NCBI GenBank assembly: GCA_964530625.1
Contig: CAZHAK010000002.1
Span: forward strand, 106,756-170,755
Direction of reading: 5' to 3'
DNA: 64,000 nt
Origin: an uncultured Alphaproteobacteria bacterium
GTDB taxonomy: Bacteria > Electryoneota > RPQS01
Part shown: positions 1-64,000 of the stretch, in pieces
Layout: the number at the start of each line of letters is the position of its first letter
How positions within the stretch are numbered: position 1 is the stretch's first letter
Notes under the pieces: generated by a model
What the model was told of the DNA's origin: nothing
Seen by the model: the letters and a program-made list of their open reading frames with translations, nothing else
Databases searched by the model: none
Translations under genes and position numbers: made by a program

Positions 1-1012
1 AGCACTTGAGAACATGGGTGTGCCGGCTTTTGCGGACTCGCGATTGCGGAATCTGCGGATGATACGCGACTATGCTCCGAAGATGAGTACGTGGTATCTG
101 CGATTGCCACACTTCTCGGCCATTGGGCGGATTGTTTCGATGTCTGAAGTCAGTTTGAACAGCGAGGAAGAGCTCATCGTCGCGTTGAATGCCGAGGCGG
201 CTCGCCAGAACAAGATTCACGGCATCATCGTGATGATTGAAGTCGGTGATTTGCGCGAAGGGATTTTGCCCGGTCACTTGGTTCAGTTTTACGAGAACAT
301 TTTCCAGCTTCCCAATGTCCGGGTGCTGGGTATAGGCGCCAACATCGGGTGCTTGTCGGGTTCGGTTCCGAATCCTGAGCAGTTTATGCAGTTGGCGATG
401 TACCACGAGCTCTTAGAGCTCAAGTTCAAGAAGAAGCTGCCGTTTATCTCCGCAGGAGCATCGAGTGCGTTGCCGCTTTTGCTTGAGGGGGGGTTGCCAG
501 CGGGAATCAACCATTTCAGAATCGGTGAAGCGGTGTTTTTGGGAACGGATTTGGTGCGCGGAGGAATCCTGCCCGGGTTGCGCGGTGACGCGATCACACT
601 TGAGGCGGAAGTCGTAGAAATCAAGGAGAAGAGTTTAATCGCGATGGGCGATACGAGTTTGATCACTCCGTTTGAATCGAGTTTTGAGCAGCCGGACGTG
701 GAAGGCTCGGCCAGCAGAAGGGGGTATCGTGCCATTGTGTCCGTCGGACAATTGGATACGGACGTCGGGGGATTAGTGCCGCGGAATCCGCAATTCAAGA
801 TTGCGGGCGCGTCGAGCGACGTGACGGTTTTGAATGTCGGCGAAGAGGATGCGGGAGTGAGGTTGGGCGACGTCGTGAAATTCGATGTCAACTATTCCGC
901 GCTGGTGAGATTGATGAACAATACTTATACTGACCGTGTGCTGTTGCCGGAAACGGAAGCTGAGAAGAAAGCGGTTGCGCAAACGGAGGCTACGAAGTTA
1001 GCCACAGCGTAG
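1..1012 (+). CDS. alanine/ornithine racemase-family PLP-dependent enzyme, 5'-truncated at window edge
   Basis: ORF open to window start (first Met at 14). Translation shows alanine-racemase-like barrel segment (GIIVMIEVGDLREG) and C-terminal beta domain. Hairpin terminator follows. Confidence 0.5.
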   Translation, partial: ALENMGVPAFADSRLRNLRMIRDYAPKMSTWYLRLPHFSAIGRIVSMSEVSLNSEEELIVALNAEAARQNKIHGIIVMIEVGDLREGILPGHLVQFYENIFQLPNVRVLGIGANIGCLSGSVPNPEQFMQLAMYHELLELKFKKKLPFISAGASSALPLLLEGGLPAGINHFRIGEAVFLGTDLVRGGILPGLRGDAITLEAEVVEIKEKSLIAMGDTSLITPFESSFEQPDVEGSASRRGYRAIVSVGQLDTDVGGLVPRNPQFKIAGASSDVTVLNVGEEDAGVRLGDVVKFDVNYSALVRLMNNTYTDRVLLPETEAEKKAVAQTEATKLATA

Positions 1013-1028
1013 AACATCGAGAATTGAT

Positions 1029-1060
1029 AAAGCCCCGGCCAATTCGGTCGGGGCTTTTTG
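1029..1060 (+). terminator. rho-independent terminator after racemase-family gene
   Basis: AAGCCCCGG..CGGGGCT stem followed by TTTTTG. Confidence 0.6.
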
Positions 1061-1316
1061 TTGTCATAAAGACTGTTTTACTCAGGGATAGGAATTCGAG
1101 AAGCATTCTCTTTCGTCCACTGCGAAAAGGTCTTCAGTTCAGGATTAAAGGAGCGGGAAGCACGCGCACCGACGAACAATGTTTGGAAGTCGTGAATGTC
1201 TTGAACAGTATTCACCGACGGTTTTGCCGATATACTTGTCGCCGCCTTCGAAGATACTAAAAGCGCACTTGCTGATGTCTTCGAGTGACGACCAGCTGAT
1301 TTAGGGTCAAGCAAAC

Positions 1317-1340
1317 GGCCCCGTGAAATCTCACGGGGCC
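1317..1340 (-). terminator. hairpin downstream of trxA
   Basis: Perfect GGCCCCGTGA.atc.TCACGGGGCC hairpin, but weak U-tract. Confidence 0.4.
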
Positions 1341-1365
1341 GTCGCATTTAGAAGGAACCTTTTAC

Positions 1366-1704
1366 TTAGGCAAGCAATGCGTCGACACGAGCTTTCAGCG
1401 CGTGTTTGGGAAGTGCGCCGACCTGACGGTCAATCATCTCGCCGTTCTTAAAGAACAGCAGCGTGGGAATCGAACTGACATGATACTGGCGGCTGATATT
1501 CGGCGCTTGATCGACGTCGACTTTCGCAAAGGCTACTTTGCCGGCATATTCATTGGCCAATTCTTCCACGATCGGCGCGATCATGCGACAGGGTCCGCAC
1601 CAATCGGCATAACAATCAACGACTAATAGGTTGTTGGTTTTTACAGCATCACCTAACGACTGATCGGTAACTTTAAGCACTGCGTTGGCAGCAATATTCG
1701 ACAT
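1366..1704 (-). CDS. trxA: thioredoxin
   Basis: 112 aa, WCGPC active site, thioredoxin fold-length. Confidence 0.85.
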   Translation of the reverse strand: MSNIAANAVLKVTDQSLGDAVKTNNLLVVDCYADWCGPCRMIAPIVEELANEYAGKVAFAKVDVDQAPNISRQYHVSSIPTLLFFKNGEMIDRQVGALPKHALKARVDALLA

Positions 1705-1756
1705 AGTCTGTCACTCCAAAATTAAGATATGTATAACAGGCAGAAGCGCAAGCGGT

Positions 1757-2260
1757 TTAGAGTAACCCTTGGATTTTCTGCTCAAAGAATTCTTTGGGGC
1801 GATAGCCGACGACGGTTTCAGAAATTTCACCGTCTTTGCCGATGATAAAACAGGTCGGAATCGAGCGCGGACGGCCAAAAATCTGTGCGGCTTCGTCACC
1901 GAAGATGCCGATCGGATAGTTGATTTTCATTTGGTCCGAAAAGGCTTGAACTTTCGGAGCGCCTTCGCGAGCGAATGCGAGACCGACGACTTCGACTTGG
2001 CCTTTGTATTGATCATACAGATCGATGAAATGCGGAATCCCTTTTCGGCAGGGCCCGCACCACGTATCCCAGATGTCAACGATGACGACTTTACCATAGA
2101 ACGAGCGCGCGTCAACAATCTCGCCACTGGTGGTCTTGTAAGTGAAATTCAATTTCTTCGCATCTTCCACCTTGGCGGTGGCCTGTTTGGTACCGCCTTC
2201 ACCGCAACCGATGGATGCGAGCATGAAGGTTGCCAAAACCAGTGACAATAGTGTTTTCAT
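1757..2260 (-). CDS. TlpA-like thiol:disulfide oxidoreductase lipoprotein
   Basis: Signal peptide with lipobox (LASIGC), WCGPC motif and thioredoxin-like fold. Start set at internal Met 2260; the ORF extends to 2359. Confidence 0.7.
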   Translation of the reverse strand: MKTLLSLVLATFMLASIGCGEGGTKQATAKVEDAKKLNFTYKTTSGEIVDARSFYGKVVIVDIWDTWCGPCRKGIPHFIDLYDQYKGQVEVVGLAFAREGAPKVQAFSDQMKINYPIGIFGDEAAQIFGRPRSIPTCFIIGKDGEISETVVGYRPKEFFEQKIQGLL

Positions 2261-2446
2261 GGAGGCTTTCGTGTTTACCTTGCTATACAGTTTAATCATC
2301 AAGGGGCTCCCGGGATCAATGGGTGAACGTGTGACCTTGTAGGTAGGTTCCAATTCCATAAGATACGGAAAGTTGACCGGAGAAACAAGTATTTGAGGCG
2401 AGCCTGTATGCGTGTTGTTTATGGTTGTAATCCTTGAAGTTGTGAT

Positions 2447-3472
2447 TCATTTTGGGGTATGAAGGGTACGTCCGACGGCAGGAGCGATGAGTTTCAGACT
2501 TTCCATCATCCCCGATAGTTGTGTGGGGTAGAGGGACTGATAGCCATCGGATAGGGCACGGTCGGGATCGGGGTGCATTTCGACAATCAGCCCGTCAGCG
2601 CCTACCGCAACAGCCGCACGAGCGAGTGGTGAAACCATTTTGCGATGTCCTGTGCCATGGGAAGGATCAACGATGATTGGCAAGTGCGACATGTCTTTGA
2701 CCGCGGGGACAATGTTCAAGTCCAATGTATTGCGGGCGAAGTCTGAGAAGCCGCGGATACCGCGCTCGCACAAGATTACATTATAGTTTCCGGTGGAGAG
2801 AACGTACTCTGCGGCATTTAGGAGTTCATCCAATGACGCTGCGGGACCGCGTTTCAAGAGCACGGGCTTGCCGCTTTTGGCGACGACTTCTAACAGCGAA
2901 TAATTTTGCATGTTGCGCGCGCCGATTTGCAGCACGTCAATATAGGGTAAGGCCAGCACACAGGATTCGTTGTCTACGACTTCGGTGACAACCGGCAGCC
3001 CGAAATCCTTTCCTGCGGCTTGAATCCACTCGAGAGCTTGTTTGCCTAATCCTCGAAATGAATACGGTGACGTGCGGGGCTTGAAGGCTCCGCCGCGCAA
3101 CAGCTGTGCGCCGGAGTTTTTGACCACTTCCGCTGACTTGAAAATTTGTTCGCGGGATTCAATCGAGCATGGTCCGGCGATAATGGCAAGTTCTGCTCCT
3201 CCGACACGCACATCGCCGATTTGCACAATGGTATCTTCGGGTTTTGTTTCGCGCGAAACGAGCTTGAAGGATTTTGTGACGCGCACGGCCTGCACGACGC
3301 CGGGCAACTCTTCGAACTGCGCGGCGGTCAATGGCCCGGAATTTCCTGTGATGCCGATTGCGGTGCGCGACTCGCCGGGGATTTCGTGCCCGCGCAGGCC
3401 AATGGACTCGATATATGAGACGACGTTCTTGATTTGCTCAGTCGTCGCCTCGCGGCTCATGATGATTAACAC
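2447..3472 (-). CDS. aroF: 3-deoxy-7-phosphoheptulonate (DAHP) synthase, type I-beta with N-terminal ACT-like regulatory domain
   Basis: Colinear with Thermotoga/Bacillus-type DAHPS (IAGPCSIESREQ, KPRTSPYSF, GARNMQN, VDPSH). Lies 12 nt downstream of trpA in the same orientation. Confidence 0.8.
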   Translation of the reverse strand: MLIIMSREATTEQIKNVVSYIESIGLRGHEIPGESRTAIGITGNSGPLTAAQFEELPGVVQAVRVTKSFKLVSRETKPEDTIVQIGDVRVGGAELAIIAGPCSIESREQIFKSAEVVKNSGAQLLRGGAFKPRTSPYSFRGLGKQALEWIQAAGKDFGLPVVTEVVDNESCVLALPYIDVLQIGARNMQNYSLLEVVAKSGKPVLLKRGPAASLDELLNAAEYVLSTGNYNVILCERGIRGFSDFARNTLDLNIVPAVKDMSHLPIIVDPSHGTGHRKMVSPLARAAVAVGADGLIVEMHPDPDRALSDGYQSLYPTQLSGMMESLKLIAPAVGRTLHTPK

Positions 3473-3484
3473 GGGCAGTTTCTC

Positions 3485-4297
3485 CTATGCGGAAAGGGGA
3501 TGATCAATGGCATCCCGTAATGACGTGACAAATTCGCGCGTGAATCTTCGCGCATGCTCAAGTGTCTTAGATTCTCCAATGCCGTCCAACAGCGCGCTTC
3601 CGACAATGACACCGTCTGAAACAGAAGCCAGCGTGCGCGCGGACTCTGGTGACGAGACTCCGAATCCCGAGAGAAAGGGAGTGGTGAGTGTAGCTTTCAG
3701 AGCGGATAGGTAACGCTTGACGTCGGGATCCAACGAGGTTCTCGCACCGGTTACTCCGGTAACGGCTACGGCGTAGATGAAGGGCGCATCGAGTAGATCA
3801 ATTTGGGCGATGCGGTCGGCGCTGGACGTCGGCGCAAGAAACGGAACTCGCGGAAGATTCATGTTCTTTGCTTGTGTTTCAATCTCGAGAAACTCGTTGC
3901 TATGCACGGGCCACTCAGGGAGGATGAGTCCGCACAGATTTGCAGTCTTCGCACTTGCGAGAAACTCATGAGTTCCTGTCACGCTGTTTAAGTAACCCAT
4001 GAAAACAGTTGGGCCGAGTGCACTGGCTTGCGCGGCAAGATTGAAGTAATCTTCAGAGGTTAATCCGTTATCGAGGACGAGTTGCGACGCCGCTTGAATC
4101 GTCGGGCCGTCGGCCAGGGGATCAGAGAAGGGCATTCCCAACTCGAGAAAGTCCGCTCCGCCGGCAAAAATTTCTTGACACAGCGAGACGGTCCACTCTC
4201 GCTTGGGAAAACCGCAGGTGAGATAAATCGCGAGCAGCTTCCGTGATTGGCTCTTCGCGTCGCGGATCAACTTGTAAAGATCAGAGGTGCGCGCCAT
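3485..4297 (-). CDS. trpA: tryptophan synthase alpha chain
   Basis: [17 protein letters not shown] motif. Start at Met aligning to E. coli TrpA N-terminus; longer ORF to 4360. Confidence 0.85.
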
Positions 4298-5456
4298 ATG
4301 TCCCCATATCTTTGTCGCCGCGTCCGGAGAGGCAAACGATAGCCGTTTGCCTGAAGCCATCTTCTTTCATTTTGCTGAGGTGCGCTAACGCGTGGGCAGA
4401 TTCGAGCGCGGGGATAATCCCTTCGAGCTTTGCTAGGTCGCGCGCGGCGGTGAGGGCTTCATCATCGCTGACTCGTACATATTTGACGCGGCCACTATCA
4501 AAGAGAAAACTGTGCTCGGGGCCGATGCCGGGATAGTCTAGTCCTGCGGAAATCGAGTGTGCTTCGAGAATTTGTCCATCGTCATTTTGCAATACGTAAC
4601 TGCGTGAACCGTGCAAGACTCCGGGTGTGCCGCGAGTCAACGCTGCGGCATGATGCAGGGAGTGATCGCCTTCGCCTCCGGCTTCTACGCCAATCAATTG
4701 AATGTTTTCATTTACGATGAATGGAAAAAAGAATCCGATAGCATTGCTGCCACCACCTACGCACGCAAGCAACACATGGGGAACGATGCCGCGCTGGCTG
4801 CATTGGTCGCGGGTCTCTTCTCCGATGACTTTTTGAAAATCGCGCACCATCATAGGATAAGGATGCGGTCCGACGACACTGCCGATTAAATAGAAGGTAT
4901 CGCGAACATTCGTTACCCAGTCGCGGATCGCTTCGCTTGTCGCATCTTTCAATGTTTGTGTGCCAGAGGTAACAGGCCGCACGGTTGCGCCGAGCATTTT
5001 CATGCGCGCGACGTTGGGTGCTTGCCGCTCCATATCTTTCGCGCCCATATACACGACGCACTCAAGACCAAAGCGAGCACAGACGGTTGCAGTCGCGACG
5101 CCGTGTTGTCCTGCACCTGTTTCGGCGATGACGCGCGGTTTTCCGGCACGCTTCGCGAGCAGTGCTTGTCCGAGCGCGTTGTTGAGTTTATGCGCGCCGG
5201 TGTGCAAGAGATCTTCGCGCTTCAAGATAACTTGAAAACCCATTGCATCACTTAAGCGTTCGGCGGGATAGAGCGGAGTGGGGCGGCCCGCAAAATCATG
5301 CAAGTGCCATGAAAGTTCCTGATGAAACGACGGATCTACAGCCGCGGAGCGATAGGCTTGCGCAAGCTCTTGACAGGGTGCGACCAATGTTTCGGGAATA
5401 AATTGTCCGCCGTAGGAGCCGAAAAAGCCGTGCTTATCAGGAAAGGAATAGGTCAT
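4281..5456 (-). CDS. trpB: tryptophan synthase beta chain
   Basis: [16 protein letters not shown]-lysine motif, 391 aa. Confidence 0.9.
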
Positions 5457-6040
5457 TATTGAATCTGGCTGCGAACTAAGTACTCAATCTTTATCATTGT
5501 CAGAGGGTCTTTGTGGCGATCATCTCGCTGAATACCGCGAGCGATGTCCACTCCAAAGGGACGGCACTGCTCAATTCGTTCCACAATATTCGTCGGGTCC
5601 AATCCACTTGCGACAATGATGGGTCTGTCGCCGGGCAACTCGTCTTGAATTCCTGTAAAAGCCGGATCGTCAATCATCCAGGCGAAAGCTTTTTGATGCG
5701 GGTAGAGCAAATGCAACTCTGACGAGTCTCTTGTTGCTTTGATGTAGGGTAAGTTAAAGGACTCCGCAAACTCCGCGCTCTCTTGTCCGTGGAATTGGAG
5801 CATGTCGGGGTTAGCAAGGTCGATTCTTTGCTCAACAAACGACGAGTCGGCATCCTGAAAAACCAAAACAAGTTTAGCTTTTCCGCGACGCATCTTTCCG
5901 AGTTTTGACAATTCCGCATCTGAAACGAAACGAGGCGTATCGGGAACGCAGATCAGACCGACCGCATCAATCCCCAGTGCAATGGCAAAACTATAGTCTG
6001 TTGAATTGCAAAAGCCGCAGTATTTTATCCACACACTCAT
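5456..6040 (-). CDS. trpF: phosphoribosylanthranilate isomerase
   Basis: IKYCGF N-terminus, PRAI TIM barrel; 1-nt overlap with trpB. Confidence 0.75.
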
Positions 6041-6801
6041 CGTAACAACTCGGACAGAGTTTTGCCGGGATCGGGTTGCTTCATCATGAAACTGCCGATC
6101 AATACGGCGTTAGCTCCTCGCTTGTGCATTTGGTCTAAATCAGATTTGCTTTGTAACCCACTCTCCGCAACCTTGAGTTCACGCGGCGGCAACAGGGGGA
6201 AAAGGCGAGCGCTGGTGTCTAAATCAATTTGCAAGGTGGTCAGGTTTCGATGATTCACGCCCCATGCAACGCCGGAAAGTCCTTCCGCTTTTTGCAAATC
6301 ATCTTCGTCATGCAATTCAAGAAGCACTTCAAGATTCACGTCAGACGCAAGTTGTCTTAGCTCCAGAAGTTGTTCACGCTCAAGCATTTTTGCAATCAGC
6401 AGAATCGCATCTGCGCCGATTTGCCGGGAGCGCCAGATATCGTATTCGTCAAACAGGAAATCTTTTCGCAGCACGGGCAGGGAGGACAAGTGCTTCGCTC
6501 GTTTGATATTTTCGAGCGCGCCGCCGAAAGAATGTAACTCTGTCAGCACGGACAAGGCTGAAGCGCCTGCGGTTTCGTAGGATGCCGCAATCGCTTCGAC
6601 GTCGTTAAGTTTGCGCAAAACGCCTTCACTGGGTGATTGAAATTTAATCTCGGCTATGACACTCAAGCGATCTTTCGTCAGTGCGCGCAGAAAATCTCGC
6701 GGTGGTTCAATATCTCGGGCGCGTGACTTCAATTCAACGAGCGGTATCGAGATGTCACGAGTGGCACGCCGCTTCTTGAGAATATCTTTCAGAATGCTCA
6801 T
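6037..6801 (-). CDS. trpC: indole-3-glycerol phosphate synthase
   Basis: IAEIKFQSPSEG, LSVLTE motifs. Start trimmed to Met at 6801, making an ATGA overlap with trpD. Confidence 0.8.
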   Translation of the reverse strand: MSILKDILKKRRATRDISIPLVELKSRARDIEPPRDFLRALTKDRLSVIAEIKFQSPSEGVLRKLNDVEAIAASYETAGASALSVLTELHSFGGALENIKRAKHLSSLPVLRKDFLFDEYDIWRSRQIGADAILLIAKMLEREQLLELRQLASDVNLEVLLELHDEDDLQKAEGLSGVAWGVNHRNLTTLQIDLDTSARLFPLLPPRELKVAESGLQSKSDLDQMHKRGANAVLIGSFMMKQPDPGKTLSELLR

Positions 6802-7799
6802 GTCGTGCGCAGGGAATTCAGATATGCCTTGAACGCTCCGCTGGAAACGCATTCGCGGGCGGAAAAGACTGCTGCTTCGAAACAACCTACTCTCTCGGCC
6901 AACATGAGAGCCGGGGCGCAGTTTGCGACAATCCAATCGCGCAACTCGAGTTCCTGCCCGTCCGCGACGGCGAGCAGTCGCTTCGCGTTGTGTTGGTCGT
7001 CGCTCCCTGCAATCGCAGTGCGGTCAACCGGGGATGCGCTCCAGCCCGAGGCGCGCCAAACACCCTCTGAAATGTTGCCGTCGCGGAGCATACAGTAGTG
7101 AGTGTCGCCGTCGAGCGCGATTTCGTCCAAGCCCCCCGCGCCATGCACGGCGATGACAAATTCGGAACCGCTTTGCGCTAAAGTCTCCACCAAGGGTTGC
7201 ATCCACTTGGGATCAAAGACGCCGATGAGTTGCCGCCTAACCCTTGCGGGGTTTGCGAGCGGCCCGAGCAGATTGAAAATTGTGCGGACCTCAAGCTCTT
7301 TACGAACAGACGCGACGCTCTTCATTGCGGAATGAAAATGCGGTGCGAACAGGAAAGCGAAATTGTATTGAGCAAGCGATAGTTCTGCTTCAACCGCAGT
7401 TGCACAGAACGGAATATTGAGCGCGTCCAAGAAATCCGCGCTGCCTGACTTTGACGAGACAGCGCGATTGCCGTGTTTGGCGACCGTGACGCCACAGGCG
7501 GCAGCAAGTAGTGCGGCGGCCGTGGAGAGATTGAAACTATGACTGCCGTCGCCGCCGGTTCCGCACAGATCAACGGTGAGTTTGTCGGTACTCCTCACTC
7601 TGATCATGTGAGCGCGCATAGTGTCGAGAAATCCGGACAGCTCGTCGACCGTTTCACCTCGCGCATGTAATGCGCTTAGCAGCGCACCTATTTCGAGCGG
7701 CGACGAGTCTGCTTGAAAGAGTAACTCACAGGATTTAGCGGCATCTTCGCGCGAAAGTGTGCCCCCGTGTACGACTTGTTTCAAGAAGTCACGCAGCAT
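6798..7799 (-). CDS. trpD: anthranilate phosphoribosyltransferase
   Basis: DLCGTGGDG, KHGNRAVSSKSGSAD motifs. Confidence 0.85.
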   Translation of the reverse strand: MLRDFLKQVVHGGTLSREDAAKSCELLFQADSSPLEIGALLSALHARGETVDELSGFLDTMRAHMIRVRSTDKLTVDLCGTGGDGSHSFNLSTAAALLAAACGVTVAKHGNRAVSSKSGSADFLDALNIPFCATAVEAELSLAQYNFAFLFAPHFHSAMKSVASVRKELEVRTIFNLLGPLANPARVRRQLIGVFDPKWMQPLVETLAQSGSEFVIAVHGAGGLDEIALDGDTHYCMLRDGNISEGVWRASGWSASPVDRTAIAGSDDQHNAKRLLAVADGQELELRDWIVANCAPALMLAERVGCFEAAVFSARECVSSGAFKAYLNSLRTT

Positions 7800-8377
7800 T
7801 ACTTGGCGCTCGCAGTCATAGCCAGAAAATTCGCGAGCAGTTTCTCGCCTTCGGGTGTAAGTATGGATTCGGGATGAAACTGCACTCCTTCTATGGGCAA
7901 TGACTTGTGCCTTATACCCATGATTTCGCCGTCCTGTGTGCGCGACGAAACTTCTAGTTCATCGGGCAAGCCAACTTGTGCGACGATCAACGAATGATAG
8001 CGACCCGCCTCAAACGGATCGGGCAATCCGCGATAAATTGTCCGACCGTCATGAAAAATTTTCGCCGATTTGCCGTGAACCAATGATGGCGCGGCAACGA
8101 CTTTTCCTCCGAAATGTAATCCGATCATTTGATGACCTAAGCATACTCCGAGGATCGGAAGTTTGCCAATCGTCCCCGCGAGAATGTCCGGCATGTTGCC
8201 AGCGTCTTCGGGACGACCGGGGCCGGGGGACAGAATCAGCGCGCGCGGATTTTTGGCAAGCAGCTCGTCGCAGGTGATCTCGTTATTGCGCGCGACTTCG
8301 ACACGTACACCTGTTTTGCCGACGGCTTGCACGAGATTGTAGGTAAAGGAGTCGTAGTTATCGAGGACAAAAATCAT
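7799..8377 (-). CDS. trpG: anthranilate synthase component II (glutamine amidotransferase)
   Basis: GVCLGHQ catalytic Cys, class I GATase. Confidence 0.85.
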   Translation of the reverse strand: MIFVLDNYDSFTYNLVQAVGKTGVRVEVARNNEITCDELLAKNPRALILSPGPGRPEDAGNMPDILAGTIGKLPILGVCLGHQMIGLHFGGKVVAAPSLVHGKSAKIFHDGRTIYRGLPDPFEAGRYHSLIVAQVGLPDELEVSSRTQDGEIMGIRHKSLPIEGVQFHPESILTPEGEKLLANFLAMTASAK

Positions 8378-9738
8378 TTCTGAACTAAGAGCTTCAGCGC
8401 GCGCTCGATTGCGGCGGCCTTGTGTTCGGTTTCTGCGCGCTCGTTTTCCGGAACGCTGTCGGCGACGATACCCGCGCCCGCTTGATAGCTAAAAACTCCA
8501 TCGCGCAAAACAGCAGTACGCAGCATGATGCAGAATTCCGCGTTGCCGTCCGCGCCCAGAAAACCCGCGACTCCCGAATAGAAATCGCGCGGCACGGGCT
8601 CATTCTCGAGAATAATTTCAAGAGCGCGAACTTTGGGCGCGCCGCTGACAGTTCCTGCGGGAAACGAGGCCGCCAGCGCGTCGGTGGCAGTGAAGTCATC
8701 GCGCAGTTTCCCCCGCACGTCGCTGACCATGTGCATGACGTGACTAAAGCGAAGAATAGACCCAAGGTCTTCAACTTTGACGGAGCCGAAATCGCAGGCG
8801 CGCCCGAGATCATTGCGCGCCAAATCCACCAGCATCATGTGCTCCGCACGCTCTTTGGGGTCGGCTCTTAAGTCGCGCTCGAATTGCAGGTCGGCAACGT
8901 CGTCGCTGCCGCGTGGTCTTGTTCCGGCGATGGGATTGATGCGCACTTCGCGGTTCGACACTCCGACGTGCAGCTCCGGAGAGGCTCCGATGAAAGTCCC
9001 GACGGGAGTTTCGTGATAGAACATGAACGGCGATGGATTGACTCTGCGGAGTGCGCGATAGAACTGGAATGCGTCGCCCTTGGCCTCGCGGGTGAATCGC
9101 TGTGACAGCACGCCTTGAAAAATATCGCCCGCGACGATGTGTGATTTGAGTTTTTCGACAGATGATCTGAAATCTACGGGATCAAAACTGCTGGAGCGCG
9201 GCCCGGTTTCAAAGCTACTACGCTGAGAAGCAAGCGGAGCATCCAGAACCCGACTGAGTTCGCGCAGTCTGCTGTCATTTGAGTCGGAAGATTGATCAAT
9301 GAGTTTTAGTTCATGCCGCAAATGATCGAAAATCACAAACTGCTTGTAATTCCCCAGCCATGCGAGCGGTGCGGAACTCTTCTTTGTTTGATCAAGCCGT
9401 TCGAGTTCGTGAATCCAATCAAAACCGATCACACCAATCAACCCGCCGGAGAAGGGCAACGGCTCGGAGGCTGATTCCTTGTGACTGTTCTTCTCGAACT
9501 CGGTCAATAAGTTTCGCAATGAGCCACTTGCGGTGACACCCTGAATATCTGCGCGGGCATGACCGGGCGAATCCGCTGTTATCGCTCCGTCAAAGTCCAG
9601 ACCAATAAAGGAATATCTTCCGAAGCGCTCTCCGCCAGTCGCGCTCTCCATCAGGAACGGAGCACGACCCAGCGACCGCAGCTTCAGAAAAGCGGCGACG
9701 GGAGTGAGCAGATCGGCGGAAAGAGTTTGTATAGTCAT
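8374..9738 (-). CDS. trpE: anthranilate synthase component I
   Basis: Chorismate-binding domain. Start at MTIQTL (9738); the ORF extends to 9762 through the terminator. Confidence 0.85.
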   Translation of the reverse strand: MTIQTLSADLLTPVAAFLKLRSLGRAPFLMESATGGERFGRYSFIGLDFDGAITADSPGHARADIQGVTASGSLRNLLTEFEKNSHKESASEPLPFSGGLIGVIGFDWIHELERLDQTKKSSAPLAWLGNYKQFVIFDHLRHELKLIDQSSDSNDSRLRELSRVLDAPLASQRSSFETGPRSSSFDPVDFRSSVEKLKSHIVAGDIFQGVLSQRFTREAKGDAFQFYRALRRVNPSPFMFYHETPVGTFIGASPELHVGVSNREVRINPIAGTRPRGSDDVADLQFERDLRADPKERAEHMMLVDLARNDLGRACDFGSVKVEDLGSILRFSHVMHMVSDVRGKLRDDFTATDALAASFPAGTVSGAPKVRALEIILENEPVPRDFYSGVAGFLGADGNAEFCIMLRTAVLRDGVFSYQAGAGIVADSVPENERAETEHKAAAIERALKLLVQK

Positions 9739-9745
9739 TAGCAGA

Positions 9746-9775
9746 AACAAAAAACCACGCAAGAGTTATGCGTGG
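9746..9775 (-). terminator. trp attenuator intrinsic terminator (CCACGCA-TAACTCT-TGCGTGG + UUUUUUGUUU), 17 nt upstream of trpE ATG
   Basis: Read from minus strand: 7-bp GC-rich stem, 7-nt loop, then U6GU3. Confidence 0.7.
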
Positions 9776-9804
9776 CAGGTCAAGGGTCAGAGACGTTCAA
9801 TCCG

Positions 9805-9882
9805 TCAGACAATACACTCCTCGACGCTGCCAAGTTGCCAGCGCCAGACCCACGGCGAGGATGTGAAAAAGTGTGACTTCAT
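9805..9882 (-). CDS. trpL: trp operon leader peptide (25 aa, MKSHFFTSSPWVWRWQLGSVEECIV) with three Trp codons
   Basis: Minus-strand ORF ATG 9882 to TGA 9805. Trp codons at positions 11, 13, 15. Sits between the predicted promoter and the attenuator terminator. Confidence 0.65.
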   Translation of the reverse strand: MKSHFFTSSPWVWRWQLGSVEECIV

Positions 9883-9904
9883 GGTGCGATCATCATTATT
9901 CAAC

Positions 9905-9933
9905 AATATAGTTTCGAGTCTGCCGAAAGTCAA
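9905..9933 (-). promoter_or_regulatory. sigma70-like promoter of trp leader/operon (TTGACT-17 nt-TATATT)
   Basis: Hexamers read on minus strand; -10 ends about 20 nt upstream of leader ATG. Confidence 0.5.
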
Positions 9934-10203
9934 GGGTCGGTGTCAAAATTTCCTAATGCCTCCATTTTCCCGACGAAATGCAACTGGCGGGAGAATTCTG
10001 TCGGTCACAATTCAAGACAAACTTATTAAAGGAATCAAAAACAAAGTTTTAGTTATGATGACCCTAACCGAATGTGCAGTTTATACTAACATAGTTAATT
10101 ATGATAGTACTCGAACTTCCTTGACTTCCAATGAGGATGGAAATATATTAGCTATACTGCAACCGAAACGAATTGTTAACATGAAAGGACACGGAGCAGC
10201 CTT

Positions 10204-11856
10204 ATGAAATCGTTTAAATCTATGTTTTTGTGTTTGATGCTGGTGGCGATAAGCGCCAGCACGGCTCAGGCCGCCATAGGCTGGGCTGGCCAGATTTGGC
10301 CGACGAGTGGACAAACCTATTTGCCGACCGATAACATCGGTGTTTATTTGCAAGTTTGGAAGGGCGGGTGTACAGATGCCCCAGGACCGTGTGTGGACGT
10401 CGAGGCATGGCTCTATTACAAGACTTTGAGCGCGGCGAGCTATGACTCGGTACAAATGGTCTTTAACGTACAAATTGGCGCCAACGACGAGTGGACCGCT
10501 ACCATTCCGTCCAGCGCCACAAATGGCGGCGAAGATGAGCTGTTTTACGCTCGTGTGCTTGATTTGTCCGACGGAGTTTGGTACGATGGCGCGCAAGATC
10601 AAGCGAACAACAACCCTCCGTTCACACTTCATATTCAAGACGGCACGTCCCGCGATGTGGACGTTACATTTCGCGTGGACATGAACTGTGTGAATCCTGA
10701 TCTGTTTGCAGGTGGAGTGTTCTTTACGGGTAATTTCCTCGGTTGGAGCACATGCAATCCGTTTGGCGCGATGAGCGATGCTGATAACGACGGCATTTGG
10801 GAAGGCACGTTTACGTTTGCCGGCGGTTCGAACGCGAACATCGAATACAAGTTCCAGCGCAATGATGGCGAGAACTGCAACTGGGAGTGCGGCGGAAACC
10901 GCACGGCGGTGATTGACGACAGCGAGCCAACCCAAACTCTAGACTTGCAGATCTACTGCTGTGAAGTCTGGGGACCGCAGGAAATCTCCGCAGCCGGTTC
11001 GTATTGCGTCAGCCTCTGCTGCTGCTCGAACGAACTGTGGATTCTTTTGAACACTGCTTACAATCCGCCCGTTTTCTCCGACTTTGATTGGGTGAGCGGT
11101 TGTGTGGATTGCGGCAATCCGGATTGCACTCCCGGCAACGGCGATATCATTTATGAGATTCGTCAAGGCGGCGACGGCAACTGGTACCTCGTACTTTGTC
11201 TTGCTCCGGATGCAGGTTTGAATCTTCCTCCGGGCGAAGACGTCTATTCGGGCTGCTTCTGCATTACGATTGACAACATCCTGCCGGTTCAAATGGCTTC
11301 ATTCAGCGCGGTTGGCACGGACAACGCGGTGCGGGTGAATTGGTCAACAGCAACTGAGCAAGCGACGAGTCATTTCGTGCTGGATCGTTCGACGGACATG
11401 TCCAACTGGATCATGGCAACGCAGGTGCAGGCTCGCGGCGAAAGCTCCACGGAGACTCACTACAGCTTCACGGATAACAACGTCGCTGTGGGCACGACCT
11501 ACAACTATCGCTTGACGATTGTGGATATTGACGGCGGCAGCACAGTTCATTCGCAGATTGCCAGTGCCACACCGCGCGATGCGTCTGTCGTGAGTGAATT
11601 CTCGCTTGCGCAAAACTATCCGAATCCGTTCAACCCTGAGACGAACATCAGCTACACGCTGGCGAACGCCGCCAATGTTAGCTTGAAGATCTTCACGGTG
11701 ACGGGTGAGGAAGTGGCGACGCTTGTGGATCGTTCGCAGGAAGCGGGCAGTTTCTCGGTGAGCTTTAATGCTGCTTCGTTGCCGAGCGGAGTGTATTTCT
11801 ATCGTTTGGATGCCGGCAACTTCACGTCAACCCGCAAGATGTTGTTGCTGAAGTAA
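10204..11856 (+). CDS. secreted T9SS cargo protein with CBM20-like starch-binding module, Cys-rich linker, FN3-like domain and type-A T9SS C-terminal sorting domain
   Basis: Signal peptide. VTFRVD...GNFLGWS...IEYKF...WECGGNR pattern. C-terminus ends ...SGVYFYRLDAGNFTSTRKMLLLK. Confidence 0.7.
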   Translation: MKSFKSMFLCLMLVAISASTAQAAIGWAGQIWPTSGQTYLPTDNIGVYLQVWKGGCTDAPGPCVDVEAWLYYKTLSAASYDSVQMVFNVQIGANDEWTATIPSSATNGGEDELFYARVLDLSDGVWYDGAQDQANNNPPFTLHIQDGTSRDVDVTFRVDMNCVNPDLFAGGVFFTGNFLGWSTCNPFGAMSDADNDGIWEGTFTFAGGSNANIEYKFQRNDGENCNWECGGNRTAVIDDSEPTQTLDLQIYCCEVWGPQEISAAGSYCVSLCCCSNELWILLNTAYNPPVFSDFDWVSGCVDCGNPDCTPGNGDIIYEIRQGGDGNWYLVLCLAPDAGLNLPPGEDVYSGCFCITIDNILPVQMASFSAVGTDNAVRVNWSTATEQATSHFVLDRSTDMSNWIMATQVQARGESSTETHYSFTDNNVAVGTTYNYRLTIVDIDGGSTVHSQIASATPRDASVVSEFSLAQNYPNPFNPETNISYTLANAANVSLKIFTVTGEEVATLVDRSQEAGSFSVSFNAASLPSGVYFYRLDAGNFTSTRKMLLLK

Positions 11857-11875
11857 GTCTTAGACAATTCGACTG

Positions 11876-11916
11876 AAAAAAGCGGGCCTTCCGAATGGGG
11901 GGCCCGCTTTAATTTT
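11876..11916. terminator. bidirectional terminator between convergent genes
   Basis: GCGGGCC..GGCCCGC stem flanked by A-run and TTTAATTTT. Confidence 0.6.
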
Positions 11917-11934
11917 GTAAAATGCAGAAGCAGT

Positions 11935-12552
11935 CTATCTTTCGACCAGCGTCAAGGGGCCGCGCTTCATCACACGGTATAGCGTCAACGCATATTCTCT
12001 GTCAATTTGCACTCTGTAAGTTGATCGCCCTTCAAACCATTCCAGCATCGTACCCAGCTTCTGGCGGAAGGAGGTCGGCACAGTGACCGGATCGTTTTCA
12101 GACATGGAGTGGACAATCAATCTGGGACCGTCGTGCCAGCGGATCTCGAAGGTGACGGGAATCTCTCGCTGCAACAGCCGTGGATCCATGTCCATGGCTT
12201 CGCTGACGATTTTCAGAAGAGAATCGGGAAAGCGCGGTTCAAATTCAAGTAATCTCACGCTTTCGACGGCAAAGATCAATGCGGTATCCGGATTAAATTC
12301 ACGGGTCAATTCAGCGACATCGAGCTTGGCAGTTCCTGAGTCTTCAGCAAGCGTCCAGACAAGCGCGTTGCCAAGCCGGATGGTCATTTCCGAAGATTGG
12401 GCGTCGAATACAACGTAGGCTTCGTTACTCTTAATCAATTCGTTGTGCGCAGCCAGAAGTTTCCACTCTTTGACCAGTGAGTCAGGTTGAGCGAAACCGG
12501 TTGCGCTGGCAGCGAACAAAGCAATCGTCAAAACGGAGAGTCTAAAGAACAT
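11935..12552 (-). CDS. hypothetical secreted protein
   Basis: Signal peptide (MFFRLSVLTIALFAASATGFA); alternative start at 12582. Confidence 0.5.
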   Translation of the reverse strand: MFFRLSVLTIALFAASATGFAQPDSLVKEWKLLAAHNELIKSNEAYVVFDAQSSEMTIRLGNALVWTLAEDSGTAKLDVAELTREFNPDTALIFAVESVRLLEFEPRFPDSLLKIVSEAMDMDPRLLQREIPVTFEIRWHDGPRLIVHSMSENDPVTVPTSFRQKLGTMLEWFEGRSTYRVQIDREYALTLYRVMKRGPLTLVER

Positions 12553-13180
12553 AAACACCTGTGCCGATGCGAACACGGTCATAGAAAACTTTGAGATCAG
12601 CCGAACCTAAACGCACACAGCCGTGGCTGACGGACATTCCCAGCAGCCGTTCGTACAGCGTTCCGTGAATGAAGTAGCCGTCTCCGAAACCTAGTGCGTA
12701 ATCGCCCATGACGTTCGGATCGAGGCGGTCAGAATTACTCTTGGGAATAGGTTCGTTTTCTTCAACGAATGCCCAATCCGGTTTGCGCCACCACGGCTCG
12801 ACGATCTTGTTCTTGATGGAAAAGACGCCGGTGGGAGTATGGAACACCCACTTCTTGCCGGTCTTGGGATCGGTTAACTCACCACCTGACCCAGTCGAAC
12901 AAACCGCTTTGAAGTAAACCGAGTCCGTCGTTCTCAAGTAAGCATTGTTCGTGTAAGGATCGATCACAACATAGTTGCTCTTAGGCGAAGCTTTGGCAAT
13001 CTCGCTCTTGAGAAGTCTGACATTCTTGGCGACGGTCTTGACTTCCGGGACGGCCACGATAATGGAGTCAATCGCCGCAATCGCGTCCGGGCGCGGCATC
13101 TGCGCGGGCCTTTCAGCCAAGGCAAATAGCAGACCCACGACAGCTAACAGAGCGACGATGACCATCAGAACAATTTTCAT
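12542..13180 (-). CDS. L,D-transpeptidase (YkuD domain)
   Basis: HGCVRL catalytic motif, signal peptide/TM anchor. Confidence 0.75.
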   Translation of the reverse strand: MKIVLMVIVALLAVVGLLFALAERPAQMPRPDAIAAIDSIIVAVPEVKTVAKNVRLLKSEIAKASPKSNYVVIDPYTNNAYLRTTDSVYFKAVCSTGSGGELTDPKTGKKWVFHTPTGVFSIKNKIVEPWWRKPDWAFVEENEPIPKSNSDRLDPNVMGDYALGFGDGYFIHGTLYERLLGMSVSHGCVRLGSADLKVFYDRVRIGTGVYVL

Positions 13181-14241
13181 TACAGTCCCTCCAATTTACG
13201 AACAATGGTTACGGGAGTGCCCACCTGTGCGATCTTCATGAGTTTCAGCATGTCCTCATCAGCCAGCGCGACACAGCCGTCTGTCCAGTTCTTATTTTGG
13301 CCGCCATGCCCGTGAATCTCGATCAGTTTTCCGATCGCGGCGCGACTGGAGATCCGGCCACTGCGCTTATTCGCGGCGAAACGCTTTTTGTCGTCTTCAT
13401 TGGGATAGTTGAGCAAAAGCGCTTTGTAGTAGCGGCTGGAATGCTTGACTTCGGTTACTCTATATACACCTTCAGGCGTCGCGCCGTCTCCTGCGAACAT
13501 TTTTTGATAGGCAGCATTAAATCCCAAATCACACTTGAAAGTTTTCGTCTTTTTCCCGTCTTCAATCAGGTGCAACTCATGCATCTCTTTGTCAACGATA
13601 AGTGCGATGGATCCGCTGGTGCGGCTCTCGGAAATAGTCCGGGAAACCCAACTTTTGGCGATACGAATCCGTTCTTGGTCATCAATACCGTGGTTATTGA
13701 TTGACTCACGTAGAGCAGCTAAGTGATCGCGGCACTCTTGTCCAGCGTTTAATGCGCCTTCGAGATCTTCTTGCGCAAGCAAACTCATGGCGGTGGCTTG
13801 GCTCATTTGCGCAAGTGACCAAAGTTTTTCGGCGTGATAGAGAGTCAGTTTGTGATCGAGCGACTTGCGCCAGTGGCCCAGGTCTTCCGTCAGGTCCCCT
13901 AACTCGGTTCGTGCACGCGTCAGTGCGACGGCCCGGCGCACATGTGCCGAGTCGTTGGCCTGTTGTGAAAGCGCGCGCGCCAAGGCGATTAAAGAGTCTG
14001 CCGAGTTGTATTTCCGCATGATGGACAGCCGACCTTGTTGGAAGGCCATTTCTTCACGGGCCGTTTGCAGGGCGGCTTCGGCGGCCTCGAGCTCATCCTT
14101 CGCGTATTTTTTCGCGAAGCTTTCACGCAAATTTGACAGTGCGGATTCCGCTCTGACCATATCAGCGAGCGGAGGGGTGTCGCAGCCCAGCCAAAACAAG
14201 GCAAGGGCAATCGGAGCGGCTAGCAACACACGTCGGAGCAT
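13180..14241 (-). CDS. L,D-transpeptidase lipoprotein with N-terminal helical/coiled-coil region
   Basis: Lipobox LFWLGC; YkuD domain with HGHGG...TDGCVAL. Confidence 0.7.
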   Translation of the reverse strand: MLRRVLLAAPIALALFWLGCDTPPLADMVRAESALSNLRESFAKKYAKDELEAAEAALQTAREEMAFQQGRLSIMRKYNSADSLIALARALSQQANDSAHVRRAVALTRARTELGDLTEDLGHWRKSLDHKLTLYHAEKLWSLAQMSQATAMSLLAQEDLEGALNAGQECRDHLAALRESINNHGIDDQERIRIAKSWVSRTISESRTSGSIALIVDKEMHELHLIEDGKKTKTFKCDLGFNAAYQKMFAGDGATPEGVYRVTEVKHSSRYYKALLLNYPNEDDKKRFAANKRSGRISSRAAIGKLIEIHGHGGQNKNWTDGCVALADEDMLKLMKIAQVGTPVTIVRKLEGL

Positions 14242-14290
14242 TCAGTTCAATCTGCTAAGGTTTCTGATTTAAAAGGATTAGAGTGCACAA

Positions 14291-14313
14291 GGAGCCGCAA
14301 AACCTGCGGCTCC
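14291..14313 (-). terminator. hairpin downstream of lipoprotein gene
   Basis: GGAGCCGCAaaaccTGCGGCTCC; weak U-tract. Confidence 0.35.
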
Positions 14314-14355
14314 CTGTTTAACTCGGTCATACCCCGAAGGGTTGCGTCTTCGTAA

Positions 14356-14958
14356 CTACTTTTTCTTGCCCTTGGCCATGTCGGAGGCCTTGGTGATTTC
14401 AGCAGTGATATTTGCGACACGCTGCTGCACCGTTTGGAACTTCGAGCGAGCAGGCAGATATTTGCCCGCGTTGAATTCCTGAACGGCGGAATCAAAGGCG
14501 GCGCGGGCGGCGGACAGGTCGCTCTTGATGAGTTCGATATCAGCCTTGTTGCCTTTACCTACGGGAGCTTTCGCGAGCATAGAATCCGCAGTTGCCAAAG
14601 AGGCCATCAGAGTTTCCTGCAGAGTGGTCAACTCAGTCTTGATGCGCTCCTTTTCGGCGACTGCAGCGCTGGCAGCTTGATTGGCCATTTCCGTGGCCTT
14701 TGCCAGCTGTGCTTTGGCGGCGTCGTACTTGCGGAATAGCGCAAACTTGCCGTCTTGCTCTTTGACGGCGGCCAAGGCGGCATTCAGCGTATCACGCGCA
14801 GCGCCAAAGGCCTGCGAGGCATACTGGTCGGCTTCAGCAGTCTTTGCAGCGGTAAGTGCGGCATTGGCAGCGTCAGCTTCGGCTTTGGGCGGCTCGGCAC
14901 AACCTGCCAAGAACAGCAGGGGGGCGATCCACAGAACGGCAATCAGAGTCTTCTTCAT
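14356..14958 (-). CDS. Ala-rich helical lipoprotein (DUF4398-like)
   Basis: Start at MKKTLIAVLW.. with lipobox LAGC. Long Ala/Lys/Glu-rich helices. ORF extends to 15057. Confidence 0.55.
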   Translation of the reverse strand: MKKTLIAVLWIAPLLFLAGCAEPPKAEADAANAALTAAKTAEADQYASQAFGAARDTLNAALAAVKEQDGKFALFRKYDAAKAQLAKATEMANQAASAAVAEKERIKTELTTLQETLMASLATADSMLAKAPVGKGNKADIELIKSDLSAARAAFDSAVQEFNAGKYLPARSKFQTVQQRVANITAEITKASDMAKGKKK

Positions 14959-15098
14959 GGTGTCCTTCCTTGAACCCGGTTGGAGTGGATTGACACGGAG
15001 TCGTTGCGGCCGGGTAACCTTGGCGGCCCGTGGGCGAACGGTTTCAACGTCCACCAACTAACTAAAGATAATAAAATTTCAACAAAAAAACAGTCTAA

Positions 15099-15716
15099 CT
15101 ATGCAGCGGCGGGTAAAAGGTGGTTACTTAGCATCTGCAACGCCTCTCTCGCGCTGTCGGGCAACGTTTCTTCCGGGAGCATAGAGACACGCTTTCGAAT
15201 CAAGAGAGCGGCAATGCCATGCACGGATCCCCACAAGCCAAGAGCAGCGGAGTCCACGGATGTGCCTTTGAACAAACCGCGCGATTGGCACTCTTTAACA
15301 GTAGTGGTAAGCATCCGAAAAGCTCGCCTACCGTAGCGCCATTCAGCGGTTTCCAGGATTTTGGGCAAAGGAGTGAACAGCATGAACATCAAATCGTAGT
15401 ACTCCGGCTCTGCGAGGGCAAATTCCAGATAGCCTTCGAGGAGCGCCTTCAACCTCTTAACAGGGTCTTTGAGCTTGACACTTTCGCGTTGCCTCACAAA
15501 GAGCTTGCGGAAGCCTTCGTTGTGGAGGTCAAAGAGGATCGCGTCTTTATCCTTAAAATACAGGTAGATAGTAGCCGGGCTATACTCTATCTTTTCTGCA
15601 ATTTTACGGATGGAGACATTTTGGAAGCCGTCTTCGGCGAAGAGGTCTTTTGCAGCTTCCAGAATGTTAGCGCGCATCTCTTGTTTTTCCCGTAATTTAC
15701 GGTCAATAATGGACAC
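15099..15716 (-). CDS. TetR/AcrR family transcriptional regulator
   Basis: N-terminal HTH (SIRKIAEKIEYSPATIYLYFKDK). Confidence 0.8.
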   Translation of the reverse strand: MSIIDRKLREKQEMRANILEAAKDLFAEDGFQNVSIRKIAEKIEYSPATIYLYFKDKDAILFDLHNEGFRKLFVRQRESVKLKDPVKRLKALLEGYLEFALAEPEYYDLMFMLFTPLPKILETAEWRYGRRAFRMLTTTVKECQSRGLFKGTSVDSAALGLWGSVHGIAALLIRKRVSMLPEETLPDSAREALQMLSNHLLPAAA

Positions 15717-15821
15717 GTGACGCTCTGAACAGTGTTTAGTTTAGGGTCATAGTGTACAAAATAAACATAAAGAAAGCAAGTGGTCATCTAATAATTAAGG
15801 AGTTCGCAAGTAAAGACTTAG

Positions 15822-16553
15822 TTGCTTATCTTGTATTTTATGACAAAGAATTATTCCTTTCAGCCTCCAGCTGACCCTACTTTGGGCAGCAGAATCAGTT
15901 TAATTGTGTCTTTGGCGGCGGTGGGATTGTTTCTATTGGTCGCCTTGGCGGGTCTGAGTGCGAGTGGCCTTGCAGGTTCGAGCGACACGGCTATGCATGT
16001 GGTCTTGAGGCTGGACGGAAGTATCGCCGGAGAAATCGAGTCGCGGAACCTGACACCAGAGGGAACCTTAAGACTTGCGTTTGTTGAGCACGGCAGAGAA
16101 GATGATGGGCCGAAGTACGAGTGGTGGCAGCTTGCGGAGCGGGAAGATCGTTCCGGTTATCCGAGAATTGACCCTCAGAGCGGAGGTTCGGGTTTGCCGG
16201 GAGCACGGGGGGAGGATGAAGATCCGGCTTACTACTCAGAATCGGATTACCTAAACCCGGAACTGTCATCACGGATTTTTCAGGAAGAGAAGTATTGGCT
16301 CTTGGATCACCCGACACACAACAGTGGGTTTCGGTTTGAGTCATGGCTGGTCGAGCGAGAGGGACCTAAAGAGATTGTACTTTTGGCCGGAGTGAGCTGG
16401 GGGATTTCAGTCAAAAACGGAGAGATAACAGCACTTCACCACCCACAGGCTATTGCGCGCATGTCCCGGTTTGACTGGCACGAATCTTTGCGCATCAGCG
16501 GCTTTGGAAGCGGCTGGCAGATCAAAAGACCGTCCCGCCTGAAGCTTCCTTAG
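15822..16553 (+). CDS. hypothetical membrane-anchored protein
   Basis: N-terminal TM segment and acidic central region; divergent from TetR. Alternative start 15840. Confidence 0.45.
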   Translation: MLILYFMTKNYSFQPPADPTLGSRISLIVSLAAVGLFLLVALAGLSASGLAGSSDTAMHVVLRLDGSIAGEIESRNLTPEGTLRLAFVEHGREDDGPKYEWWQLAEREDRSGYPRIDPQSGGSGLPGARGEDEDPAYYSESDYLNPELSSRIFQEEKYWLLDHPTHNSGFRFESWLVEREGPKEIVLLAGVSWGISVKNGEITALHHPQAIARMSRFDWHESLRISGFGSGWQIKRPSRLKLP

Positions 16554-16603
16554 AATTATTAGACGACTTTACGCTAATTCTTTCTCTATTCGAGGAATAC
16601 AGC

Positions 16604-17143
16604 ATGAAACTTCTTCTTTTAATAGCCTCTGTGATGTTGCTTTTTCAATTCGCCAACGCGGAACTGAAGGCCAATCCCGCAGGCGGATTTACGTCCACAC
16701 AGATAACGACCCTACCCGGCGAGGCTGGAGAGATTTATGATGCGATGACCGGAGATATTTTGCCGTGGTGGGATCATACTTTTAGTGATGAGCCCATGCG
16801 TCTTACGCTTGAAGCATGGCCGGGAGGCAGGTTTATTGAAGAATTTGACGATGCCGGCAACGGGGCGCTTCACGCCACGGTAATTTATGCTCAACGGCCC
16901 AAGATGATTCGGTTTCAGGGGCCGCTCGGTCTATCCGGGCGAGCCTTAAATTTAGTCGTGACCTACGAGTTTAGCCAAACCGGTGACAGTACGCAGGTCA
17001 AGGTCACGACTGAAATGGAGGGGCAGATTGACGAGGAGTGGGCAAACATTGTGGATGGCGTGTGGAAGCATTTTCTGATTGAAGCCTTTCAGCCCTATAT
17101 CGAGTCGGAAAAGTACAAAAGTAGAGAGAAGACCAAAAAGTGA
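16604..17143 (+). CDS. secreted SRPBCC (Bet v1/AHSA1-like) family protein
   Basis: Signal peptide; length and strand pattern of SRPBCC ligand-binding fold. Confidence 0.45.
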   Translation: MKLLLLIASVMLLFQFANAELKANPAGGFTSTQITTLPGEAGEIYDAMTGDILPWWDHTFSDEPMRLTLEAWPGGRFIEEFDDAGNGALHATVIYAQRPKMIRFQGPLGLSGRALNLVVTYEFSQTGDSTQVKVTTEMEGQIDEEWANIVDGVWKHFLIEAFQPYIESEKYKSREKTKK

Positions 17144-17156
17144 AAATAAGCAAAAA

Positions 17157-17181
17157 GCCCCGGCGAGTGTCGGGGCTTTTT
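17157..17181. terminator. bidirectional terminator
   Basis: AAAAAGCCCCGGCGAGTGTCGGGGCTTTTT. Confidence 0.6.
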
Positions 17182-17198
17182 AATGGTGCAAAGAAACA

Positions 17199-18542
17199 TC
17201 ATTTCAACAGCAGCATTTTCCTGGTAAAGACTTGACCTTGTGTTTCAAGTCGGGCAAAATAAACACCGCTGGAAAGACCCCCTCCATCAAATCTTAACTG
17301 ATGCTGTCCACGATTCAGCGAGCGATTTAACAGCGTCGTGACTTCGCGACCACTCACGTCAAAGACTTTGACAACAGCTTGGCCGGCCTGCGCAAGCGCG
17401 AACGCGATGGTTGTTTCGGGATTAAAGGGATTGGGATAGTTCTGATGAAGAATCGCGACCGCAGGAACGGCGGCGGGAGTTTCATCAGTGGACACAGCTT
17501 GCGTAGTCCAGAAGATGACTTGCCCGCTCATAGTGTACACGGGCGGTGTGTGGCCATTGCTATTGTAATTGCAATCGGGGCAGGTAGAGCCCGAAACACA
17601 ATCGGGGTTGGTCGGTCGGCAATGATTTTCAAAAGGCTCCACGATGGGCAGAACATCGAGTAGCCCCCCGGCGGTGACTTCGAGAAACGGTACATCCCAA
17701 GGATAAACACGATCGCCCGGACACCATCCTGCGCGGTTGAATTGCCATGTGCCGCCCTGCGGACTGCATTCGTTGGATCCGCAGTCGTTGCGCCAAAGGA
17801 GGTGATCATAGACATCAAAGCCGATTTGAACGCCGTGAGTTTTTTGCGAGAATTCGGCGGCGTTATGGGTGTTTCCTTGTCCGTGGCCGGTCGTCCATAG
17901 TCTGACGGTTGCGAATTCGGCTTGGGCAGGGACGTTCACGAAATAGAGCTCCAAATGAGCGTCAATCGGGTCCGACGGATCGCCGTATAGTAGCCCGTTG
18001 AAATTGTAAAGTTGCTCAACCGCAATTGGCCTTAGCGGCATCGGGTTCTCGATGAAATAGAACGTGCAGGTGACGAGCCAGCCTTGATTACCTCCAATCC
18101 AGGTGTCACAAAAACTGTGGAGTGTGACTTCTTCGCGCAAAATGGATTGGTAGTCGAGCATGTCGAAGCGCCACTCACAGGAGCCTGGGCGACCGCTGCC
18201 GGTGATGTCATAGGGAGTGATCACCCGGGCAATTTCGATATCCTCGTGGGTAGAGTCGGTCAAGTCTCTTTGGACAAACAAGCGGGCCGTTCGGTCCCAT
18301 GGATCGCAGTCTCCAGGAGGTCCGGGGCATTCCAAACGGTAAATCATGTAGATTTCACCGAATTCAGTCTGCCACGACGGAAATCCAAAGGTTTCGACGT
18401 TGTCGCGACCACCAGCCGCGAAGTTGTGAAGCTCCTGGACGAACGTCGTGACGATGGTTGTGTCGCCGGGATCCGCCTGAGCAGGTAAGAAAAGTGCCAG
18501 GACAAGAATTGGTAGAAGAATGCGCAACATTAGGTTCCTCAT
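17199..18542 (-). CDS. PNGase F-like N-glycanase with T9SS C-terminal sorting domain
   Basis: CDPWDR...ITPY, WTTGHGQG, NRAGWCPG blocks match PNGase F; signal peptide; CTD ends ...SGVYFARLETQGQVFTRKMLLLK. Confidence 0.6.
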   Translation of the reverse strand: MRNLMLRILLPILVLALFLPAQADPGDTTIVTTFVQELHNFAAGGRDNVETFGFPSWQTEFGEIYMIYRLECPGPPGDCDPWDRTARLFVQRDLTDSTHEDIEIARVITPYDITGSGRPGSCEWRFDMLDYQSILREEVTLHSFCDTWIGGNQGWLVTCTFYFIENPMPLRPIAVEQLYNFNGLLYGDPSDPIDAHLELYFVNVPAQAEFATVRLWTTGHGQGNTHNAAEFSQKTHGVQIGFDVYDHLLWRNDCGSNECSPQGGTWQFNRAGWCPGDRVYPWDVPFLEVTAGGLLDVLPIVEPFENHCRPTNPDCVSGSTCPDCNYNSNGHTPPVYTMSGQVIFWTTQAVSTDETPAAVPAVAILHQNYPNPFNPETTIAFALAQAGQAVVKVFDVSGREVTTLLNRSLNRGQHQLRFDGGGLSSGVYFARLETQGQVFTRKMLLLK

Positions 18543-18687
18543 TAAGTTTAGCCTAATTTAGGCAAGTTAGGACTGGAATACAACAAAGAATTTTGAAGAA
18601 ATATACATAAGAGCAGGGAAATCAGTTGCGAAAGTAAGGGCGGGTTCGTAAATTACCGCAAATCAAGCAAACTAAGGGAGAAATTGC

Positions 18688-19263
18688 ATGAAGGTCTTGA
18701 GTATTTTGATTGTCACCGTTTGCCTCTCGCTTCCGGCTTGGGCGGATTACCCATTGGGTGTGGGGCTGCACGGAGGGTTTGACATGCCCGTGATTCAGAA
18801 TGACATCGGTTCCGGCCCGGTTTTCGGACTGTCGGTCAGAGGGAATATTGTGGGACCGCTTCACGGACAGTTGGTCTTCCGCAGCACGTCTCAGGGCGAC
18901 AGGGAAGAAGACATTGACTTTCCCGGCGAACCGACGCTGACGCTTCCGGGTGGCACGTTGACCGGATTCGGTTTGAACGTACTATTGGCATCGCAGGATC
19001 CAAAGAGTTTTTGGCCTTACTTCCAATTGGGGCTGTCCTCCAACTCGCTTTCTCCGGGAGCCAGCTACAAGGAAGATGAGTCGCTGACAGGAATGAGCGG
19101 CGGATTCGGGGCGGGCATCAATCTTTACGAGCGCAAAGTTTTTCTGGATGTGAACACATCGCTATTGGTAATGCCCATCCACGATGATAAGGCGTCGCGG
19201 AAGAACTGGCAGACGATGTTGGGCGTGCAGTATTTCATTCCGATCAAAGCTAAATCAAATTAA
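18688..19263 (+). CDS. small outer-membrane beta-barrel protein
   Basis: Signal peptide, alternating amphipathic strands, Gly-rich. Confidence 0.5.
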   Translation: MKVLSILIVTVCLSLPAWADYPLGVGLHGGFDMPVIQNDIGSGPVFGLSVRGNIVGPLHGQLVFRSTSQGDREEDIDFPGEPTLTLPGGTLTGFGLNVLLASQDPKSFWPYFQLGLSSNSLSPGASYKEDESLTGMSGGFGAGINLYERKVFLDVNTSLLVMPIHDDKASRKNWQTMLGVQYFIPIKAKSN

Positions 19264-19284
19264 CAGGCGCACAAGGAGAAAAAC

Positions 19285-19860
19285 ATGAAGTTGAAACTTT
19301 GCATACTTGCTGCGCTGTCGTTACTGATGATTAGCGGCTGCGGTTTGGTTTCGGGTACGGCATTTGTGTCACAAGAGGTAGATGAGGACATTTACACGGA
19401 CACCCGGCCGTCGGGAATTCGCGGCGGTAATGGTCACCTCGATGTTACGCGAATGGACAGCATTATCGTGGACTTAACCGACAACGGTGATTGGGACAAG
19501 TTCACTATTGAAGGTGTAGAAGACGGCTGTATCAACATGATCGCCACGAACCACCTCGATCAAGACGTGTCGGGAGAAATCTGGATCGTGCCGGACATCT
19601 CGTTCAACGGAGGCAACAATCCGGATGCCGTAAAAAATGCTCCGGGCGCGTTCCGAGTTTTCCACGGACTTGCCTTGAGCCCGCTTGAGACAAGGCACTT
19701 TCTTTGTTTCGAGACGATCGCACTCTTAGAGAACACCGACAGACTTGTTGAAGTAGTCCGAAGCGGTCAGTTTCAGGCTTGGGGATTGGGCGATCAGAAT
19801 ATCTATTGTTTTTCGCTCACTGGAATCGTTTTTGGTTTCCATGTAACAGGAAGTGTATAA
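19285..19860 (+). CDS. hypothetical lipoprotein
   Basis: Lipobox LMISGC. Confidence 0.5.
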   Translation: MKLKLCILAALSLLMISGCGLVSGTAFVSQEVDEDIYTDTRPSGIRGGNGHLDVTRMDSIIVDLTDNGDWDKFTIEGVEDGCINMIATNHLDQDVSGEIWIVPDISFNGGNNPDAVKNAPGAFRVFHGLALSPLETRHFLCFETIALLENTDRLVEVVRSGQFQAWGLGDQNIYCFSLTGIVFGFHVTGSV

Positions 19861-19878
19861 GGCACTTTTTGCACAGTC

Positions 19879-19913
19879 AGAAGCGCCCGGCGGAGTCTCC
19901 GTCGGGCGCTTCT
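19879..19913 (+). terminator. hairpin after lipoprotein gene
   Basis: AGAAGCGCCCGGCGGAG..CTCCGTCGGGCGCTTCT long stem; weak T-tract. Confidence 0.4.
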
Positions 19914-20078
19914 CTATTCAGGAACCTGACGGCAAGGCAGGGGGTATTATCGTTCGGAGTGGATAAAGGCTTGTTTCTTAGGGGTTCAACCAGTATGTCG
20001 TGTTTAGAATCCAAGAAAGGGTAGCCTCTCATTGTGCGTAAGCAATTGAAATGTAAAGGAGTTGGGGGCAAGAGAGGC

Positions 20079-20107
20079 TTGACAATGGGCCAGTATCTCG
20101 TTATCTT
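20079..20107 (+). promoter_or_regulatory. sigma70-like promoter of hrcA operon (TTGACA-17 nt-TATCTT)
   Basis: Consensus -35; places TSS about 9 nt before hrcA ATG (very short UTR, no SD). Confidence 0.5.
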
Positions 20108-20122
20108 ATTGAATCTCGAATT

Positions 20123-21166
20123 ATGCCCGCCCAGCATCCTATTCCCAAACTGACTGAGCGCGAACGGTTGATCCTTCGCGCGGTAGTACAGCATTTCATC
20201 CTGACAGCTAATCCGGTCGGGTCGCGGCATGTTGCCAAGAAATTCGGAATAGATTTGTCGGCGGCAACGATTCGCAACGTGATGGCCGACTTGGAAGAGA
20301 TGGGGATGCTCAGTCACCCGCACACGTCCGCAGGGAGAATGCCGTCGGATCTGGGTTACAGATTTTATGTGGACGACTTGATGGACTTGGGTGAACTCTC
20401 GAATGAGGACAGAGAGACTATCGAGCGCGACATCGAGGCTGTTCCCGCCGAGCTTGAGTCGGTGTTGGATGCGACGACGCGTGTGCTGTCAACGGCCTCG
20501 CAGCTTTTAGGCATCGTCGTGATACCTGAATTGCAGAAGGCAGTTCTAAGCAGAATTGAACTTGCGCGTTTGAGCGAACGACGAGTACTGGTTGTCATCT
20601 CGCTTGAAGCAGGACCGATGAAATCCATCATGCTTGAACTTGAGCAGGAGATGTCGGAAGACTCCGTGCACAAAGTGACGAAAGCTTTGAATCTGCGGCT
20701 GGCCGGGCTGACCGTGGGCGAGATTCGCGAGCAGATAGCCGAGCGGATGCAAAATATGTCTGATTCTCCGCAGAGTTTGATTCGCTTGTTTGTCGAATCT
20801 ACGGACGAACTGTTTAACTTTACTTCAATCAGCGAGCACGTGAAAATCGGGGGACGCGCTCAGGTAATTCATCAGCCGGAGTTTTCGACGCCCGGCTCGA
20901 TGCGCGGCATTATCGAATTGGTTGAAGATAAAGACATCATCATTCATTTGCTGCAGGGGACGGAAGGCAAGGGACCGATTGCGATTACTATCGGCAGCGA
21001 GAATCCGGACAGCCGGGCGAAAGATTTGTCGGTGATTTCCGCCGATTACAAGACCTCCTCGAGTTCGGGGAAATTAGGGGTGATAGGCCCGACGCGTATG
21101 GACTACTCAAGACTCACGAGTCTTTTAGAGTACACGGCGCGAGTGGTCAGCAAACGACTTTCTTAA
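20123..21166 (+). CDS. hrcA: heat-inducible transcription repressor HrcA
   Basis: N-terminal winged helix (LTERERLILRAVVQHFILTANPVGSR). Confidence 0.85.
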   Translation: MPAQHPIPKLTERERLILRAVVQHFILTANPVGSRHVAKKFGIDLSAATIRNVMADLEEMGMLSHPHTSAGRMPSDLGYRFYVDDLMDLGELSNEDRETIERDIEAVPAELESVLDATTRVLSTASQLLGIVVIPELQKAVLSRIELARLSERRVLVVISLEAGPMKSIMLELEQEMSEDSVHKVTKALNLRLAGLTVGEIREQIAERMQNMSDSPQSLIRLFVESTDELFNFTSISEHVKIGGRAQVIHQPEFSTPGSMRGIIELVEDKDIIIHLLQGTEGKGPIAITIGSENPDSRAKDLSVISADYKTSSSSGKLGVIGPTRMDYSRLTSLLEYTARVVSKRLS

Positions 21167-21167
21167 A

Positions 21168-21746
21168 ATGAACAAAACTGAAGATATGAACGAACGGGAA
21201 GACGAACCGAACGGCGTGATAGAGCAAGAACAAAACGACGCATCATCCAATCAAACTTCTAACGAGCTTGAACAGGCGCGAGCGGAGGCAGCGGAGTGGC
21301 GCGACAAGTATGTCCGCAACTTAGCAGAGTTTGACAACTACCGTAAGCGGATGCGTGCGGAGCTTGAGAACTTGCGTGAAAGCGTGACGGAGAGCGTCTT
21401 GCTGAATCTGCTGGCGGTGTATGATGACATGAATCGCATGTTGGAAGCTCCGGCGACCGATGAGGGCAGCTTGCGTCGCGGCACCGAATTGATACAGCAA
21501 AAGTTCAAGAATTTTCTTGAAGCACGCGGTATTACAAAGATCGAGTGCCGGGGCAAGGAATTCAATCCAGACGAGCACGACGCCCTGATGCTGCAGCCCA
21601 AAGAGGGATTTCCGGCGGGCATTGTCTTGGAAGAAATGACTTCGGGCTACAAACTCGGCGAGCGCGTGATTCGACATGCTCAAGTGATTGTCTCGAGCGA
21701 TCCTTTGAACGATAGTGCGGGTGATGCGAGGGAGCGGCAGAACTAA
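21168..21746 (+). CDS. grpE: nucleotide exchange factor GrpE
   Basis: AEFDNYRKRMRAE..; hrcA-grpE-dnaJ order. Confidence 0.85.
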   Translation: MNKTEDMNEREDEPNGVIEQEQNDASSNQTSNELEQARAEAAEWRDKYVRNLAEFDNYRKRMRAELENLRESVTESVLLNLLAVYDDMNRMLEAPATDEGSLRRGTELIQQKFKNFLEARGITKIECRGKEFNPDEHDALMLQPKEGFPAGIVLEEMTSGYKLGERVIRHAQVIVSSDPLNDSAGDARERQN

Positions 21747-22886
21747 ATGGCGAAGCGGGATTACTATGAAGTTTTGGGCGTAAGTCGCAGCGCATCGCAG
21801 GATGAAATGAAGAAAGCCTATCGCAAACTTGCGATGGAGTTTCACCCGGATCGCAACAAGGGTGATTCGAACGCGGAAGAGAAGTTTAAAGAAGTCGGCG
21901 AAGCCTACGCCGTGCTCTCTGATCAGCAGAAACGCACACAGTATGACAAATTCGGTCATGCCACAGGTTCGGCTGGACAGAGGCCGGGTCAAGGCGGGTT
22001 TGAATATGATCTCTCTGACGCCCTCAGGCAGTTCATGGAAGGCGGAATGTTCGGAGATATGTTCGGACAGCAGCGCGGGCGCGGCGGCTCGACGCGCGTT
22101 CGGGGTAACGATCTTCAATTGAAGCTTGGGCTGACGTTAGAAGAAATTTCTGAAGGTGTGCGCAAGACGATTAAGGTGAAACGCTTTCGTCCTTGTACGA
22201 CGTGCAGCGGCAGCGGCGCCGCAGCAGGCAGCACACCGCAAGAGTGTCCGACGTGCAAGGGTACTGGACAGGTTCGTCAAGTGTCGCGCACGATATTGGG
22301 CCAGTTTGTTAATATCCAGTCGTGCCCGCAATGCCACGGTGAAGGCAGAATTATTAGTTCACCGTGTAAGACGTGCGGCGGCGATGGCCGCGTACGCGAC
22401 GAAAGCACGATACACGTGGATGTACCGGCGGGCGTGGCGAAAGGGCAGTATCTGACCTTGCGCGGTGAGGGTCATAGTGGTCCGCGCAACGGCCCGGCGG
22501 GTGATCTGATTGTGCTGATAGACGAGAAAGAGCACAAGTATTTCGAGCGCGACGGAGACAACATCATTTATAAATTGAGTGTTTCGATTCCGCGGTTGTT
22601 GTTGGGCGGCACAGTGGAAGTGCCGACGCTGTCCGGCCGCGCTCAGTTGAAAATCGAGCCGGGTATCGCGCCTGGAAAACTGCTTCGGATGCGCGGCAAG
22701 GGCTTGCCCTCGCTGAACGGCTACGGACGCGGCGATCAACTGGTGGAGCTTGCGTTGCATGTGCCCAAGAAACTTAGTGCGACTGAACGCGAAATGATCG
22801 AGAAACTCAATCAGAGTGAGAATTTCAAAGTTCAAGCCAACGAGAAAGGTTTCTTTGAACGAGTCAAGGATGCATTCGGACAATGA
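21747..22886 (+). CDS. dnaJ: molecular chaperone DnaJ
   Basis: J-domain HPD, G/F region, four CxxCxGxG repeats. Confidence 0.9.
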
Positions 22887-23281
22887 TTTGGAGATTTGAT
22901 TTCAGTCGCCGCGCTTTGGCTTGGCTGCTGGGATTGAGTTTTGTCGCAGGCACGGGTTTGGAGCTGCGCGAACAATGGACAGGCAAGAGTGTAACGCCCG
23001 GATCGCGCATTGTATCTTTGGGAATTGATCCGGAGTTGGCTCGTGTGGCGGATTCGCTGCACCGCGTTCGCGCTGAAGAATTGAAACGACCGATCAACGT
23101 GAACGCGGCGACAGCAATGGAGCTTGAGCGGTTGCCGGGCATCGGGCCAGTGTTGGCGGCGCGGATTATTGAGGAGCGGGAAGAGAACGGATTGTTTTCA
23201 TCTGCGGATGACTTGGAGCGAGTGTCGGGGATTGGTCCGAAGAAAGTTGCTGCGATGCGCGATCGCGTTGTGGTGAACTAG
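22883..23281 (+). CDS. comEA: ComEA-like helix-hairpin-helix DNA-binding protein
   Basis: Tandem HhH ([21 protein letters not shown]), N-terminal TM. Confidence 0.7.
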
Positions 23282-23330
23282 GCGAGTGTGACGCCGTCAT
23301 AACAGACGGTTTTGAGATAAGGAGAGACAT

Positions 23331-23870
23331 ATGGCTGTGCGAATGTCGTCTGGATTGCGACGCGGCAAGATGCAGGTTGAAATGCGTCCGACATCTGCGC
23401 GGACGTTGGAATCGGTCTTTGACATGCTTCACGCCGATATCCCGGACAAGCGGGTACTGGATTTGTACGCGGGGATTGGATCTTATGGTGTGCTCGCGTT
23501 ACGGCGAGGCGCAGACGTTGCGGTATTCGTGGATAAATCGCGCGAAGCGGAGAAGCGGATGAGGCGTTCGCTCGCGCAGTATCACTTGGAAGATCGCTCG
23601 GTAGTGCATTGCGAAGACGTCACGCGCTTCCTCCATACGGCGGGTCGATTCACGGAACCTTTCAATATTATTTTTGCCGATCCTCCGTATGAGAAAGTGG
23701 TTCCGTTGGAGTTGCTTGAGAGTATAATGGAATCTAAACTGCTTGCGCCTCAGGGAATTTTGGTGTTCGAGCATTCCAAACGTCAGGCACCGCCGGATGT
23801 GGTGGGATTAAAGCTGCGCAAGTCGCGTGTGTTCGGTGATACGACGGTAAGTATTTGGGACGCGGTTTAG
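23331..23870 (+). CDS. rsmD: 16S rRNA (guanine966-N2)-methyltransferase
   Basis: VLDLYAGIGSYG SAM motif, DPPY. Confidence 0.75.
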   Translation: MAVRMSSGLRRGKMQVEMRPTSARTLESVFDMLHADIPDKRVLDLYAGIGSYGVLALRRGADVAVFVDKSREAEKRMRRSLAQYHLEDRSVVHCEDVTRFLHTAGRFTEPFNIIFADPPYEKVVPLELLESIMESKLLAPQGILVFEHSKRQAPPDVVGLKLRKSRVFGDTTVSIWDAV

Positions 23871-24316
23871 TGAACGAATTGACTCACCGCGTTGCGGTGG
23901 CAGCATATATTTTTCACGACGACAGATTGTTGCTGTTGAAACGAATTTCACCGCCGCAGACTTTTGCGCCGCCGGGAGGGCGGCTTGCAATCGGGGAAGA
24001 CCCCATGATCGGTGTGCTTCGCGAAGTGAAAGAAGAGACGGGCTTGACTCCGGAAATCATCGGTATCGCGAATGCGTGGTATGGGGTTTATACAGAAGGG
24101 ACGTCGCCACTTTTGTGCATTAACTATCTCGCGACCTCAGACCGCGATGAACCAAGTCTAAGTGAAGAGCATTCGGATTTTGTCTGGGCGACGCGAACGA
24201 GTTTAGAGCGTGGACAAGTGCCGACGCAGGACGCGCGTGGACACGGCTACAGAGTAGACCGTATGCTCGATGCATTTGACCGGTACGATGCATGGGCAAC
24301 GATCGCGAAGCGTTGA
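23855..24316 (+). CDS. NUDIX hydrolase
   Basis: Nudix box GGRLAIGEDPMIGVLREVKEETGL. Confidence 0.7.
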   Translation: MGRGLVNELTHRVAVAAYIFHDDRLLLLKRISPPQTFAPPGGRLAIGEDPMIGVLREVKEETGLTPEIIGIANAWYGVYTEGTSPLLCINYLATSDRDEPSLSEEHSDFVWATRTSLERGQVPTQDARGHGYRVDRMLDAFDRYDAWATIAKR

Positions 24317-25089
24317 AACGCGAACTGTTCGCGGCTCTGGCAAGCGATTCGGGAAGCTATTCGACTCCAGACGGGCGCATCATGTCGCATCACGAGATCC
24401 GCGAGTTATTGCAAGAGTGGATTCCCACGGGTGTTTTCGTTAAGCGGAGATGCGATCGTACGCCCTCCGTTGTTGTTGCGGCTCCGCATGTCAGTTTTGA
24501 CAACTGGACAGAATACTATGCCAATCGCGTCGCGCATGATTTGAATTGCGGCGAAGTGTTGGCGAAGAATTTTCGTGATGAAGACGGCGGGCAAATTCCA
24601 GTTTCGATTGGCCGCCACATTCATGTCAATCGACCGACCGAGTCGAAGCGTCGCGGCGAGGCGGAAGGCGTGACACCCCGAGCGCAAGCAGTTTTTCTAC
24701 AATATCGTGAGGCGCTTGCCGAAGCAGGGGGACAGCAACCTTTGGACTTGCTAATAGAATTGCATGGCCATCGCCGAAACCTGCGTTTGGAAGTCGCGAC
24801 AGTCGGAATCAACCAAAATGTCGCGGCAGAACTCAAAGATGCTTATCAGAATCTTGCGACGGGCAACGCGGCTTTGCCGCACCTGTATATCGAACCCCTT
24901 GACAAACTCCGGTTTTCCGCGAGGCGCGCAAAGCAAAACGGGTCGTTAACGAGCGGTGTCTGCCGAGCCGGATTGCACATCGAGATTCCCCGCTTCTGCC
25001 GCGAGAATGAAACCGCACGCAGGTCGTTTCGCCCGATCCTGTCCACCTGGTTATTGGCTTGCATAGAGACGCAGGCCACACGAACGTGA
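24292..25089 (+). CDS. hypothetical protein (possible zinc amidohydrolase-like)
   Basis: ORF only. HxD and HGH motifs are suggestive but not diagnostic. Confidence 0.4.
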   Translation: MGNDREALKRELFAALASDSGSYSTPDGRIMSHHEIRELLQEWIPTGVFVKRRCDRTPSVVVAAPHVSFDNWTEYYANRVAHDLNCGEVLAKNFRDEDGGQIPVSIGRHIHVNRPTESKRRGEAEGVTPRAQAVFLQYREALAEAGGQQPLDLLIELHGHRRNLRLEVATVGINQNVAAELKDAYQNLATGNAALPHLYIEPLDKLRFSARRAKQNGSLTSGVCRAGLHIEIPRFCRENETARRSFRPILSTWLLACIETQATRT

Positions 25090-25111
25090 CACATACACAA
25101 GAAAATCGCAT

Positions 25112-26416
25112 TTGATTTCTTCGCAATTCCTGCCATTGTTATCCGCGGGTGGTCATGGTGATCCGCCGTCGCTCCTGTGGGCAATTCCGTTTGCACTCAT
25201 TCTAATACAGATCGCGGTTTGGCCGCTGATCAATGAAAAATTTTGGGGAAAGTACTACCCGTGGTTGACCGTCCCACTTGGACTGGTGGTTTCGGCCTAT
25301 TACCTTTTTGGCCGCGACGCGGGAACGCAACTTTTTCACGTTGGGCACGAATATTTTTCATTTATCGCTCTGATTGGATCGCTGTACGTTGTTTCCGGTG
25401 GTATCTTGGTGGCGATGGTGGGGCGGTTGACGCCGCGCCATAATCTGATCATCCTCGCGATCGGGGCGGTCTTGGCTAACTTTGTGGGGACGACAGGCGC
25501 GTCCATGATATTGATCAGGCCGTATATGCGCGGCAACGCGTGGCGGTTTAACAAGTATCACGTCGTCTTTTTTATTTTTATCGTTTCCAATTGCGGCGGT
25601 GCGCTGACTCCGATTGGAGATCCTCCTCTGTTTCTGGGATACTTGCGTGGTGTTCCGTTCTTTTGGGTGTTAGGAGCGCTATGGTATAAGTGGCTGATTG
25701 GCGTTGCGATTCTGCTGATCACCTTTTATTTTGTGGACCGCCGTGAGTTTATTCACCACTCAAAACGCGAGCAGGAAGTCGCGCAGCTTGTGGATCAATA
25801 CCAGGTACGCGGGTTGATAAACCTTCCGTTTTTGGCGATGATTATCGGCGCGGCATTCGTGCAATCGCCGATGTTTCTGCGCGAAGGGTTAATGATTGCT
25901 GCGGCGGTTGGCTCATACTACTTGACACCAAAAGAAATTCACGAGCGCAACAATTTCAACTGGCATCCTGTGCAAGAAGTCGCGCTGTTGTTCTTGGGAA
26001 TTTTTGCGGCGATGATGCCCGCCTTGGATTGGCTCGCGGCTAATGCCTCAAGTTTAGGAATTCAATCAACCACACAATTCTATTGGTTGACAGGAAGTTT
26101 ATCGGCAGTATTGGATAATGCGCCGACGTACTTGAACTTTTTAACAACGGCGATGGGTCTCCATGGAGCGGACGTCGGCTCGAAGGCTGCGGTCCTGAAG
26201 TTTGCGATGGAGCATCCCGATCTCTTGCGGACAATTTCTATCGCGGCGGTATTTTTCGGCGCGATGACTTACATTGGAAACGGGCCGAACTTCATGGTGA
26301 AAGCCATTGTGGAACACGAGAAGCTACCGGCGCCGTCATTTATTGAATACGTTTGGCGGTACTCGATTCCGTATCTTGCTCCGGTGTTGATCGTCACATG
26401 GCTGTTGGTAAAGTGA
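25112..26416 (+). CDS. ArsB/NhaD/CitMHS-superfamily permease (putative Na+/H+ antiporter)
   Basis: About 12 TM helices, GDPPLFLG motif. Confidence 0.55.
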   Translation: MISSQFLPLLSAGGHGDPPSLLWAIPFALILIQIAVWPLINEKFWGKYYPWLTVPLGLVVSAYYLFGRDAGTQLFHVGHEYFSFIALIGSLYVVSGGILVAMVGRLTPRHNLIILAIGAVLANFVGTTGASMILIRPYMRGNAWRFNKYHVVFFIFIVSNCGGALTPIGDPPLFLGYLRGVPFFWVLGALWYKWLIGVAILLITFYFVDRREFIHHSKREQEVAQLVDQYQVRGLINLPFLAMIIGAAFVQSPMFLREGLMIAAAVGSYYLTPKEIHERNNFNWHPVQEVALLFLGIFAAMMPALDWLAANASSLGIQSTTQFYWLTGSLSAVLDNAPTYLNFLTTAMGLHGADVGSKAAVLKFAMEHPDLLRTISIAAVFFGAMTYIGNGPNFMVKAIVEHEKLPAPSFIEYVWRYSIPYLAPVLIVTWLLVK

Positions 26417-26982
26417 TTCAACTTACGCTTGCTTTCGTGGCTCTGACTGCTGTGGGTTGCGAGTTGTTTCAAACACGCTCGCCGGAAGATCCAGACGGCG
26501 CGCGCGGAAGTTGGGACATTCCGCTTGCTCCTGAAGACGTGCTGACGAATTTATCATTGGCGATGTTCGAGCGAAACTCAGCTAACTATTTACGTTCCTT
26601 TCCCTCAGACAGTTTTGAGTTTATCGCAGACCCGAGTGTGGTACAGCAGAATCCGGGTCTTGCGGAGTGGGACATTGACGATGAGCGGGCGCACATCAAC
26701 AGTTTGTTTGGCGAGGGAGTTCTGCCACGCGACAGCATCGCGTTTGTAGTGTTTTCTGCGGTTGAGCAGACGTTGTTGGGGGACACGGCCAATGTCACGG
26801 CGCGCTATGAATTGACGGCGCAGGTAGCTATCGCCGGCGCACCGGGACAGATGGCGGGTGAAGCGCAGTTCTCGCTGATCATCGGGAACCAAGGCTACTG
26901 GGAGATTCGCAGATGGAGCGATCGTCGCACAGAAGAGTTAGCCTCATGGAGCGATCTAAAAGCGCTCGTGCAATCGCGGTAG
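26398..26982 (+). CDS. hypothetical lipoprotein
   Basis: Start at MAVGKVIQLTLAFVALTAVGC; ORF extends upstream to 26353. Confidence 0.45.
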   Translation: MAVGKVIQLTLAFVALTAVGCELFQTRSPEDPDGARGSWDIPLAPEDVLTNLSLAMFERNSANYLRSFPSDSFEFIADPSVVQQNPGLAEWDIDDERAHINSLFGEGVLPRDSIAFVVFSAVEQTLLGDTANVTARYELTAQVAIAGAPGQMAGEAQFSLIIGNQGYWEIRRWSDRRTEELASWSDLKALVQSR

Positions 26983-27446
26983 CTTGTTCCGCGCTGTTGG
27001 TGTCGTGCACGAATCCGTTTGCGCCGACGCTGCGCGGTGACGCAGGCACGATTTGGTCTGACGCGCAAACGGTTGGCGGGTTGTTGGATAACTTCGTGAC
27101 GTCGTATGAGTTGAGAGACTCTTTGCGTTATGCGGAGTTGCTTGACGAATCGTTTCAGTTCAGTTACTACGACATCGACTTGCAGCGGCAGGACGGCTGG
27201 CTGCGAGAGACGGACTTGCGCACGACGGCCCGGCTGTTCCGGGTCTATGACCGTATATCTTTGATTTGGGCGGGGATTTCGACAGAGACTTTGGCTCTTT
27301 CGGCATCGGACAGTCTGATCGAGTTTCACGCTCAGTATCAGCTTATCATAGATAACTTAAATCCGTTAATCGGACTTGCTCGTTTTACAGTCTACAAGCC
27401 TGCCGAGGATCGTTTTCGAATCTTGTATTGGCAGGATGATTTTTAG
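26946..27446 (+). CDS. hypothetical lipoprotein (paralog of upstream gene)
   Basis: Lipobox LLVSC; similar motif order to 26398 gene. Confidence 0.45.
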   Translation: MERSKSARAIAVACSALLVSCTNPFAPTLRGDAGTIWSDAQTVGGLLDNFVTSYELRDSLRYAELLDESFQFSYYDIDLQRQDGWLRETDLRTTARLFRVYDRISLIWAGISTETLALSASDSLIEFHAQYQLIIDNLNPLIGLARFTVYKPAEDRFRILYWQDDF

Positions 27447-27469
27447 AACTTATTAAAGAGAGGGACCTC

Positions 27470-28657
27470 GTGTTATCGTCTCGAGTCTCGCGCCTTTCCA
27501 TTTCACAAACTCTGGCCATTGTAGAAAAGGTACGGGAACTTCAAAAGCAGGGCATGACTGTCTATGACATGTCGGTGGGCGAACCGGATCACCCGTCACC
27601 GCCGGAAGTCAAAGAAGCCGGACGTCAAGCAATTAGTGATGATTTTACGCGTTACACCGCCGCCGCAGGGATTATTGAACTACGGCAAGCGATTGTCGAA
27701 AAGCTGAAGCGCGATAACAATTTAGAGTACACGCCGAAGCAGATTGTCGTCGGGAATGGCGCCAAACACATTCTGTCGGGCACGCTGCTCGCGCTGGTCG
27801 ATCCGGGTGATGAAGTGATCGTTCCCGAACCGTGCTGGCTGTCTTATCCAGAGATGATTTGGCTGGCGGGAGGCGAGGTGATATTCGCGCCGACCAAAGT
27901 TGAAGACGGATTTCATTTGCGCGCGGAAGTTCTGGAGCGGCTGATATCGCCGCGTACAAAAGCAGTACTGTTGAACAGTCCGTGTAATCCGACCGGATCG
28001 GTGATGTCTAAGAAAGATATGGACGAGATTGCGGAGGTGTTAAAGCGGCATCGCGCCTATATTATTTCTGATGAGATTTACGAGTACCTGCGGTTTGACG
28101 GGCGTGAGCATTATAGTTTCGCCCAGTATCCGTGGCTGAGTGATCGCACGATTGTCGTAAACGGCGTCTCGAAAAGTTACTCGATGACGGGCTGGCGCAT
28201 CGGTTACGGAGCGGGGCCATCGGAAGTTATGGATGCCGTGCTGAAAATTCAGAGTCAGATGACCTCGTCTGCATGTTCGATATCGCAGAAGGCTGCGCTG
28301 GCCGGACTGAAGGCAGGACTCGGATATCCACAGAAGATGTGCGCGGACTTTGCGCGCCGTCGGGATATTTGTTATGACGGATTGAAGAATATTCCCGGCG
28401 TGAATGTTCCAAAACCTGAAGGCGCGTTCTACGCTTTCCCGCAGATTCCGTCAGTGATGACGGGATCGGTGAACGGCAAGCCGCTCAAGGATTCGAGTGG
28501 TCTTGTAAACTATCTTTTGGAAGAATATCACGTTGCGGCAGTGCCGGGCGGCGCGTTTCGCGCGCCTGATTGCATTCGCATATCGTTCGCGTCGTCGGAT
28601 GACGCTGTGCGGGAAGCCGTGAAGAGAATCGCCTCCGCTGTCACGGATATCAAGTAA
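27470..28657 (+). CDS. class I PLP-dependent aminotransferase (aspartate aminotransferase-like)
   Basis: NSPCNPTG, SKSYSMTGWRIGY lysine motif. Confidence 0.8.
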   Translation: MLSSRVSRLSISQTLAIVEKVRELQKQGMTVYDMSVGEPDHPSPPEVKEAGRQAISDDFTRYTAAAGIIELRQAIVEKLKRDNNLEYTPKQIVVGNGAKHILSGTLLALVDPGDEVIVPEPCWLSYPEMIWLAGGEVIFAPTKVEDGFHLRAEVLERLISPRTKAVLLNSPCNPTGSVMSKKDMDEIAEVLKRHRAYIISDEIYEYLRFDGREHYSFAQYPWLSDRTIVVNGVSKSYSMTGWRIGYGAGPSEVMDAVLKIQSQMTSSACSISQKAALAGLKAGLGYPQKMCADFARRRDICYDGLKNIPGVNVPKPEGAFYAFPQIPSVMTGSVNGKPLKDSSGLVNYLLEEYHVAAVPGGAFRAPDCIRISFASSDDAVREAVKRIASAVTDIK

Positions 28658-28674
28658 CGAAAACAGAATCGGAC

Positions 28675-28989
28675 ATGCCCACTTACGAGCACATCTGTCA
28701 GAACGGTCACGAGTTTGAAGAATTCCAGAGCATGGTCGCTCCTCCGATTGAGGTGTGCCCGGTTTGCGGCGCGCCTGCGGAGCGCAAAATATCCGGTGGA
28801 TCCGGATTGATTTTTAAAGGGTCTGGATTTTATATCACTGACTATGCGAAGAAGAAGACCAGCGGCACCCCGAAGTCTGAGTCTTCGGGAGCATCGGGAA
28901 CTTCTGAATCATCGGGATCGTCCGCTTCGTCAGATTTATCCAGCAGTTCACCAAGCACCAAGCCTACGTCCACGGACAGCAAGTCGTGA
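28675..28989 (+). CDS. FmdB-family zinc-ribbon protein with Ser-rich C-terminal tail
   Basis: CQNGHEFE...CPVCG four-Cys ribbon; tail SGASGTSESSGSSASSDLSSSS. Confidence 0.7.
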   Translation: MPTYEHICQNGHEFEEFQSMVAPPIEVCPVCGAPAERKISGGSGLIFKGSGFYITDYAKKKTSGTPKSESSGASGTSESSGSSASSDLSSSSPSTKPTSTDSKS

Positions 28990-30308
28990 TTTTGTTTGAC
29001 CGCTACAGCAAACTCAAGAAGCAGGCTCCGGGCACGACGGTGCATACGGGGCAGAAGCAACTGTTGCCACTACTGAAGGGGTCTTTGCAAAAGCATGATT
29101 TGCCGGAGTTGGTGGTTGAACCTTCGAACGTCGAAGAGCTTCAGACGATGCTCAGGTTTGCAGCGGACAAGGATATGCGTGTCGCGGTCGGGTCAGGACA
29201 ATCTCCGGTCGCGGTACAAGAGCTTGCGGGCGCGATGCTGATTTTAACGCACAGGTTGTGCGGGCAATCGCTTCTGACGAATGACGGTACCGGATTGTGG
29301 GTTTCATCGGGAACACCATTAGAAACAGTTGCCCTAGAACTTGCTCAGCGCGGTCTAGTGTGGCTGCCACTTCATCCGATTGAACCGGGTGAAACTATGG
29401 GAACATTGTTCGCGCGCGCGATTGAAGGCGTACGTTGTCATAGAGGCGGTGGAGTCCTGTCAAACATTCGTCGCATTGAATGGGTTGGATTAAACGGGGA
29501 GCGTTATGCAACTGGGCCGGGAATCGGCGGCGACAATCTGGATTTGTCTGCACTGATGTTCGGCTCGGGTGCCCGGTACGGTGTGACGACCCGGTTTGAA
29601 CTGGCGTTGGAAACCGCGCCGGAAACGCGTACACTGCTCTTATGCGAATGCCCATCAATTGAAGAACTGAGTCAACTTCATCAAAGTTGGAGTCACGGGT
29701 TGCCCGTGCCGAGTGCGCTGCCATTTTGGACGCGCACGGCCACAAACGGACTGCGGCAGGGTAATGACGATTTGGTGTCGGACAATGCGGTGGCATTGCT
29801 GGCTTGCGAATGGGAAGGCAATATCGGACTAAACCCGCCAAAGGAGTTGGTACATCAGCGCGTAGAAGGAATGTCAGCCGTAAGTCAAATGTGGCAGAAT
29901 CTATTTCGTCTGCCGCGGACGTTAAACAGGCTGTTTGAGCATAAGAGTTGCGGTCGCTTTAGATTGCCTGCCGAAGGGTTGTGCGATTTTGAAGATCGCG
30001 TGGTTGAACTTGCGCGTGACCGCAGCTTAGACGTAGCCGTTTGGGGCACTCTCGACTCCGGGCACATCAAGGTTTGGGTGTTGCATCCTGATGCTGAAGC
30101 GCGGACTTCGCGTCGCGCGGCGGAGTTATTGGAGAGGTTGTCGGAAGATTGTCTGAATTTGGCGGGTTGTCCGATAGAAACAGCGGCGGGGATGGTTGAT
30201 CTTTCGTTGTATCGGGACGCGGTGACGCAAGGTTGGGAAGTTACTATGACGAACAAGTGCGATCCTTCGTCACGCTACAAACCGTTACGCACTCAGACCA
30301 ACGGCTAA
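28986..30308 (+). CDS. FAD-binding PCMH-type domain protein (GlcE-like) with degenerate FAD motif
   Basis: FAD_binding_4-like N-terminal region, but GSGQS replaces GGGTS. ATGA overlap with fmdB-like gene. Confidence 0.45.
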   Translation: MILFDRYSKLKKQAPGTTVHTGQKQLLPLLKGSLQKHDLPELVVEPSNVEELQTMLRFAADKDMRVAVGSGQSPVAVQELAGAMLILTHRLCGQSLLTNDGTGLWVSSGTPLETVALELAQRGLVWLPLHPIEPGETMGTLFARAIEGVRCHRGGGVLSNIRRIEWVGLNGERYATGPGIGGDNLDLSALMFGSGARYGVTTRFELALETAPETRTLLLCECPSIEELSQLHQSWSHGLPVPSALPFWTRTATNGLRQGNDDLVSDNAVALLACEWEGNIGLNPPKELVHQRVEGMSAVSQMWQNLFRLPRTLNRLFEHKSCGRFRLPAEGLCDFEDRVVELARDRSLDVAVWGTLDSGHIKVWVLHPDAEARTSRRAAELLERLSEDCLNLAGCPIETAAGMVDLSLYRDAVTQGWEVTMTNKCDPSSRYKPLRTQTNG

Positions 30309-30333
30309 AATATTTGTTTTGTTGTTAAACGAA

Positions 30334-30364
30334 GAAGCCCGGTCACTGTCGTGACCGGGCTTCT
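30334..30364. terminator. bidirectional terminator between convergent genes
   Basis: GAAGCCCGGTCAC..GTGACCGGGCTTC. Confidence 0.6.
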
Positions 30365-30383
30365 TATTGAAACGGGATTGGGT

Positions 30384-31661
30384 TTACGCGCCCGCGAGTT
30401 TCTTCAGAGCTGGCAAGCTGATGGACTTGGGCCGTTGAATCGCTTCACCCCAGCCGCGGCTCATCACGAGTTGTGACGTCATACCCATGGCGCGCGAGAC
30501 TCCGAACATCACGGTGTAGTAGCGGGGTTGAGTGACACCAAAATGGTGGAGTAGACTTCCGGAAATCGAATCAACGTTCGGCCACGGATTCTTGATCTTC
30601 TGAACTCCCTTCAGAACATCAGGCACGACATTGAAGACCTGTTCGGCAAGTTTAAAAACGGGAGCATTCGGGCATTCTTTCTTTCCGAACTCAAGGAATG
30701 CGGTGAAACGCGGGTCAACCACTCGCAAGACGGCGTGACCGTAGCCGGGAATGACTCGGCCGCTTTGGAGCGTCTCTGTGGCGAAGGTATTCAATTGCGA
30801 GTCGGTCGGATTGCCATTGAACTCTTCGAGTACGTCGAGCATCCAACGAAGCACTTCCTGATTCGCCAAACCGTGCAGCGGACCAGCCAGACCATTGAGT
30901 CCTGCGCTGACGGCATAGTAAACATCAGATAGTGCCGAACCCACACAGTGCGCAGCATGTGCGGACACGTTGCCGCTCTCATGGTCGGTGTGAAGGGTCA
31001 TGTAAAGACGCATCAGCCGCTTTAAGCCACCGTCTTTATCCTCGACGCCCATCATGTACGCATAGGATTCCGCCCAGTCCATACCAGCCTTAGGTTCGAT
31101 GCGAGCGCCCAAATCATAGCGCCAGCGATAGACGCCTGCCGCCAGTTCTGGAAGTTTTGCAACGAGGTTCAAGCTGTCTTCCAACGTCCACTTCCAGTAT
31201 TCGTCCTTGCCCATACCTTCGCCATAGCGGCGGCGAAACTCGGAGTCGCGTTCCAACGCCAGAATCAGCAGATTGAAAACGGCCATCGGGTGGCTATCTT
31301 TAGGAAGCGCTTCCATAGCATTCCAGACGAAGGCGGGGACCCCACGGCGTTTCTCAAGCTCAGCCTGAAAATCTTTGAGTTCAGCTTTCGTTGGCAGTTC
31401 GCCCACGAGGAGCAGCCAGTAAATTTCTTCAGGTAACTTGTCCGTCAATTCCGTTAAGGGAAATCCGCGGATTATCAATCCCTGGTCTGCGGGAACTTCG
31501 GAGGTGTCGCAGAGCAGCGACGTTATGCCTCTTTGGCCACCCAGCAGCGCGCCTACGGTTACTTTATCAATCACCGTGTCGCCATGAGACTTGGCCAGTG
31601 ATCTTACAGCTTCCTGATAGGCTGGAATAGTTTTCGACAGTTTGTCGTGAATCATTGACAT
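30384..31661 (-). CDS. citrate synthase
   Basis: GYGHAVLR, 425 aa. Confidence 0.9.
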   Translation of the reverse strand: MSMIHDKLSKTIPAYQEAVRSLAKSHGDTVIDKVTVGALLGGQRGITSLLCDTSEVPADQGLIIRGFPLTELTDKLPEEIYWLLLVGELPTKAELKDFQAELEKRRGVPAFVWNAMEALPKDSHPMAVFNLLILALERDSEFRRRYGEGMGKDEYWKWTLEDSLNLVAKLPELAAGVYRWRYDLGARIEPKAGMDWAESYAYMMGVEDKDGGLKRLMRLYMTLHTDHESGNVSAHAAHCVGSALSDVYYAVSAGLNGLAGPLHGLANQEVLRWMLDVLEEFNGNPTDSQLNTFATETLQSGRVIPGYGHAVLRVVDPRFTAFLEFGKKECPNAPVFKLAEQVFNVVPDVLKGVQKIKNPWPNVDSISGSLLHHFGVTQPRYYTVMFGVSRAMGMTSQLVMSRGWGEAIQRPKSISLPALKKLAGA

Positions 31662-31985
31662 AAATTAAAGTCCTGCATTGGTAAGATCTATAGAAAAATG
31701 AAGAAGATTCCTTAGTTATAGTATCGTCAAATGCACGCTTATAGTCAACAGTTATTTTTTCGCAAGTTTGTGACTAAAATAACAAAACAGTTCACTTACG
31801 AGTTTGAGGCAGCCAAAAATAGAGGAGGCATGCGCAAATTAATGAAAGTGTCTAGGCGTCAGGTCAATTCTCATACGTTGACCTACTCATCGATTGCATA
31901 AATATCTATTCCTGTTAAAGTTATAAAATCAACTTGATGCTATAAAGCTACGGGTAATAGAGGATTTTCGTTGCGGTTTTGACTG

Positions 31986-33332
31986 ATGTTCCGTATTTTG
32001 TCAAGATATCAGATTATGACGACCACAACCATCCTCATCGTGCTTGCCGCTATTCTTGCGGCCACAATTCTGCTTGCGCTCCAGCTTTCTCGACTGAGTC
32101 GCCGTACGGAGTCCGAGCGGGATTCTGCGGCTGCTCTGGCGACGCGAATGAGTTTACTGCAAGATAGTGTGGAGCGGGCGCGGCAAGAGAGCCAGAAAAC
32201 AGTGTCGGACGAGCTGCGCGAGACCCGTCGCGATCTCTCCAAAGAGCAGGAAATCGCTCGTAAAGAGGTCAAGGATAGTTTAGAGGTATTCCGGAGTAGT
32301 CTGGAAAGCCTGCGCTCAACTCTCTCTGATGATCAGACCAAAGCGCGCACCGAGTCACGGGAGACTTTGGAAAAAAGCGTGACGGCTCTGACGGATCAGT
32401 TCGGCAAGCTGCAAGTTTCCAATGAACAGAAACTCGGCGAGATTCAGAAGCGGGTGGACGAGAAGCTCTCCGAGACGATTACCCGCAACGATAGCTTGTT
32501 CAAGGGTGTGACGGAGCGGCTGAACGCGCTTCACGCGACCAATGAAAAGATTCAGAGGTTTTCGCAGGAGCTTGAGGAGCTACAACACATTCTGAAGGCT
32601 CCAAATCTTCGCGGGGAATTGGGCGAGATAGAAATGGAGCGGATGCTCAGGGATTGTCTGCACCCCGAGCAATTCGAGATTCAATACACATTACCGGGCG
32701 GGCGAGTGGATGCCGTGATCAAGAATCCACAGGGTGTTCTTCCGGTGGACAGCAAGTTTCCATTGGAAGCCTTCAATCGACTGCGAGCTGCGGCAAGCGA
32801 AGCGGAAGCGGCTACAGCACGGAAAGAATTTTCGCGCGGGGTGAAAAAGCATGTGGATGATATCGCGCAGAAATATATTTCGCCACCGGAAACGCTTTTG
32901 TTCGCGGTGATGTATGTTCCGGCTGAAGGAGTCTATTACGAGCTACTCTCGACTCCCGAGTTAATGGAATATGCCCGCAAGAAAGGGGTCTTCCCGACAT
33001 CGCCGACTTCATTCTGGGCGCTTTTGCAAGTCACGTTGATCGGGTTCAAAGGGATGAAAATCTCGGAAGACGCGCGGCGAATCACGGGATTGATTGCGGC
33101 ACTGGGAGATGACTTAGGCAAACTTCGAACGAGCTTTGAGAAAGCCTCGACTCAAGTTCGGCAGGCGAGTAAGAATATGGATGACGCCGGAAGGGAATTG
33201 GACAAAGTGGAGCGCAAGGTCGAGGGGATTCAGCACGAAAGCAATCCTGACGAGCTTTCGACAGGAATCGTGGGAGCTTTGAGTAGACCAACGGAACGGC
33301 AAACGGCAGGCGAGTCACCTTGGGAACCGTAG
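31986..33332 (+). CDS. rmuC: DNA recombination protein RmuC
   Basis: N-terminal TM, long coiled coil, C-terminal RmuC nuclease-like region; alternative start 32016. Confidence 0.75.
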   Translation: MFRILSRYQIMTTTTILIVLAAILAATILLALQLSRLSRRTESERDSAAALATRMSLLQDSVERARQESQKTVSDELRETRRDLSKEQEIARKEVKDSLEVFRSSLESLRSTLSDDQTKARTESRETLEKSVTALTDQFGKLQVSNEQKLGEIQKRVDEKLSETITRNDSLFKGVTERLNALHATNEKIQRFSQELEELQHILKAPNLRGELGEIEMERMLRDCLHPEQFEIQYTLPGGRVDAVIKNPQGVLPVDSKFPLEAFNRLRAAASEAEAATARKEFSRGVKKHVDDIAQKYISPPETLLFAVMYVPAEGVYYELLSTPELMEYARKKGVFPTSPTSFWALLQVTLIGFKGMKISEDARRITGLIAALGDDLGKLRTSFEKASTQVRQASKNMDDAGRELDKVERKVEGIQHESNPDELSTGIVGALSRPTERQTAGESPWEP

Positions 33333-33898
33333 GACACACAAGACCCGTTCCGGATCCGAATCAATTTGAGCTGTTCAGCGTAGCGGCGCAGAATCCGCCA
33401 CAGGTCGCCAGTGACTCTTCCGTGAAAACAAGGAGAGGCCCGAGGCACCAGCCGCACGGATTAGTCTATGACCTGCAAAACCATTTTGACGTCATTAACG
33501 AAGTAATGTTCAAACGGGAGATTTTACAGCCCGTGATTCGCTGGAGTCGTAATCGTTGGCGCTATACCTTAGGACTATGCGACGTCGAAAAACGCGTGAT
33601 CACGATGAACACGGCGCTCGACGACGCGCGAATACCAGAGATGGTCGTAGCCGGTGTGATGCACCATGAGATACTACATCTGTATTTCGGCATCACCGAA
33701 GGCCCGAATGGAGGGAGGCGGTTTCACACTCCCGAGTTTCGTGCGGCGGAAAAACTCTTTCCTGCCTATTTGGCGGTTGAAGAGTGGCTGCGCGACCATT
33801 GGCCCTTACGCGGACGCCCAGCGCGCAAGCCGCGTTCAACATCGGGCGGATTCTTGTCCTACCTTTCGATGATGCACGGCACGCCTGCGGAGAGATAG
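33320..33898 (+). CDS. SprT-like/DUF45 zinc metallopeptidase
   Basis: HHEILHLY HExxH motif in SprT-like context. Confidence 0.55.
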   Translation: MGTVGHTRPVPDPNQFELFSVAAQNPPQVASDSSVKTRRGPRHQPHGLVYDLQNHFDVINEVMFKREILQPVIRWSRNRWRYTLGLCDVEKRVITMNTALDDARIPEMVVAGVMHHEILHLYFGITEGPNGGRRFHTPEFRAAEKLFPAYLAVEEWLRDHWPLRGRPARKPRSTSGGFLSYLSMMHGTPAER

Positions 33899-33899
33899 C

Positions 33900-34361
33900 T
33901 TATACGTAGAGGCTTGGATTTCGTTCGACGCTCCACTCTGCACCGGGTACTCCATTGATCGTGAAGGATGCGGTAAACGGCACGGATCGGTCGAGCGAGA
34001 GCGATACGGCACAGTATTTTGTGAGTGACAGAGTGAGGGCTTTTTCGACGGAATCTGGTGTCAGGTCTTGTCCGTCGAGTTGAGCATGAAAGTGCAGCGA
34101 GGTAAGTCTACGCGGATGAGTTTCGGCACGGGTCGCTTGCACTTCCATATCAAAACGTGTGAATGTCTTGCGGCTTTTGCCGAGGATGAAGACCATGTCC
34201 ATGCTGACGCAGCCACCGCACGCGAGGACCAGGGCCTCAAAAGGTGAATTTGCTCCATTCGTGCCTCCCGAAACGGGGCCGGCATCGAAGGGAACCCAGT
34301 GATTTGAATCAGCTTTAGCCAGAAAAGCCATCTGGCCAGTGTGCCTAAGGAGCACTTTCAA
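33900..34361 (-). CDS. OsmC/Ohr family peroxiredoxin-like protein
   Basis: Paired Cys (ACGGC...CAVS), 153 aa. Confidence 0.7.
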   Translation of the reverse strand: MKVLLRHTGQMAFLAKADSNHWVPFDAGPVSGGTNGANSPFEALVLACGGCVSMDMVFILGKSRKTFTRFDMEVQATRAETHPRRLTSLHFHAQLDGQDLTPDSVEKALTLSLTKYCAVSLSLDRSVPFTASFTINGVPGAEWSVERNPSLYV

Positions 34362-34372
34362 GGGAACCTCCT

Positions 34373-36232
34373 GTGGGGTTTAGGTGTATTAGTAAGGTGA
34401 CAAAAAACAATAAAAAACGCAATCGTATGACTTGGTTGGCTCGGTACATTTTTGTCTTTGGGCTTATTTTCACGAGCGGACTAGCGACCGCACAACCTGA
34501 TGAGGGTGACGCAAGTTCACCTGGCGTACCCGTGCGCGCGGTGTGGAGCACAAATGCTATTGCAGCAGGCGGGCAATCCGAACTGGGGCTTGTCTTCAGC
34601 GTTCCCCGCAAGCATCATATAACGGATGCGGACTTCGGTCTGTTCTATGTTGAGGTCGCGGACACGTTAGGATTAACATTCGGTGAACCGATATTCCCAA
34701 AAGGCGTTCCGCTCAAAGACGAAGTTTGCTATCGCGGTGAAGTCTTGTTGCGTGTTCCGGTTACCGCCGGCGCCGATGCCTTAGTCGGGACACACGCGAT
34801 CACCGTCGAAGCGGGTTACCAAATTTGCAAGGAGACGGATCCGGAAATCTGTTACTTGCCAGAAAGCAAAACTCTCACGGCCAACACGGTGATTGTCGTC
34901 GCAGGCACTAATATCGTTGCCGCCAACGAGAAAATCTTCTTCGGCGGAAGTGATAGTGGTATTGAGGTCACGGAAGAACCCAAGGGTATCGAAGCCCGGC
35001 TTATGGCTGCGCTGGCTAAAGGCTCTTGGACGGCGTTCATGGTCGCGTTCCTCGGCGGAATTCTTGCAAGTTTCACGCCGTGCGTTTATCCGGTGATTCC
35101 AATCACAATCGGCTATATCGGCGGAGCCAGCGCGGGCAAACCATTACGCGGGTTGTGGCTATCTTTTATATTCGCATTGGGTATCGCGATTGTTTACAGC
35201 ACGCTGGGTCTGTTTGCGGCTGCGACTGGGACATTGTTCGGCTCTATATCCGGATCACCCGTGGTGAACATCGTGATTGCCGTCGTGTTTGGCTTGATGG
35301 GAATCAGTATGTTGGGCGCGTTTGATATTGCTTTGCCGTCGGCTCTGCAAACCAGTTTAGTCGGAGGCTCAACCAAGAAGGGCTTATTCGGCCCGCTCTT
35401 GTTGGGCATGGCTTCGGGGTTAGTAATGGCGCCGTGTGTTGGTCCGGTGATCGTCGCGCTGTTAGCTTGGGTCGCTCAAACGGGAGATTTGTTTTACGGT
35501 TGGGCGCTTTTGTTTGCGTTCTCGTTGGGGCTTGGTTTGCTATTCTTGGTGATTGGCACGTTTGCCGGAGCGATTCAGGCTCTACCGCGTGCAGGCTCGT
35601 GGATGGAAGTTGTCAAGAAGGGCTTTGGTTGGGTGTTGCTCGCGGGCGCGCTTTATATGCTAAGATTGACAATTCCCATCTCACTTTACTATGCTTGTTG
35701 GTCTATCCTGCTGATTACGTTTTCAGTATTTTCCGGGGCGTTTGATTCATTGACGGAAGATGCGACACCGCGAAGACGGCTGGGTAAAGCTCTGACACTG
35801 TTTATATTTTTGGTTGGCGGCATTTTCCTGTTTAAATCATTCTACCCGGAAGGCATCGGCTTGAATGCGGCCAGTGGAGGTTCTCAGGAACTTGAGTGGA
35901 TGATTAATCAGGAGGAGGAAGCAATTAGCCTTTCCTCCGCCAGCGGAAAGCCCGTGCTGATCGATGTTTATGCCGATTGGTGCGTGGCTTGTGTGGAGCT
36001 TGATGAGAAGACGTGGATTGTTCCGAACGTCCAAAGCCGTGTGGACGACTTTGTTCGTTTGAAGCTGGATTTTACGAAGGAAACTCCGTGGGTTTCCGAA
36101 ATGAAAAAGAAATACAAGATAACGGGAATGCCAACGGTCATACTGCAGGATGGAGAGCGTGAAATCACGCGCTTCACGGGTTTCAAGACTGCGGATAAAT
36201 TCATTGCACTTCTCGATCAGCACAACTTATAA
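34373..36232 (+). CDS. dsbD: thiol:disulfide interchange protein DsbD
   Basis: N-terminal periplasmic domain, CcdA-like TM core (two Cys), C-terminal thioredoxin WCVAC; alternative start 34427. Confidence 0.8.
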   Translation: MGFRCISKVTKNNKKRNRMTWLARYIFVFGLIFTSGLATAQPDEGDASSPGVPVRAVWSTNAIAAGGQSELGLVFSVPRKHHITDADFGLFYVEVADTLGLTFGEPIFPKGVPLKDEVCYRGEVLLRVPVTAGADALVGTHAITVEAGYQICKETDPEICYLPESKTLTANTVIVVAGTNIVAANEKIFFGGSDSGIEVTEEPKGIEARLMAALAKGSWTAFMVAFLGGILASFTPCVYPVIPITIGYIGGASAGKPLRGLWLSFIFALGIAIVYSTLGLFAAATGTLFGSISGSPVVNIVIAVVFGLMGISMLGAFDIALPSALQTSLVGGSTKKGLFGPLLLGMASGLVMAPCVGPVIVALLAWVAQTGDLFYGWALLFAFSLGLGLLFLVIGTFAGAIQALPRAGSWMEVVKKGFGWVLLAGALYMLRLTIPISLYYACWSILLITFSVFSGAFDSLTEDATPRRRLGKALTLFIFLVGGIFLFKSFYPEGIGLNAASGGSQELEWMINQEEEAISLSSASGKPVLIDVYADWCVACVELDEKTWIVPNVQSRVDDFVRLKLDFTKETPWVSEMKKKYKITGMPTVILQDGEREITRFTGFKTADKFIALLDQHNL

Positions 36233-36259
36233 CAGAATTGCCTCAGAAAAGGAGACGAT

Positions 36260-36586
36260 GTGTCCAGTCTGGTCAATGTGACAGATTCAAACTTTGAAGA
36301 AAAGATTTTACGAGCGGATCGCCTTGCGGTATTGGATTTCGGAGCCGAATGGTGCGCGCCGTGCAAGAAGGTTCACGCAATGCTGAAGGAGCTCGCCCCC
36401 GATTGGGAAGAGAAGGCGATCATCGGCGAGATTGATATTGCGGCGAATCCGGAAGTTCCAAGGAAATACGGGGTGCTGAATATTCCGCAAGTACTGTTTT
36501 TCAAGAACGGTCAGTTGGTTGAAACCGTGACGGGTGTGTTACCCAAGGCGAAGCTTGAAGAGAAGTTTCGCAATCACGCGCAATAG
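36260..36586 (+). CDS. thioredoxin (CAPC active-site variant)
   Basis: WCAPC motif, 108 aa, no signal peptide. Confidence 0.8.
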   Translation: MSSLVNVTDSNFEEKILRADRLAVLDFGAEWCAPCKKVHAMLKELAPDWEEKAIIGEIDIAANPEVPRKYGVLNIPQVLFFKNGQLVETVTGVLPKAKLEEKFRNHAQ

Positions 36587-36611
36587 TCCGCAATCACAGT
36601 TTACAAACTGA

Positions 36612-36648
36612 ACGGGGTCGCTTCGTTATGCGGCCCCGTTTAATTTTG
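36612..36648. terminator. bidirectional terminator
   Basis: AACGGGGTCGC..GCGGCCCCGTTTAATTTT. Confidence 0.55.
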
Positions 36649-36668
36649 CAACAAATCAATCACGGTTA

Positions 36669-37151
36669 TTATTTCTTAGCCTTCTTTGTCGCGCTCTTCT
36701 TGGCGGGTGACTTTGCGGTCGCGGTCTTCGTTGTCGCAGGTTTCGCTGCTTTCTTCGCCACTTTCTTAGCCGCTTTCTTCACAGGCTCAGCCTTTTTGGC
36801 CGGAGCCTTTTTCTCTGCCGCTTTCTTGGCAGCTTCAGGCTTGGGCTTATTAGCGACAGGTTTTGGTTTTTCAACGGGCTTCACATAAGGTCTAGGTTTT
36901 TCCGCAGCGGGTGTTTGAGCCTGACTCACAAATGTTTCGCCCGTCAATAAGCTAATTTCCTGTTTCAGCTTTTCGATTTTTCCTTCGAGCCGGTCTTTGA
37001 CTTTGACAATCTCACGATTCATCGCGCTCATATGTCCTGCTCCAAGCATGGCACCCAGTTTCCATTTGCCGGACGCAGCGTGCAGTTCCCTTTCAGCCAT
37101 CAACAGTTTGAGTCTTAACGAGCGTACTTTTTTCTCGAGTGTTTCATCCAT
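36669..37151 (-). CDS. histone H1-like Lys/Ala-rich (KAAK-repeat) protein with N-terminal coiled coil
   Basis: C-terminal 90 aa are AKK/PAKK repeats; the mirror ORF on the plus strand is an artefact of this low-complexity region. Confidence 0.55.
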   Translation of the reverse strand: MDETLEKKVRSLRLKLLMAERELHAASGKWKLGAMLGAGHMSAMNREIVKVKDRLEGKIEKLKQEISLLTGETFVSQAQTPAAEKPRPYVKPVEKPKPVANKPKPEAAKKAAEKKAPAKKAEPVKKAAKKVAKKAAKPATTKTATAKSPAKKSATKKAKK

Positions 37152-37195
37152 ATTAGATCCGTGCTTTCTGGTTGAGGGGTGATATTGCTCAACGA

Positions 37196-38506
37196 TTATT
37201 CAATGCAAAAATATGTCAGAGGGCGCGTCGGCGCATCCTCCGGTTGAATTTCAAATGCATTCGTGACGCGCTTGATGGCTGAGGTCGAATCGGCGCGATC
37301 AGACGACCATTGCAAACGGGCGAGCGTCTCGCCCTTGGTGACTTGTTCACCGCGCTGTTTTAGAAAAATGATTCCCGCCGAGTGATCAATTATGTCTGTT
37401 GATACTTTTCGTCCTGCGCAAACGTCCACCAAGGCTAATCCAATCTCACGCGGGTGAACCTCGTGAATACAACCATCATGCTGCGCGATGACATTGTGTG
37501 TGAAGCGTGCCGGAACGCCGGATTCAAATTCGGCCCAGACTGCGGAATCTGTGCCCTGCGCCTCGGCAATGCTGCGAAACCTGCGATAGCCTTTTCCGCT
37601 ACGCAGAAGAGTAAGGAAATCTTTCATCCCCTGTTCGATGTTTGTGCTTAAGTTTCCGAGCATGAGCATCGTGCCGCCGAGTAGTGCACACAGCTCAATC
37701 AGTCTCCTGTCGCCCTCACCCGACAGAAGAATCTCGAGACACTCTCGAACTTCGACCGCGTTGCCGGCGGTTTTGCCCAATGGCTCGTGCATGTCGGTGC
37801 CGTGAACAATGGTGGTGACATTATATGTCCGCGACCAACTCACCAATCGTTCGCTAAGTTCGCGCGCTTCTTCAGTTGACTTTAGGAAACCGCCGGGCCC
37901 GATTTTGACGTCCATAACCAGACCTTCTGTGCCTTCGGCAATTTTCTTGGATAGAATGCTTGCTGCAATCAGCGGCGGAATTGCCACGGTGGAAGTAACA
38001 TCACGCAACGCGTAAAGTCTTCTGTCTGCCGGCACGAGCGTATTCGTCTGTGCTCCGAACGCACAACCATGTTCTTTTAGAATACTTTCAAACTCTTTGT
38101 GAGAAAGCGCGACTCGCAAACCACGCAGACTTTCAAGTTTGTCAAGCGTGCCACCCGTGTGGCCGAGCGCACGTCCCGAAATCATGGGCACCGCAATTCC
38201 TGCTTCGGCAACCACGGGAGCAATAATAAGTGAGGTTTTGTCGCCGATGCCGCCGGTCGAGTGCTTGTCAATCTTCGGCTTGGGAATATCGGGAAATGAC
38301 AGCCGTTCACCAGAGCGGATCATCGCATCAAGAAATCTGCGTCCTTCGCGGTCCGTCACCCCGCGAAAGTAGATGGCCATGAGCAAGGCAGCCATCTGAT
38401 ACTCCGGAATTATTTCGCGCGCATACTCCAAGACGAGATAGTCAATCTCCTGATCGGATAGTTCGCCGCCACTCTGCTTGCGCGCAATAAGTTCCGAAAC
38501 CTGCAC
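37196..38506 (-). CDS. thymidine/pyrimidine-nucleoside phosphorylase
   Basis: HSTGGIGDKTSL, TGGTLDKLES motifs. Confidence 0.85.
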   Translation of the reverse strand: MQVSELIARKQSGGELSDQEIDYLVLEYAREIIPEYQMAALLMAIYFRGVTDREGRRFLDAMIRSGERLSFPDIPKPKIDKHSTGGIGDKTSLIIAPVVAEAGIAVPMISGRALGHTGGTLDKLESLRGLRVALSHKEFESILKEHGCAFGAQTNTLVPADRRLYALRDVTSTVAIPPLIAASILSKKIAEGTEGLVMDVKIGPGGFLKSTEEARELSERLVSWSRTYNVTTIVHGTDMHEPLGKTAGNAVEVRECLEILLSGEGDRRLIELCALLGGTMLMLGNLSTNIEQGMKDFLTLLRSGKGYRRFRSIAEAQGTDSAVWAEFESGVPARFTHNVIAQHDGCIHEVHPREIGLALVDVCAGRKVSTDIIDHSAGIIFLKQRGEQVTKGETLARLQWSSDRADSTSAIKRVTNAFEIQPEDAPTRPLTYFCIE

Positions 38507-38511
38507 GACCG

Positions 38512-39801
38512 TTAGCGGGCAGGCAGCATTGAGCCGTCGGGAATCACGGCGTCCTTTTCGACGATGACGATGCCGTCCCGGACGGAGTAGCCTTCGCCGT
38601 CATGGTCCGGAACATTGTCACCCGGATCAATTCGTACGCCGTATCCTATGCGAGCGTTTTTGTCGATGATCGCTTTGCGAATCACGGTATCGCCGCCTAT
38701 GCCCACATCCGGTCGACCTGTTTCTCTATTTTCGAGCATCGACTCGTTGGTTTCAAAATAATCCGCTCCGCAGATAATCGAGTCAATAATTTTTACTCCC
38801 GACTTTGAAATTGTGCGAGTGCCGAGAATAGAATGTTCGATTGCGCCATGTTCGATTCTGGATCCTGCGCAAATCAACACGCGCTTCAGATATACTTCGC
38901 GCATACTGGCGCCCGGGAGGAATCTTGGTCGAGTAAACAGGCGCAGACTTGAATCATGCAAACTAAAAGCGGGTTGCGGATCGGTTAAGGCGAGGTTCGC
39001 GTCGTAATAAGATTTAATAGTTCCAATATCTTCCCAGTAACCGCTGAAAGGATAGGCGTACACTCGATGAGTGTGGATGGCATTTGGAATCACATCTTTG
39101 CCAAAGTCAGAACCTGTATCCGGCGCAAGTAATTTCTCAATCGCTTCCCAGCGAATCATGTAAACTCCCATCGAGGCCATGACGACGGGTTCATCCGAGT
39201 CGAAGTTTTCAGAACGAAACATGCCACCTGAGAGCTCCCAACCTTTTATCTCATCAGCAGTCTTTGGTTTCTCTTTGAACTCAGTGATGCGTCCTTCATC
39301 ATTGACCTGCATGATACCGAAGCGCGCTGCGTCAACTATCGTGACAGGATAAGTCGCAATGGTGATGTCGGCACGTGAGCGGCGGTGCAGTGCGAGCATC
39401 CCGCGATAGTCCATCCAATAGATGTGATCACCAGAGAGAATCAGAACATCGCTTGGGCCGGAAGGTTTGATGTGGCGGAGATTCTTGCGCACGGCATCGG
39501 CGGTGCCTTGCAGCCAATCGCTGGTGTCAATCGTCTGCTCAGCTGCGAGGACCGTGACAAAACCGTCGCGAAAGGCGTCAAAGGCGTACGTCATCGACAC
39601 ATGACGATTCAGCGAAGCCGAGTTAAATTGAGTCACGACAAAAATTCTGCTTAGGTCGGAATGCAGGCAGTTTGAAACAGGAATATCAATCAAGCGATAC
39701 ATGCCGCCGAATGGAACGGCAGGCTTTGAACGTGGCTTGGTGAGCGGATGCAAACGAGTTCCTCGTCCACCACCCAAAATTACGGATACTACTCTGTCCA
39801 T
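38512..39801 (-). CDS. glgC: glucose-1-phosphate adenylyltransferase
   Basis: ILGGGRGTRLHPLT, left-handed beta-helix C-terminus. Confidence 0.85.
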   Translation of the reverse strand: MDRVVSVILGGGRGTRLHPLTKPRSKPAVPFGGMYRLIDIPVSNCLHSDLSRIFVVTQFNSASLNRHVSMTYAFDAFRDGFVTVLAAEQTIDTSDWLQGTADAVRKNLRHIKPSGPSDVLILSGDHIYWMDYRGMLALHRRSRADITIATYPVTIVDAARFGIMQVNDEGRITEFKEKPKTADEIKGWELSGGMFRSENFDSDEPVVMASMGVYMIRWEAIEKLLAPDTGSDFGKDVIPNAIHTHRVYAYPFSGYWEDIGTIKSYYDANLALTDPQPAFSLHDSSLRLFTRPRFLPGASMREVYLKRVLICAGSRIEHGAIEHSILGTRTISKSGVKIIDSIICGADYFETNESMLENRETGRPDVGIGGDTVIRKAIIDKNARIGYGVRIDPGDNVPDHDGEGYSVRDGIVIVEKDAVIPDGSMLPAR

Positions 39802-39831
39802 ATGATTTAACTATTCTCTTTTGAGTCAATG

Positions 39832-41199
39832 CTAGTTAATGAATCCGAGTATTTCATCGGTCAATCGGTCAGCTTCTTCGAGCGTTTGGGCTTCTGCGAA
39901 TACGCGTACAATAGGCTCAGTGTTTGAGGCACGTGCTTGTACCCACGAATTACCGAGTCGCCATTTCAAACCGTCCAAAGTCTCCACTTTTCCAAAACGA
40001 TCGAAGCTGCGCAGACTGTCCAAAGCTTTACGCTGCTGTACGAGATCGGCAAACTCCATTTTCCTTTTGACAAGGTGATACTGCGGCATAGAATCAAAAA
40101 GTTCTGCAGAGGAGCCGCCGAACTCTAAGAGGGCTTGCAAGACGAGCGCCGTGCCAATCGCGGCGTCGCGCGACGCGTGAATCATCGGCAACATCACACC
40201 GCCGTTGCCTTCGCCGCCGAACGCGGCTTGGACTTCAAGCATTTTCTGGGCGACATGAGCTTCGCCGACTTTCGTTTCATAATAATCACGATTGAAACTT
40301 AGCGTGATATCTTTCAGCGCAAGACTTGTTGAACAGTTTGCGACGACAGGTCCAGCTATATGAGGCAGAGCCGCTAAGGCGGACGCGCATAGGGTCAACT
40401 CTTCACCCGCAGGTTTTCCGTCGGAGCGAATCAGCGCCAGCCGGTCGGCGTCAGGATCGAGCACAAAACCAATCTCAACGTTTGCGGCTTTCATCGCAGC
40501 GGCTACATCGCCGAGGTTTTCGGCAATCGGCTCAGGATTGCGCGGGAATTTTCCAGTCGGCTCAAGATGAAATCCTACAACATCGCAGCCAAGCAGCTCA
40601 AGCAACTTGTTTAGCAATTCTCCGCCTGCGCCATGAACGCCATCAATCCCAACACGAAACTTACGCGCGCGTAAGTCATCGACTCTCAGAAATGGAAGCG
40701 CAAGAACGGCGTTGATATGATTTTCTACGGCGAAGTCGTCCCGTTGATATCCACCCACTGCGAATGCGTCCACATCGAAGGACTCGTTGGATTCCACGGA
40801 CGTGCGAAGCGCTTTGCCGCGATCTTCATCAATGAACAGTCCGTTACTGCCGTAAAATTTCAGCGCGTTCCACTCGGCGGGATTGTGACTCGCTGTTATC
40901 GCGATGCCGCCAACTGCTTGGTGTTGCCGAATGGCCAAGGCAACGGTCGGAGTCGGTACAACGCCAACATCAATAACGCTTGCGCCAGACGAAGCCAATC
41001 CCGAGATGGTCGCCGCGCGCATCATGGTTTTGCTGACGCGGCTGTCACCTCCGATGATCACGGGTCCGGGAGCACAGCTCTTGCCGAAAGCTTGCGCCCA
41101 TCGCAGACACACTTCCGCAGTCATGCTCTTGCCGACGACGCCGCGTACTCCGGAAATCGAGATCATCAGCGGCGATTCATTCACCATTTTCCCGGCCAC
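39832..41199 (-). CDS. phosphoglucomutase/phosphomannomutase family protein
   Basis: TASHNPAEWN active-site Ser loop; adjacent to glgC. Confidence 0.75.
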   Translation of the reverse strand: MAGKMVNESPLMISISGVRGVVGKSMTAEVCLRWAQAFGKSCAPGPVIIGGDSRVSKTMMRAATISGLASSGASVIDVGVVPTPTVALAIRQHQAVGGIAITASHNPAEWNALKFYGSNGLFIDEDRGKALRTSVESNESFDVDAFAVGGYQRDDFAVENHINAVLALPFLRVDDLRARKFRVGIDGVHGAGGELLNKLLELLGCDVVGFHLEPTGKFPRNPEPIAENLGDVAAAMKAANVEIGFVLDPDADRLALIRSDGKPAGEELTLCASALAALPHIAGPVVANCSTSLALKDITLSFNRDYYETKVGEAHVAQKMLEVQAAFGGEGNGGVMLPMIHASRDAAIGTALVLQALLEFGGSSAELFDSMPQYHLVKRKMEFADLVQQRKALDSLRSFDRFGKVETLDGLKWRLGNSWVQARASNTEPIVRVFAEAQTLEEADRLTDEILGFIN

Positions 41200-41636
41200 T
41201 CTCTTCCGATGAATTCCGCGATCGCCTCCAAAAACTTCTGATCATTGATGTCGAAGTCGCCAATATTTTTGCCGTCAATATCAATTTCACCGATGATTAA
41301 GCCATCCGAGTAAATCGGCACGACGATTTCAGACTTTGTGTTAGTGAAGCAGGAAAGATAGCGCGGATCCGCATGGACGTCTTCGACGATTATGGTTTGT
41401 TCTTCACGCACGGCGGCTCCGCAAATTCCTTCCGCTATCGGAATGCGCGTATGCTCGGTAGGCTGATCACCCGTCCACGGCCCGAGATTCAGATGATGTC
41501 CGTCCACCCAATACAGTCCGATCCAATCGTACTTGGGATAGGTTTGCCGCAGTAATTCGCACAGTGCTTGAGCGCGCACGCGGAAATCACCCTGCGGAAG
41601 TTTACTGATTATTTTTGATGGAGAGTGTAAAGACAT
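41181..41636 (-). CDS. GAF domain protein (free Met-R-sulfoxide reductase-like)
   Basis: GAF fold with conserved Cys pattern (GICGAA). Confidence 0.65.
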   Translation of the reverse strand: MSLHSPSKIISKLPQGDFRVRAQALCELLRQTYPKYDWIGLYWVDGHHLNLGPWTGDQPTEHTRIPIAEGICGAAVREEQTIIVEDVHADPRYLSCFTNTKSEIVVPIYSDGLIIGEIDIDGKNIGDFDINDQKFLEAIAEFIGREWPGKW

Positions 41637-41639
41637 TTT

Positions 41640-43310
41640 CTAATTGTGCGAGCGGCACCATGCCAAAAACTCGTCCGCTGACCAAGCGGAGGGACAAAGC
41701 TCGCGTGGAATCGGGCCTTTGGAAGCCAAGTCAATACCGAACTCTATGTCGTCAAGCTCTTCGATGGTGTGAGAGTCGGGATTCAACGGAATGGGAATCT
41801 TGAGTTCCAATGCGCGCGGAAACCAACGCCAATCTAAATCCAGTCGGTGCGGGTTGCAATTCAGCTCGATGGATTTGCCGTTCTTTGCTGTGCATTCCAA
41901 AACTCTGTCGTGATTTACCGGATAACCTTCGCGCTTCAGAAGCAACCTGCCTGTCGGATGACCGAGAATGTCAACATGAGGATTTTCGAGAGCCTTGCAC
42001 AAGCGATCTGTGGCTTGCTCTTCAGTCATGCCGAATCCGGAATGAATACTTGCAACCACAAAGTCGAATCCCGCGAGCAAACTTTCGTCAAAATCCAATC
42101 GGCCATCGGTCAGAATGTCGCACTCGGTGCCCTTCAAAATTTTGAACGGCGCAAGTTCATCATTCAATAAATCAATTTCTTCCCATTGCTGAAGTACGCG
42201 ATCGGGAGTCAATCCGTTGGCATAGGCGGCGGCTTTCGAGTGATCGGCAATGCCCAAAAACTCGAAACCGCGCGCGATCATCGCCTCAGCCATTTGCCTT
42301 AGCGTGTGCTGTCCGTCAGAATAGGTTGTGTGGACGTGCAGTATTCCGCGAATATCTTTGCGCGTCAGTGCCGCAGGATACGGAGCCTCGCCGTCCGAAC
42401 GGAGCTTAAGGCCATCTTCGCGCAAGGGAGGCGGAACGACGATCAGTCCTAGCGCGCCATAAACATCTTCTTCCGTCGAAGCGGATGGAATCAAACCACG
42501 CACCTGCAACTCGGCAATATGCGGTTTTGAACCTGTCGCCAGAACTAATTTTGTGCCCAATTCGGCCGGAGAACAAATAGACAGTTCGATCTCCATTCCA
42601 GAAATATGCTTGCCGGACCAAACTGGCGAGTCGGTGTTATGCCAGATCAACTCCGGAAGCTTCGTAAAATATCTCTTCAATACATCATGGTCAGCCGTGT
42701 CAGCACCGACGATGCAATCCAAATCGCCGACGGTTTCAGAGCATCTGCGCAAACTTCCGCAAAAGTGGACGGAAATCACACCGGGAATCGCGGCAATCTG
42801 CTGTTCGACTTGCGCCGCGACAGCCTTAGCGTGATGACGTAATCTGCGCGATCCGATGGTTTTCAAAAATGCAAGGCTTGCGCTGAATTTCTCAACCGTC
42901 TTGCCTCCGAAACCGGAGAGCTTGGTTAGAGACCCCGCTTCAATTGCGGCTTCAAGATCGGCAAGTGATTCGACGTTTGCATCCTTCCAAAGTGTGCGCG
43001 CTTTCTTAGGGCCAAGTCCATCCACTTTCATCAACTCCAAGACACCAGACGGAACGCGCACTCGAGCCGCATCAAGGTCGGCGAATGTCCCAGTCGTCAC
43101 CGCATCACGAATGCACTGCGCGACGGCCGCACCGACCCCGCGCACTTTCGATAGGCGATCTCCGATCAGGAGTTCATCAAGCGTGGCTGAAACCGAATCA
43201 AGTTGTCGAGCGGCGTTGGCAAAAGCCTTCGCTCGAAACTCGTCCTCATTGATCAAGTCAAGCAGGACAGCATACTCTTCCAGCAGCGCAACAACGTCAG
43301 CGCGAGTCAT
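41640..43310 (-). CDS. DNA polymerase X family protein with C-terminal PHP domain
   Basis: N-terminal HhH/Pol-beta-like domains plus PHP (HVHTTYSDG). Confidence 0.8.
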   Translation of the reverse strand: MTRADVVALLEEYAVLLDLINEDEFRAKAFANAARQLDSVSATLDELLIGDRLSKVRGVGAAVAQCIRDAVTTGTFADLDAARVRVPSGVLELMKVDGLGPKKARTLWKDANVESLADLEAAIEAGSLTKLSGFGGKTVEKFSASLAFLKTIGSRRLRHHAKAVAAQVEQQIAAIPGVISVHFCGSLRRCSETVGDLDCIVGADTADHDVLKRYFTKLPELIWHNTDSPVWSGKHISGMEIELSICSPAELGTKLVLATGSKPHIAELQVRGLIPSASTEEDVYGALGLIVVPPPLREDGLKLRSDGEAPYPAALTRKDIRGILHVHTTYSDGQHTLRQMAEAMIARGFEFLGIADHSKAAAYANGLTPDRVLQQWEEIDLLNDELAPFKILKGTECDILTDGRLDFDESLLAGFDFVVASIHSGFGMTEEQATDRLCKALENPHVDILGHPTGRLLLKREGYPVNHDRVLECTAKNGKSIELNCNPHRLDLDWRWFPRALELKIPIPLNPDSHTIEELDDIEFGIDLASKGPIPRELCPSAWSADEFLAWCRSHN

Positions 43311-43313
43311 GAA

Positions 43314-43835
43314 TCAGACGGCAAGCAATTCAATGAACTTCGCCATGAACGCGGGCAAGTCATCGGGCTTTCTGGAGGTGACGAGATTTTTGTCTATGAC
43401 AACTTCCTCGTCCACCCATTTCGCTCCGGCATTAACCATATCGTCGCGGATGGCGACAAAACTTGTAACCTTGCGGCTTCTCAAGACCCCCGCCGAGGCT
43501 AAGACCCAACCGCCATGGCAAATGCACGCGATAGGTTTCTTGGCGCGATTTAACTCACGCACGAGATTGAGCACGGGTTCCGACATGCGAAGTCGGTCAG
43601 GTGCCCATCCACCGGGAATGACCAGACCATCCAAGCTCGCGGCTTTGATCTTGTCCGCGCTCTTGTCTACTTTGACGGGATAGCCGTACTTGCCGATGTA
43701 TTCTGGTGCGGAGCCGGTTCCGACGACGATTACTTTCGCGCCGGCCTCGCGCAACCGCATAATCGGGTACCAAACTTCGAGGTCTTGATAATGGTGCTCG
43801 ACAAGCACGCCGATCTTTTTGACTGAGATACTCAT
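43314..43835 (-). CDS. DJ-1/PfpI family protein
   Basis: CICHGGW nucleophile elbow. Confidence 0.8.
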   Translation of the reverse strand: MSISVKKIGVLVEHHYQDLEVWYPIMRLREAGAKVIVVGTGSAPEYIGKYGYPVKVDKSADKIKAASLDGLVIPGGWAPDRLRMSEPVLNLVRELNRAKKPIACICHGGWVLASAGVLRSRKVTSFVAIRDDMVNAGAKWVDEEVVIDKNLVTSRKPDDLPAFMAKFIELLAV

Positions 43836-43842
43836 ATGTGAA

Positions 43843-44790
43843 TCATTTCATAACTCTGCGACGCAACGATCCAGCCCGCCTTGCAAATGCGGGCGCATCC
43901 ATCAGTACAATTCCCGCGATAACCAAGATGCCGCCGAAGATTAGGGGCAGGCCAATGATTTCACCGACGAAGTAAGTAGAAAGTGCCGTCGCGACGACCG
44001 GCTGCGGTGTGGTGAGAATGGCGACTTGTGATGGATCAATCATGGTCAGGATTTTGTACCAGACCGTGTAGGCTAAAACCGTTAAGACAAGTCCGGCATA
44101 GAACACGCCTCCCCAGCCGATCCAAGTGATGTTTGTATACTCTTGCATAACCGCCGGATACACAAGTAACGGCAGGCCGAGAAAAGAACCGAGCAATAGC
44201 ACGGTGCCGGTTGCCGTAATTGCTCCATACTTGTGGACAATCGGTTTGCCCAGCACAGTATATGTAGCCCATGCCAAAACCGCTATAAAAATATAAACGT
44301 CGCCGACGAACAAGTCCGAACTTGTGTCAATGTTGTCGCCTTGGGTCACGATCAAAACCAATCCTGCAAGCGACACGATGATCGCAATGATTTTGTGCCG
44401 CAGAATTTTTTCGTAGCCCATTGCGGCGGACAAGAACAGCGCAAAGACGGCGGTCGTGCCGTAGAGCAGAGACGCATGCGACGGCATGGTCTTGCTGATT
44501 CCGACCAAATAGATAATCTGATTGATCGGCACAGCCACGATGGCGAGCAACAATATTCGCGGAAAGTCCGCGCGGTCAATCTTTCTCCATGACCGCGTGG
44601 CAAACATCAGTAAAGTCAGCCCTACGACTCCAACGCACAACCGCCAGAAGGCGTAGGCGTAAGGATCCCATTCCCGCAGCGCAAGTTTATTGACGACGTA
44701 GCCGCCGCCGGTAACAGTAAAGTGCGTCACCATGAGCGTCAGCAGCACGATGCGCACAGACCATGCGGACTTAGCGGTTGAAGAGTTCAA
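43843..44790 (-). CDS. EamA/DMT family transporter
   Basis: 10 TM, duplicated EamA halves. Confidence 0.7.
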   Translation of the reverse strand: MNSSTAKSAWSVRIVLLTLMVTHFTVTGGGYVVNKLALREWDPYAYAFWRLCVGVVGLTLLMFATRSWRKIDRADFPRILLLAIVAVPINQIIYLVGISKTMPSHASLLYGTTAVFALFLSAAMGYEKILRHKIIAIIVSLAGLVLIVTQGDNIDTSSDLFVGDVYIFIAVLAWATYTVLGKPIVHKYGAITATGTVLLLGSFLGLPLLVYPAVMQEYTNITWIGWGGVFYAGLVLTVLAYTVWYKILTMIDPSQVAILTTPQPVVATALSTYFVGEIIGLPLIFGGILVIAGIVLMDAPAFARRAGSLRRRVMK

Positions 44791-45460
44791 GCAGCTCCGA
44801 AGTCCGGCTCAAGTCTTCGTATACTTTATCGGCACCCGCCTTCCGCAACATCTCGACGTTGTACTTCCCACCCGTCGCCACGGCCAGCGTCCGCACTCCA
44901 ATTTTCTGCGCTCCGTGAACATCGTGCTCGGTGTCGCCAATCACCCATGTGTCTTCAGGTGCGAAATGTCTTTGGTAATGCGAAGCGGAAGCCTCTACCG
45001 CATCCGTCAAGATCATATACCGTTCTTCGTGCACGTCGCCGAATCCGCCGACTGGAAAAAAATGATCCAAGTTGAAATGACGAATCTTGGTTCTCCCGCC
45101 TGCTTCCATGTTACCAGTGCCGAGTGCCAGCGCGAAGTCGTCTTTGCGCTGGGTCAGTGCATCTAAAAGCTCACGCACGCCGACATGCACCCGCGCTCCG
45201 GGACTGTCTTGAATTGAACGGGGAAGTGCCTCAAGATAGAGTGGCTTAAAGGCCTCGTATTCTGAGCGCCAATCACCATTTAATCCGGTGCGTAGAAAGA
45301 ACTCTCTGAAAATCAGAGGGTCGGTCCTGCCATGCATGGAAAAACCTTCAGTGATTGGGTCTCTTCCGAATCTCTGTGCAAAGGCCTTCACGTAGGCTCG
45401 GGTGGTTGCCCCGTCCAGGCTGGTCAGAGTCCCGTCGATATCGAAAATTAGCAATTTCAT
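44771..45460 (-). CDS. HAD family hydrolase
   Basis: FDIDGTLT motif I. Confidence 0.7.
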   Translation of the reverse strand: MKLLIFDIDGTLTSLDGATTRAYVKAFAQRFGRDPITEGFSMHGRTDPLIFREFFLRTGLNGDWRSEYEAFKPLYLEALPRSIQDSPGARVHVGVRELLDALTQRKDDFALALGTGNMEAGGRTKIRHFNLDHFFPVGGFGDVHEERYMILTDAVEASASHYQRHFAPEDTWVIGDTEHDVHGAQKIGVRTLAVATGGKYNVEMLRKAGADKVYEDLSRTSELLELFNR

Positions 45461-46035
45461 GGCTTTCCGTATACAGCAATTTAAGATAACCCAACGGGAT
45501 AGTCAAGGCGGCGGCGTAGCGATTGATTCTCATGAGAACTCCGACTATCTTAGTTACCAATCAAAAACGGGGGAATCAGTATGTAGACAAGTTCGGGTAG
45601 AAGCGGGCTGCCAGTGTCGCGACTTTGTGTGGAAACAATGACGGTCGGTCATCCGGAGTATATTGTGATCAGGCCGAAGCCGGGAAATCATTGAGGCGTA
45701 CTTGAATGCTCGGCACAATGTTGTTGACTCTCGAATGTTTACGCGATAGGGGACTCCGAAACGATTCTCGGCAGTCGCGGAAAGGATATTGGAGTCCAAA
45801 CTTTTGCTCAGCATAAGGCGAGTTCGGTGGGAGAGCAATTAACTATTTCTGAGGACGTCTATCATCACATGCTGGCTATCAAACCGCCATATCGTCCTTT
45901 CCCTCTGGCGATGCATGTCTTTGCGATAAAGCTTAGAACGAAACAAGACTACACGAGTTAATTCAAACTATACACGCGATTTAGAGTACCGGAAAACCTC
46001 ACATCGCGTAACCAATAAGAAAAGGAAAACCGGAT

Positions 46036-46722
46036 ATGCGAATTTTTGTCTTTTGCCTCCTTTGGGCTGGAACAGCTCATGCCGCGGATACTTACGTCAA
46101 CGGCCAGTTTCACCGCGACTTCAATCGCGAAGTGTTTACGTCCACGATAGAATTTTGGAGTGGCGACAAGTTAGGCTCGACGTTTTTTTTCGCGGATTTC
46201 GACTTCGCTTCGTCAGGCGAGACCCAATCATATTTTGAAATTTCCCGTCACATCTTTCTGGGTCGAATCAAGAAGCTTGGTCACCTGAACGCCTCGCTCC
46301 AGTTCAACGACGGAGTGACCGGAGTAGACGGTTTTGGCCGAAAACTGATTCCACGCACTGTGCTGGGGGGGGTGGCCCTGACGGAGCTTAAAGCTGGCAA
46401 CGCAGTTTTCGAGATACAAGCCCTGTTGCGTCAGGAGTTTGCCTCAGACTTAGGGTGGCAACTTACCGGCGTTTGGTTCGTTCCAATAAGTAAGAGTCCG
46501 TTCGAGTTTTTGGGGTTTGTGGATTGGAACTCGAATGAGTACGGGGAACAGCCGGTTTCGATACAGGCGGAGCCGCAATTTCAATATCGCTGGCGGCAGC
46601 TTGCGCTGGGGACGGAAGGGGAGATTTCGCGGAATTTCGCGGGGGCATTTACCGAGGAGGAGGGCTACGAGACGGGTAAATGGTACTTTCATCCGACCCT
46701 GTATGTCCGTTATGATTTCTAA
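46036..46722 (+). CDS. outer-membrane beta-barrel protein (C-terminal Phe)
   Basis: Signal peptide (AHA), ends YVRYDF. Confidence 0.5.
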   Translation: MRIFVFCLLWAGTAHAADTYVNGQFHRDFNREVFTSTIEFWSGDKLGSTFFFADFDFASSGETQSYFEISRHIFLGRIKKLGHLNASLQFNDGVTGVDGFGRKLIPRTVLGGVALTELKAGNAVFEIQALLRQEFASDLGWQLTGVWFVPISKSPFEFLGFVDWNSNEYGEQPVSIQAEPQFQYRWRQLALGTEGEISRNFAGAFTEEEGYETGKWYFHPTLYVRYDF

Positions 46723-46745
46723 CAAATGGGCAGCATGCGTGCCTC

Positions 46746-46767
46746 GCCCTCTCAAAGGAGAGGGTCA
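46746..46767 (+). terminator. hairpin after OMP gene
   Basis: GCCCTCTCaaagGAGAGGGT; no U-tract. Confidence 0.3.
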
Positions 46768-46826
46768 AGAATTGCTAACTCTATAATAATAAAGACTTAG
46801 TTTGTAAGTAAAGCATTTTGAGATGC

Positions 46827-46854
46827 TTGACAAGTCCCAAGAGGTTTGTATATT
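46827..46854 (+). promoter_or_regulatory. sigma70-like promoter upstream of tRNA (TTGACA-16 nt-TATATT)
   Basis: Consensus hexamers about 100 nt upstream of tRNA. Confidence 0.5.
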
Positions 46855-46956
46855 AAGAGTCTACGCTGGTTTGGAGTCTCGGACGACACGCGGGTTCCGC
46901 GGTGACCGTGAGGCGCCGCCTCCACCTCGGGCAGTCCGGGGCGACTGGCGGAGCAT

Positions 46957-47029
<73 letters not shown>

Positions 47030-47149
47030 CCGCGCGGCGACCACCGGTACCAGCGATGAAAAGGAGTTCCTTGTTTTGCGCACCACGCTGTTTTATGACA
47101 CCACATTTGACTCCCAGTGCAGCGTGGGCAGGGAAATGCAGTTCGATCA

Positions 47150-47181
47150 GGGTGTGCGGACCGGTTTTCGCGCACCCTTTT
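47150..47181 (+). terminator. rho-independent terminator of tRNA transcript
   Basis: GGGTGTGCGG..CGCGCACCC + TTTT. Confidence 0.6.
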
Positions 47182-47227
47182 CTCGTTTAATAGGCACATT
47201 CACAGTTTTTAGATAGGCAAAGAAGAA

Positions 47228-47971
47228 GTGATCATTCAGGATGCGACGCCGGAACAGATTCGCAGCGCACTAAAGGCGCTGTCAGAGATTCAAGAAATTG
47301 ATTTAGAGTTAGCGGAAATAGCCGAGGAACGGGGTGGACTGCCCGAGAAGGTCCAGGCCTTGACCGACCGGATAGCCGAGTACGAGATCTTTATAGAAAC
47401 CAAGGATCATGAGCGAGTGGATTCGGAGAAGATATCCGGCGAAACCGGGCACAAACTTGCCGTGGCTCGAGAGAAGCTGACGAAATATCAGGAACAGCTC
47501 TATGCGGTGAAGACGACGCGGGAATACGACGCAATAACGACCGAGCAGGAGACAGCCAAGCGGGAAATCGGCGAATTCGAATTGCTGATCTCCACAAATA
47601 CGACTCGCGCGGTTGAACTCTTGCAACTTGTGGAAGAGAAGCAAGCTGAGCTTGAGCAGCTTCGCAAGGACAAAATCGCCAGCGAGGCAGAGCTTGAGAA
47701 AAAGTTGCGCGACACGGAAGGCGAAGAGAAGGAACTGCTCGCTCGCCGGGCTATCGCCGCAGCCGTGCTAAACCCCCGCTTGTTGGTTCACTATGAGCGC
47801 ATTCGCGACGCCAAGGACGGCCGGGGTATTGCTACCTTAGTCGGCGAAGCCTGCGGCGGCTGTTTCGCTTTGATTCCACCTCAGACGCAAGTGATTATCA
47901 AGCAGTCGCGCGATATTTACGCCTGCGAAGCATGCGGCAGATTCATCGCTCCCGACTCCGAAATCAACTAA
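47228..47971 (+). CDS. COG1579/DUF164 zinc-ribbon coiled-coil protein
   Basis: Long coiled coil plus C-terminal CGGC...CEACG ribbon. Confidence 0.7.
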   Translation: MIIQDATPEQIRSALKALSEIQEIDLELAEIAEERGGLPEKVQALTDRIAEYEIFIETKDHERVDSEKISGETGHKLAVAREKLTKYQEQLYAVKTTREYDAITTEQETAKREIGEFELLISTNTTRAVELLQLVEEKQAELEQLRKDKIASEAELEKKLRDTEGEEKELLARRAIAAAVLNPRLLVHYERIRDAKDGRGIATLVGEACGGCFALIPPQTQVIIKQSRDIYACEACGRFIAPDSEIN

Positions 47972-48403
47972 TTGGAACTTCTCGCGCACATTGACGGCGG
48001 CGCACGCGGCAATCCCGGACCGGCGGCGATTGGAGTCGTGATTCACGATGACAAGGGCAACCTTCTTTATGAAGAAGGTACCTTTATCGGTCACGGGACG
48101 AACAACGAAGCCGAGTACAAAGCGCTGATCAGATTACTCGAAGTTTGCGCGACGGATCCGGTCATACAAGCAAGCGGCGCGAGTATATTGCGCGTAGCCT
48201 GTGACAGCCTGCTGGTCGTCAATCAGGTTTTAGGGGAGTGGAAGATTAAAGAACCCCGCCTGCAAGAACTGAACGCCGAAGTCCAGCAAAAAAAAGCGAT
48301 ACTGAATGGCCTGACTCCCAGAATCCGCCACGTCCGCAGGGAAGAGAATAAGGATGCGGATAAGTTGGTGAATCGGGCGTTGGATGAGGCGGAGAAAGCG
48401 TAG
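47972..48403 (+). CDS. rnhA: ribonuclease HI
   Basis: DGGARGNPGPAA, TNNEAEY motifs. Confidence 0.85.
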   Translation: MELLAHIDGGARGNPGPAAIGVVIHDDKGNLLYEEGTFIGHGTNNEAEYKALIRLLEVCATDPVIQASGASILRVACDSLLVVNQVLGEWKIKEPRLQELNAEVQQKKAILNGLTPRIRHVRREENKDADKLVNRALDEAEKA

Positions 48404-48417
48404 TTAGAATTGTTTGC

Positions 48418-48860
48418 GGTTCGCCGGGTGATCGCGGTTGACTTCGGTCAATCGAGGAAAGTCCGAACTTCATAGAGCAGAGCGCCGGCTAACGGCCGGG
48501 TGTGGTGACGCAACGGAAAGTGCCACAGAAAATATACCGCCGGGGGAAAGTCAGAAATCTGAAGTCAGAAGTCAGAATGCAGAGTCTGCTTACTTCATAC
48601 TTCATACTTCATATTTCATACTTCTGACTTTTCTCCGGTAAGGGTGAAATGGTGCGGTAAGAGCGCACCGCGCATTCAGTAATGGATGTGGCAGGGAAAA
48701 CCCCGCTCGAAGCAAGGCCAAGTATGTCGGGAGTCTTTGCTGCTCGCAAAGCTAAAGTCCCGGCGGGTAGGCCGCCCGAGGTGATGAGTAATCATCATCC
48801 CAGATAGATGATCACCCCTCTGGCAACGGAGGACAGAATTCGGCTTATAGGCGAACCCAC
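48418..48860 (+). ncRNA. rnpB: RNase P RNA, bacterial type A, with expanded P12
   Basis: GAGGAAAGTCCG (P4), GGTAAGGGTGAAATGGTGCGGTAAGAGCGCACCGC, ACAGAATTCGGCTTAT. P1 pairing GGTTCGCC/GGCGAACC. P3 hairpin GTTGACttcgGTCAATC. Confidence 0.8.
48546..48633 (+). repeat. heptamer-tandem-repeat palindromic element inside rnpB P12 (GAAGTCA x2 ... ACTTCAT x5)
   Basis: Tandem 7-mers; arms GAAAGTCAGAA/TTCTGACTTTTC close the helix. Confidence 0.5.
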
Positions 48861-48865
48861 AATTT

Positions 48866-48944
48866 AAGTATGAAGAATGAAGTCAGAAGTATGAAAACGT
48901 GCTTTCTGACTTCAGACTTCAGACTTCAGATTTCTGACTTTTTT
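48866..48944 (+). repeat. inverted related copy of the P12 element, 5 nt downstream of rnpB 3' end
   Basis: Its reverse complement shares identical 20-nt (AAAGTCAGAAATCTGAAGTC) and 17-nt (TTTCATACTTCTGACTT) blocks with the P12 element. Ends in T6. Confidence 0.5.
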
Positions 48945-48990
48945 GCACCCCCCAATAAGTTTTTTGTTTATATGAAATACAGGAAGAGCC

Positions 48991-50688
48991 ATGCAACCCA
49001 AATGGGAAATGGTGGAGAGTCGGCCACATGAGGAGATCGAACGCCTAAGCCGACAATCCCAAGTCCCCTACACCGTCGCGCGGATTCTATTGAACCGCGG
49101 GATGGATACGCCTGACTTGGTGGAGCGATTTTTTAATCCTACGCCATCGCAACTTTACGATCCATTCCTGATGGCGGGAATGGAAAAGGCTGTTAATCGC
49201 ATCGTCGAAGCGCTTCAAAACCGCGACCGCATTGCAATTTACGGCGACTACGACGTGGACGGCATTACCTCCGTCTCACTGTTGTATCTGTTTTTGCGCG
49301 ATCTCGGCGGCGACGTCGTGGCGTATATTCCCGACCGCCAAAACGAAGGCTACGGAATTTCTCAGGCCGGACTCGACGAGGTCAAGAAGATGGGTGCGCA
49401 GTTGGTGATCTCGGTGGACTGCGGAATCACCTCCGTAGCCGAAGCGCAGTATGCGAAATCGCTCGGTTTCGAACTGATCATCAGTGATCACCATGAACCA
49501 GCCGACGAATTGCCGGATGCGCTCGCGGTTCTGGATCCCAAGTGCAAGGATTCCGGTTATCCGTTTACGGAGCTTGCCGGAGTGGGCGTGACGTTTAAGC
49601 TCGCGCAAGGCATCACAAAGTCACTCGGACTCGCCAGCGATTACGCGTTCAAGTACATTGATTTGGTCGCGCTCGGCACATCGGCGGACATCGTACCGCT
49701 GATTGACGAGAATCGCGTACTGGTGAAAGAAGGTCTCGAAAAACTCAACGCCGCTCCCGAAGTCGGGTTGGCGAGTTTGATTGAGTCAGCCGGTGTTCGC
49801 GGCGGAAAGATTGACGTCGGGCAAATTGTTTTTAACATCGCGCCGCGAATCAACGCCGTCGGCAGAATGGGCAGCGCCATGCGCGCCGTGCAGCTTCTGA
49901 CCACTCGCGATCAGGTGCAAGCCCGTGAAGTGGCGCAGGTGCTTGAACAAGAAAACCGCCGCCGCAAAGAAATTGACAACGAAACACTCTCGCAGGCCTT
50001 AGAAGAGATTCGTTACACGATGAATCCGTCTGAGCGCCATTCGATTGTGTTATCGCGCGAAGGCTGGCACTCGGGTGTCATCGGAATCGTCGCCTCTCGT
50101 TTGATTGAGAAATTCTATCGTCCGACCGTAATGATCTCCGTTGAGAACGGGATGGGCAAAGGCTCGGCACGCTCGGTCTCGAATTTCGATATTTACAACG
50201 CGTTGAAGGCCTGTTCGGATCTGCTTGAACAGTTCGGCGGACACAAGTATGCCGCCGGGTTGACAATCCCTGCGGAAAATATTCCCGCCTTCAAGCAACG
50301 GTTTGAGGAGTCCTGCAAGGAGCTGATGACTGCTGATGATCTCGTGCGCAAGGTGCGCATCGAAAGTGAAATCGTGCTGGATGAGATTACACCGGAAGTG
50401 GTGAGCACGCTGAAGAAATTCGAGCCGTTCGGTCCGCATAACACGCGCCCGACGTTTGTGTCCCGCGAATTGGGAACAGCCTATCCGCCACGTATCGTCG
50501 GGCAAAATCATTTGAAACTAATGGCGTCCCAGCACGGGACGCAGTTTGAAGCCATTGGGTTTAATTTAGGTGATCATATAGACAAATTCATGAATGGCCG
50601 CAGGTCTTATGAAATGGTTTATGTGATCGAAGAAAATGAATATCAGAATCGAAAAACGACGCAGTTGCGCATAAAGGACATCCGATGA
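48991..50688 (+). CDS. recJ: single-stranded-DNA-specific exonuclease RecJ
   Basis: DHH (DHHEPA) and DHHA1 domains. Confidence 0.85.
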   Translation: MQPKWEMVESRPHEEIERLSRQSQVPYTVARILLNRGMDTPDLVERFFNPTPSQLYDPFLMAGMEKAVNRIVEALQNRDRIAIYGDYDVDGITSVSLLYLFLRDLGGDVVAYIPDRQNEGYGISQAGLDEVKKMGAQLVISVDCGITSVAEAQYAKSLGFELIISDHHEPADELPDALAVLDPKCKDSGYPFTELAGVGVTFKLAQGITKSLGLASDYAFKYIDLVALGTSADIVPLIDENRVLVKEGLEKLNAAPEVGLASLIESAGVRGGKIDVGQIVFNIAPRINAVGRMGSAMRAVQLLTTRDQVQAREVAQVLEQENRRRKEIDNETLSQALEEIRYTMNPSERHSIVLSREGWHSGVIGIVASRLIEKFYRPTVMISVENGMGKGSARSVSNFDIYNALKACSDLLEQFGGHKYAAGLTIPAENIPAFKQRFEESCKELMTADDLVRKVRIESEIVLDEITPEVVSTLKKFEPFGPHNTRPTFVSRELGTAYPPRIVGQNHLKLMASQHGTQFEAIGFNLGDHIDKFMNGRRSYEMVYVIEENEYQNRKTTQLRIKDIR

Positions 50689-51158
50689 GCACTCGCCGCC
50701 TTAAAATTTTGGCCATGTTAATCGTGGCCGCAGGTGTTTTGGGTATGGGCCGCAAGGAAGCCAAGAATCAAGAGGCTCCGCCCGCTTCGATCAGCGGAGT
50801 GACGGGCAAAGTCGAGATTTGGGAAGGCAACTTCATGCCCATGATCGACAAGGACAAACGCGACAAGCAGATCACGCCCGGCGCGGGACTACGCGTGCGG
50901 CTTCATGAGGCGGTCAAAGGGCTGCCGGGTGCCAGCGTGGATTCAATCTCCGCCCCGATTGTTGCCGAAACCGTTTGCGACGATAAAGGGAAGTTCACAA
51001 TTCCCTGTCCGGAGGGCACCTACAGTCTGTTTGTGGAAGACGGCGACACTTGGTATGCCAACGGGTGGAACGGCGAAGGCGTGCAGGGCGCGGTGGTGGT
51101 TGAGCCAAAGAAAATGACCGAAGTCTTAATCAAGAACACACGTAAAGCGACATTCTAA
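50685..51158 (+). CDS. secreted carboxypeptidase-regulatory-like domain protein
   Basis: Signal anchor; GKFTIPCPEGTYSLFVEDGD pattern. Confidence 0.45.
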   Translation: MSTRRLKILAMLIVAAGVLGMGRKEAKNQEAPPASISGVTGKVEIWEGNFMPMIDKDKRDKQITPGAGLRVRLHEAVKGLPGASVDSISAPIVAETVCDDKGKFTIPCPEGTYSLFVEDGDTWYANGWNGEGVQGAVVVEPKKMTEVLIKNTRKATF

Positions 51159-51946
51159 TGCGCCGGAGTTGTTATCTTGCACTTGCGCTGCTATTTCTGT
51201 TGACAAGCTCAGCGACTGCTCAATATCCCGTCAGCTTGCTACCCGCGGTCTCGGACGAAGACACTCAGGACGCGGATTCGCTTGTGGCAGACACCGTCGT
51301 GGCGATTCCCGCTCAGTCTGAGTCTGAAATGGCCTCGGAGCTGAAGAAACAGGCTTTGACATGGGTACGCAGATTAATTTATCGCGGATTTCTGGATGAT
51401 CAAGTGACGGGAACAAGTGCGACCTATGCGCTGACCGAATGGTCGGAGTCATCAGGACCTCACGGCCCCGTGCTGGCGCACGTGAGTGTGGTGTATTTGG
51501 GATCCGTGTCATGGTTGGGCAAACCATCGACTTGGTTTCAAGCGACATACAAAAGCTTGGACGGTGATCGTCCGTCCGTTGACTTTGATCTGGTGCTTGC
51601 GGGGCGCGACCAATTGGGAGAAGCCTATCGCGCGCTTTGGCGAGTAAACAAAGAAGAACTCACCGCCTTTAGCTTTGAAGTGCCTTCCTCGGAGTTCGAT
51701 AGCGACCGCGATGACAAGCCGCGATCAGGAGATCAAACGACGCTTAAACTCTATTCAGGTGATTTTCCGGTTACGCTCTATCGCGGATCCGGTACAGACG
51801 GAGCGAAGGTAATTGCTTATCGCACCAAGGATGTGCCGCCGCTCAGTTTGGTCCGCTTAAGCTATGGCAATATGAGTCTGAACTTGCGCGACCGCGCGTC
51901 AGACGTTGAACCGAAACTACAGGTCCCGCTTCCCACTTCACGATAG
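51158..51946 (+). CDS. hypothetical secreted protein
   Basis: Signal peptide only. Confidence 0.4.
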   Translation: MRRSCYLALALLFLLTSSATAQYPVSLLPAVSDEDTQDADSLVADTVVAIPAQSESEMASELKKQALTWVRRLIYRGFLDDQVTGTSATYALTEWSESSGPHGPVLAHVSVVYLGSVSWLGKPSTWFQATYKSLDGDRPSVDFDLVLAGRDQLGEAYRALWRVNKEELTAFSFEVPSSEFDSDRDDKPRSGDQTTLKLYSGDFPVTLYRGSGTDGAKVIAYRTKDVPPLSLVRLSYGNMSLNLRDRASDVEPKLQVPLPTSR

Positions 51947-51960
51947 AAAAGGAAGCTCTC

Positions 51961-52824
51961 ATGCAGTACGCTATTGTAATTTCGCTGCTAGTGGTCACAC
52001 AACTCTTTGCCGCCGAGTTCAAAAAGGAAGGCGGAGACTACGTTTATCGCGACACCCTACGGTTTGAAGAGTCGGCTCTGGACTTGTCAAAGCTCGACTG
52101 CGAGGCCGTCAACGGAGAAATCCAACTGACGGGCGAAGACAGAAATACAGTCAGTGTCACGGCCTTCGTCAGGATCGAAGCCGAAGATCTCAAAGATGGC
52201 CAGGCATATCTGAAAGGGTTCAAACCGGTGGTTGAGCGAGACGGCGCGACACTAAAGGTGTACACAGTCCATCCCGACTCCAAGATTTCGTGGGATGATC
52301 TTAACGCGAACATTGATTTTGTGATTGTTGCACCAAAACAGCTTAACCTCGAAGCGTCCTGCGCCAACGGCGAGATAACCGCAGTAGGGATGACGGGCGG
52401 CGCGGATCTCTCAAGTGCGAACGGCGAAATCTCTTTTGTTTCGCTGGACGGAGTGCACAGCTCCATTGACGCTTCCTGCGCGAACGGAGAAATCACTATT
52501 GACGTCGCCAAGTTGCACGGCGATTCCAAATTCAGTACGGCCAACGGCGAAATCAGTATCACGGTTCACAAGACACTTGCCGGAAACATCTCCGCTTCCA
52601 CGGCGAACGGCGCGATTGAACTCGCTCTGCCGGAGAATTCAAGCATGAAAGTCTCGGCGAGTACATTGGTCAACGGCTCTATTTCGTCGGATTGGAGCGG
52701 CAATCGCGAGGAGAGTCTTATTGGAGATGAGTATGAACTGGTTGTCAATGAAGGACAGTATCTTGTGGAATGCAGCAGCGTCAATGGTGAGATATCCATT
52801 CGCAAGGCGAACCAGGCAAATTAA
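51961..52824 (+). CDS. DUF4097 beta-strand-repeat protein (putative adhesin)
   Basis: Repeated (S)ANGEI(S/T) units about 20 aa apart. Confidence 0.6.
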   Translation: MQYAIVISLLVVTQLFAAEFKKEGGDYVYRDTLRFEESALDLSKLDCEAVNGEIQLTGEDRNTVSVTAFVRIEAEDLKDGQAYLKGFKPVVERDGATLKVYTVHPDSKISWDDLNANIDFVIVAPKQLNLEASCANGEITAVGMTGGADLSSANGEISFVSLDGVHSSIDASCANGEITIDVAKLHGDSKFSTANGEISITVHKTLAGNISASTANGAIELALPENSSMKVSASTLVNGSISSDWSGNREESLIGDEYELVVNEGQYLVECSSVNGEISIRKANQAN

Positions 52825-52836
52825 ACATTCAACTTT

Positions 52837-54447
52837 TTGAAGCGACTACCTACCAACGTTCGTCCCTCTGATCCCGGCTTTGCAGAAAACGCGGCAGCGA
52901 TGCGCGTGTTAGTTGAAGATTTGCGCACGAAGCTCAGCGCACTTCATCCAGCGGCGGGTACAAAGCAACATATTGAACGGCATGTGTTGCGCGAGAAATT
53001 ACCCGTGCGCGAGCGCCTGAATCGTCTGTTTGATCCGGAGTCTCCGTTTTTGGAATTGAGTCCCTTGGCCGCGCACGGGATGTATGATGACGAAGCTCCC
53101 GGGGCAGGGATGGTTTCGGGGATCGGAGTTGTGCACGGCCGGGAAGTGCTGGTGGTAGCCAACGATGCGACCGTCAAAGGGGGAACCTACTTCCCGATGA
53201 CGATCAAGAAGCATTTGCGTGCACAGGAAGTGGCGATGCAGAATCATCTGCCGTGTATATATTTGGTGGACTCGGGCGGAATTTTTTTGCCGGAACAAGC
53301 CGGAACGTTTGCAGACCGTGATCACTTTGGCAGAATATTTTACAATCAGGCGAATCTAAGTGCGAAGAGGATTCCGCAAATCGCGATCGTAATGGGGTCA
53401 TGTACGGCAGGCGGCGCGTATGTCCCCGCGATGTCGGATGAAACTGTCATTGTCAAGAACACCGGAACGATTTTTATTGGTGGTCCTCCGTTGGTAAAAG
53501 CGGCGACAGGTGTGGACGTAAGCGCAGAAGAGTTGGGCGGCGCGGATGTGCACACGCGCATCTCCGGTGTTGCAGATCATTTTGCGGAAAACGACGGACA
53601 CGCTCTCGAAATCGCAAGGTCCATCATCGAAGCGATTGGGCCAAGACCCAAGTTCGAATTCGATCGTGAATCTCCGGAAAAACCGCACTATGACCCGGAA
53701 GAACTGCTTGGGTTGGTTCCCGTGGATGTTCGCAAATCGTTTGACATGAAAGAAGTCATTGCCCGGATTGTCGACGGCTCGCGCTTTCAGGAATTCAAAG
53801 CACGATACGGCACGTCGCTGGTTTGCGGCTTCGCCAGATTGCACGGCTATCTGGTGGGTATCGTCGCAAACAACGGTGTCCTTTTTGGCGAATCGGCCAA
53901 GAAGGGTGCGCATTTCATCGAGTTGTGCTGTCTCAGGAAAATTCCTCTGGTCTTTTTGCAAAACATAACAGGTTTTATAGTCGGCAAGGAATACGAACAC
54001 GGCGCGATTGCTTCTGACGGCGCGAAGATGGTTCATGCTGTGGCTTGTGCCAATGTTCCGAAGTTCACAGTTGTGATCGGCTCTTCCGCTGGCGCGGGAA
54101 ATTACGCGATGTGCGGCAGAGGTTACAGTCCGCGGCTGTTATGGATGTGGCCGCATTCGCGCATCAGCGTGATGGGTGCTCAGCAGGCTGCCGACGTCTT
54201 GGTGCAGGTCAAGCGTGAACAGCTTGAAGCAAAGGGCGGGAAACTTTCTGAGCAAGACGCGGAAGCGATTCGTGGCCCTGTGCTTGAGCAGTATGATCGG
54301 GAAGGCAATCCCTATTATTCCACTTCGCGATTGTGGGACGATGGAATTCTTGATCCGCTGTCGACACGAGATGCGATAGGACTGGGAATCGCGATGTCCG
54401 CGAATGCACCGGTGCCTGATTACCAGCCCGGCGTCTATCGTATGTAA
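52837..54447 (+). CDS. methylcrotonyl-CoA carboxylase carboxyltransferase (beta) subunit
   Basis: Duplicated crotonase-like CT domains, 536 aa; context with BC/BCCP/hydratase/ACAD. Confidence 0.8.
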
Positions 54448-54449
54448 CG

Positions 54450-54902
54450 ATGGAAAGCGCGATCTTTGACGAGGAACAAGAAATACAATTGCGCAGACCG
54501 CTTGCCCTATTTTCCGGCGCGGCGTTTTTCGTGATCCCTTTGTTTACGACGATGCCCTTATGGCTCATTCTGCTGATGTTTTCCATGGGAATCGGAATGA
54601 GCACTTTGATCAGTGCGTTTATGAAAATGCGTACACGTGTAACACAAACCACTCTGACGTTCGGCCCCGCAATCTTTTTCAAGACCATCCCGGCAACTGA
54701 TTTGCACGTCGTCGGACCGACCAAGATTCCTTTAATGGCAGGTGTCGGGATTCATCGCTATCGTGGAAAAATCTATTACAACATGCGACTGGGCAAAGGC
54801 TTAGAAGTTCGACACGACAAGAAAGTTTATGTGATCGGTACTGCGAAGATGGACGAGTTTCAAGCGGCCCTAAGAGATCAGGCAAGGATAGTGGGCAAAT
54901 GA
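54450..54902 (+). CDS. hypothetical membrane protein (2 TM + soluble domain)
   Basis: ORF, TM helices. Confidence 0.4.
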   Translation: MESAIFDEEQEIQLRRPLALFSGAAFFVIPLFTTMPLWLILLMFSMGIGMSTLISAFMKMRTRVTQTTLTFGPAIFFKTIPATDLHVVGPTKIPLMAGVGIHRYRGKIYYNMRLGKGLEVRHDKKVYVIGTAKMDEFQAALRDQARIVGK

Positions 54903-55681
54903 GCAGTCTGCGTGTTGAGAAAGACAGCAGTGTTACAACGCTTTATTTGGCCCGTCCTGAAGCGCGTAATGCATTTCATGCCGAGATGATTGCCGAGTTG
55001 ACGGACACGCTGCGCAGTCTTAGTCGAGATGATTCCGTCAGAGTGCTTGTCCTTGCTGCGGACGGTCCGACTTTTTGCGCGGGCGCGGACGCGAATTGGA
55101 TGAAGTCACAAAAGGGTGTGACAGAAGCTGAAAATCTTGCTGACGCTGAGAAGATTTTTGATTTGTTTCGAGCCGCCTACGAGTTCTCGCATCCGATAGT
55201 CGCGCGAGTACAAGGCGGCGCCTACGGCGGCGGCGCTGGGTTGATCTGCTGTTCGGATATAGTCGTGATGGCTGAAGATGCACAGACTGCGTTTTCCGAG
55301 GTGCGATTGGGCGTCGTTCCGGCGGCGATTTCTGCTTTTGTATTGCGCAAAATCGGTGAAGGCCGGGCGCGCGAACTGTTTTTGTCGGGTCGAAGAATCA
55401 GCGCACAGGAGTGCTTACGCTTGGGATTGGCGACGGAGATTGCACCCGCAGATAAATTAGATGATGCGGTTTTAATGTGGACGGAAGAACTCTTAAAAGC
55501 TTCGCCAACTGCGCAAACTCTTACCAAAGAGCTGTTACGGGAAGTGCCGATGCTGTCGCTTGACGAAGCTCGAAAATTTACTCCAGCGCGTATTGCTAAG
55601 CAACGTGTAAGCCCTGACGGTCAGGAAGGTTTGGCGGCGTTGCTTGAAAAAAGACAGCCAGTTTGGAGCGCGAAGAAGTGA
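54899..55681 (+). CDS. enoyl-CoA hydratase (methylglutaconyl-CoA hydratase-like)
   Basis: Crotonase fold, oxyanion GGG. Confidence 0.8.
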   Translation: MSSLRVEKDSSVTTLYLARPEARNAFHAEMIAELTDTLRSLSRDDSVRVLVLAADGPTFCAGADANWMKSQKGVTEAENLADAEKIFDLFRAAYEFSHPIVARVQGGAYGGGAGLICCSDIVVMAEDAQTAFSEVRLGVVPAAISAFVLRKIGEGRARELFLSGRRISAQECLRLGLATEIAPADKLDDAVLMWTEELLKASPTAQTLTKELLREVPMLSLDEARKFTPARIAKQRVSPDGQEGLAALLEKRQPVWSAKK

Positions 55682-57180
55682 TTCGCAAATTACTGATAGC
55701 CAATCGTGGTGAAATTGCCGTTCGTGTAATGCGCACAGCGCGCGCGTTGGGAATTCGCACGATTGCTGTTTACAGTGACGCGGATCGTGACGCGCTGCAC
55801 GTCGGGATTGCGGACGAAGCCGTGTATATCGGCGCGTCGCAGGCTGCTGAGAGTTATCTGAATATTGAGAAAGTCATTGCCGCCGCGCGCGAACATGGCG
55901 CAGACGCCGTGCATCCGGGCTACGGGTTTCTTTCAGAAAATCCGAAATTCTCGACCGCAGTTCAGTTAGCGGGTTTGATTTTTGTTGGCCCACCGGCTGA
56001 AGCGATGGGACTTCTGGGCGACAAGATTGCGTCGCGCGAATTGGCAATCAAGCAGAACGTTCCGATTACTCCGGGCGCACTGCTGCCCTACGCGACGACT
56101 GAGCAAGCGCTTGTTGAAGCGGAGAAGATCGGCTATCCGGTTGTGATTAAGGCTGCGGCGGGCGGCGGTGGCAAGGGTATGCGCATCGTTCGCAAAGCTG
56201 AGGACATTGAGCACTCCTTGGATTCAGCCAAGCGCGAAGCGAAGTCCGCATTCGGTGACAATGCGGTTTATCTTGAAAAATATCTAGACAATCCGCGTCA
56301 CATCGAGTTTCAGGTGTTTTGCGATAATCACGGCAACGCGGTTCATTTAGGCGAGCGCGAATGCTCGATTCAGCGTCGCCACCAGAAGATTATCGAGGAA
56401 TCTCCCAGTGTTGCGTTGTCTCCGGAGTTGCGGAAGCAGATGGGCGAGGCGGCGTTGCGCATCGTCACAGCTGCAAGCTACCGTAACGCAGGCACTGTTG
56501 AATTCTTGCTTGACGGCGACAAATTTTACTTTCTGGAAGTCAATGCGCGCTTGCAGGTTGAGCATCCGGTCACGGAACAGGTCACTGGTGAAGACCTAGT
56601 CGCGTGGCAGCTCGCCGTGGCTTCAGGCGAGAAACTCCCACGAACACAAAATCAGATTTCATTTCGCGGACATGCCATCGAGTGCCGAGTCTACGCAGAG
56701 GACCCCGCCAACGGATTCTTGCCGTCGACGGGAACGATTTTGAAACTCGAAGAGCCGCACGCACCCGGCATTCGTATCGACTCCGGAATTCGCGAAGGTT
56801 TTGAAGTGCCGATCTTTTATGATCCGATTCTGAGTAAGATCATCTGCCGGGCCGAAAGCCGCGAATTAGCGATTCAGAGAATGCGCGACGCGCTGAAACA
56901 CTATGTGATCCTCGGCGTGCGTACACCGATTGGTTACATGCAGGATGTTCTGGCGCATCCGGAATTCGTGAAGGGCAATCTTTCTACACACTTTCTGGCA
57001 GATTACTTCTCAGAATGGGAAGAGAAGTTGCCGACACGCACTGCACTTGCAGCGATGCTCGCGGTCGCCAATGAAACAGGGCGCGAAGTCACGCGCAGCT
57101 CGAACTCGAACGGTAAGGTGTCAATTCCTTCACCCTGGGCGACTTTGGGTGATTGGAAAATGGCAGGTGCGGGTTCATGA
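55678..57180 (+). CDS. biotin carboxylase subunit of acyl-CoA carboxylase
   Basis: ATP-grasp BC domain; GTG start gives MIRKLLIANRGEIA and a GTGA overlap with the hydratase. Confidence 0.85.
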   Translation: MIRKLLIANRGEIAVRVMRTARALGIRTIAVYSDADRDALHVGIADEAVYIGASQAAESYLNIEKVIAAAREHGADAVHPGYGFLSENPKFSTAVQLAGLIFVGPPAEAMGLLGDKIASRELAIKQNVPITPGALLPYATTEQALVEAEKIGYPVVIKAAAGGGGKGMRIVRKAEDIEHSLDSAKREAKSAFGDNAVYLEKYLDNPRHIEFQVFCDNHGNAVHLGERECSIQRRHQKIIEESPSVALSPELRKQMGEAALRIVTAASYRNAGTVEFLLDGDKFYFLEVNARLQVEHPVTEQVTGEDLVAWQLAVASGEKLPRTQNQISFRGHAIECRVYAEDPANGFLPSTGTILKLEEPHAPGIRIDSGIREGFEVPIFYDPILSKIICRAESRELAIQRMRDALKHYVILGVRTPIGYMQDVLAHPEFVKGNLSTHFLADYFSEWEEKLPTRTALAAMLAVANETGREVTRSSNSNGKVSIPSPWATLGDWKMAGAGS

Positions 57181-57662
57181 AAAAGTTTTTTCGCATAGCA
57201 GGACACACTATTTGCGGCACGTTCAAGCGTCACTCACCGACAGACGTGGAGATCACGGCCTTCGATGCGACGACGACCTTCAAGGTGACTACGAGCGGCA
57301 GGCGTGTCACCGTCGGGAACGAAGACCATAGCTACAACACAATGACTGCGCGCAGTAAAGACAAGATTTTCGTTTGGCTCGATGGCCGTGTCTATGAATT
57401 GCAGGAATTCGAGGAGACAGAAGCCGCGGACAATCTCAACGCGAGTGACGACATTCGCGCGCCGATGCCCGGGATCATAATCAAGTTGAATGTAGCCGTC
57501 GGCGACGATGTCAAGGCTGATCAGATTGTGGCCGTTTTGGAAGCGATGAAGATGGAGCATAATTTGCGCGCACCGCGCTCGGGCAAAGTGGCCGCATTGA
57601 CCGTGGCTGTGGGGCAAACCGTACCGGCTGATTTACCATTGGTGCATTTGGAGACCGAGTGA
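57177..57662 (+). CDS. biotin carboxyl carrier protein
   Basis: EAMKME biotinyl-Lys motif; ATGA overlap with BC. Confidence 0.75.
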   Translation: MKKFFRIAGHTICGTFKRHSPTDVEITAFDATTTFKVTTSGRRVTVGNEDHSYNTMTARSKDKIFVWLDGRVYELQEFEETEAADNLNASDDIRAPMPGIIIKLNVAVGDDVKADQIVAVLEAMKMEHNLRAPRSGKVAALTVAVGQTVPADLPLVHLETE

Positions 57663-58465
57663 GCGACCTGTTGACCCCGCGTTTCGTTTATGTCGGAATT
57701 CATGACGCGCTCGACGCGATTCCACGCTTGACGGAATTGGGCTTGGGTATCGAGGTAATGTTCAACTCGACAACAGATATTTGGCCGAAAATAAAGTGGG
57801 ACGTGCTGCTGGGGTTGGCCGACGACTTTGCGGAAGCCGAGCTACCCGTCGCGTGTCACGGACCGTTTTATAATCTCGCCGTGGCGGGCCGGGACGCTCA
57901 TATTGCAGAGTATTCGTATCAATCTTTGTCAGCGGGCATCGAGGCCGCGCGAGTATTGGGCTCTCCTCTGATGGTCTTTCACACAGGCTATCTTCCGCAA
58001 ATGACTCCGACTAGTCGTGAGAAGTGGCTTACGACATTTTGCGAGAAACTGACGCGCTTGCTGGACGTCGCCTCGACCAACGGTATCGTACTGGCGATGG
58101 AGAACACATACGAACCGGACACGACGTTGTTTGAAGAGATTTTCGCGCAAGTGCAGCATCCGTTCCTTGGAATGTGCTTCGACACTGGGCATGCGGCCTG
58201 TTTTGCGACGATTCCTCCCACCGATTGGATAGAAAAATTTTCCGAGCAAATTGTTCACCTGCATTTAAGTGATAATGACGGACTCTCCGATTTGCACTGG
58301 GGATTAGGCAAAGGCGTCGTTAATGTTTCAACGCTGATTGGCCCACTTTTGTCCCGCGGAGCGCGACCGTCCGTTACTTTTGAAGTTTCATTAGATGAAG
58401 CGAAAGCCTCAAGCGACTATTTAACACGATCGCTGGCGGCTTCGCTGCCTTCCAGCCATGACTAA
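57659..58465 (+). CDS. xylose-isomerase-like TIM-barrel protein (sugar phosphate isomerase/epimerase family)
   Basis: AP_endonuc_2-type motifs (LAMENTYEP, FDTGHA, HLHLSDN). Confidence 0.65.
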   Translation: MSDLLTPRFVYVGIHDALDAIPRLTELGLGIEVMFNSTTDIWPKIKWDVLLGLADDFAEAELPVACHGPFYNLAVAGRDAHIAEYSYQSLSAGIEAARVLGSPLMVFHTGYLPQMTPTSREKWLTTFCEKLTRLLDVASTNGIVLAMENTYEPDTTLFEEIFAQVQHPFLGMCFDTGHAACFATIPPTDWIEKFSEQIVHLHLSDNDGLSDLHWGLGKGVVNVSTLIGPLLSRGARPSVTFEVSLDEAKASSDYLTRSLAASLPSSHD

Positions 58466-58646
58466 TTCCGAAAAAAAGCCCAAGCCTCCCAAGCCTGCAG
58501 ATCTGGAAAAGATTGAGCGCATGCTTCGAGACGCCGATATTTCGCCTGAAGAATATCAGGCACTTAAAGAAGAATTAAAGCGAAACCGCCGCCGCAACGA
58601 GGGCGCGGGCGATAATCCGTTGGATAATATGTATGAAGAATTTTAA
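58458..58646 (+). CDS. small SHOCT-like protein
   Basis: 62 aa; ISPEEYQALKEELKR pattern; 8-nt overlap with upstream gene. Confidence 0.35.
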   Translation: MTNSEKKPKPPKPADLEKIERMLRDADISPEEYQALKEELKRNRRRNEGAGDNPLDNMYEEF

Positions 58647-58661
58647 GGAATACACCCTCCG

Positions 58662-59828
58662 ATGAGTCTTGGAGACAGACTGCCACTCACTGAAGAGCAA
58701 AAAATGCTGCGCGACATGGTGCGTGATTTTGCGCAGAACAAAATCAAGCCAATAGCCGCTGAGATTGACGAAACCGAGCGCTTTCCTGAAGAAATTTTTG
58801 CGGAGATGGGCGAGCTGGGTTTAATGGGTATACCCTATCCCGATGAATACGGCGGAGCAGGCATGGACTACACGTCGTATGCTTTGGCTGTAGAAGAAGT
58901 CGCGAAAGTCTGCGGTTCGACCGCGCTGGGATTGGCGGCTCACATTTCATTGGGCTGCGGCCCGATCTATCTGTTCGGAACAGAGCAACAAAAGAAAAAA
59001 TATCTGCCGGATCTTTGTGCCGGCAAACACATGGGCGGTTTCGGCTTGACCGAGCCGCAAGCGGGCAGCGACGCGGGCGCGACCAAGACAACGTGTTTGG
59101 ATCAGGGAGATCACTTCCTCTTGAACGGCACAAAAGTCTATTGCACAAACGGGTCCTACTCGAAAACCTATGTAGTCAGCGCTCTGACCGAAAAGGGCAA
59201 AGGCACTCGCGGTATAAGCTGTTTCATCGTAGAACGCGACTGGGACGGTTTCGCGGTCGGCAAGAAAGAGCGCAAGCTCGGCGTGCGCGGCTCTGATACC
59301 GTTGTTTTGCATTTTAACGACGTCAAAGTTCCCAAGGGAAATCTGCTCGGCAATCCCGGCGAAGGCTTTAAGCAGATGCTGGTGACGTTGGACGGCGGCA
59401 GAATTTCTATCGGCGCGATGGCGTTGGGACTTGCGGAGGGCGCCTATCTCGAAACGCTAAAGTATGTCACGGGCCGTCAAGCCTTCGATCAACGAATCGC
59501 GGACTTTCAAGCCACGCAATTCAAACTTGCGGACATGTTTGTGAATATCGAAGCCGCGCGTCATTTGATTTTTGACGCGGCACGCAAGAAAGACAACGGT
59601 GAAGAGTTTGCTCGCGAGGCCGCGATGGCCAAGCTGTTCGCCAGTGAAGTCGGCGCGAAAGTGACGTCACAAGCGATCCAGTTGCATGGCGGCTACGGCT
59701 ATATCCGCGAGTATCCAGTCGAACGCATGTTCCGCGACAATAAGCTGACGGAAATCGGTGAAGGCACGTCGGAGATTCAACGACTCGTCATCGCCCGCTC
59801 GCTCCTTAAAGAGTGGGACGCAGCGTAA
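58662..59828 (+). CDS. acyl-CoA dehydrogenase (isovaleryl-CoA dehydrogenase-like)
   Basis: ACAD N/M/C domains, catalytic Glu near C-terminus. Confidence 0.85.
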   Translation: MSLGDRLPLTEEQKMLRDMVRDFAQNKIKPIAAEIDETERFPEEIFAEMGELGLMGIPYPDEYGGAGMDYTSYALAVEEVAKVCGSTALGLAAHISLGCGPIYLFGTEQQKKKYLPDLCAGKHMGGFGLTEPQAGSDAGATKTTCLDQGDHFLLNGTKVYCTNGSYSKTYVVSALTEKGKGTRGISCFIVERDWDGFAVGKKERKLGVRGSDTVVLHFNDVKVPKGNLLGNPGEGFKQMLVTLDGGRISIGAMALGLAEGAYLETLKYVTGRQAFDQRIADFQATQFKLADMFVNIEAARHLIFDAARKKDNGEEFAREAAMAKLFASEVGAKVTSQAIQLHGGYGYIREYPVERMFRDNKLTEIGEGTSEIQRLVIARSLLKEWDAA

Positions 59829-59854
59829 TCGCCTTGCGGAAGCACAAAGTCTAA

Positions 59855-60715
59855 ATGCATGTATCCCTCGGTTCGCTTCGCGTTGACGTCATTGACGACG
59901 GCTTGTTCGAACTTCGACCCGAAACGTTTGTCAAAGTAACGAAAGGTCGAAACGCCGAGCTACTCGACAAAGGCCGGTTTCGCCCGCGGATTAAGGTTGG
60001 CTTCAACAGCCTGCTGATTCGCAGTGAAGGCACGACTGTGTTGGTTGATCCCGGTACAGGCGACAAAGAACGCATTGCGGAGCGACGCAGTTACAATTTA
60101 GATTGGCCGCGCAAAGTTCTTCCGAGATTGCGCGAGCTTGGCATCCGCCGGGAAGAAGTCAGCCACGTCGTTTTGACACACTTACATTGGGATCACGCCG
60201 GAGCTTGTACGACGATCGGTCACGGTGGGCAACTGGAACCGACTTTTCCGAACGCCCGTGTGATCATGCATTATCGAGAACTCGAAGGCGCGCGCAAGGC
60301 TTTGGCCGACAGAGATGACGGCTACTGCGCAGACGATTTCGAGCCTCTGGTCACTGCCCGAAAGTTAAATCTATTGGATAGCGACGACACAAGCATTTTC
60401 CCTTGGTTATCTTGCCATTGGAGCGGAGGGCATAGCCCGGGACATTTGGTGGTGCGGATCGGTTCACCTGAAGGGTCGCACGTCATGTATCCCGGCGATG
60501 TGCTGCCGACGACGTCTCAGTTATCTCTGGACAGCGGGATGTCCTATGATCAGAATCCTGCGGAACTCGTGAACGCGAAAAAGAAATTCTTGAGCCTTGC
60601 CGCAAATGAAGGGGATTTAGTCATCCTCGTTCACGCGCCTCGCAACCGTGCGGGGCATATCAAGATACTACCAGCGGGCGACTACAAGTTTGAACCCGTC
60701 GCTCTTGAAAAATAA
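59855..60715 (+). CDS. MBL-fold metallo-hydrolase
   Basis: HLHWDHAG motif. Confidence 0.7.
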   Translation: MHVSLGSLRVDVIDDGLFELRPETFVKVTKGRNAELLDKGRFRPRIKVGFNSLLIRSEGTTVLVDPGTGDKERIAERRSYNLDWPRKVLPRLRELGIRREEVSHVVLTHLHWDHAGACTTIGHGGQLEPTFPNARVIMHYRELEGARKALADRDDGYCADDFEPLVTARKLNLLDSDDTSIFPWLSCHWSGGHSPGHLVVRIGSPEGSHVMYPGDVLPTTSQLSLDSGMSYDQNPAELVNAKKKFLSLAANEGDLVILVHAPRNRAGHIKILPAGDYKFEPVALEK

Positions 60716-60742
60716 CATCATAAAATTGGGTTGTAATCAGTA

Positions 60743-61924
60743 ATGAATCCGAATACACCTGTCATTACCTCTGCCGCGCGTACCGCCATTGGCGCGTTTA
60801 TGGGCTCGTTTGCCTCCGTGCCAGCGACAGCGCTTGCCGCGCATGTCCTGAAGGCAAATTTAGATCGATCGCGAGTGGATCCGAAAGAAGTGGATGAAGT
60901 CATTTTGGGTCAGGTGCTGCAAGCCGGAGTGGGCCAAGCCCCCGCTCGGCAGGCAGCGCTCTTTGCCGGAATTCCGAACACATCATCCGCGTGGACGGTC
61001 AATAAAGTTTGCTCGTCAGGTTTGCGAGCGATCATGTCCGCGGCTCAGTCAATTTCACTCGGAGAAACCAAAGTCATGCTGGCCGGCGGCATGGAAAATA
61101 TGTCGCTTGCACCGTATGCTTTAGATCGTGCACGCGCGGGGTATCGCCTTGGCAATGGAATCATCACGGACTTGATGGTCAGCGATGGCCTTTGGGATCC
61201 ACACAACAACATCCATATGGGATCTTGCGCGGAAATGTGCGCCAAGGAATATAAGTTCACCCGCGAACAGCAGGATGAGTTTGCCGCTGAATCCTATCGT
61301 CACGCTATTGCCGCACAAAAGGAGGGCAAATTCAAAGACGAAATCGTTCCCGTGGTGATCAAGGGCCGCAAAGGCGAAGTCTCGGTGGATACCGATGAAG
61401 AGCCGGGCAACGTGAATTTTGAAAAGATGCCGCTGCTCAAGCCCGCCTTTGAAAAAGAAGGCACAATCACGGCGGCGAACGCCTCGAAAATAAACGACGG
61501 CGCGTCGGCGGTGATGGTGATGTCGTATGAAGAATCCCAACGCCGCGGTTTGAAACCGTTAGCCCGGATTGTGGGTCACTCAACGTTCAGTCACGCTCCT
61601 GAATGGTTCACGACAGCTCCCGCTCCTGCAGTGCAGAAACTTTTGCGCCGCATTGATTGGAAAGTGTCGGACGTTGATTTGTTTGAGCTGAACGAAGCAT
61701 TTTCAGTCGTCGGGTTATATAACACCAAAGAACTCGGCGTGCCGAGTAACAAGGTGAACGTCTGGGGTGGTGCGGTGGCGTTGGGCCATCCCATCGGCTC
61801 TTCAGGTTGCCGCATTGTTGTGACCCTTTTGCACGCGCTCAAAAATCGCGGCGGCAAACGTGGCGTCGTTGGAATCTGCAATGGCGGCGGCGAAGCCACA
61901 GCCATGGCAGTTGAAATGCTATAG
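60743..61924 (+). CDS. acetyl-CoA C-acetyltransferase (thiolase II)
   Basis: Active-site Cys (VNKVCSSG), C-terminal GGGEA. Confidence 0.9.
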   Translation: MNPNTPVITSAARTAIGAFMGSFASVPATALAAHVLKANLDRSRVDPKEVDEVILGQVLQAGVGQAPARQAALFAGIPNTSSAWTVNKVCSSGLRAIMSAAQSISLGETKVMLAGGMENMSLAPYALDRARAGYRLGNGIITDLMVSDGLWDPHNNIHMGSCAEMCAKEYKFTREQQDEFAAESYRHAIAAQKEGKFKDEIVPVVIKGRKGEVSVDTDEEPGNVNFEKMPLLKPAFEKEGTITAANASKINDGASAVMVMSYEESQRRGLKPLARIVGHSTFSHAPEWFTTAPAPAVQKLLRRIDWKVSDVDLFELNEAFSVVGLYNTKELGVPSNKVNVWGGAVALGHPIGSSGCRIVVTLLHALKNRGGKRGVVGICNGGGEATAMAVEML

Positions 61925-62002
61925 TCAACGTTTAATTTAGCCTGCCCGACCGGGGAATCGCGCGCGAGCGCGGCGCTTCGGCGGAATTGAAAAACAAATT
62001 TC

Positions 62003-62857
62003 ATGAGTATCTCCACATTAGCCGTCATTGGCGGCGGCACCATGGGCAACGGAATCGCCCACATCTGCGCACAAAAAGGCTGCACAGTTCATCTGATTGA
62101 AACATCCCAAGCTCTGCTCGATAAAGCGTTGGGAGTCGTGGATAATAACCTCGCGCGTCAGGTAACCAAAGGCACGCTGACCGAGCAGGAAAGGACGGAC
62201 ACACTGAGCCGCATCAAAGGCTCCTTGAATATTGAAGACGTCAAGAATGTCGACATCGTGATTGAAGCGATTGTCGAAAACGAAGCCGTCAAGAAAGAAT
62301 TGTTTCAGAAGATTGACGCGATGGCGAAGCCGGCAGCGATTCTCGCCTCGAACACCTCAACGATTTCAATAACACAAATCGCTGCGGCGACCAAGCGCGC
62401 AAACAAGTTCATTGGGATGCACTTCATGAACCCCGTGCCGGTCATGCAGTTGGTTGAAGTGATTCGCGGTCTGGCTACGGATGACGCGACGCACAAAGCG
62501 GTCGTTGAGTTTTCGCAAGCTCTCGGCAAGATACCGATCACGGTCAACGATTTCCCCGGTTTTGTCTCGAATCGCATTTTGATGCCGATGATAAACGAAG
62601 CGGTTTACTGTTTGATGGAAGGCGTCGGCGAAGCGGAAGCGATTGACGGAGTGATGAAACTCGGCATGAATCATCCGATGGGTCCGTTGGCTCTGGCTGA
62701 CCTGATTGGCTTAGACGTTTGTCTTGCCATCATGGAAGTTTTGCACCGCGATCTTGGTGATTCAAAATACCGTCCCTGTCCGCTCTTGAGAAAACACGTT
62801 GCGGCAGGATACTTAGGCCGCAAGTCAGGACGCGGATTTTACGATTACGCAAAGTAA
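62003..62857 (+). CDS. hbd: 3-hydroxybutyryl-CoA dehydrogenase
   Basis: Rossmann IGGGTMG, 3HCDH N+C domains. Confidence 0.85.
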
Positions 62858-62860
62858 GGA

Positions 62861-63193
62861 TTGACTGTCATGATTGTTACGACCACCCCGACTGTCGAAG
62901 GCCGCAAGGCGGAAGCTTATCTTGGCATTGTTGCCGGAGAAGCGATTGTTGGCGCGAATATATTCAAAGATATCTTTGCCGGAATCCGCGACATCGTCGG
63001 CGGCCGCAGCGAGGCCTACGAAAAGGAACTCCGCAAAGCTCGCGAGATCGCCATCCAGGAACTCGGCGAAAATGCCCAGAAGCTGGGCGCGAATGCTGTC
63101 GTCGGAGTTGACCTCGATTACGAAGTCATCGGTTCTGGCGGCTCGATGCTGATGGTCTCAGCCTCCGGCACCGCCGTCAAACTCTCCGTCTAA
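62861..63193 (+). CDS. YbjQ/DUF74 family protein
   Basis: 110 aa, MIVTTT...[13 protein letters not shown] pattern. Confidence 0.65.
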
Positions 63194-63241
63194 TTTTTCC
63201 AGGTATTATACCTCTTACCTCTAACCTCATACCTTATCGAT

Positions 63242-64000
63242 ATGGATCACCTCCTTTCCGAACAGCACCTCGAAGTAAAAAAAGCGATACGCGAATTTGC
63301 CGAAAAAGAGATTGCGCCGACAGTCGCGATTCGCGACGAGCATAGTGAATTTGCGACAGATATTATCAAGAAGATCGGCGAATTAGGGTTTATGGGGGTG
63401 AATACACCGGAAGAGTTGGGCGGCTCTGGCATGGATACGGTCACGTATGCCATTGTCATTGAAGAGCTGTCCCGCGTTGACCCGTCCGTCGGTGTTATTG
63501 TCTCCGTGAACAATTCGTTGGTCTGTTATCCGCTACAGAAATTCGGCAATGCGGATCAGCACAAACGTTATCTTAAGCCACTTGCTGAAGGCAAATTGCT
63601 TGGCGCATTCTGTCTGACCGAGCCGGGCGCGGGTTCCGATGTGTCGGGCCTGACGATGGCCGCGATTAAGGACGGAGATGATTATATTCTGACGGGTGAA
63701 AAAGCGTTTATCACCAACGGCCTGATGTCGGACACTTATATCGTCATGGCCCGCACGGACAAAGAAAACAGGACCAAGGGAATCAGCGCCTTCATTGTGG
63801 ATGCGACGATGCCCGGCTTCAAACGCGGCCCCAACGAAAAGAAAATGGGCATCCGCTCGTCGGATTGCTGCATGATAATTCTGGAAGAGTGCCGTGTTCC
63901 CAAGGCAAATTTGCTGGGCAAAGAAGGCGACGGCTTCAAAGTCGCGATGACGGCGCTCGACAGCGGTCGCATCGGAATAGCAGCTCAAGCGGTGGGTCTC
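63242..64000 (+). CDS. acyl-CoA dehydrogenase (butyryl-CoA dehydrogenase-like), 3'-truncated at window edge
   Basis: Not in ORF track (no stop before window end). Manual translation from ATG 63242 gives MDHLLSEQHLEVKKAIREFAEKEIAP... Confidence 0.8.
   Translation, partial: MDHLLSEQHLEVKKAIREFAEKEIAPTVAIRDEHSEFATDIIKKIGELGFMGVNTPEELGGSGMDTVTYAIVIEELSRVDPSVGVIVSVNNSLVCYPLQKFGNADQHKRYLKPLAEGKLLGAFCLTEPGAGSDVSGLTMAAIKDGDDYILTGEKAFITNGLMSDTYIVMARTDKENRTKGISAFIVDATMPGFKRGPNEKKMGIRSSDCCMIILEECRVPKANLLGKEGDGFKVAMTALDSGRIGIAAQAVGL

Follow-up and report, generated by a model that had tools for sequence, protein, structure and literature searches.

The sequence in front of a trpE gene from an uncultured bacterium raises the question of whether an organism that does not look proteobacterial regulates its tryptophan genes by attenuation of the E. 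coli type, in which a ribosome translating a short leader peptide decides the fate of the transcript. The window, by which we mean the whole stretch of 64,000 nucleotides that was analysed, carries on its minus strand a promoter, a small tryptophan-rich ORF and a hairpin followed by a run of U residues, all directly ahead of trpE. We consider it very probable that these form a transcription attenuator of the ribosome-mediated, leader-peptide type, by which the supply of charged tRNA-Trp would control the trpEGDCFBA-DAHP synthase operon. The basis for this is the sequence elements themselves and the degree to which they are conserved, the alternative pairings with the covariation that they show, and a dependence on ribosome position in modelled folds; from these we infer termination, read-through, coupling of transcription to translation and a response of this operon to tryptophan.

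The trp operon and its host

The regulated operon has the gene order trpEGDCFBA followed by a DAHP synthase gene, with neighbouring genes either overlapping or separated by gaps of no more than 12 nt. Its first gene is trpE (8374..9738, minus strand), which encodes an anthranilate synthase component I of 454 aa with matches to Pfam PF00425 and PF04715, and it is followed on the same strand by trpG, trpD, trpC, trpF, trpB, trpA and the DAHP synthase gene (2447..8377), all assigned with Pfam. The inclusion of the DAHP synthase in the operon, proposed from the sequence alone, is borne out by the presence of a gene with PF00793 and PF18152 (2447..3472, minus strand) 12 nt downstream of trpA. The 454 aa TrpE that begins at the ATG at 9738 is on record in the protein collection and its gene is found on public contigs; for a product begun one codon earlier there is no exact record in the protein collection. 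On the other side of the leader lies a divergent gene on the plus strand (10204..11856) whose product has a Por_Secre_tail T9SS sorting domain (Pfam), and because this neighbour is divergent the minus strand has no gene further upstream that the hairpin could serve to terminate.

The window encodes two Por_Secre_tail proteins, and the nearest TrpE sequences outside the clade, which come from Ignavibacteriaceae and Anaerolineales loci, are ~44% identical. Taken with the small number of Shine-Dalgarno-like motifs, these features of the sequence point to an FCB-type lineage rather than to Proteobacteria, in agreement with the sequence-only reading, which had described the genome as T9SS-bearing and non-proteobacterial in appearance. 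One related locus, L001, carries a 72%-identical homologue of the window's Por_Secre_tail cargo protein adjoining trpE, and for this reason the label "uncultured Alphaproteobacteria" that is attached to L001 and to L004-L006 is doubtful. The host is an uncultured wastewater organism that recurs in many public assemblies; the window TrpE is found on 25 contigs, and the assembly index has it in 45 of its blocks.

Promoter, leader peptide and terminator

The promoter that had been noted on the minus strand, TTGACT-17-TATATT, is present at 9933..9905. Its -35 hexamer TTGACT (9933..9928), which was read in the sequence and also picked up by a promoter scan, is separated by a 17-nt spacer from the -10 hexamer TATATT (9910..9905), and with 10 of 12 matches to the consensus it shares first place among the promoter-like sites that the scan detected within the first 14 kb. 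From the geometry of this promoter the trp leader transcript would start near 9898, which would give it a 5' UTR of ~16 nt, and inspection of this leader 5' UTR revealed no Shine-Dalgarno motif ahead of the leader ATG.

The leader peptide ORF (9882..9805, minus strand) has 25 codons and a TGA stop (9807..9805) and encodes MKSHFFTSSPWVWRWQLGSVEECIV. Three Trp codons in five positions had been seen in it, and these are W11, W13 and W15 in the series UGG GUC UGG CGC UGG (9852..9838, minus strand; codons at 9852-50, 9846-44 and 9840-38). It is the only one of 719 small ORFs to have at least three Trp codons in five, where the 719 comprise every ORF on either strand of the 64-kb window that starts with ATG and is 10-45 codons long, and this one Trp-rich ORF sits directly before trpE. 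As no Shine-Dalgarno motif precedes the leader ATG, it is only from the conservation of its frame in related loci that the ORF is predicted to be translated.

Downstream of the ORF is the intrinsic terminator, or attenuator (9776..9745, minus strand), the GC-rich hairpin and U6GU3 of the earlier description. Its 8-bp stem is formed by the 5' arm GCCACGCA (9776..9769) and the 3' arm UGCGUGGU (9761..9754), with the loop UAACUCU between them and the U tract at 9754..9745. The hairpin begins 28 nt past the leader stop codon, a small correction to the earlier figure of about 30 nt, and it ends 15-16 nt before the trpE ATG at 9738 instead of the 17 nt that had been given, the earlier start being 2 nt off. 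The 225-nt leader region is identical, base for base, in three loci on two other public contigs, one from a Logan assembly and one from a JGI metagenome, and it is therefore not an assembly artefact.

The antiterminator and competing folds

The antiterminator, or 2:3 pairing, had escaped inspection by eye and was found by folding. Region 2, UGGCAGCGUCGAGG (9832..9819, minus strand), lies in the leader ORF downstream of the Trp codons and pairs with region 3, CCUUGACCUGCCA (9785..9773, minus strand), which is the 3' strand of the antiterminator and overlaps the terminator 5' arm, its last four nucleotides GCCA (9776..9773) being the outer part of that arm. The helix has 13 bp, made up of a 6-bp and a 7-bp run with a single bulged C between them, and in the window its duplex energy of -23.7 kcal/mol compares with a shuffle mean of -12.6 (z = -3.6, p = 0.001). 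The antiterminator and the terminator are mutually exclusive, with an overlap that in the window is partial and takes in four of the eight terminator pairs. When element energies are taken from folding sub-sequences, the 2:3 antiterminator domain has -25.8 kcal/mol against -12.7 kcal/mol for the 3:4 terminator, and the 5-bp hairpin that remains once 2:3 has formed has -4.8 kcal/mol and stands two nucleotides off the U run.

Region 2 has a second potential partner in region 1 (9836..9845, minus strand), the 5' strand of a putative 1:2 anti-antiterminator (pause-type) hairpin; region 1 overlaps Trp codons 13 and 15. When the sub-sequence is folded with RNAfold this hairpin has -10.9 to -12.5 kcal/mol; it appears as well in the minimum-free-energy fold that the whole leader adopts and is seen in the folds of several relatives, in a register that changes from locus to locus. 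With no ribosome present and arm 4 still to be made, the minimum-free-energy fold has 2:3 and not 1:2, and consequently termination without translation would rely on the kinetics of folding.

Conservation in related loci

A scan of one genome per GTDB species, together with a JGI metagenome scan, provided few close TrpE loci. Seven relatives, all uncultured, were usable, namely L001-L006, which are all MAGs and have TrpE identities of 57-79%, and L082 (74%); L081 and L083 came without upstream sequence and were left out. In all seven there is an ORF of 25-29 codons with 2-4 Trp codons upstream of trpE, examples of the predicted leader peptides being MMTHLTTSMTWVWRWQIDSVVDGIV, MKSYTSTTLSDQTWWWRATRVAECSV and MFKNENCKSLWVWWWRLPRVGVNSA. 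All seven also have a promoter TTGAC[TA]-17-TAT[ACT][ACT]T at the corresponding place and, ahead of trpE, a CCACGC...GCGUGG hairpin that leads into a run of U residues (U6). When the window is added to make eight loci, the TGA stop of the leader ORF falls in one alignment column in every one of them, and alignment columns 13-15 read UGG without exception. The peptide varies freely in its N-terminal half and nucleotide conservation begins at the Trp codons, a pattern which fits a device made of RNA and ribosome and not a functional peptide.

Complementarity between regions 2 and 3 is likewise a property of the whole group, with the best 2:3 duplex beating 1000 shuffles of region 2 in eight of eight loci (p 0.000 to 0.026, mean z -2.9). 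In the relatives, region 2 holds a copy of the terminator 3' arm (GCGUGG and one further nucleotide) inside the ORF. The copy in the window reads GCGUCG instead of GCGUGG, and it is because of this degradation that the window uses a shifted 13-bp register, to which the comparison with the relatives lends no separate support.

RNAalifold on the alignment of the natural sequences (A1) recovered only the terminator, because MAFFT had misaligned the 5' arm in L004-L006. Pairs were for that reason counted on an edited, in-register alignment of the eight loci (A2) that omits the spacer of variable length or sequence lying past the stop codon and ahead of region 3, and the structures counted on it were derived from the same eight sequences. 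On A2 the terminator has 95% of its cells paired, against 20-53% with the partner slid, and the antiterminator core 83%, against 25-59% with the partner slid. The outermost terminator pair, columns 68-90, occurs as C-G in three loci, A-U in two, G-U in two and G-C in one, and columns 38-68 of the antiterminator as G-C in three, U-A in two, C-G in one and U-G in one. Column 68, which belongs to the terminator 5' arm and may be G, A or C, thus covaries with both of its alternative partners, and this is the signature that would be expected of a switch, here carried by a single variable column among eight sequences that are in part related; the other stem positions do not vary and can say nothing about covariation. 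The sequence-only reading had seen in this locus an attenuation architecture of the E. coli type, and that view has gained from the comparison: the 2:3 helix exists, the ORF, its Trp codons, the hairpin and their layout are kept in the orthologous upstream regions of all seven relatives, and one position covaries.

Ribosome positions and a proposed mechanism

The ribosome was modelled in silico by masking the nucleotides that its footprint would cover. In the window, placing the A site on W11 or W13 lowers the probability of the three terminator pairs on the U-tract side from 0.83-0.99 to 0.01-0.34, and with the ribosome at the stop codon the same three pairs stand at 0.74-1.0. In constrained folds the 2:3 helix belongs to the stalled state. 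A stall at W15 brings no antitermination in the window model, because the footprint then covers part of region 2. At equilibrium the inner five terminator pairs persist alongside the antiterminator in this model, and since four of the eight pairs are overlapped and these five remain, antitermination hinges on the assumption that so weak a stem has no effect. A 5-bp stem of this kind, detached from its U tract, is assumed not to terminate, in keeping with what applies to intrinsic terminators in general.

Among the relatives the modelled switch comes out clearly for L001-L004, in part for L005, and weakly or ambiguously for L006. A stall at the Trp codons leaves the terminator stem with a probability of 0.00-0.10 (L001-L003) or 0.01-0.39 (L004); once the ribosome has been moved to the stop codon this probability is at least 0.94 in L001, L003, L004 and L005, and only 0.56 in L002.

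The mechanism that we propose would begin with the firing of the sigma-70-type promoter and translation of the 25-codon leader by a ribosome. If tryptophan were scarce the ribosome would stall once Trp codon 11 or 13 had entered its A site, covering region 1 and leaving region 2 (9832..9819) free to pair with region 3 (9785..9773) as soon as the latter had been made. The 13-bp antiterminator would then sequester GCCA, the portion of the terminator 5' arm whose partners adjoin the U tract, and as only the 5-bp hairpin (-4.8 kcal/mol) would be left, apart from the U run, RNA polymerase would read on into trpE. If tryptophan were plentiful the ribosome would reach the UGA, unwinding region 2 and coming to sit in the loop between regions 2 and 3, so that the full terminator could form and transcription would stop ahead of trpE. 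In the absence of translation the 1:2 hairpin, being made early, should hold region 2 and thereby favour termination as well.

Alternative explanations

It would seem improbable that the same elements act mainly on translation, or that the leader ORF acts by way of Rho-dependent polarity. In the translational version the hairpin, lying 16-38 nt upstream of the trpE ATG, would hinder the loading of ribosomes and translation of the leader would remodel it; this would suit the position of the hairpin 3' arm and U tract, which end 6-15 nt before the ATG, the lack of a Shine-Dalgarno motif before either trpE or the leader, and the presence of even a loose 4-mer Shine-Dalgarno match at only 8 of 23 gene starts. 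The hairpin is nevertheless a canonical intrinsic terminator, whose 8-bp GC-rich stem and U6GU3 are kept in all eight loci, and a purely translational switch needs no conserved U tract. Furthermore the distance from the hairpin to the trpE start varies from ~15 to 70 nt among the relatives, which speaks against occlusion of a start site at a fixed spacing. It is very improbable that the signal is read by a protein or a tRNA, be it a TRAP-like protein, an uncharged tRNA-Trp in the manner of a T-box or a TrpR-like repressor that exerts the main control at the promoter, and that the ORF is incidental. In the window, L001 and L002 the promoter spacer contains a short inverted repeat that might serve as an operator, and dual control as in E. 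coli would also be compatible with it, but the repeat is absent from L082 and not recognisable in L003-L006. Both a T-box leader (RF00230) and a TRAP leader were considered as candidates and rejected, as no T-box or other Rfam match was obtained even at E values up to 10, and as the leader transcript has two GAG triplets only where TRAP needs 9-11 (G/U)AG repeats spaced 2-3 nt apart. An incidental ORF would, moreover, not be expected to keep its Trp codons, its frame and the position of its stop while the peptide otherwise drifts.

The least credible of the alternatives, to the point that we attach next to no weight to it, is a chance association of an unrelated small ORF with a plain terminator or insulator hairpin and no switch at all. 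A scan of the window with a simple pattern found 22 terminator-like hairpins where 18.2 were expected from shuffled sequence, so that such a pattern is not rare and the evidential weight has to be placed on the combination of elements and on their conservation. The fold of the whole leader is also no more stable than that of shuffles (z = -0.22), a value that is uninformative for a switch because a switch has competing structures. Against chance stand the density of Trp codons, unmatched among the other small ORFs, and its placement exactly before trpE, the divergent neighbour that leaves the hairpin nothing else on the minus strand to terminate, the retention of the whole architecture in all seven relatives, and a 2:3 complementarity above that of shuffles in each of the eight loci. 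A ribosome-mediated attenuator remains the reading that we prefer.

Significance of the leader

This leader is real and conserved yet ordinary, and it belongs to a leader family that is absent from Rfam and found in an uncultured lineage. It does not open any long-standing question and would not surprise a specialist; what it does is to add a Trp leader family that Rfam does not recognise, to supply a regulatory annotation for the trp operon of a recurrent wastewater organism, and to indicate that leader-peptide attenuation before trpE is common well outside the Proteobacteria. A modest but useful inference is that these uncultured lineages, poor in Shine-Dalgarno sites, couple translation to transcription, since they conserve attenuators that depend on the ribosome.

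When the observations are read jointly they suggest a more particular history, which we regard as rather unlikely in its entirety: an uncatalogued attenuator family of a T9SS-bearing lineage would have as its antiterminator strand a near-exact copy of the terminator 3' arm (GCGUGGN) placed in the frame of the leader, and in the window this copy would have decayed and a new antiterminator would have taken shape in a shifted register, with sequence ahead of the terminator as its partner. If this were true, a riboregulatory switch would here have undergone structural turnover and yet kept its function, and together with the Trp-leader ORFs of other phyla it would provide genomic evidence for tight coupling of transcription and translation where Shine-Dalgarno sites are scarce.

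Comparison with known systems

The closest likeness in design is to the E. coli trpL leader (RF00513) as set out in the Yanofsky model, with which the window shares the succession of promoter, Trp leader ORF, segments predicted to form 1:2, 2:3 and 3:4, terminator and trpE, the predicted freeing of segment 2 by a stall at the Trp codons, and an operon that encodes the whole pathway in the order trpE-G-D-C-F-B-A. There is, however, no detectable homology of sequence or structure, as judged by the lack of an RF00513 match. A trp leader match in Rfam, which had been put forward as a check, was not obtained: at the gathering threshold the whole window gave only RNase P RNA and a tRNA, and a search of 9650..10050 at E values up to 10 gave only a spurious 14-nt match, with no RF00513, RF01692 or RF00230. 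The positive control, which covered RF00513 only, behaved as it should, with E. coli trpL scoring 93.1 bits (gathering threshold 41 bits), and 19 related and distant loci gave nothing at the gathering threshold, RF01692 included. The two leaders differ in other respects too, the window leader having 25 codons where that of E. coli has 14, and its Trp codons being arranged W-x-W-x-W where those of E. coli are in tandem. The stop codon of the window leader is 12 nt downstream of segment 2, in the antiterminator loop, in contrast to that of E. coli which is between segments 1 and 2, and the window leader is without a Shine-Dalgarno motif and has a DAHP synthase gene appended to its operon.

The sequence-only reading had regarded such a leader as unexpected in a T9SS-bearing lineage, and on this point it has to be corrected. 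A Trp peptide leader before trpB or trpE in Bacteroidetes, Bacteroid-trp (RF01692), was predicted in 2010, according to the account given in PMC2864571 (Weinberg et al. 2010), and our own scan finds comparable leaders in several phyla. From that account both are predicted Trp peptide leaders with at least two conserved UGG codons and a hairpin in a T9SS-bearing phylum, and both are computational only. They differ in that a loosely conserved hairpin is what the authors of Bacteroid-trp describe, whereas for the window a full set of 1:2, 2:3 and 3:4 pairings can be written, with covariation; in addition the window promoter is of the sigma-70 type (TTGACT/TATATT), and the window has no RF01692 match.

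Attenuation by Trp leaders has experimental support in Actinobacteria, in Corynebacterium glutamicum and Streptomyces venezuelae, as cited in PMC4833913. As there described, these attenuators resemble ours in that trpE, in bacteria other than Proteobacteria, is preceded by a terminator and by a leader peptide that contains Trp codons, and for them a Trp-dependent response is supported by experiment; the phylum is a different one and the likeness is by description only. Those leaders are generally marked by tandem Trp codons, and in this L003-L005 resemble them more than the window does.

The trpL leader of Sinorhizobium meliloti, likewise an attenuator that depends on the ribosome and precedes trpE(G), gives rise to a short terminated RNA and to a small peptide, and the liberated RNA (rnTrpL) and 14-aa peptide (peTrpL) have been demonstrated to work in trans (PMC6614838, PMC7298713). 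By analogy, an attenuator RNA or peptide released from the leader described here might possibly act in trans as well, but the N-terminal half of the peptide is not conserved within the clade of the window and this speaks against a function for the peptide. Similar ribosome-dependent attenuators have been described as widespread (PMC6614838), and our own scan of the TrpE loci that were compared finds Trp-rich leader ORFs with strong terminators before trpE in several distant loci: in Ignavibacteriaceae (L007, ...FGWWWS...), in a Bacteroidota MAG (L019), in Balneolaceae (L026, ...TWWWP...), in Planctomycetota (L025), in Brevinematales (L024 and L043) and in others (L080/L155, L137 and L100).

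Promoter region and 5' UTR

Between the trp leader and the divergently transcribed T9SS-cargo gene (10204..11856, +) there is a second promoter-like site at 10121..10149 (+), TTGACT-17-TATATT, with hexamers and spacing identical to those of the trp leader promoter; it lies in the opposite orientation to that promoter and faces the T9SS-cargo gene. The divergent arrangement of trp operon and T9SS-cargo gene is kept at the related trpE loci L001, L002, L003 and L082. Within the trp promoter itself, the spacer carries a short inverted repeat, TTTCG...CGAAA (9911..9930, -), and corresponding repeats are found in L001 (TTCGG...CCGAA) and L002 (TTTC...GAAA); there is none in L082, and L003-L006 are without a recognisable copy. 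The repeat is a weak candidate for an operator that would add repressor control.

The 5' UTR contains a mini-ORF, AUG AUG AUC GCA CCA UGA (9878..9895, -), the stop codon of which overlaps the start of the leader ORF (AUGA), and this mini-ORF is not kept among the relatives. In L082 (~1346) and L004 (~2257) an in-frame ATG of the leader ORF is just 7-8 nt past the -10 hexamer, and because of this proximity the leader-peptide mRNA may be leaderless at these two loci.

Possible distal end of the transcription unit

A palindromic hairpin of 12 bp, GC-rich and bordered by an A run and a T run (AAAGCCCCGGCC...GGTCGGGGCTTT), lies at 1029..1057. It resembles a bidirectional terminator, and the minus-strand transcription unit beginning at the trp promoter may have its distal end here.

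T9SS-cargo proteins and RNase P RNA

A second T9SS-cargo protein is encoded at 17199..18542 (-) and combines PNGase F-like N-glycanase domains with Por_Secre_tail. The homologue of the divergent T9SS-cargo gene in L002 (~966..968) was recovered as two adjoining tblastn pieces (residues 1-355 and 356-550). The split points to a frameshift, which is probably due to an indel error in the long-read assembly.

The window also encodes a class A bacterial RNase P RNA (48416..48863, +; 307.8 bits), in which an insertion of ~85 nt, at about 48548..48626, takes the place of a short hairpin loop of the model. Short units in tandem make up this insertion, first GUCAGAA-like and then CUUCAUA-like repeats.

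Trp-rich leaders at distant trpE loci

At the more distant locus L070 the leader ORF has WWWW, with no terminator passing the filter used. Rfam at its gathering threshold recognised none of the distant Trp-rich leaders found at L007, L019, L024, L025, L026, L043, L080/L155, L100 and L137, where the region upstream of the trpE match holds a leader ORF with WW to WWW and, after it, a strong intrinsic terminator; these loci are labelled Ignavibacteriaceae, Bacteroidota, Brevinematales, Planctomycetota and Balneolaceae, among others.

Follow-up and report, generated by a model that had tools for sequence, protein, structure and literature searches.

The RNase P RNA gene (rnpB) of an uncultured Calditrichota/KSB1-like bacterium carries an insert of tandem heptamers in its P12 helix, and another hairpin that belongs to this heptamer family lies directly downstream of the gene. 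The gene lies in a window of 64,000 nucleotides, which is the whole stretch of DNA analyzed here. Similar inserts, built of other heptamers, were found in some of the related genomes and are missing from others, the closest relatives among them. The reading that we favor, and that we hold to be probable, is that a slippage-prone heptamer hairpin has been tolerated in a dispensable P12 helix, while its twin serves as the terminator of rnpB. The coordinates of the features are collected in Table 1.

The identity of the gene was evident from the comparison of the window with Rfam. The cmscan search yielded a sole class A match, to RF00010, whose score of 307.8 bits exceeds the gathering score of 100. 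The two strands of P4, GAGGAAAGTCC and ACAGAATTCGGCTTA, are both present with high posterior probability in the cmscan alignment, and they are kept in all of the relatives. The hexamer TAGAAT is well placed as a possible −10 box for a start of rnpB at about 48416–48418; a consensus scan made no promoter call for it. The ORF at 48438–48641, which falls within rnpB, is a mechanical ORF only and was rejected as a gene. The gene order in the region is tRNA-Met, a Zn-ribbon protein, an RNase H-like protein, rnpB and recJ. The best named relatives of the RecJ protein encoded in the window come from Calditrichota/Calditrichaeota and KSB1 MAGs. The host is therefore regarded as an uncultured Calditrichota/KSB1-like member of the FCB group and not as a cyanobacterium.

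Repeats can mislead assemblers, and in a related locus, L005, a breakpoint is located within the trailer hairpin. An assembly or chimera artefact in this repeat-rich region has nevertheless next to no chance of accounting for the structure. Three independent assemblies, one from JGI and two from Logan, which were obtained from different samples and with different pipelines, agree at every one of the 575 nt between 48416 and 48990, and analogous structures occur in nine other genomes. Because the three independent assemblies agree, the rnpB insert and its trailer are not considered an assembly artefact.

Table 1. Features of the rnpB locus, with positions counted from the first letter of the window
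Feature	Position	Strand	Basis and remarks
Possible weak −35 box, TTGGAT	48380–48385	+	19-nt spacer to TAGAAT
Possible −10 box, TAGAAT	48405–48410	+	6–8 nt 5′ of the rnpB start; read from the sequence
rnpB, RNase P RNA class A	48416–48863	+	RF00010, 307.8 bits, E 8e-100, full model 1–367
Whole P12 helix, 101 nt	48538–48638	+	Anchored extraction and comparison; 12–19 nt (CGCC-CGCAAG-GG) in relatives with short P12
Insertion relative to the Rfam model, 79 nt, P12 apical loop	48548–48626	+	cmscan, between model positions 136 and 137
P12 5′ arm heptamer array, AAGTCAG/GAAGTCA type, 4.3 copies	48548–48577	+	TRF, lag-7 scan
P12 apical loop region, TGCAGAGTCTGCT	48578–48590	+	Sequence, fold
P12 3′ arm heptamer array, TACTTCA/ACTTCAT type, about 5 copies, end CTGACTTTT	48591–48632	+	TRF, direct repeat family
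P1 3′ strand of rnpB, GGCGAACC	48850–48857	+	Closes the molecule
Trailer hairpin, P12 heptamer family	48866–48941	+	Inverted repeats; fold −31.6 kcal/mol, z −7.0; exact inverted blocks
Trailer 5′ arm, GAAGTAT/GAAGTCA	48866–48896	+	Trailer loop at about 48897–48902
Trailer 3′ arm, GACTTCA/TGACTTC	48903–48941	+	Arm of the trailer hairpin
U6 run, foot of the trailer hairpin	48939–48944	+	Likely intrinsic termination point, inferred from sequence

The first-pass annotation of this DNA had proposed a repeat insert in P12, and the RF00010 alignment bears this out: the 79 nt fall into the P12 apical loop, and the repeats lie inside rnpB. Its repeat counts were correct in part. The unit GAAGTCA occurs exactly twice, as stated, while ACTTCAT is exact in three copies and reaches the stated five only when ATTTCAT and ACTTCTG are counted as well. 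TRF identified a period-7 array with the unit TACTTCA and 4.9 copies at 48591–48624 in the 3′ arm. When up to one mismatch was allowed, the sequence ACTTCNNACTTC gave 14 matches against 3.9 ± 1.8 in shuffled sequences, and 12 of these 14 are located within 48554–48934. The whole P12 helix is predicted to form one rod with a folding energy of −40.1 kcal/mol (z −6.6) and a lag-7 self-match of 0.64; the P12 region was likewise predicted to be a single long hairpin, at −42.7 kcal/mol (z −6.9 against shuffles). In the fold, the rod opens with 20 uninterrupted pairs. Its 5′ arm is composed of GAA-N4 units and its 3′ arm of N4-UUC units. In each of the two hairpins, P12 and trailer, a heptamer contributes about five pairs followed by two mismatches, and the complementarity of a hairpin's own arms is 76–77%. 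A rod-like hairpin of about 95 nt, made up of degenerate heptamers, has taken the place of the GNRA-capped tip of P12.

The trailer hairpin starts 8 nt after the P1 strand GGCGAACC and not 5 nt past it, as had been supposed at first; the T6 reported at its end is present as the U6 run. TRF detected a period-7 array in the trailer as well, with the unit TTCAGAC and 5.3 copies at 48904–48940. A stable hairpin that lies directly downstream of the gene and is followed by a U run is the arrangement of the intrinsic (Rho-independent) terminators of stable RNA genes, and both elements are present here. It is likely, judging from this arrangement, that the trailer hairpin with its U6 run is the intrinsic terminator of rnpB, and the hairpin would also provide the 3′-end stem of the transcript. 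The rnpB precursor of E. coli likewise has a terminator hairpin, which is later trimmed. The trailer differs from the classical consensus of a G+C-rich stem and a short loop: its stem is A+U-rich and very long, with about 30 pairs and periodic mismatches, it consists of tandem repeats, and it is complementary to an internal helix of rnpB. The consensus scan, which requires at least three G-C pairs and a loop of 3–8 nt, made no terminator call for the trailer because the stem is G+C-poor. The idea that heptamer hairpins are the usual terminators of this genome was rejected, as tRNA-Met has an ordinary G+C-rich hairpin (47149–47178) and only four segments with a lag-7 signal occur in about 72 kb.

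The trailer is most aptly viewed as the P12 insert copied in inverted orientation. Two inverted blocks shared by the insert and the trailer had been noted in the first-pass annotation, and both are exact: one of 20 nt (48547–48566 and 48922–48941) and one of 17 nt (48614–48630 and 48880–48896). The similarity is significant, since the best blastn-short match between P12 and the trailer covers 27 nt with 96% identity in inverted orientation (E 7e-8 in the 64-kb window). The 5′ arm of P12 shares 89–96% identity with the reverse complement of the trailer 3′ arm, and the 3′ arm of P12 shares 87% identity, including the 17 exact nucleotides, with the reverse complement of the trailer 5′ arm. The matches in direct orientation are weaker (77–82%). 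The arms of P12 and of the trailer therefore match the opposite arms of the other hairpin better than their own partners, and we attribute this to an imperfect hairpin having been duplicated, or converted, in inverted orientation, an event that would relate the insert to the trailer.

This relation has consequences for the predicted fold of the precursor. The minimum free energy structure of the 531-nt precursor contains 67 pairs between rnpB and the trailer, which engage both arms of P12, and its energy is 7.9 kcal/mol lower than the energies of rnpB and of the trailer, each folded on its own, taken together. When P12 and the trailer are isolated and folded together, −91.2 kcal/mol is obtained against −68.5 kcal/mol for the separate hairpins, and the cross-complementarity of 89–96% exceeds the self-complementarity of either hairpin. 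These values could point to a functional long-range pairing, in which the trailer holds the ribozyme inactive or in the precursor state, or forms a long processing duplex, until it is removed. Such a role of the trailer as a long-range partner had also been put forward in the first-pass annotation, and the pairing is indeed predicted in this species; we nevertheless consider the role very improbable. Conservation of the P12–trailer pairing was rejected, as no cross pairs at all are predicted in six relatives with long P12. The inverted duplication of an imperfect hairpin leads to the same pattern with no need of selection, and it would be for this reason that the arms of P12 pair with the arms of the trailer in the precursor optimum. 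P12 is transcribed, and able to fold, about 300 nt ahead of the trailer. On inspection, the loops of P12 and the trailer display no obvious complementarity that could seed a kissing interaction, and the paired fold is incompatible with P1 unless a pseudoknot forms. The duplex is therefore treated as a by-product, since it is not conserved and P12 can fold before the trailer is made.

The related genomes were gathered through homologs of RecJ and through a scan of GTDB species genomes with an rnpB-core pattern, and the limits of their rnpB genes were set by Rfam. The comparison set comprised 16 distinct rnpB genes of the clade, namely that of the window and those of 15 related loci. P12 is built of repeats and 89–153 nt long in 10 of these 16 genes, in the window and nine relatives (window, 101 nt; L015, 95; L017, 111; L019, 153; L021, 99; L024, 100; L025, 102; L029, 89; L030, 99; L031, 104). 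It is short, with 12–19 nt, in five of the 16 distinct genes, and one gene, that of L023, has an intermediate P12 of 58 nt with no repeats. The short helices measure 12 nt in L004, L007, L013, L026 and L027, where they read CGCC-CGCAAG/CGAAAG-GG, 14 nt in L032 and 19 nt in L009. Every long P12 is predicted to form a single rod (z −4 to −12). The lag-7 self-match of the long helices is 0.46–0.64, compared with about 0.2–0.4 at other lags; L019 consists of octamers and shows the signal at lag 8. The heptamer units vary by lineage, but nearly all units of the 5′ arm have GAA as their first bases: GAAGTCA (window), GAAATAT (L029), GAAGGAT (L024), GAAATTA (L021) and GAAACTT (L015 and L031).

Long and short P12 helices are interspersed on both the rnpB-core tree and the RecJ tree. 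The RecJ proteins of the short-P12 genomes L004, L032, L026 and L007 share 93%, 92%, 91% and 90% identity with that of the window, and those of the long-P12 genomes L030 and L029 share 92% and 89%. L030 and L032 form a sister pair (100% bootstrap), whose rnpB cores are about 97% identical and which differ cleanly at the P12 tip. Similarly, the CGCAAG found at this tip in L004, L007, L026 and L027 corresponds to about 95 nt in the window. The short P12 is not a simple deletion product of the long one, because GGRRGAAA...YYCC stands in the place of CGCAAG. Exchange of P12 alleles by recombination and repeated insertion are equally possible. The P12 rod would be tolerated passively, as the extension of a peripheral helix that the relatives can do without, and catalysis would not need it. 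In another pair of loci, L013 and L014, both differences within the stem preserve the pairing via G-U, which fits selection acting on the rnpB strand.

The trailer was compared in the same set of genomes. A heptamer array is present 3′ of rnpB in 12 of the 16 genomes. Eight of them have a full hairpin (the window, L004, L007, L009, L013, L019, L029 and L030), and four have a one-armed array (L015, L017, L021 and L024). By raw counts, no clear association between long P12 and a heptamer trailer was found, with a trailer array in eight of 10 genes with long P12 and in four of six with short or intermediate P12. The P12 helix of the window has its best match in its own trailer (score 34 inverted and 24 direct, 22 or less elsewhere), while the P12 of L024 resembles the trailers of L017 and L021 (score 28) and the P12 of L021 resembles those of L007, L030 and L013 (scores 24–26). 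The motif GCAGAG is common to three P12 tips, those of the window, L024 and L029, and to the L007 trailer loop, and GCAGAA is found in the trailer loop of L030. We propose that the arrays arise and turn over through replication slippage and through copying between sites; such turnover would explain why related genomes have other heptamers, or none, at both positions. The trailer would most likely have been the source of the copy in P12, since its hairpin is shared more widely by the near relatives.

The arrays are not confined to rnpB. An exact 24-mer of a GGATGAA-type array, GAAGGCGGAAGGATGAAGGATGAA, occurs at intergenic sites other than rnpB in L017, L019, L025 and L031, and the heptamer arrays are therefore regarded as a dispersed pool shared by the clade and not private to rnpB. 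In L019, two inverted copies of the 24-mer array are located on either side of a small gene. The same genome has a 23S_rRNA_IVP-like gene flanked by heptamer arrays, which may be a coincidence. In the genome studied here, about 72 kb were scanned, that is the window and about 8 kb beyond it that were reached through the thiolase gene. Three of the four lag-7 segments detected are at rnpB and one is at 63209 (TACCTCT); shuffled sequences gave none. Since the heptamer arrays are this rare in the genome, genome-wide slippage alone leaves the hot spot at rnpB unexplained. A scan of metagenomes with ACTTCWKACTTCWKACTTC, which represents three ACTTC[AT][GT] units, gave at least 120 loci on contigs with a G+C content of 0.32–0.70. 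Heptamer arrays of this type are thus widespread in metagenomes. Among the 120 metagenome matches listed, the purine arm is located 5′ in 29 hairpin arrays and 3′ in one, and no rnpB core was found at the arrays.

The dispersed arrays raise the question of mobility. It was suggested in the first-pass annotation that a palindromic MITE family had invaded P12 and also terminates the gene. The part that concerns a palindromic family in P12 and at the terminator is closest to the evidence, given the hairpins of the relatives, the kin with short P12 and the U6 run; the mobility of a MITE is the unlikely part. An active MITE- or REP-like hairpin would transpose as a unit, would have inserted both at the tip of P12 and downstream of rnpB, and would move from site to site and from lineage to lineage. 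The resemblance of P12 inserts to the trailers of other lineages, the identical 24-mer at several intergenic sites of four related genomes with its inverted pair in L019, the clean replacement of the P12 tip between the sisters L030 and L032, and the wide occurrence of like arrays in metagenomes are all consistent with this explanation. We still consider it unlikely. A blastn-short search of the 64-kb window revealed no match with E < 0.2 outside 48545–48944, and the element has no second copy in the window or in the 8 kb beyond. No terminal repeats, target-site duplication or transposase was seen at the locus, where the P12 junctions read CGCC|GG...CC|GG. Moreover, the units vary among close relatives, as in-place slippage and turnover predict, and none of the 120 metagenome matches listed lies within an rnpB.

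Tolerance of a slippage-prone hairpin, the explanation that we favor, does not account for every property of the rods. They are rather uniform, with 89–111 nt in nine of the 10 long helices and a common base GGRRGAAA..., and pure neutrality leaves the rod length, the base and apical motifs and the GAA phase unexplained. The uniform length, the common base and the GCAGAG apical motif could reflect selection for a function instead of neutrality. The GAA/UUC rod might, as was also considered in the first-pass annotation, be a module for protein binding or processing, bound by RNase III or by a protein of the cold-shock type, with a split or regulated RNase P RNA as the result. The GAA phase that is kept across lineages, the uniform rod length, the unbroken first 20 pairs and the position of the rod in place of a tetraloop, as in rRNA intervening sequences, would all suit such a module, as would the nearly constant 5′ position of the purine arm among the metagenome matches listed. 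In addition, CspB has been reported to bind heptamer repeats with one protein per heptamer (PMC4679880). The closest relatives, however, lack the rod and have the same gene neighborhood, and apart from GAA the unit sequences vary widely. The cyanobacterial STRR in P12 are, moreover, reportedly unneeded for activity in vitro. A binding or processing module is for these reasons judged to be distinctly unlikely. A still bolder proposal is that the rod and its inverted twin together form a precursor device, in which a duplex of about 67 pairs or a rod of about 40 bp is cut by RNase III; we rate this as a long shot. If it were true, the maturation of RNase P RNA would depend on the removal of the trailer, or the enzyme would contain a split RNA, and the dimorphism of long and short P12 would be maintained through the function of the rod.

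The closest known parallel to the tolerated hairpin is found in cyanobacteria. STRR (short tandemly repeated repetitive) sequences reportedly lengthen the P12 helix of rnpB in heterocyst-forming cyanobacteria; the insertions are said to be unnecessary for in vitro activity, and their invasion is said to be recent and independent, with close strains carrying unrelated STRR. The locus described here resembles this system in several respects. In both, tandem heptanucleotide repeats lengthen the P12 of a class A RNA, as detected here by cmscan and TRF, and close relatives carry unrelated repeats or none, as is evident here from the two trees, from the pair L030 and L032 and from the different units of the window, L029 and L030. 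P12 is probably a dispensable helix in both, which is suggested here by the close relatives that have a 12-nt P12 and a near-identical core. There are also differences. The host is a Calditrichota/KSB1-like organism, and the units are of the GAA-N4 type (GAAGTCA, GAAGTAT), unlike the STRR units reported from cyanobacteria. The arrays are rare in the scanned part of the genome, and dispersed arrays are found in the loci of the relatives. Furthermore, a twin hairpin of the insert's family, in the form of an inverted copy, makes up the rnpB trailer here. An earlier paper (PMC2858038) calls P12 dispensable in cyanobacteria, citing Vioque 1997 (Nucleic Acids Res 25:3471). No report of repeats in the P12 helix of rnpB outside the cyanobacteria was found in the literature searched. 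STRR-like expansion of P12 is known from cyanobacteria, where its first description dates from 1997, and the Calditrichota/KSB1-like lineage, the other units and the twin terminator hairpin are new.

Among the simple repeats of bacteria, heptameric ones are over-represented, for which polymerase slippage is the suggested cause (PMC4692102). Three heptanucleotide repeats have been described in Calothrix PCC 7601, and GGGAATC and GGGGA(T/C)T repeats are found in Xanthomonas and Nostoc, respectively (PMC4692102). TAACTGA repeats are common to Beggiatoaceae, Cyanobacteria and Bacteroidetes (PMC4679880), and in Geobacter metallireducens five MTYCTGA repeats stand in tandem at each of 15 sites (PMC2700814). 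Read on the opposite strand, the unit of the P12 5′ arm is CTTCTGA, which conforms to the Geobacter consensus. The arrays of these other bacteria, most of them intergenic, share with the arrays described here the period of 7, the presence of three to six units and, in some cases, the arrangement as inverted pairs that could form stem-loops. They differ in their location, between or near protein genes, where at most a regulatory role has been proposed, whereas the arrays described here are inside a catalytic RNA and its likely terminator. Another parallel is provided by the intervening sequences of 23S rRNA that are excised by RNase III. There, too, a stem-loop of about 100 nt takes the place of a tetraloop-capped helix tip of an essential structured RNA in some strains and is missing from close relatives. 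The P12 insert contains no ORF, and the likeness is architectural only.

That heptamer repeats invade P12 in RNase P RNA is not peculiar to cyanobacteria, as it recurs in an unrelated uncultured lineage. In this lineage a repeat rod of about 100 nt is present in half of the sampled genomes, and it is the only place at which sister genomes differ; P12 is therefore a natural landing pad within an essential ribozyme. For annotation, this means that long P12 insertions may split covariance-model hits or lower their scores, and that repeat hairpins adjoining rnpB are break points of assemblies. The link between the insert and the terminator suggests a source of the inserted sequence, and the clade is a good setting in which to study the origin and the spread of heptamer arrays.

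The rnpB gene of the window lies in a gene order that is conserved throughout the clade. The gene for tRNA-Met is followed by those for a Zn-ribbon protein (PF02591) and an RNase H-like protein (PF13456), and then by rnpB and recJ; this order persists down to 66–69% RecJ identity. In the window only 12 nt separate the stop codon of the RNase H-like gene from rnpB. This implies either that the rnpB promoter overlaps the end of the RNase H-like gene or that the genes are co-transcribed. Unlike the related loci L007 and L009, the window has no nucleotidyltransferase/HEPN gene pair between these two genes. Such pairs are typical of toxin-antitoxin systems.

The stretch conserved in front of recJ consists of a C-rich run followed by GTTTTTTGTTTATATGAAATACAGGAA and the ATG, and it is a candidate promoter or leader of recJ. 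Its TTTG motifs are similar to Bacteroidetes-type promoters.

Coordinates of features in the window and in related loci
Feature	Locus	Position	Strand	Remark
rnpB upstream neighbourhood	window	46957-48403		equivalent region in L004-L032
Conserved pre-recJ stretch	window	48946-48990		same position in L004, L007, L009, L026, L029, L030
Third heptamer array	window	63209-63236	+	units TACCTCT TACCTCT AACCTCA TACCTTA
Nucleotidyltransferase/HEPN gene pair	L007	1906-2587		inserted between RNase H-like gene and rnpB
Nucleotidyltransferase/HEPN gene pair	L009	2106-2787		inserted between RNase H-like gene and rnpB
Inverted 24-mer copies	L019	221-244; 619-642	+; -	
Inverted 24-mer copies	L017	61-84; 2283-2306	-; +	
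GGATGAA array by second rnpB 3′ end	L025	1661-1684	-	
Sole trailer-hairpin remnant, 3′ arm	L005	3926-3949	-	

The length of the repeat unit can differ within one locus. In the relative L019 the P12 helix (153 nt) is a rod of octamer repeats (GACAGTCC; self-match of 0.56 at lag 8), whereas the trailer hairpin 3′ of its rnpB is built of heptamers (AAATTGA). The order of the arms was counted for the metagenomic ACTTC[AT][GT] arrays (L033-L152) with a partner arm at most 130 nt away. Among the matches listed, 29 have the purine-rich arm on the 5′ side and a single one has it on the 3′ side, an asymmetry that is independent of the strand read.

Heptamers are also found away from rnpB. The third array of the window, a single arm rich in pyrimidines, lies in a spacer of 49 nt that follows a YbjQ-like gene, whose stop codon is at 63193, and precedes the ATG of an acyl-CoA dehydrogenase gene at 63243. 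The loci L153 and L154 carry the same array. The ACCTC within it is anti-Shine-Dalgarno-like. In L019, inverted copies of the 24-mer GAAGGCGGAAGGATGAAGGATGAA enclose a segment of about 375 nt, whose position is equivalent to that of the 23S_rRNA_IVP (PF05635) gene of the relative L013; the copies could form a long stem around this segment. The inverted GAAGGCGGAAGGATGAAGGATGAA copies of the relative L017 bracket a 2.2-kb unit that consists of rnpB, the gene for the RNase H-like protein and two ORFs.

Both borders of rnpB are rearrangement break points in the sister genomes L030 and L032: their rnpB cores are approximately 97% identical, yet the immediate upstream and downstream sequences are unrelated. 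The L005 contig shares its RecJ protein with L004, but no rnpB lies upstream. Of the trailer hairpin this contig retains the 3′ arm alone, which places a rearrangement or assembly break point inside the hairpin. In the relative L025, a second rnpB 3′ end (AGAATTCGGCTTATCGGCGGATTCGAGG), followed by a GGATGAA array, lies about 950 nt downstream of the gene's own 3′ end. This arrangement looks like an insertion of about 950 nt at the rnpB 3′ end with duplication of the end of the gene. Integrative elements duplicate gene ends at tRNA and tmRNA genes, and the apparent duplication at the L025 rnpB would be similar to that produced upon their insertion.
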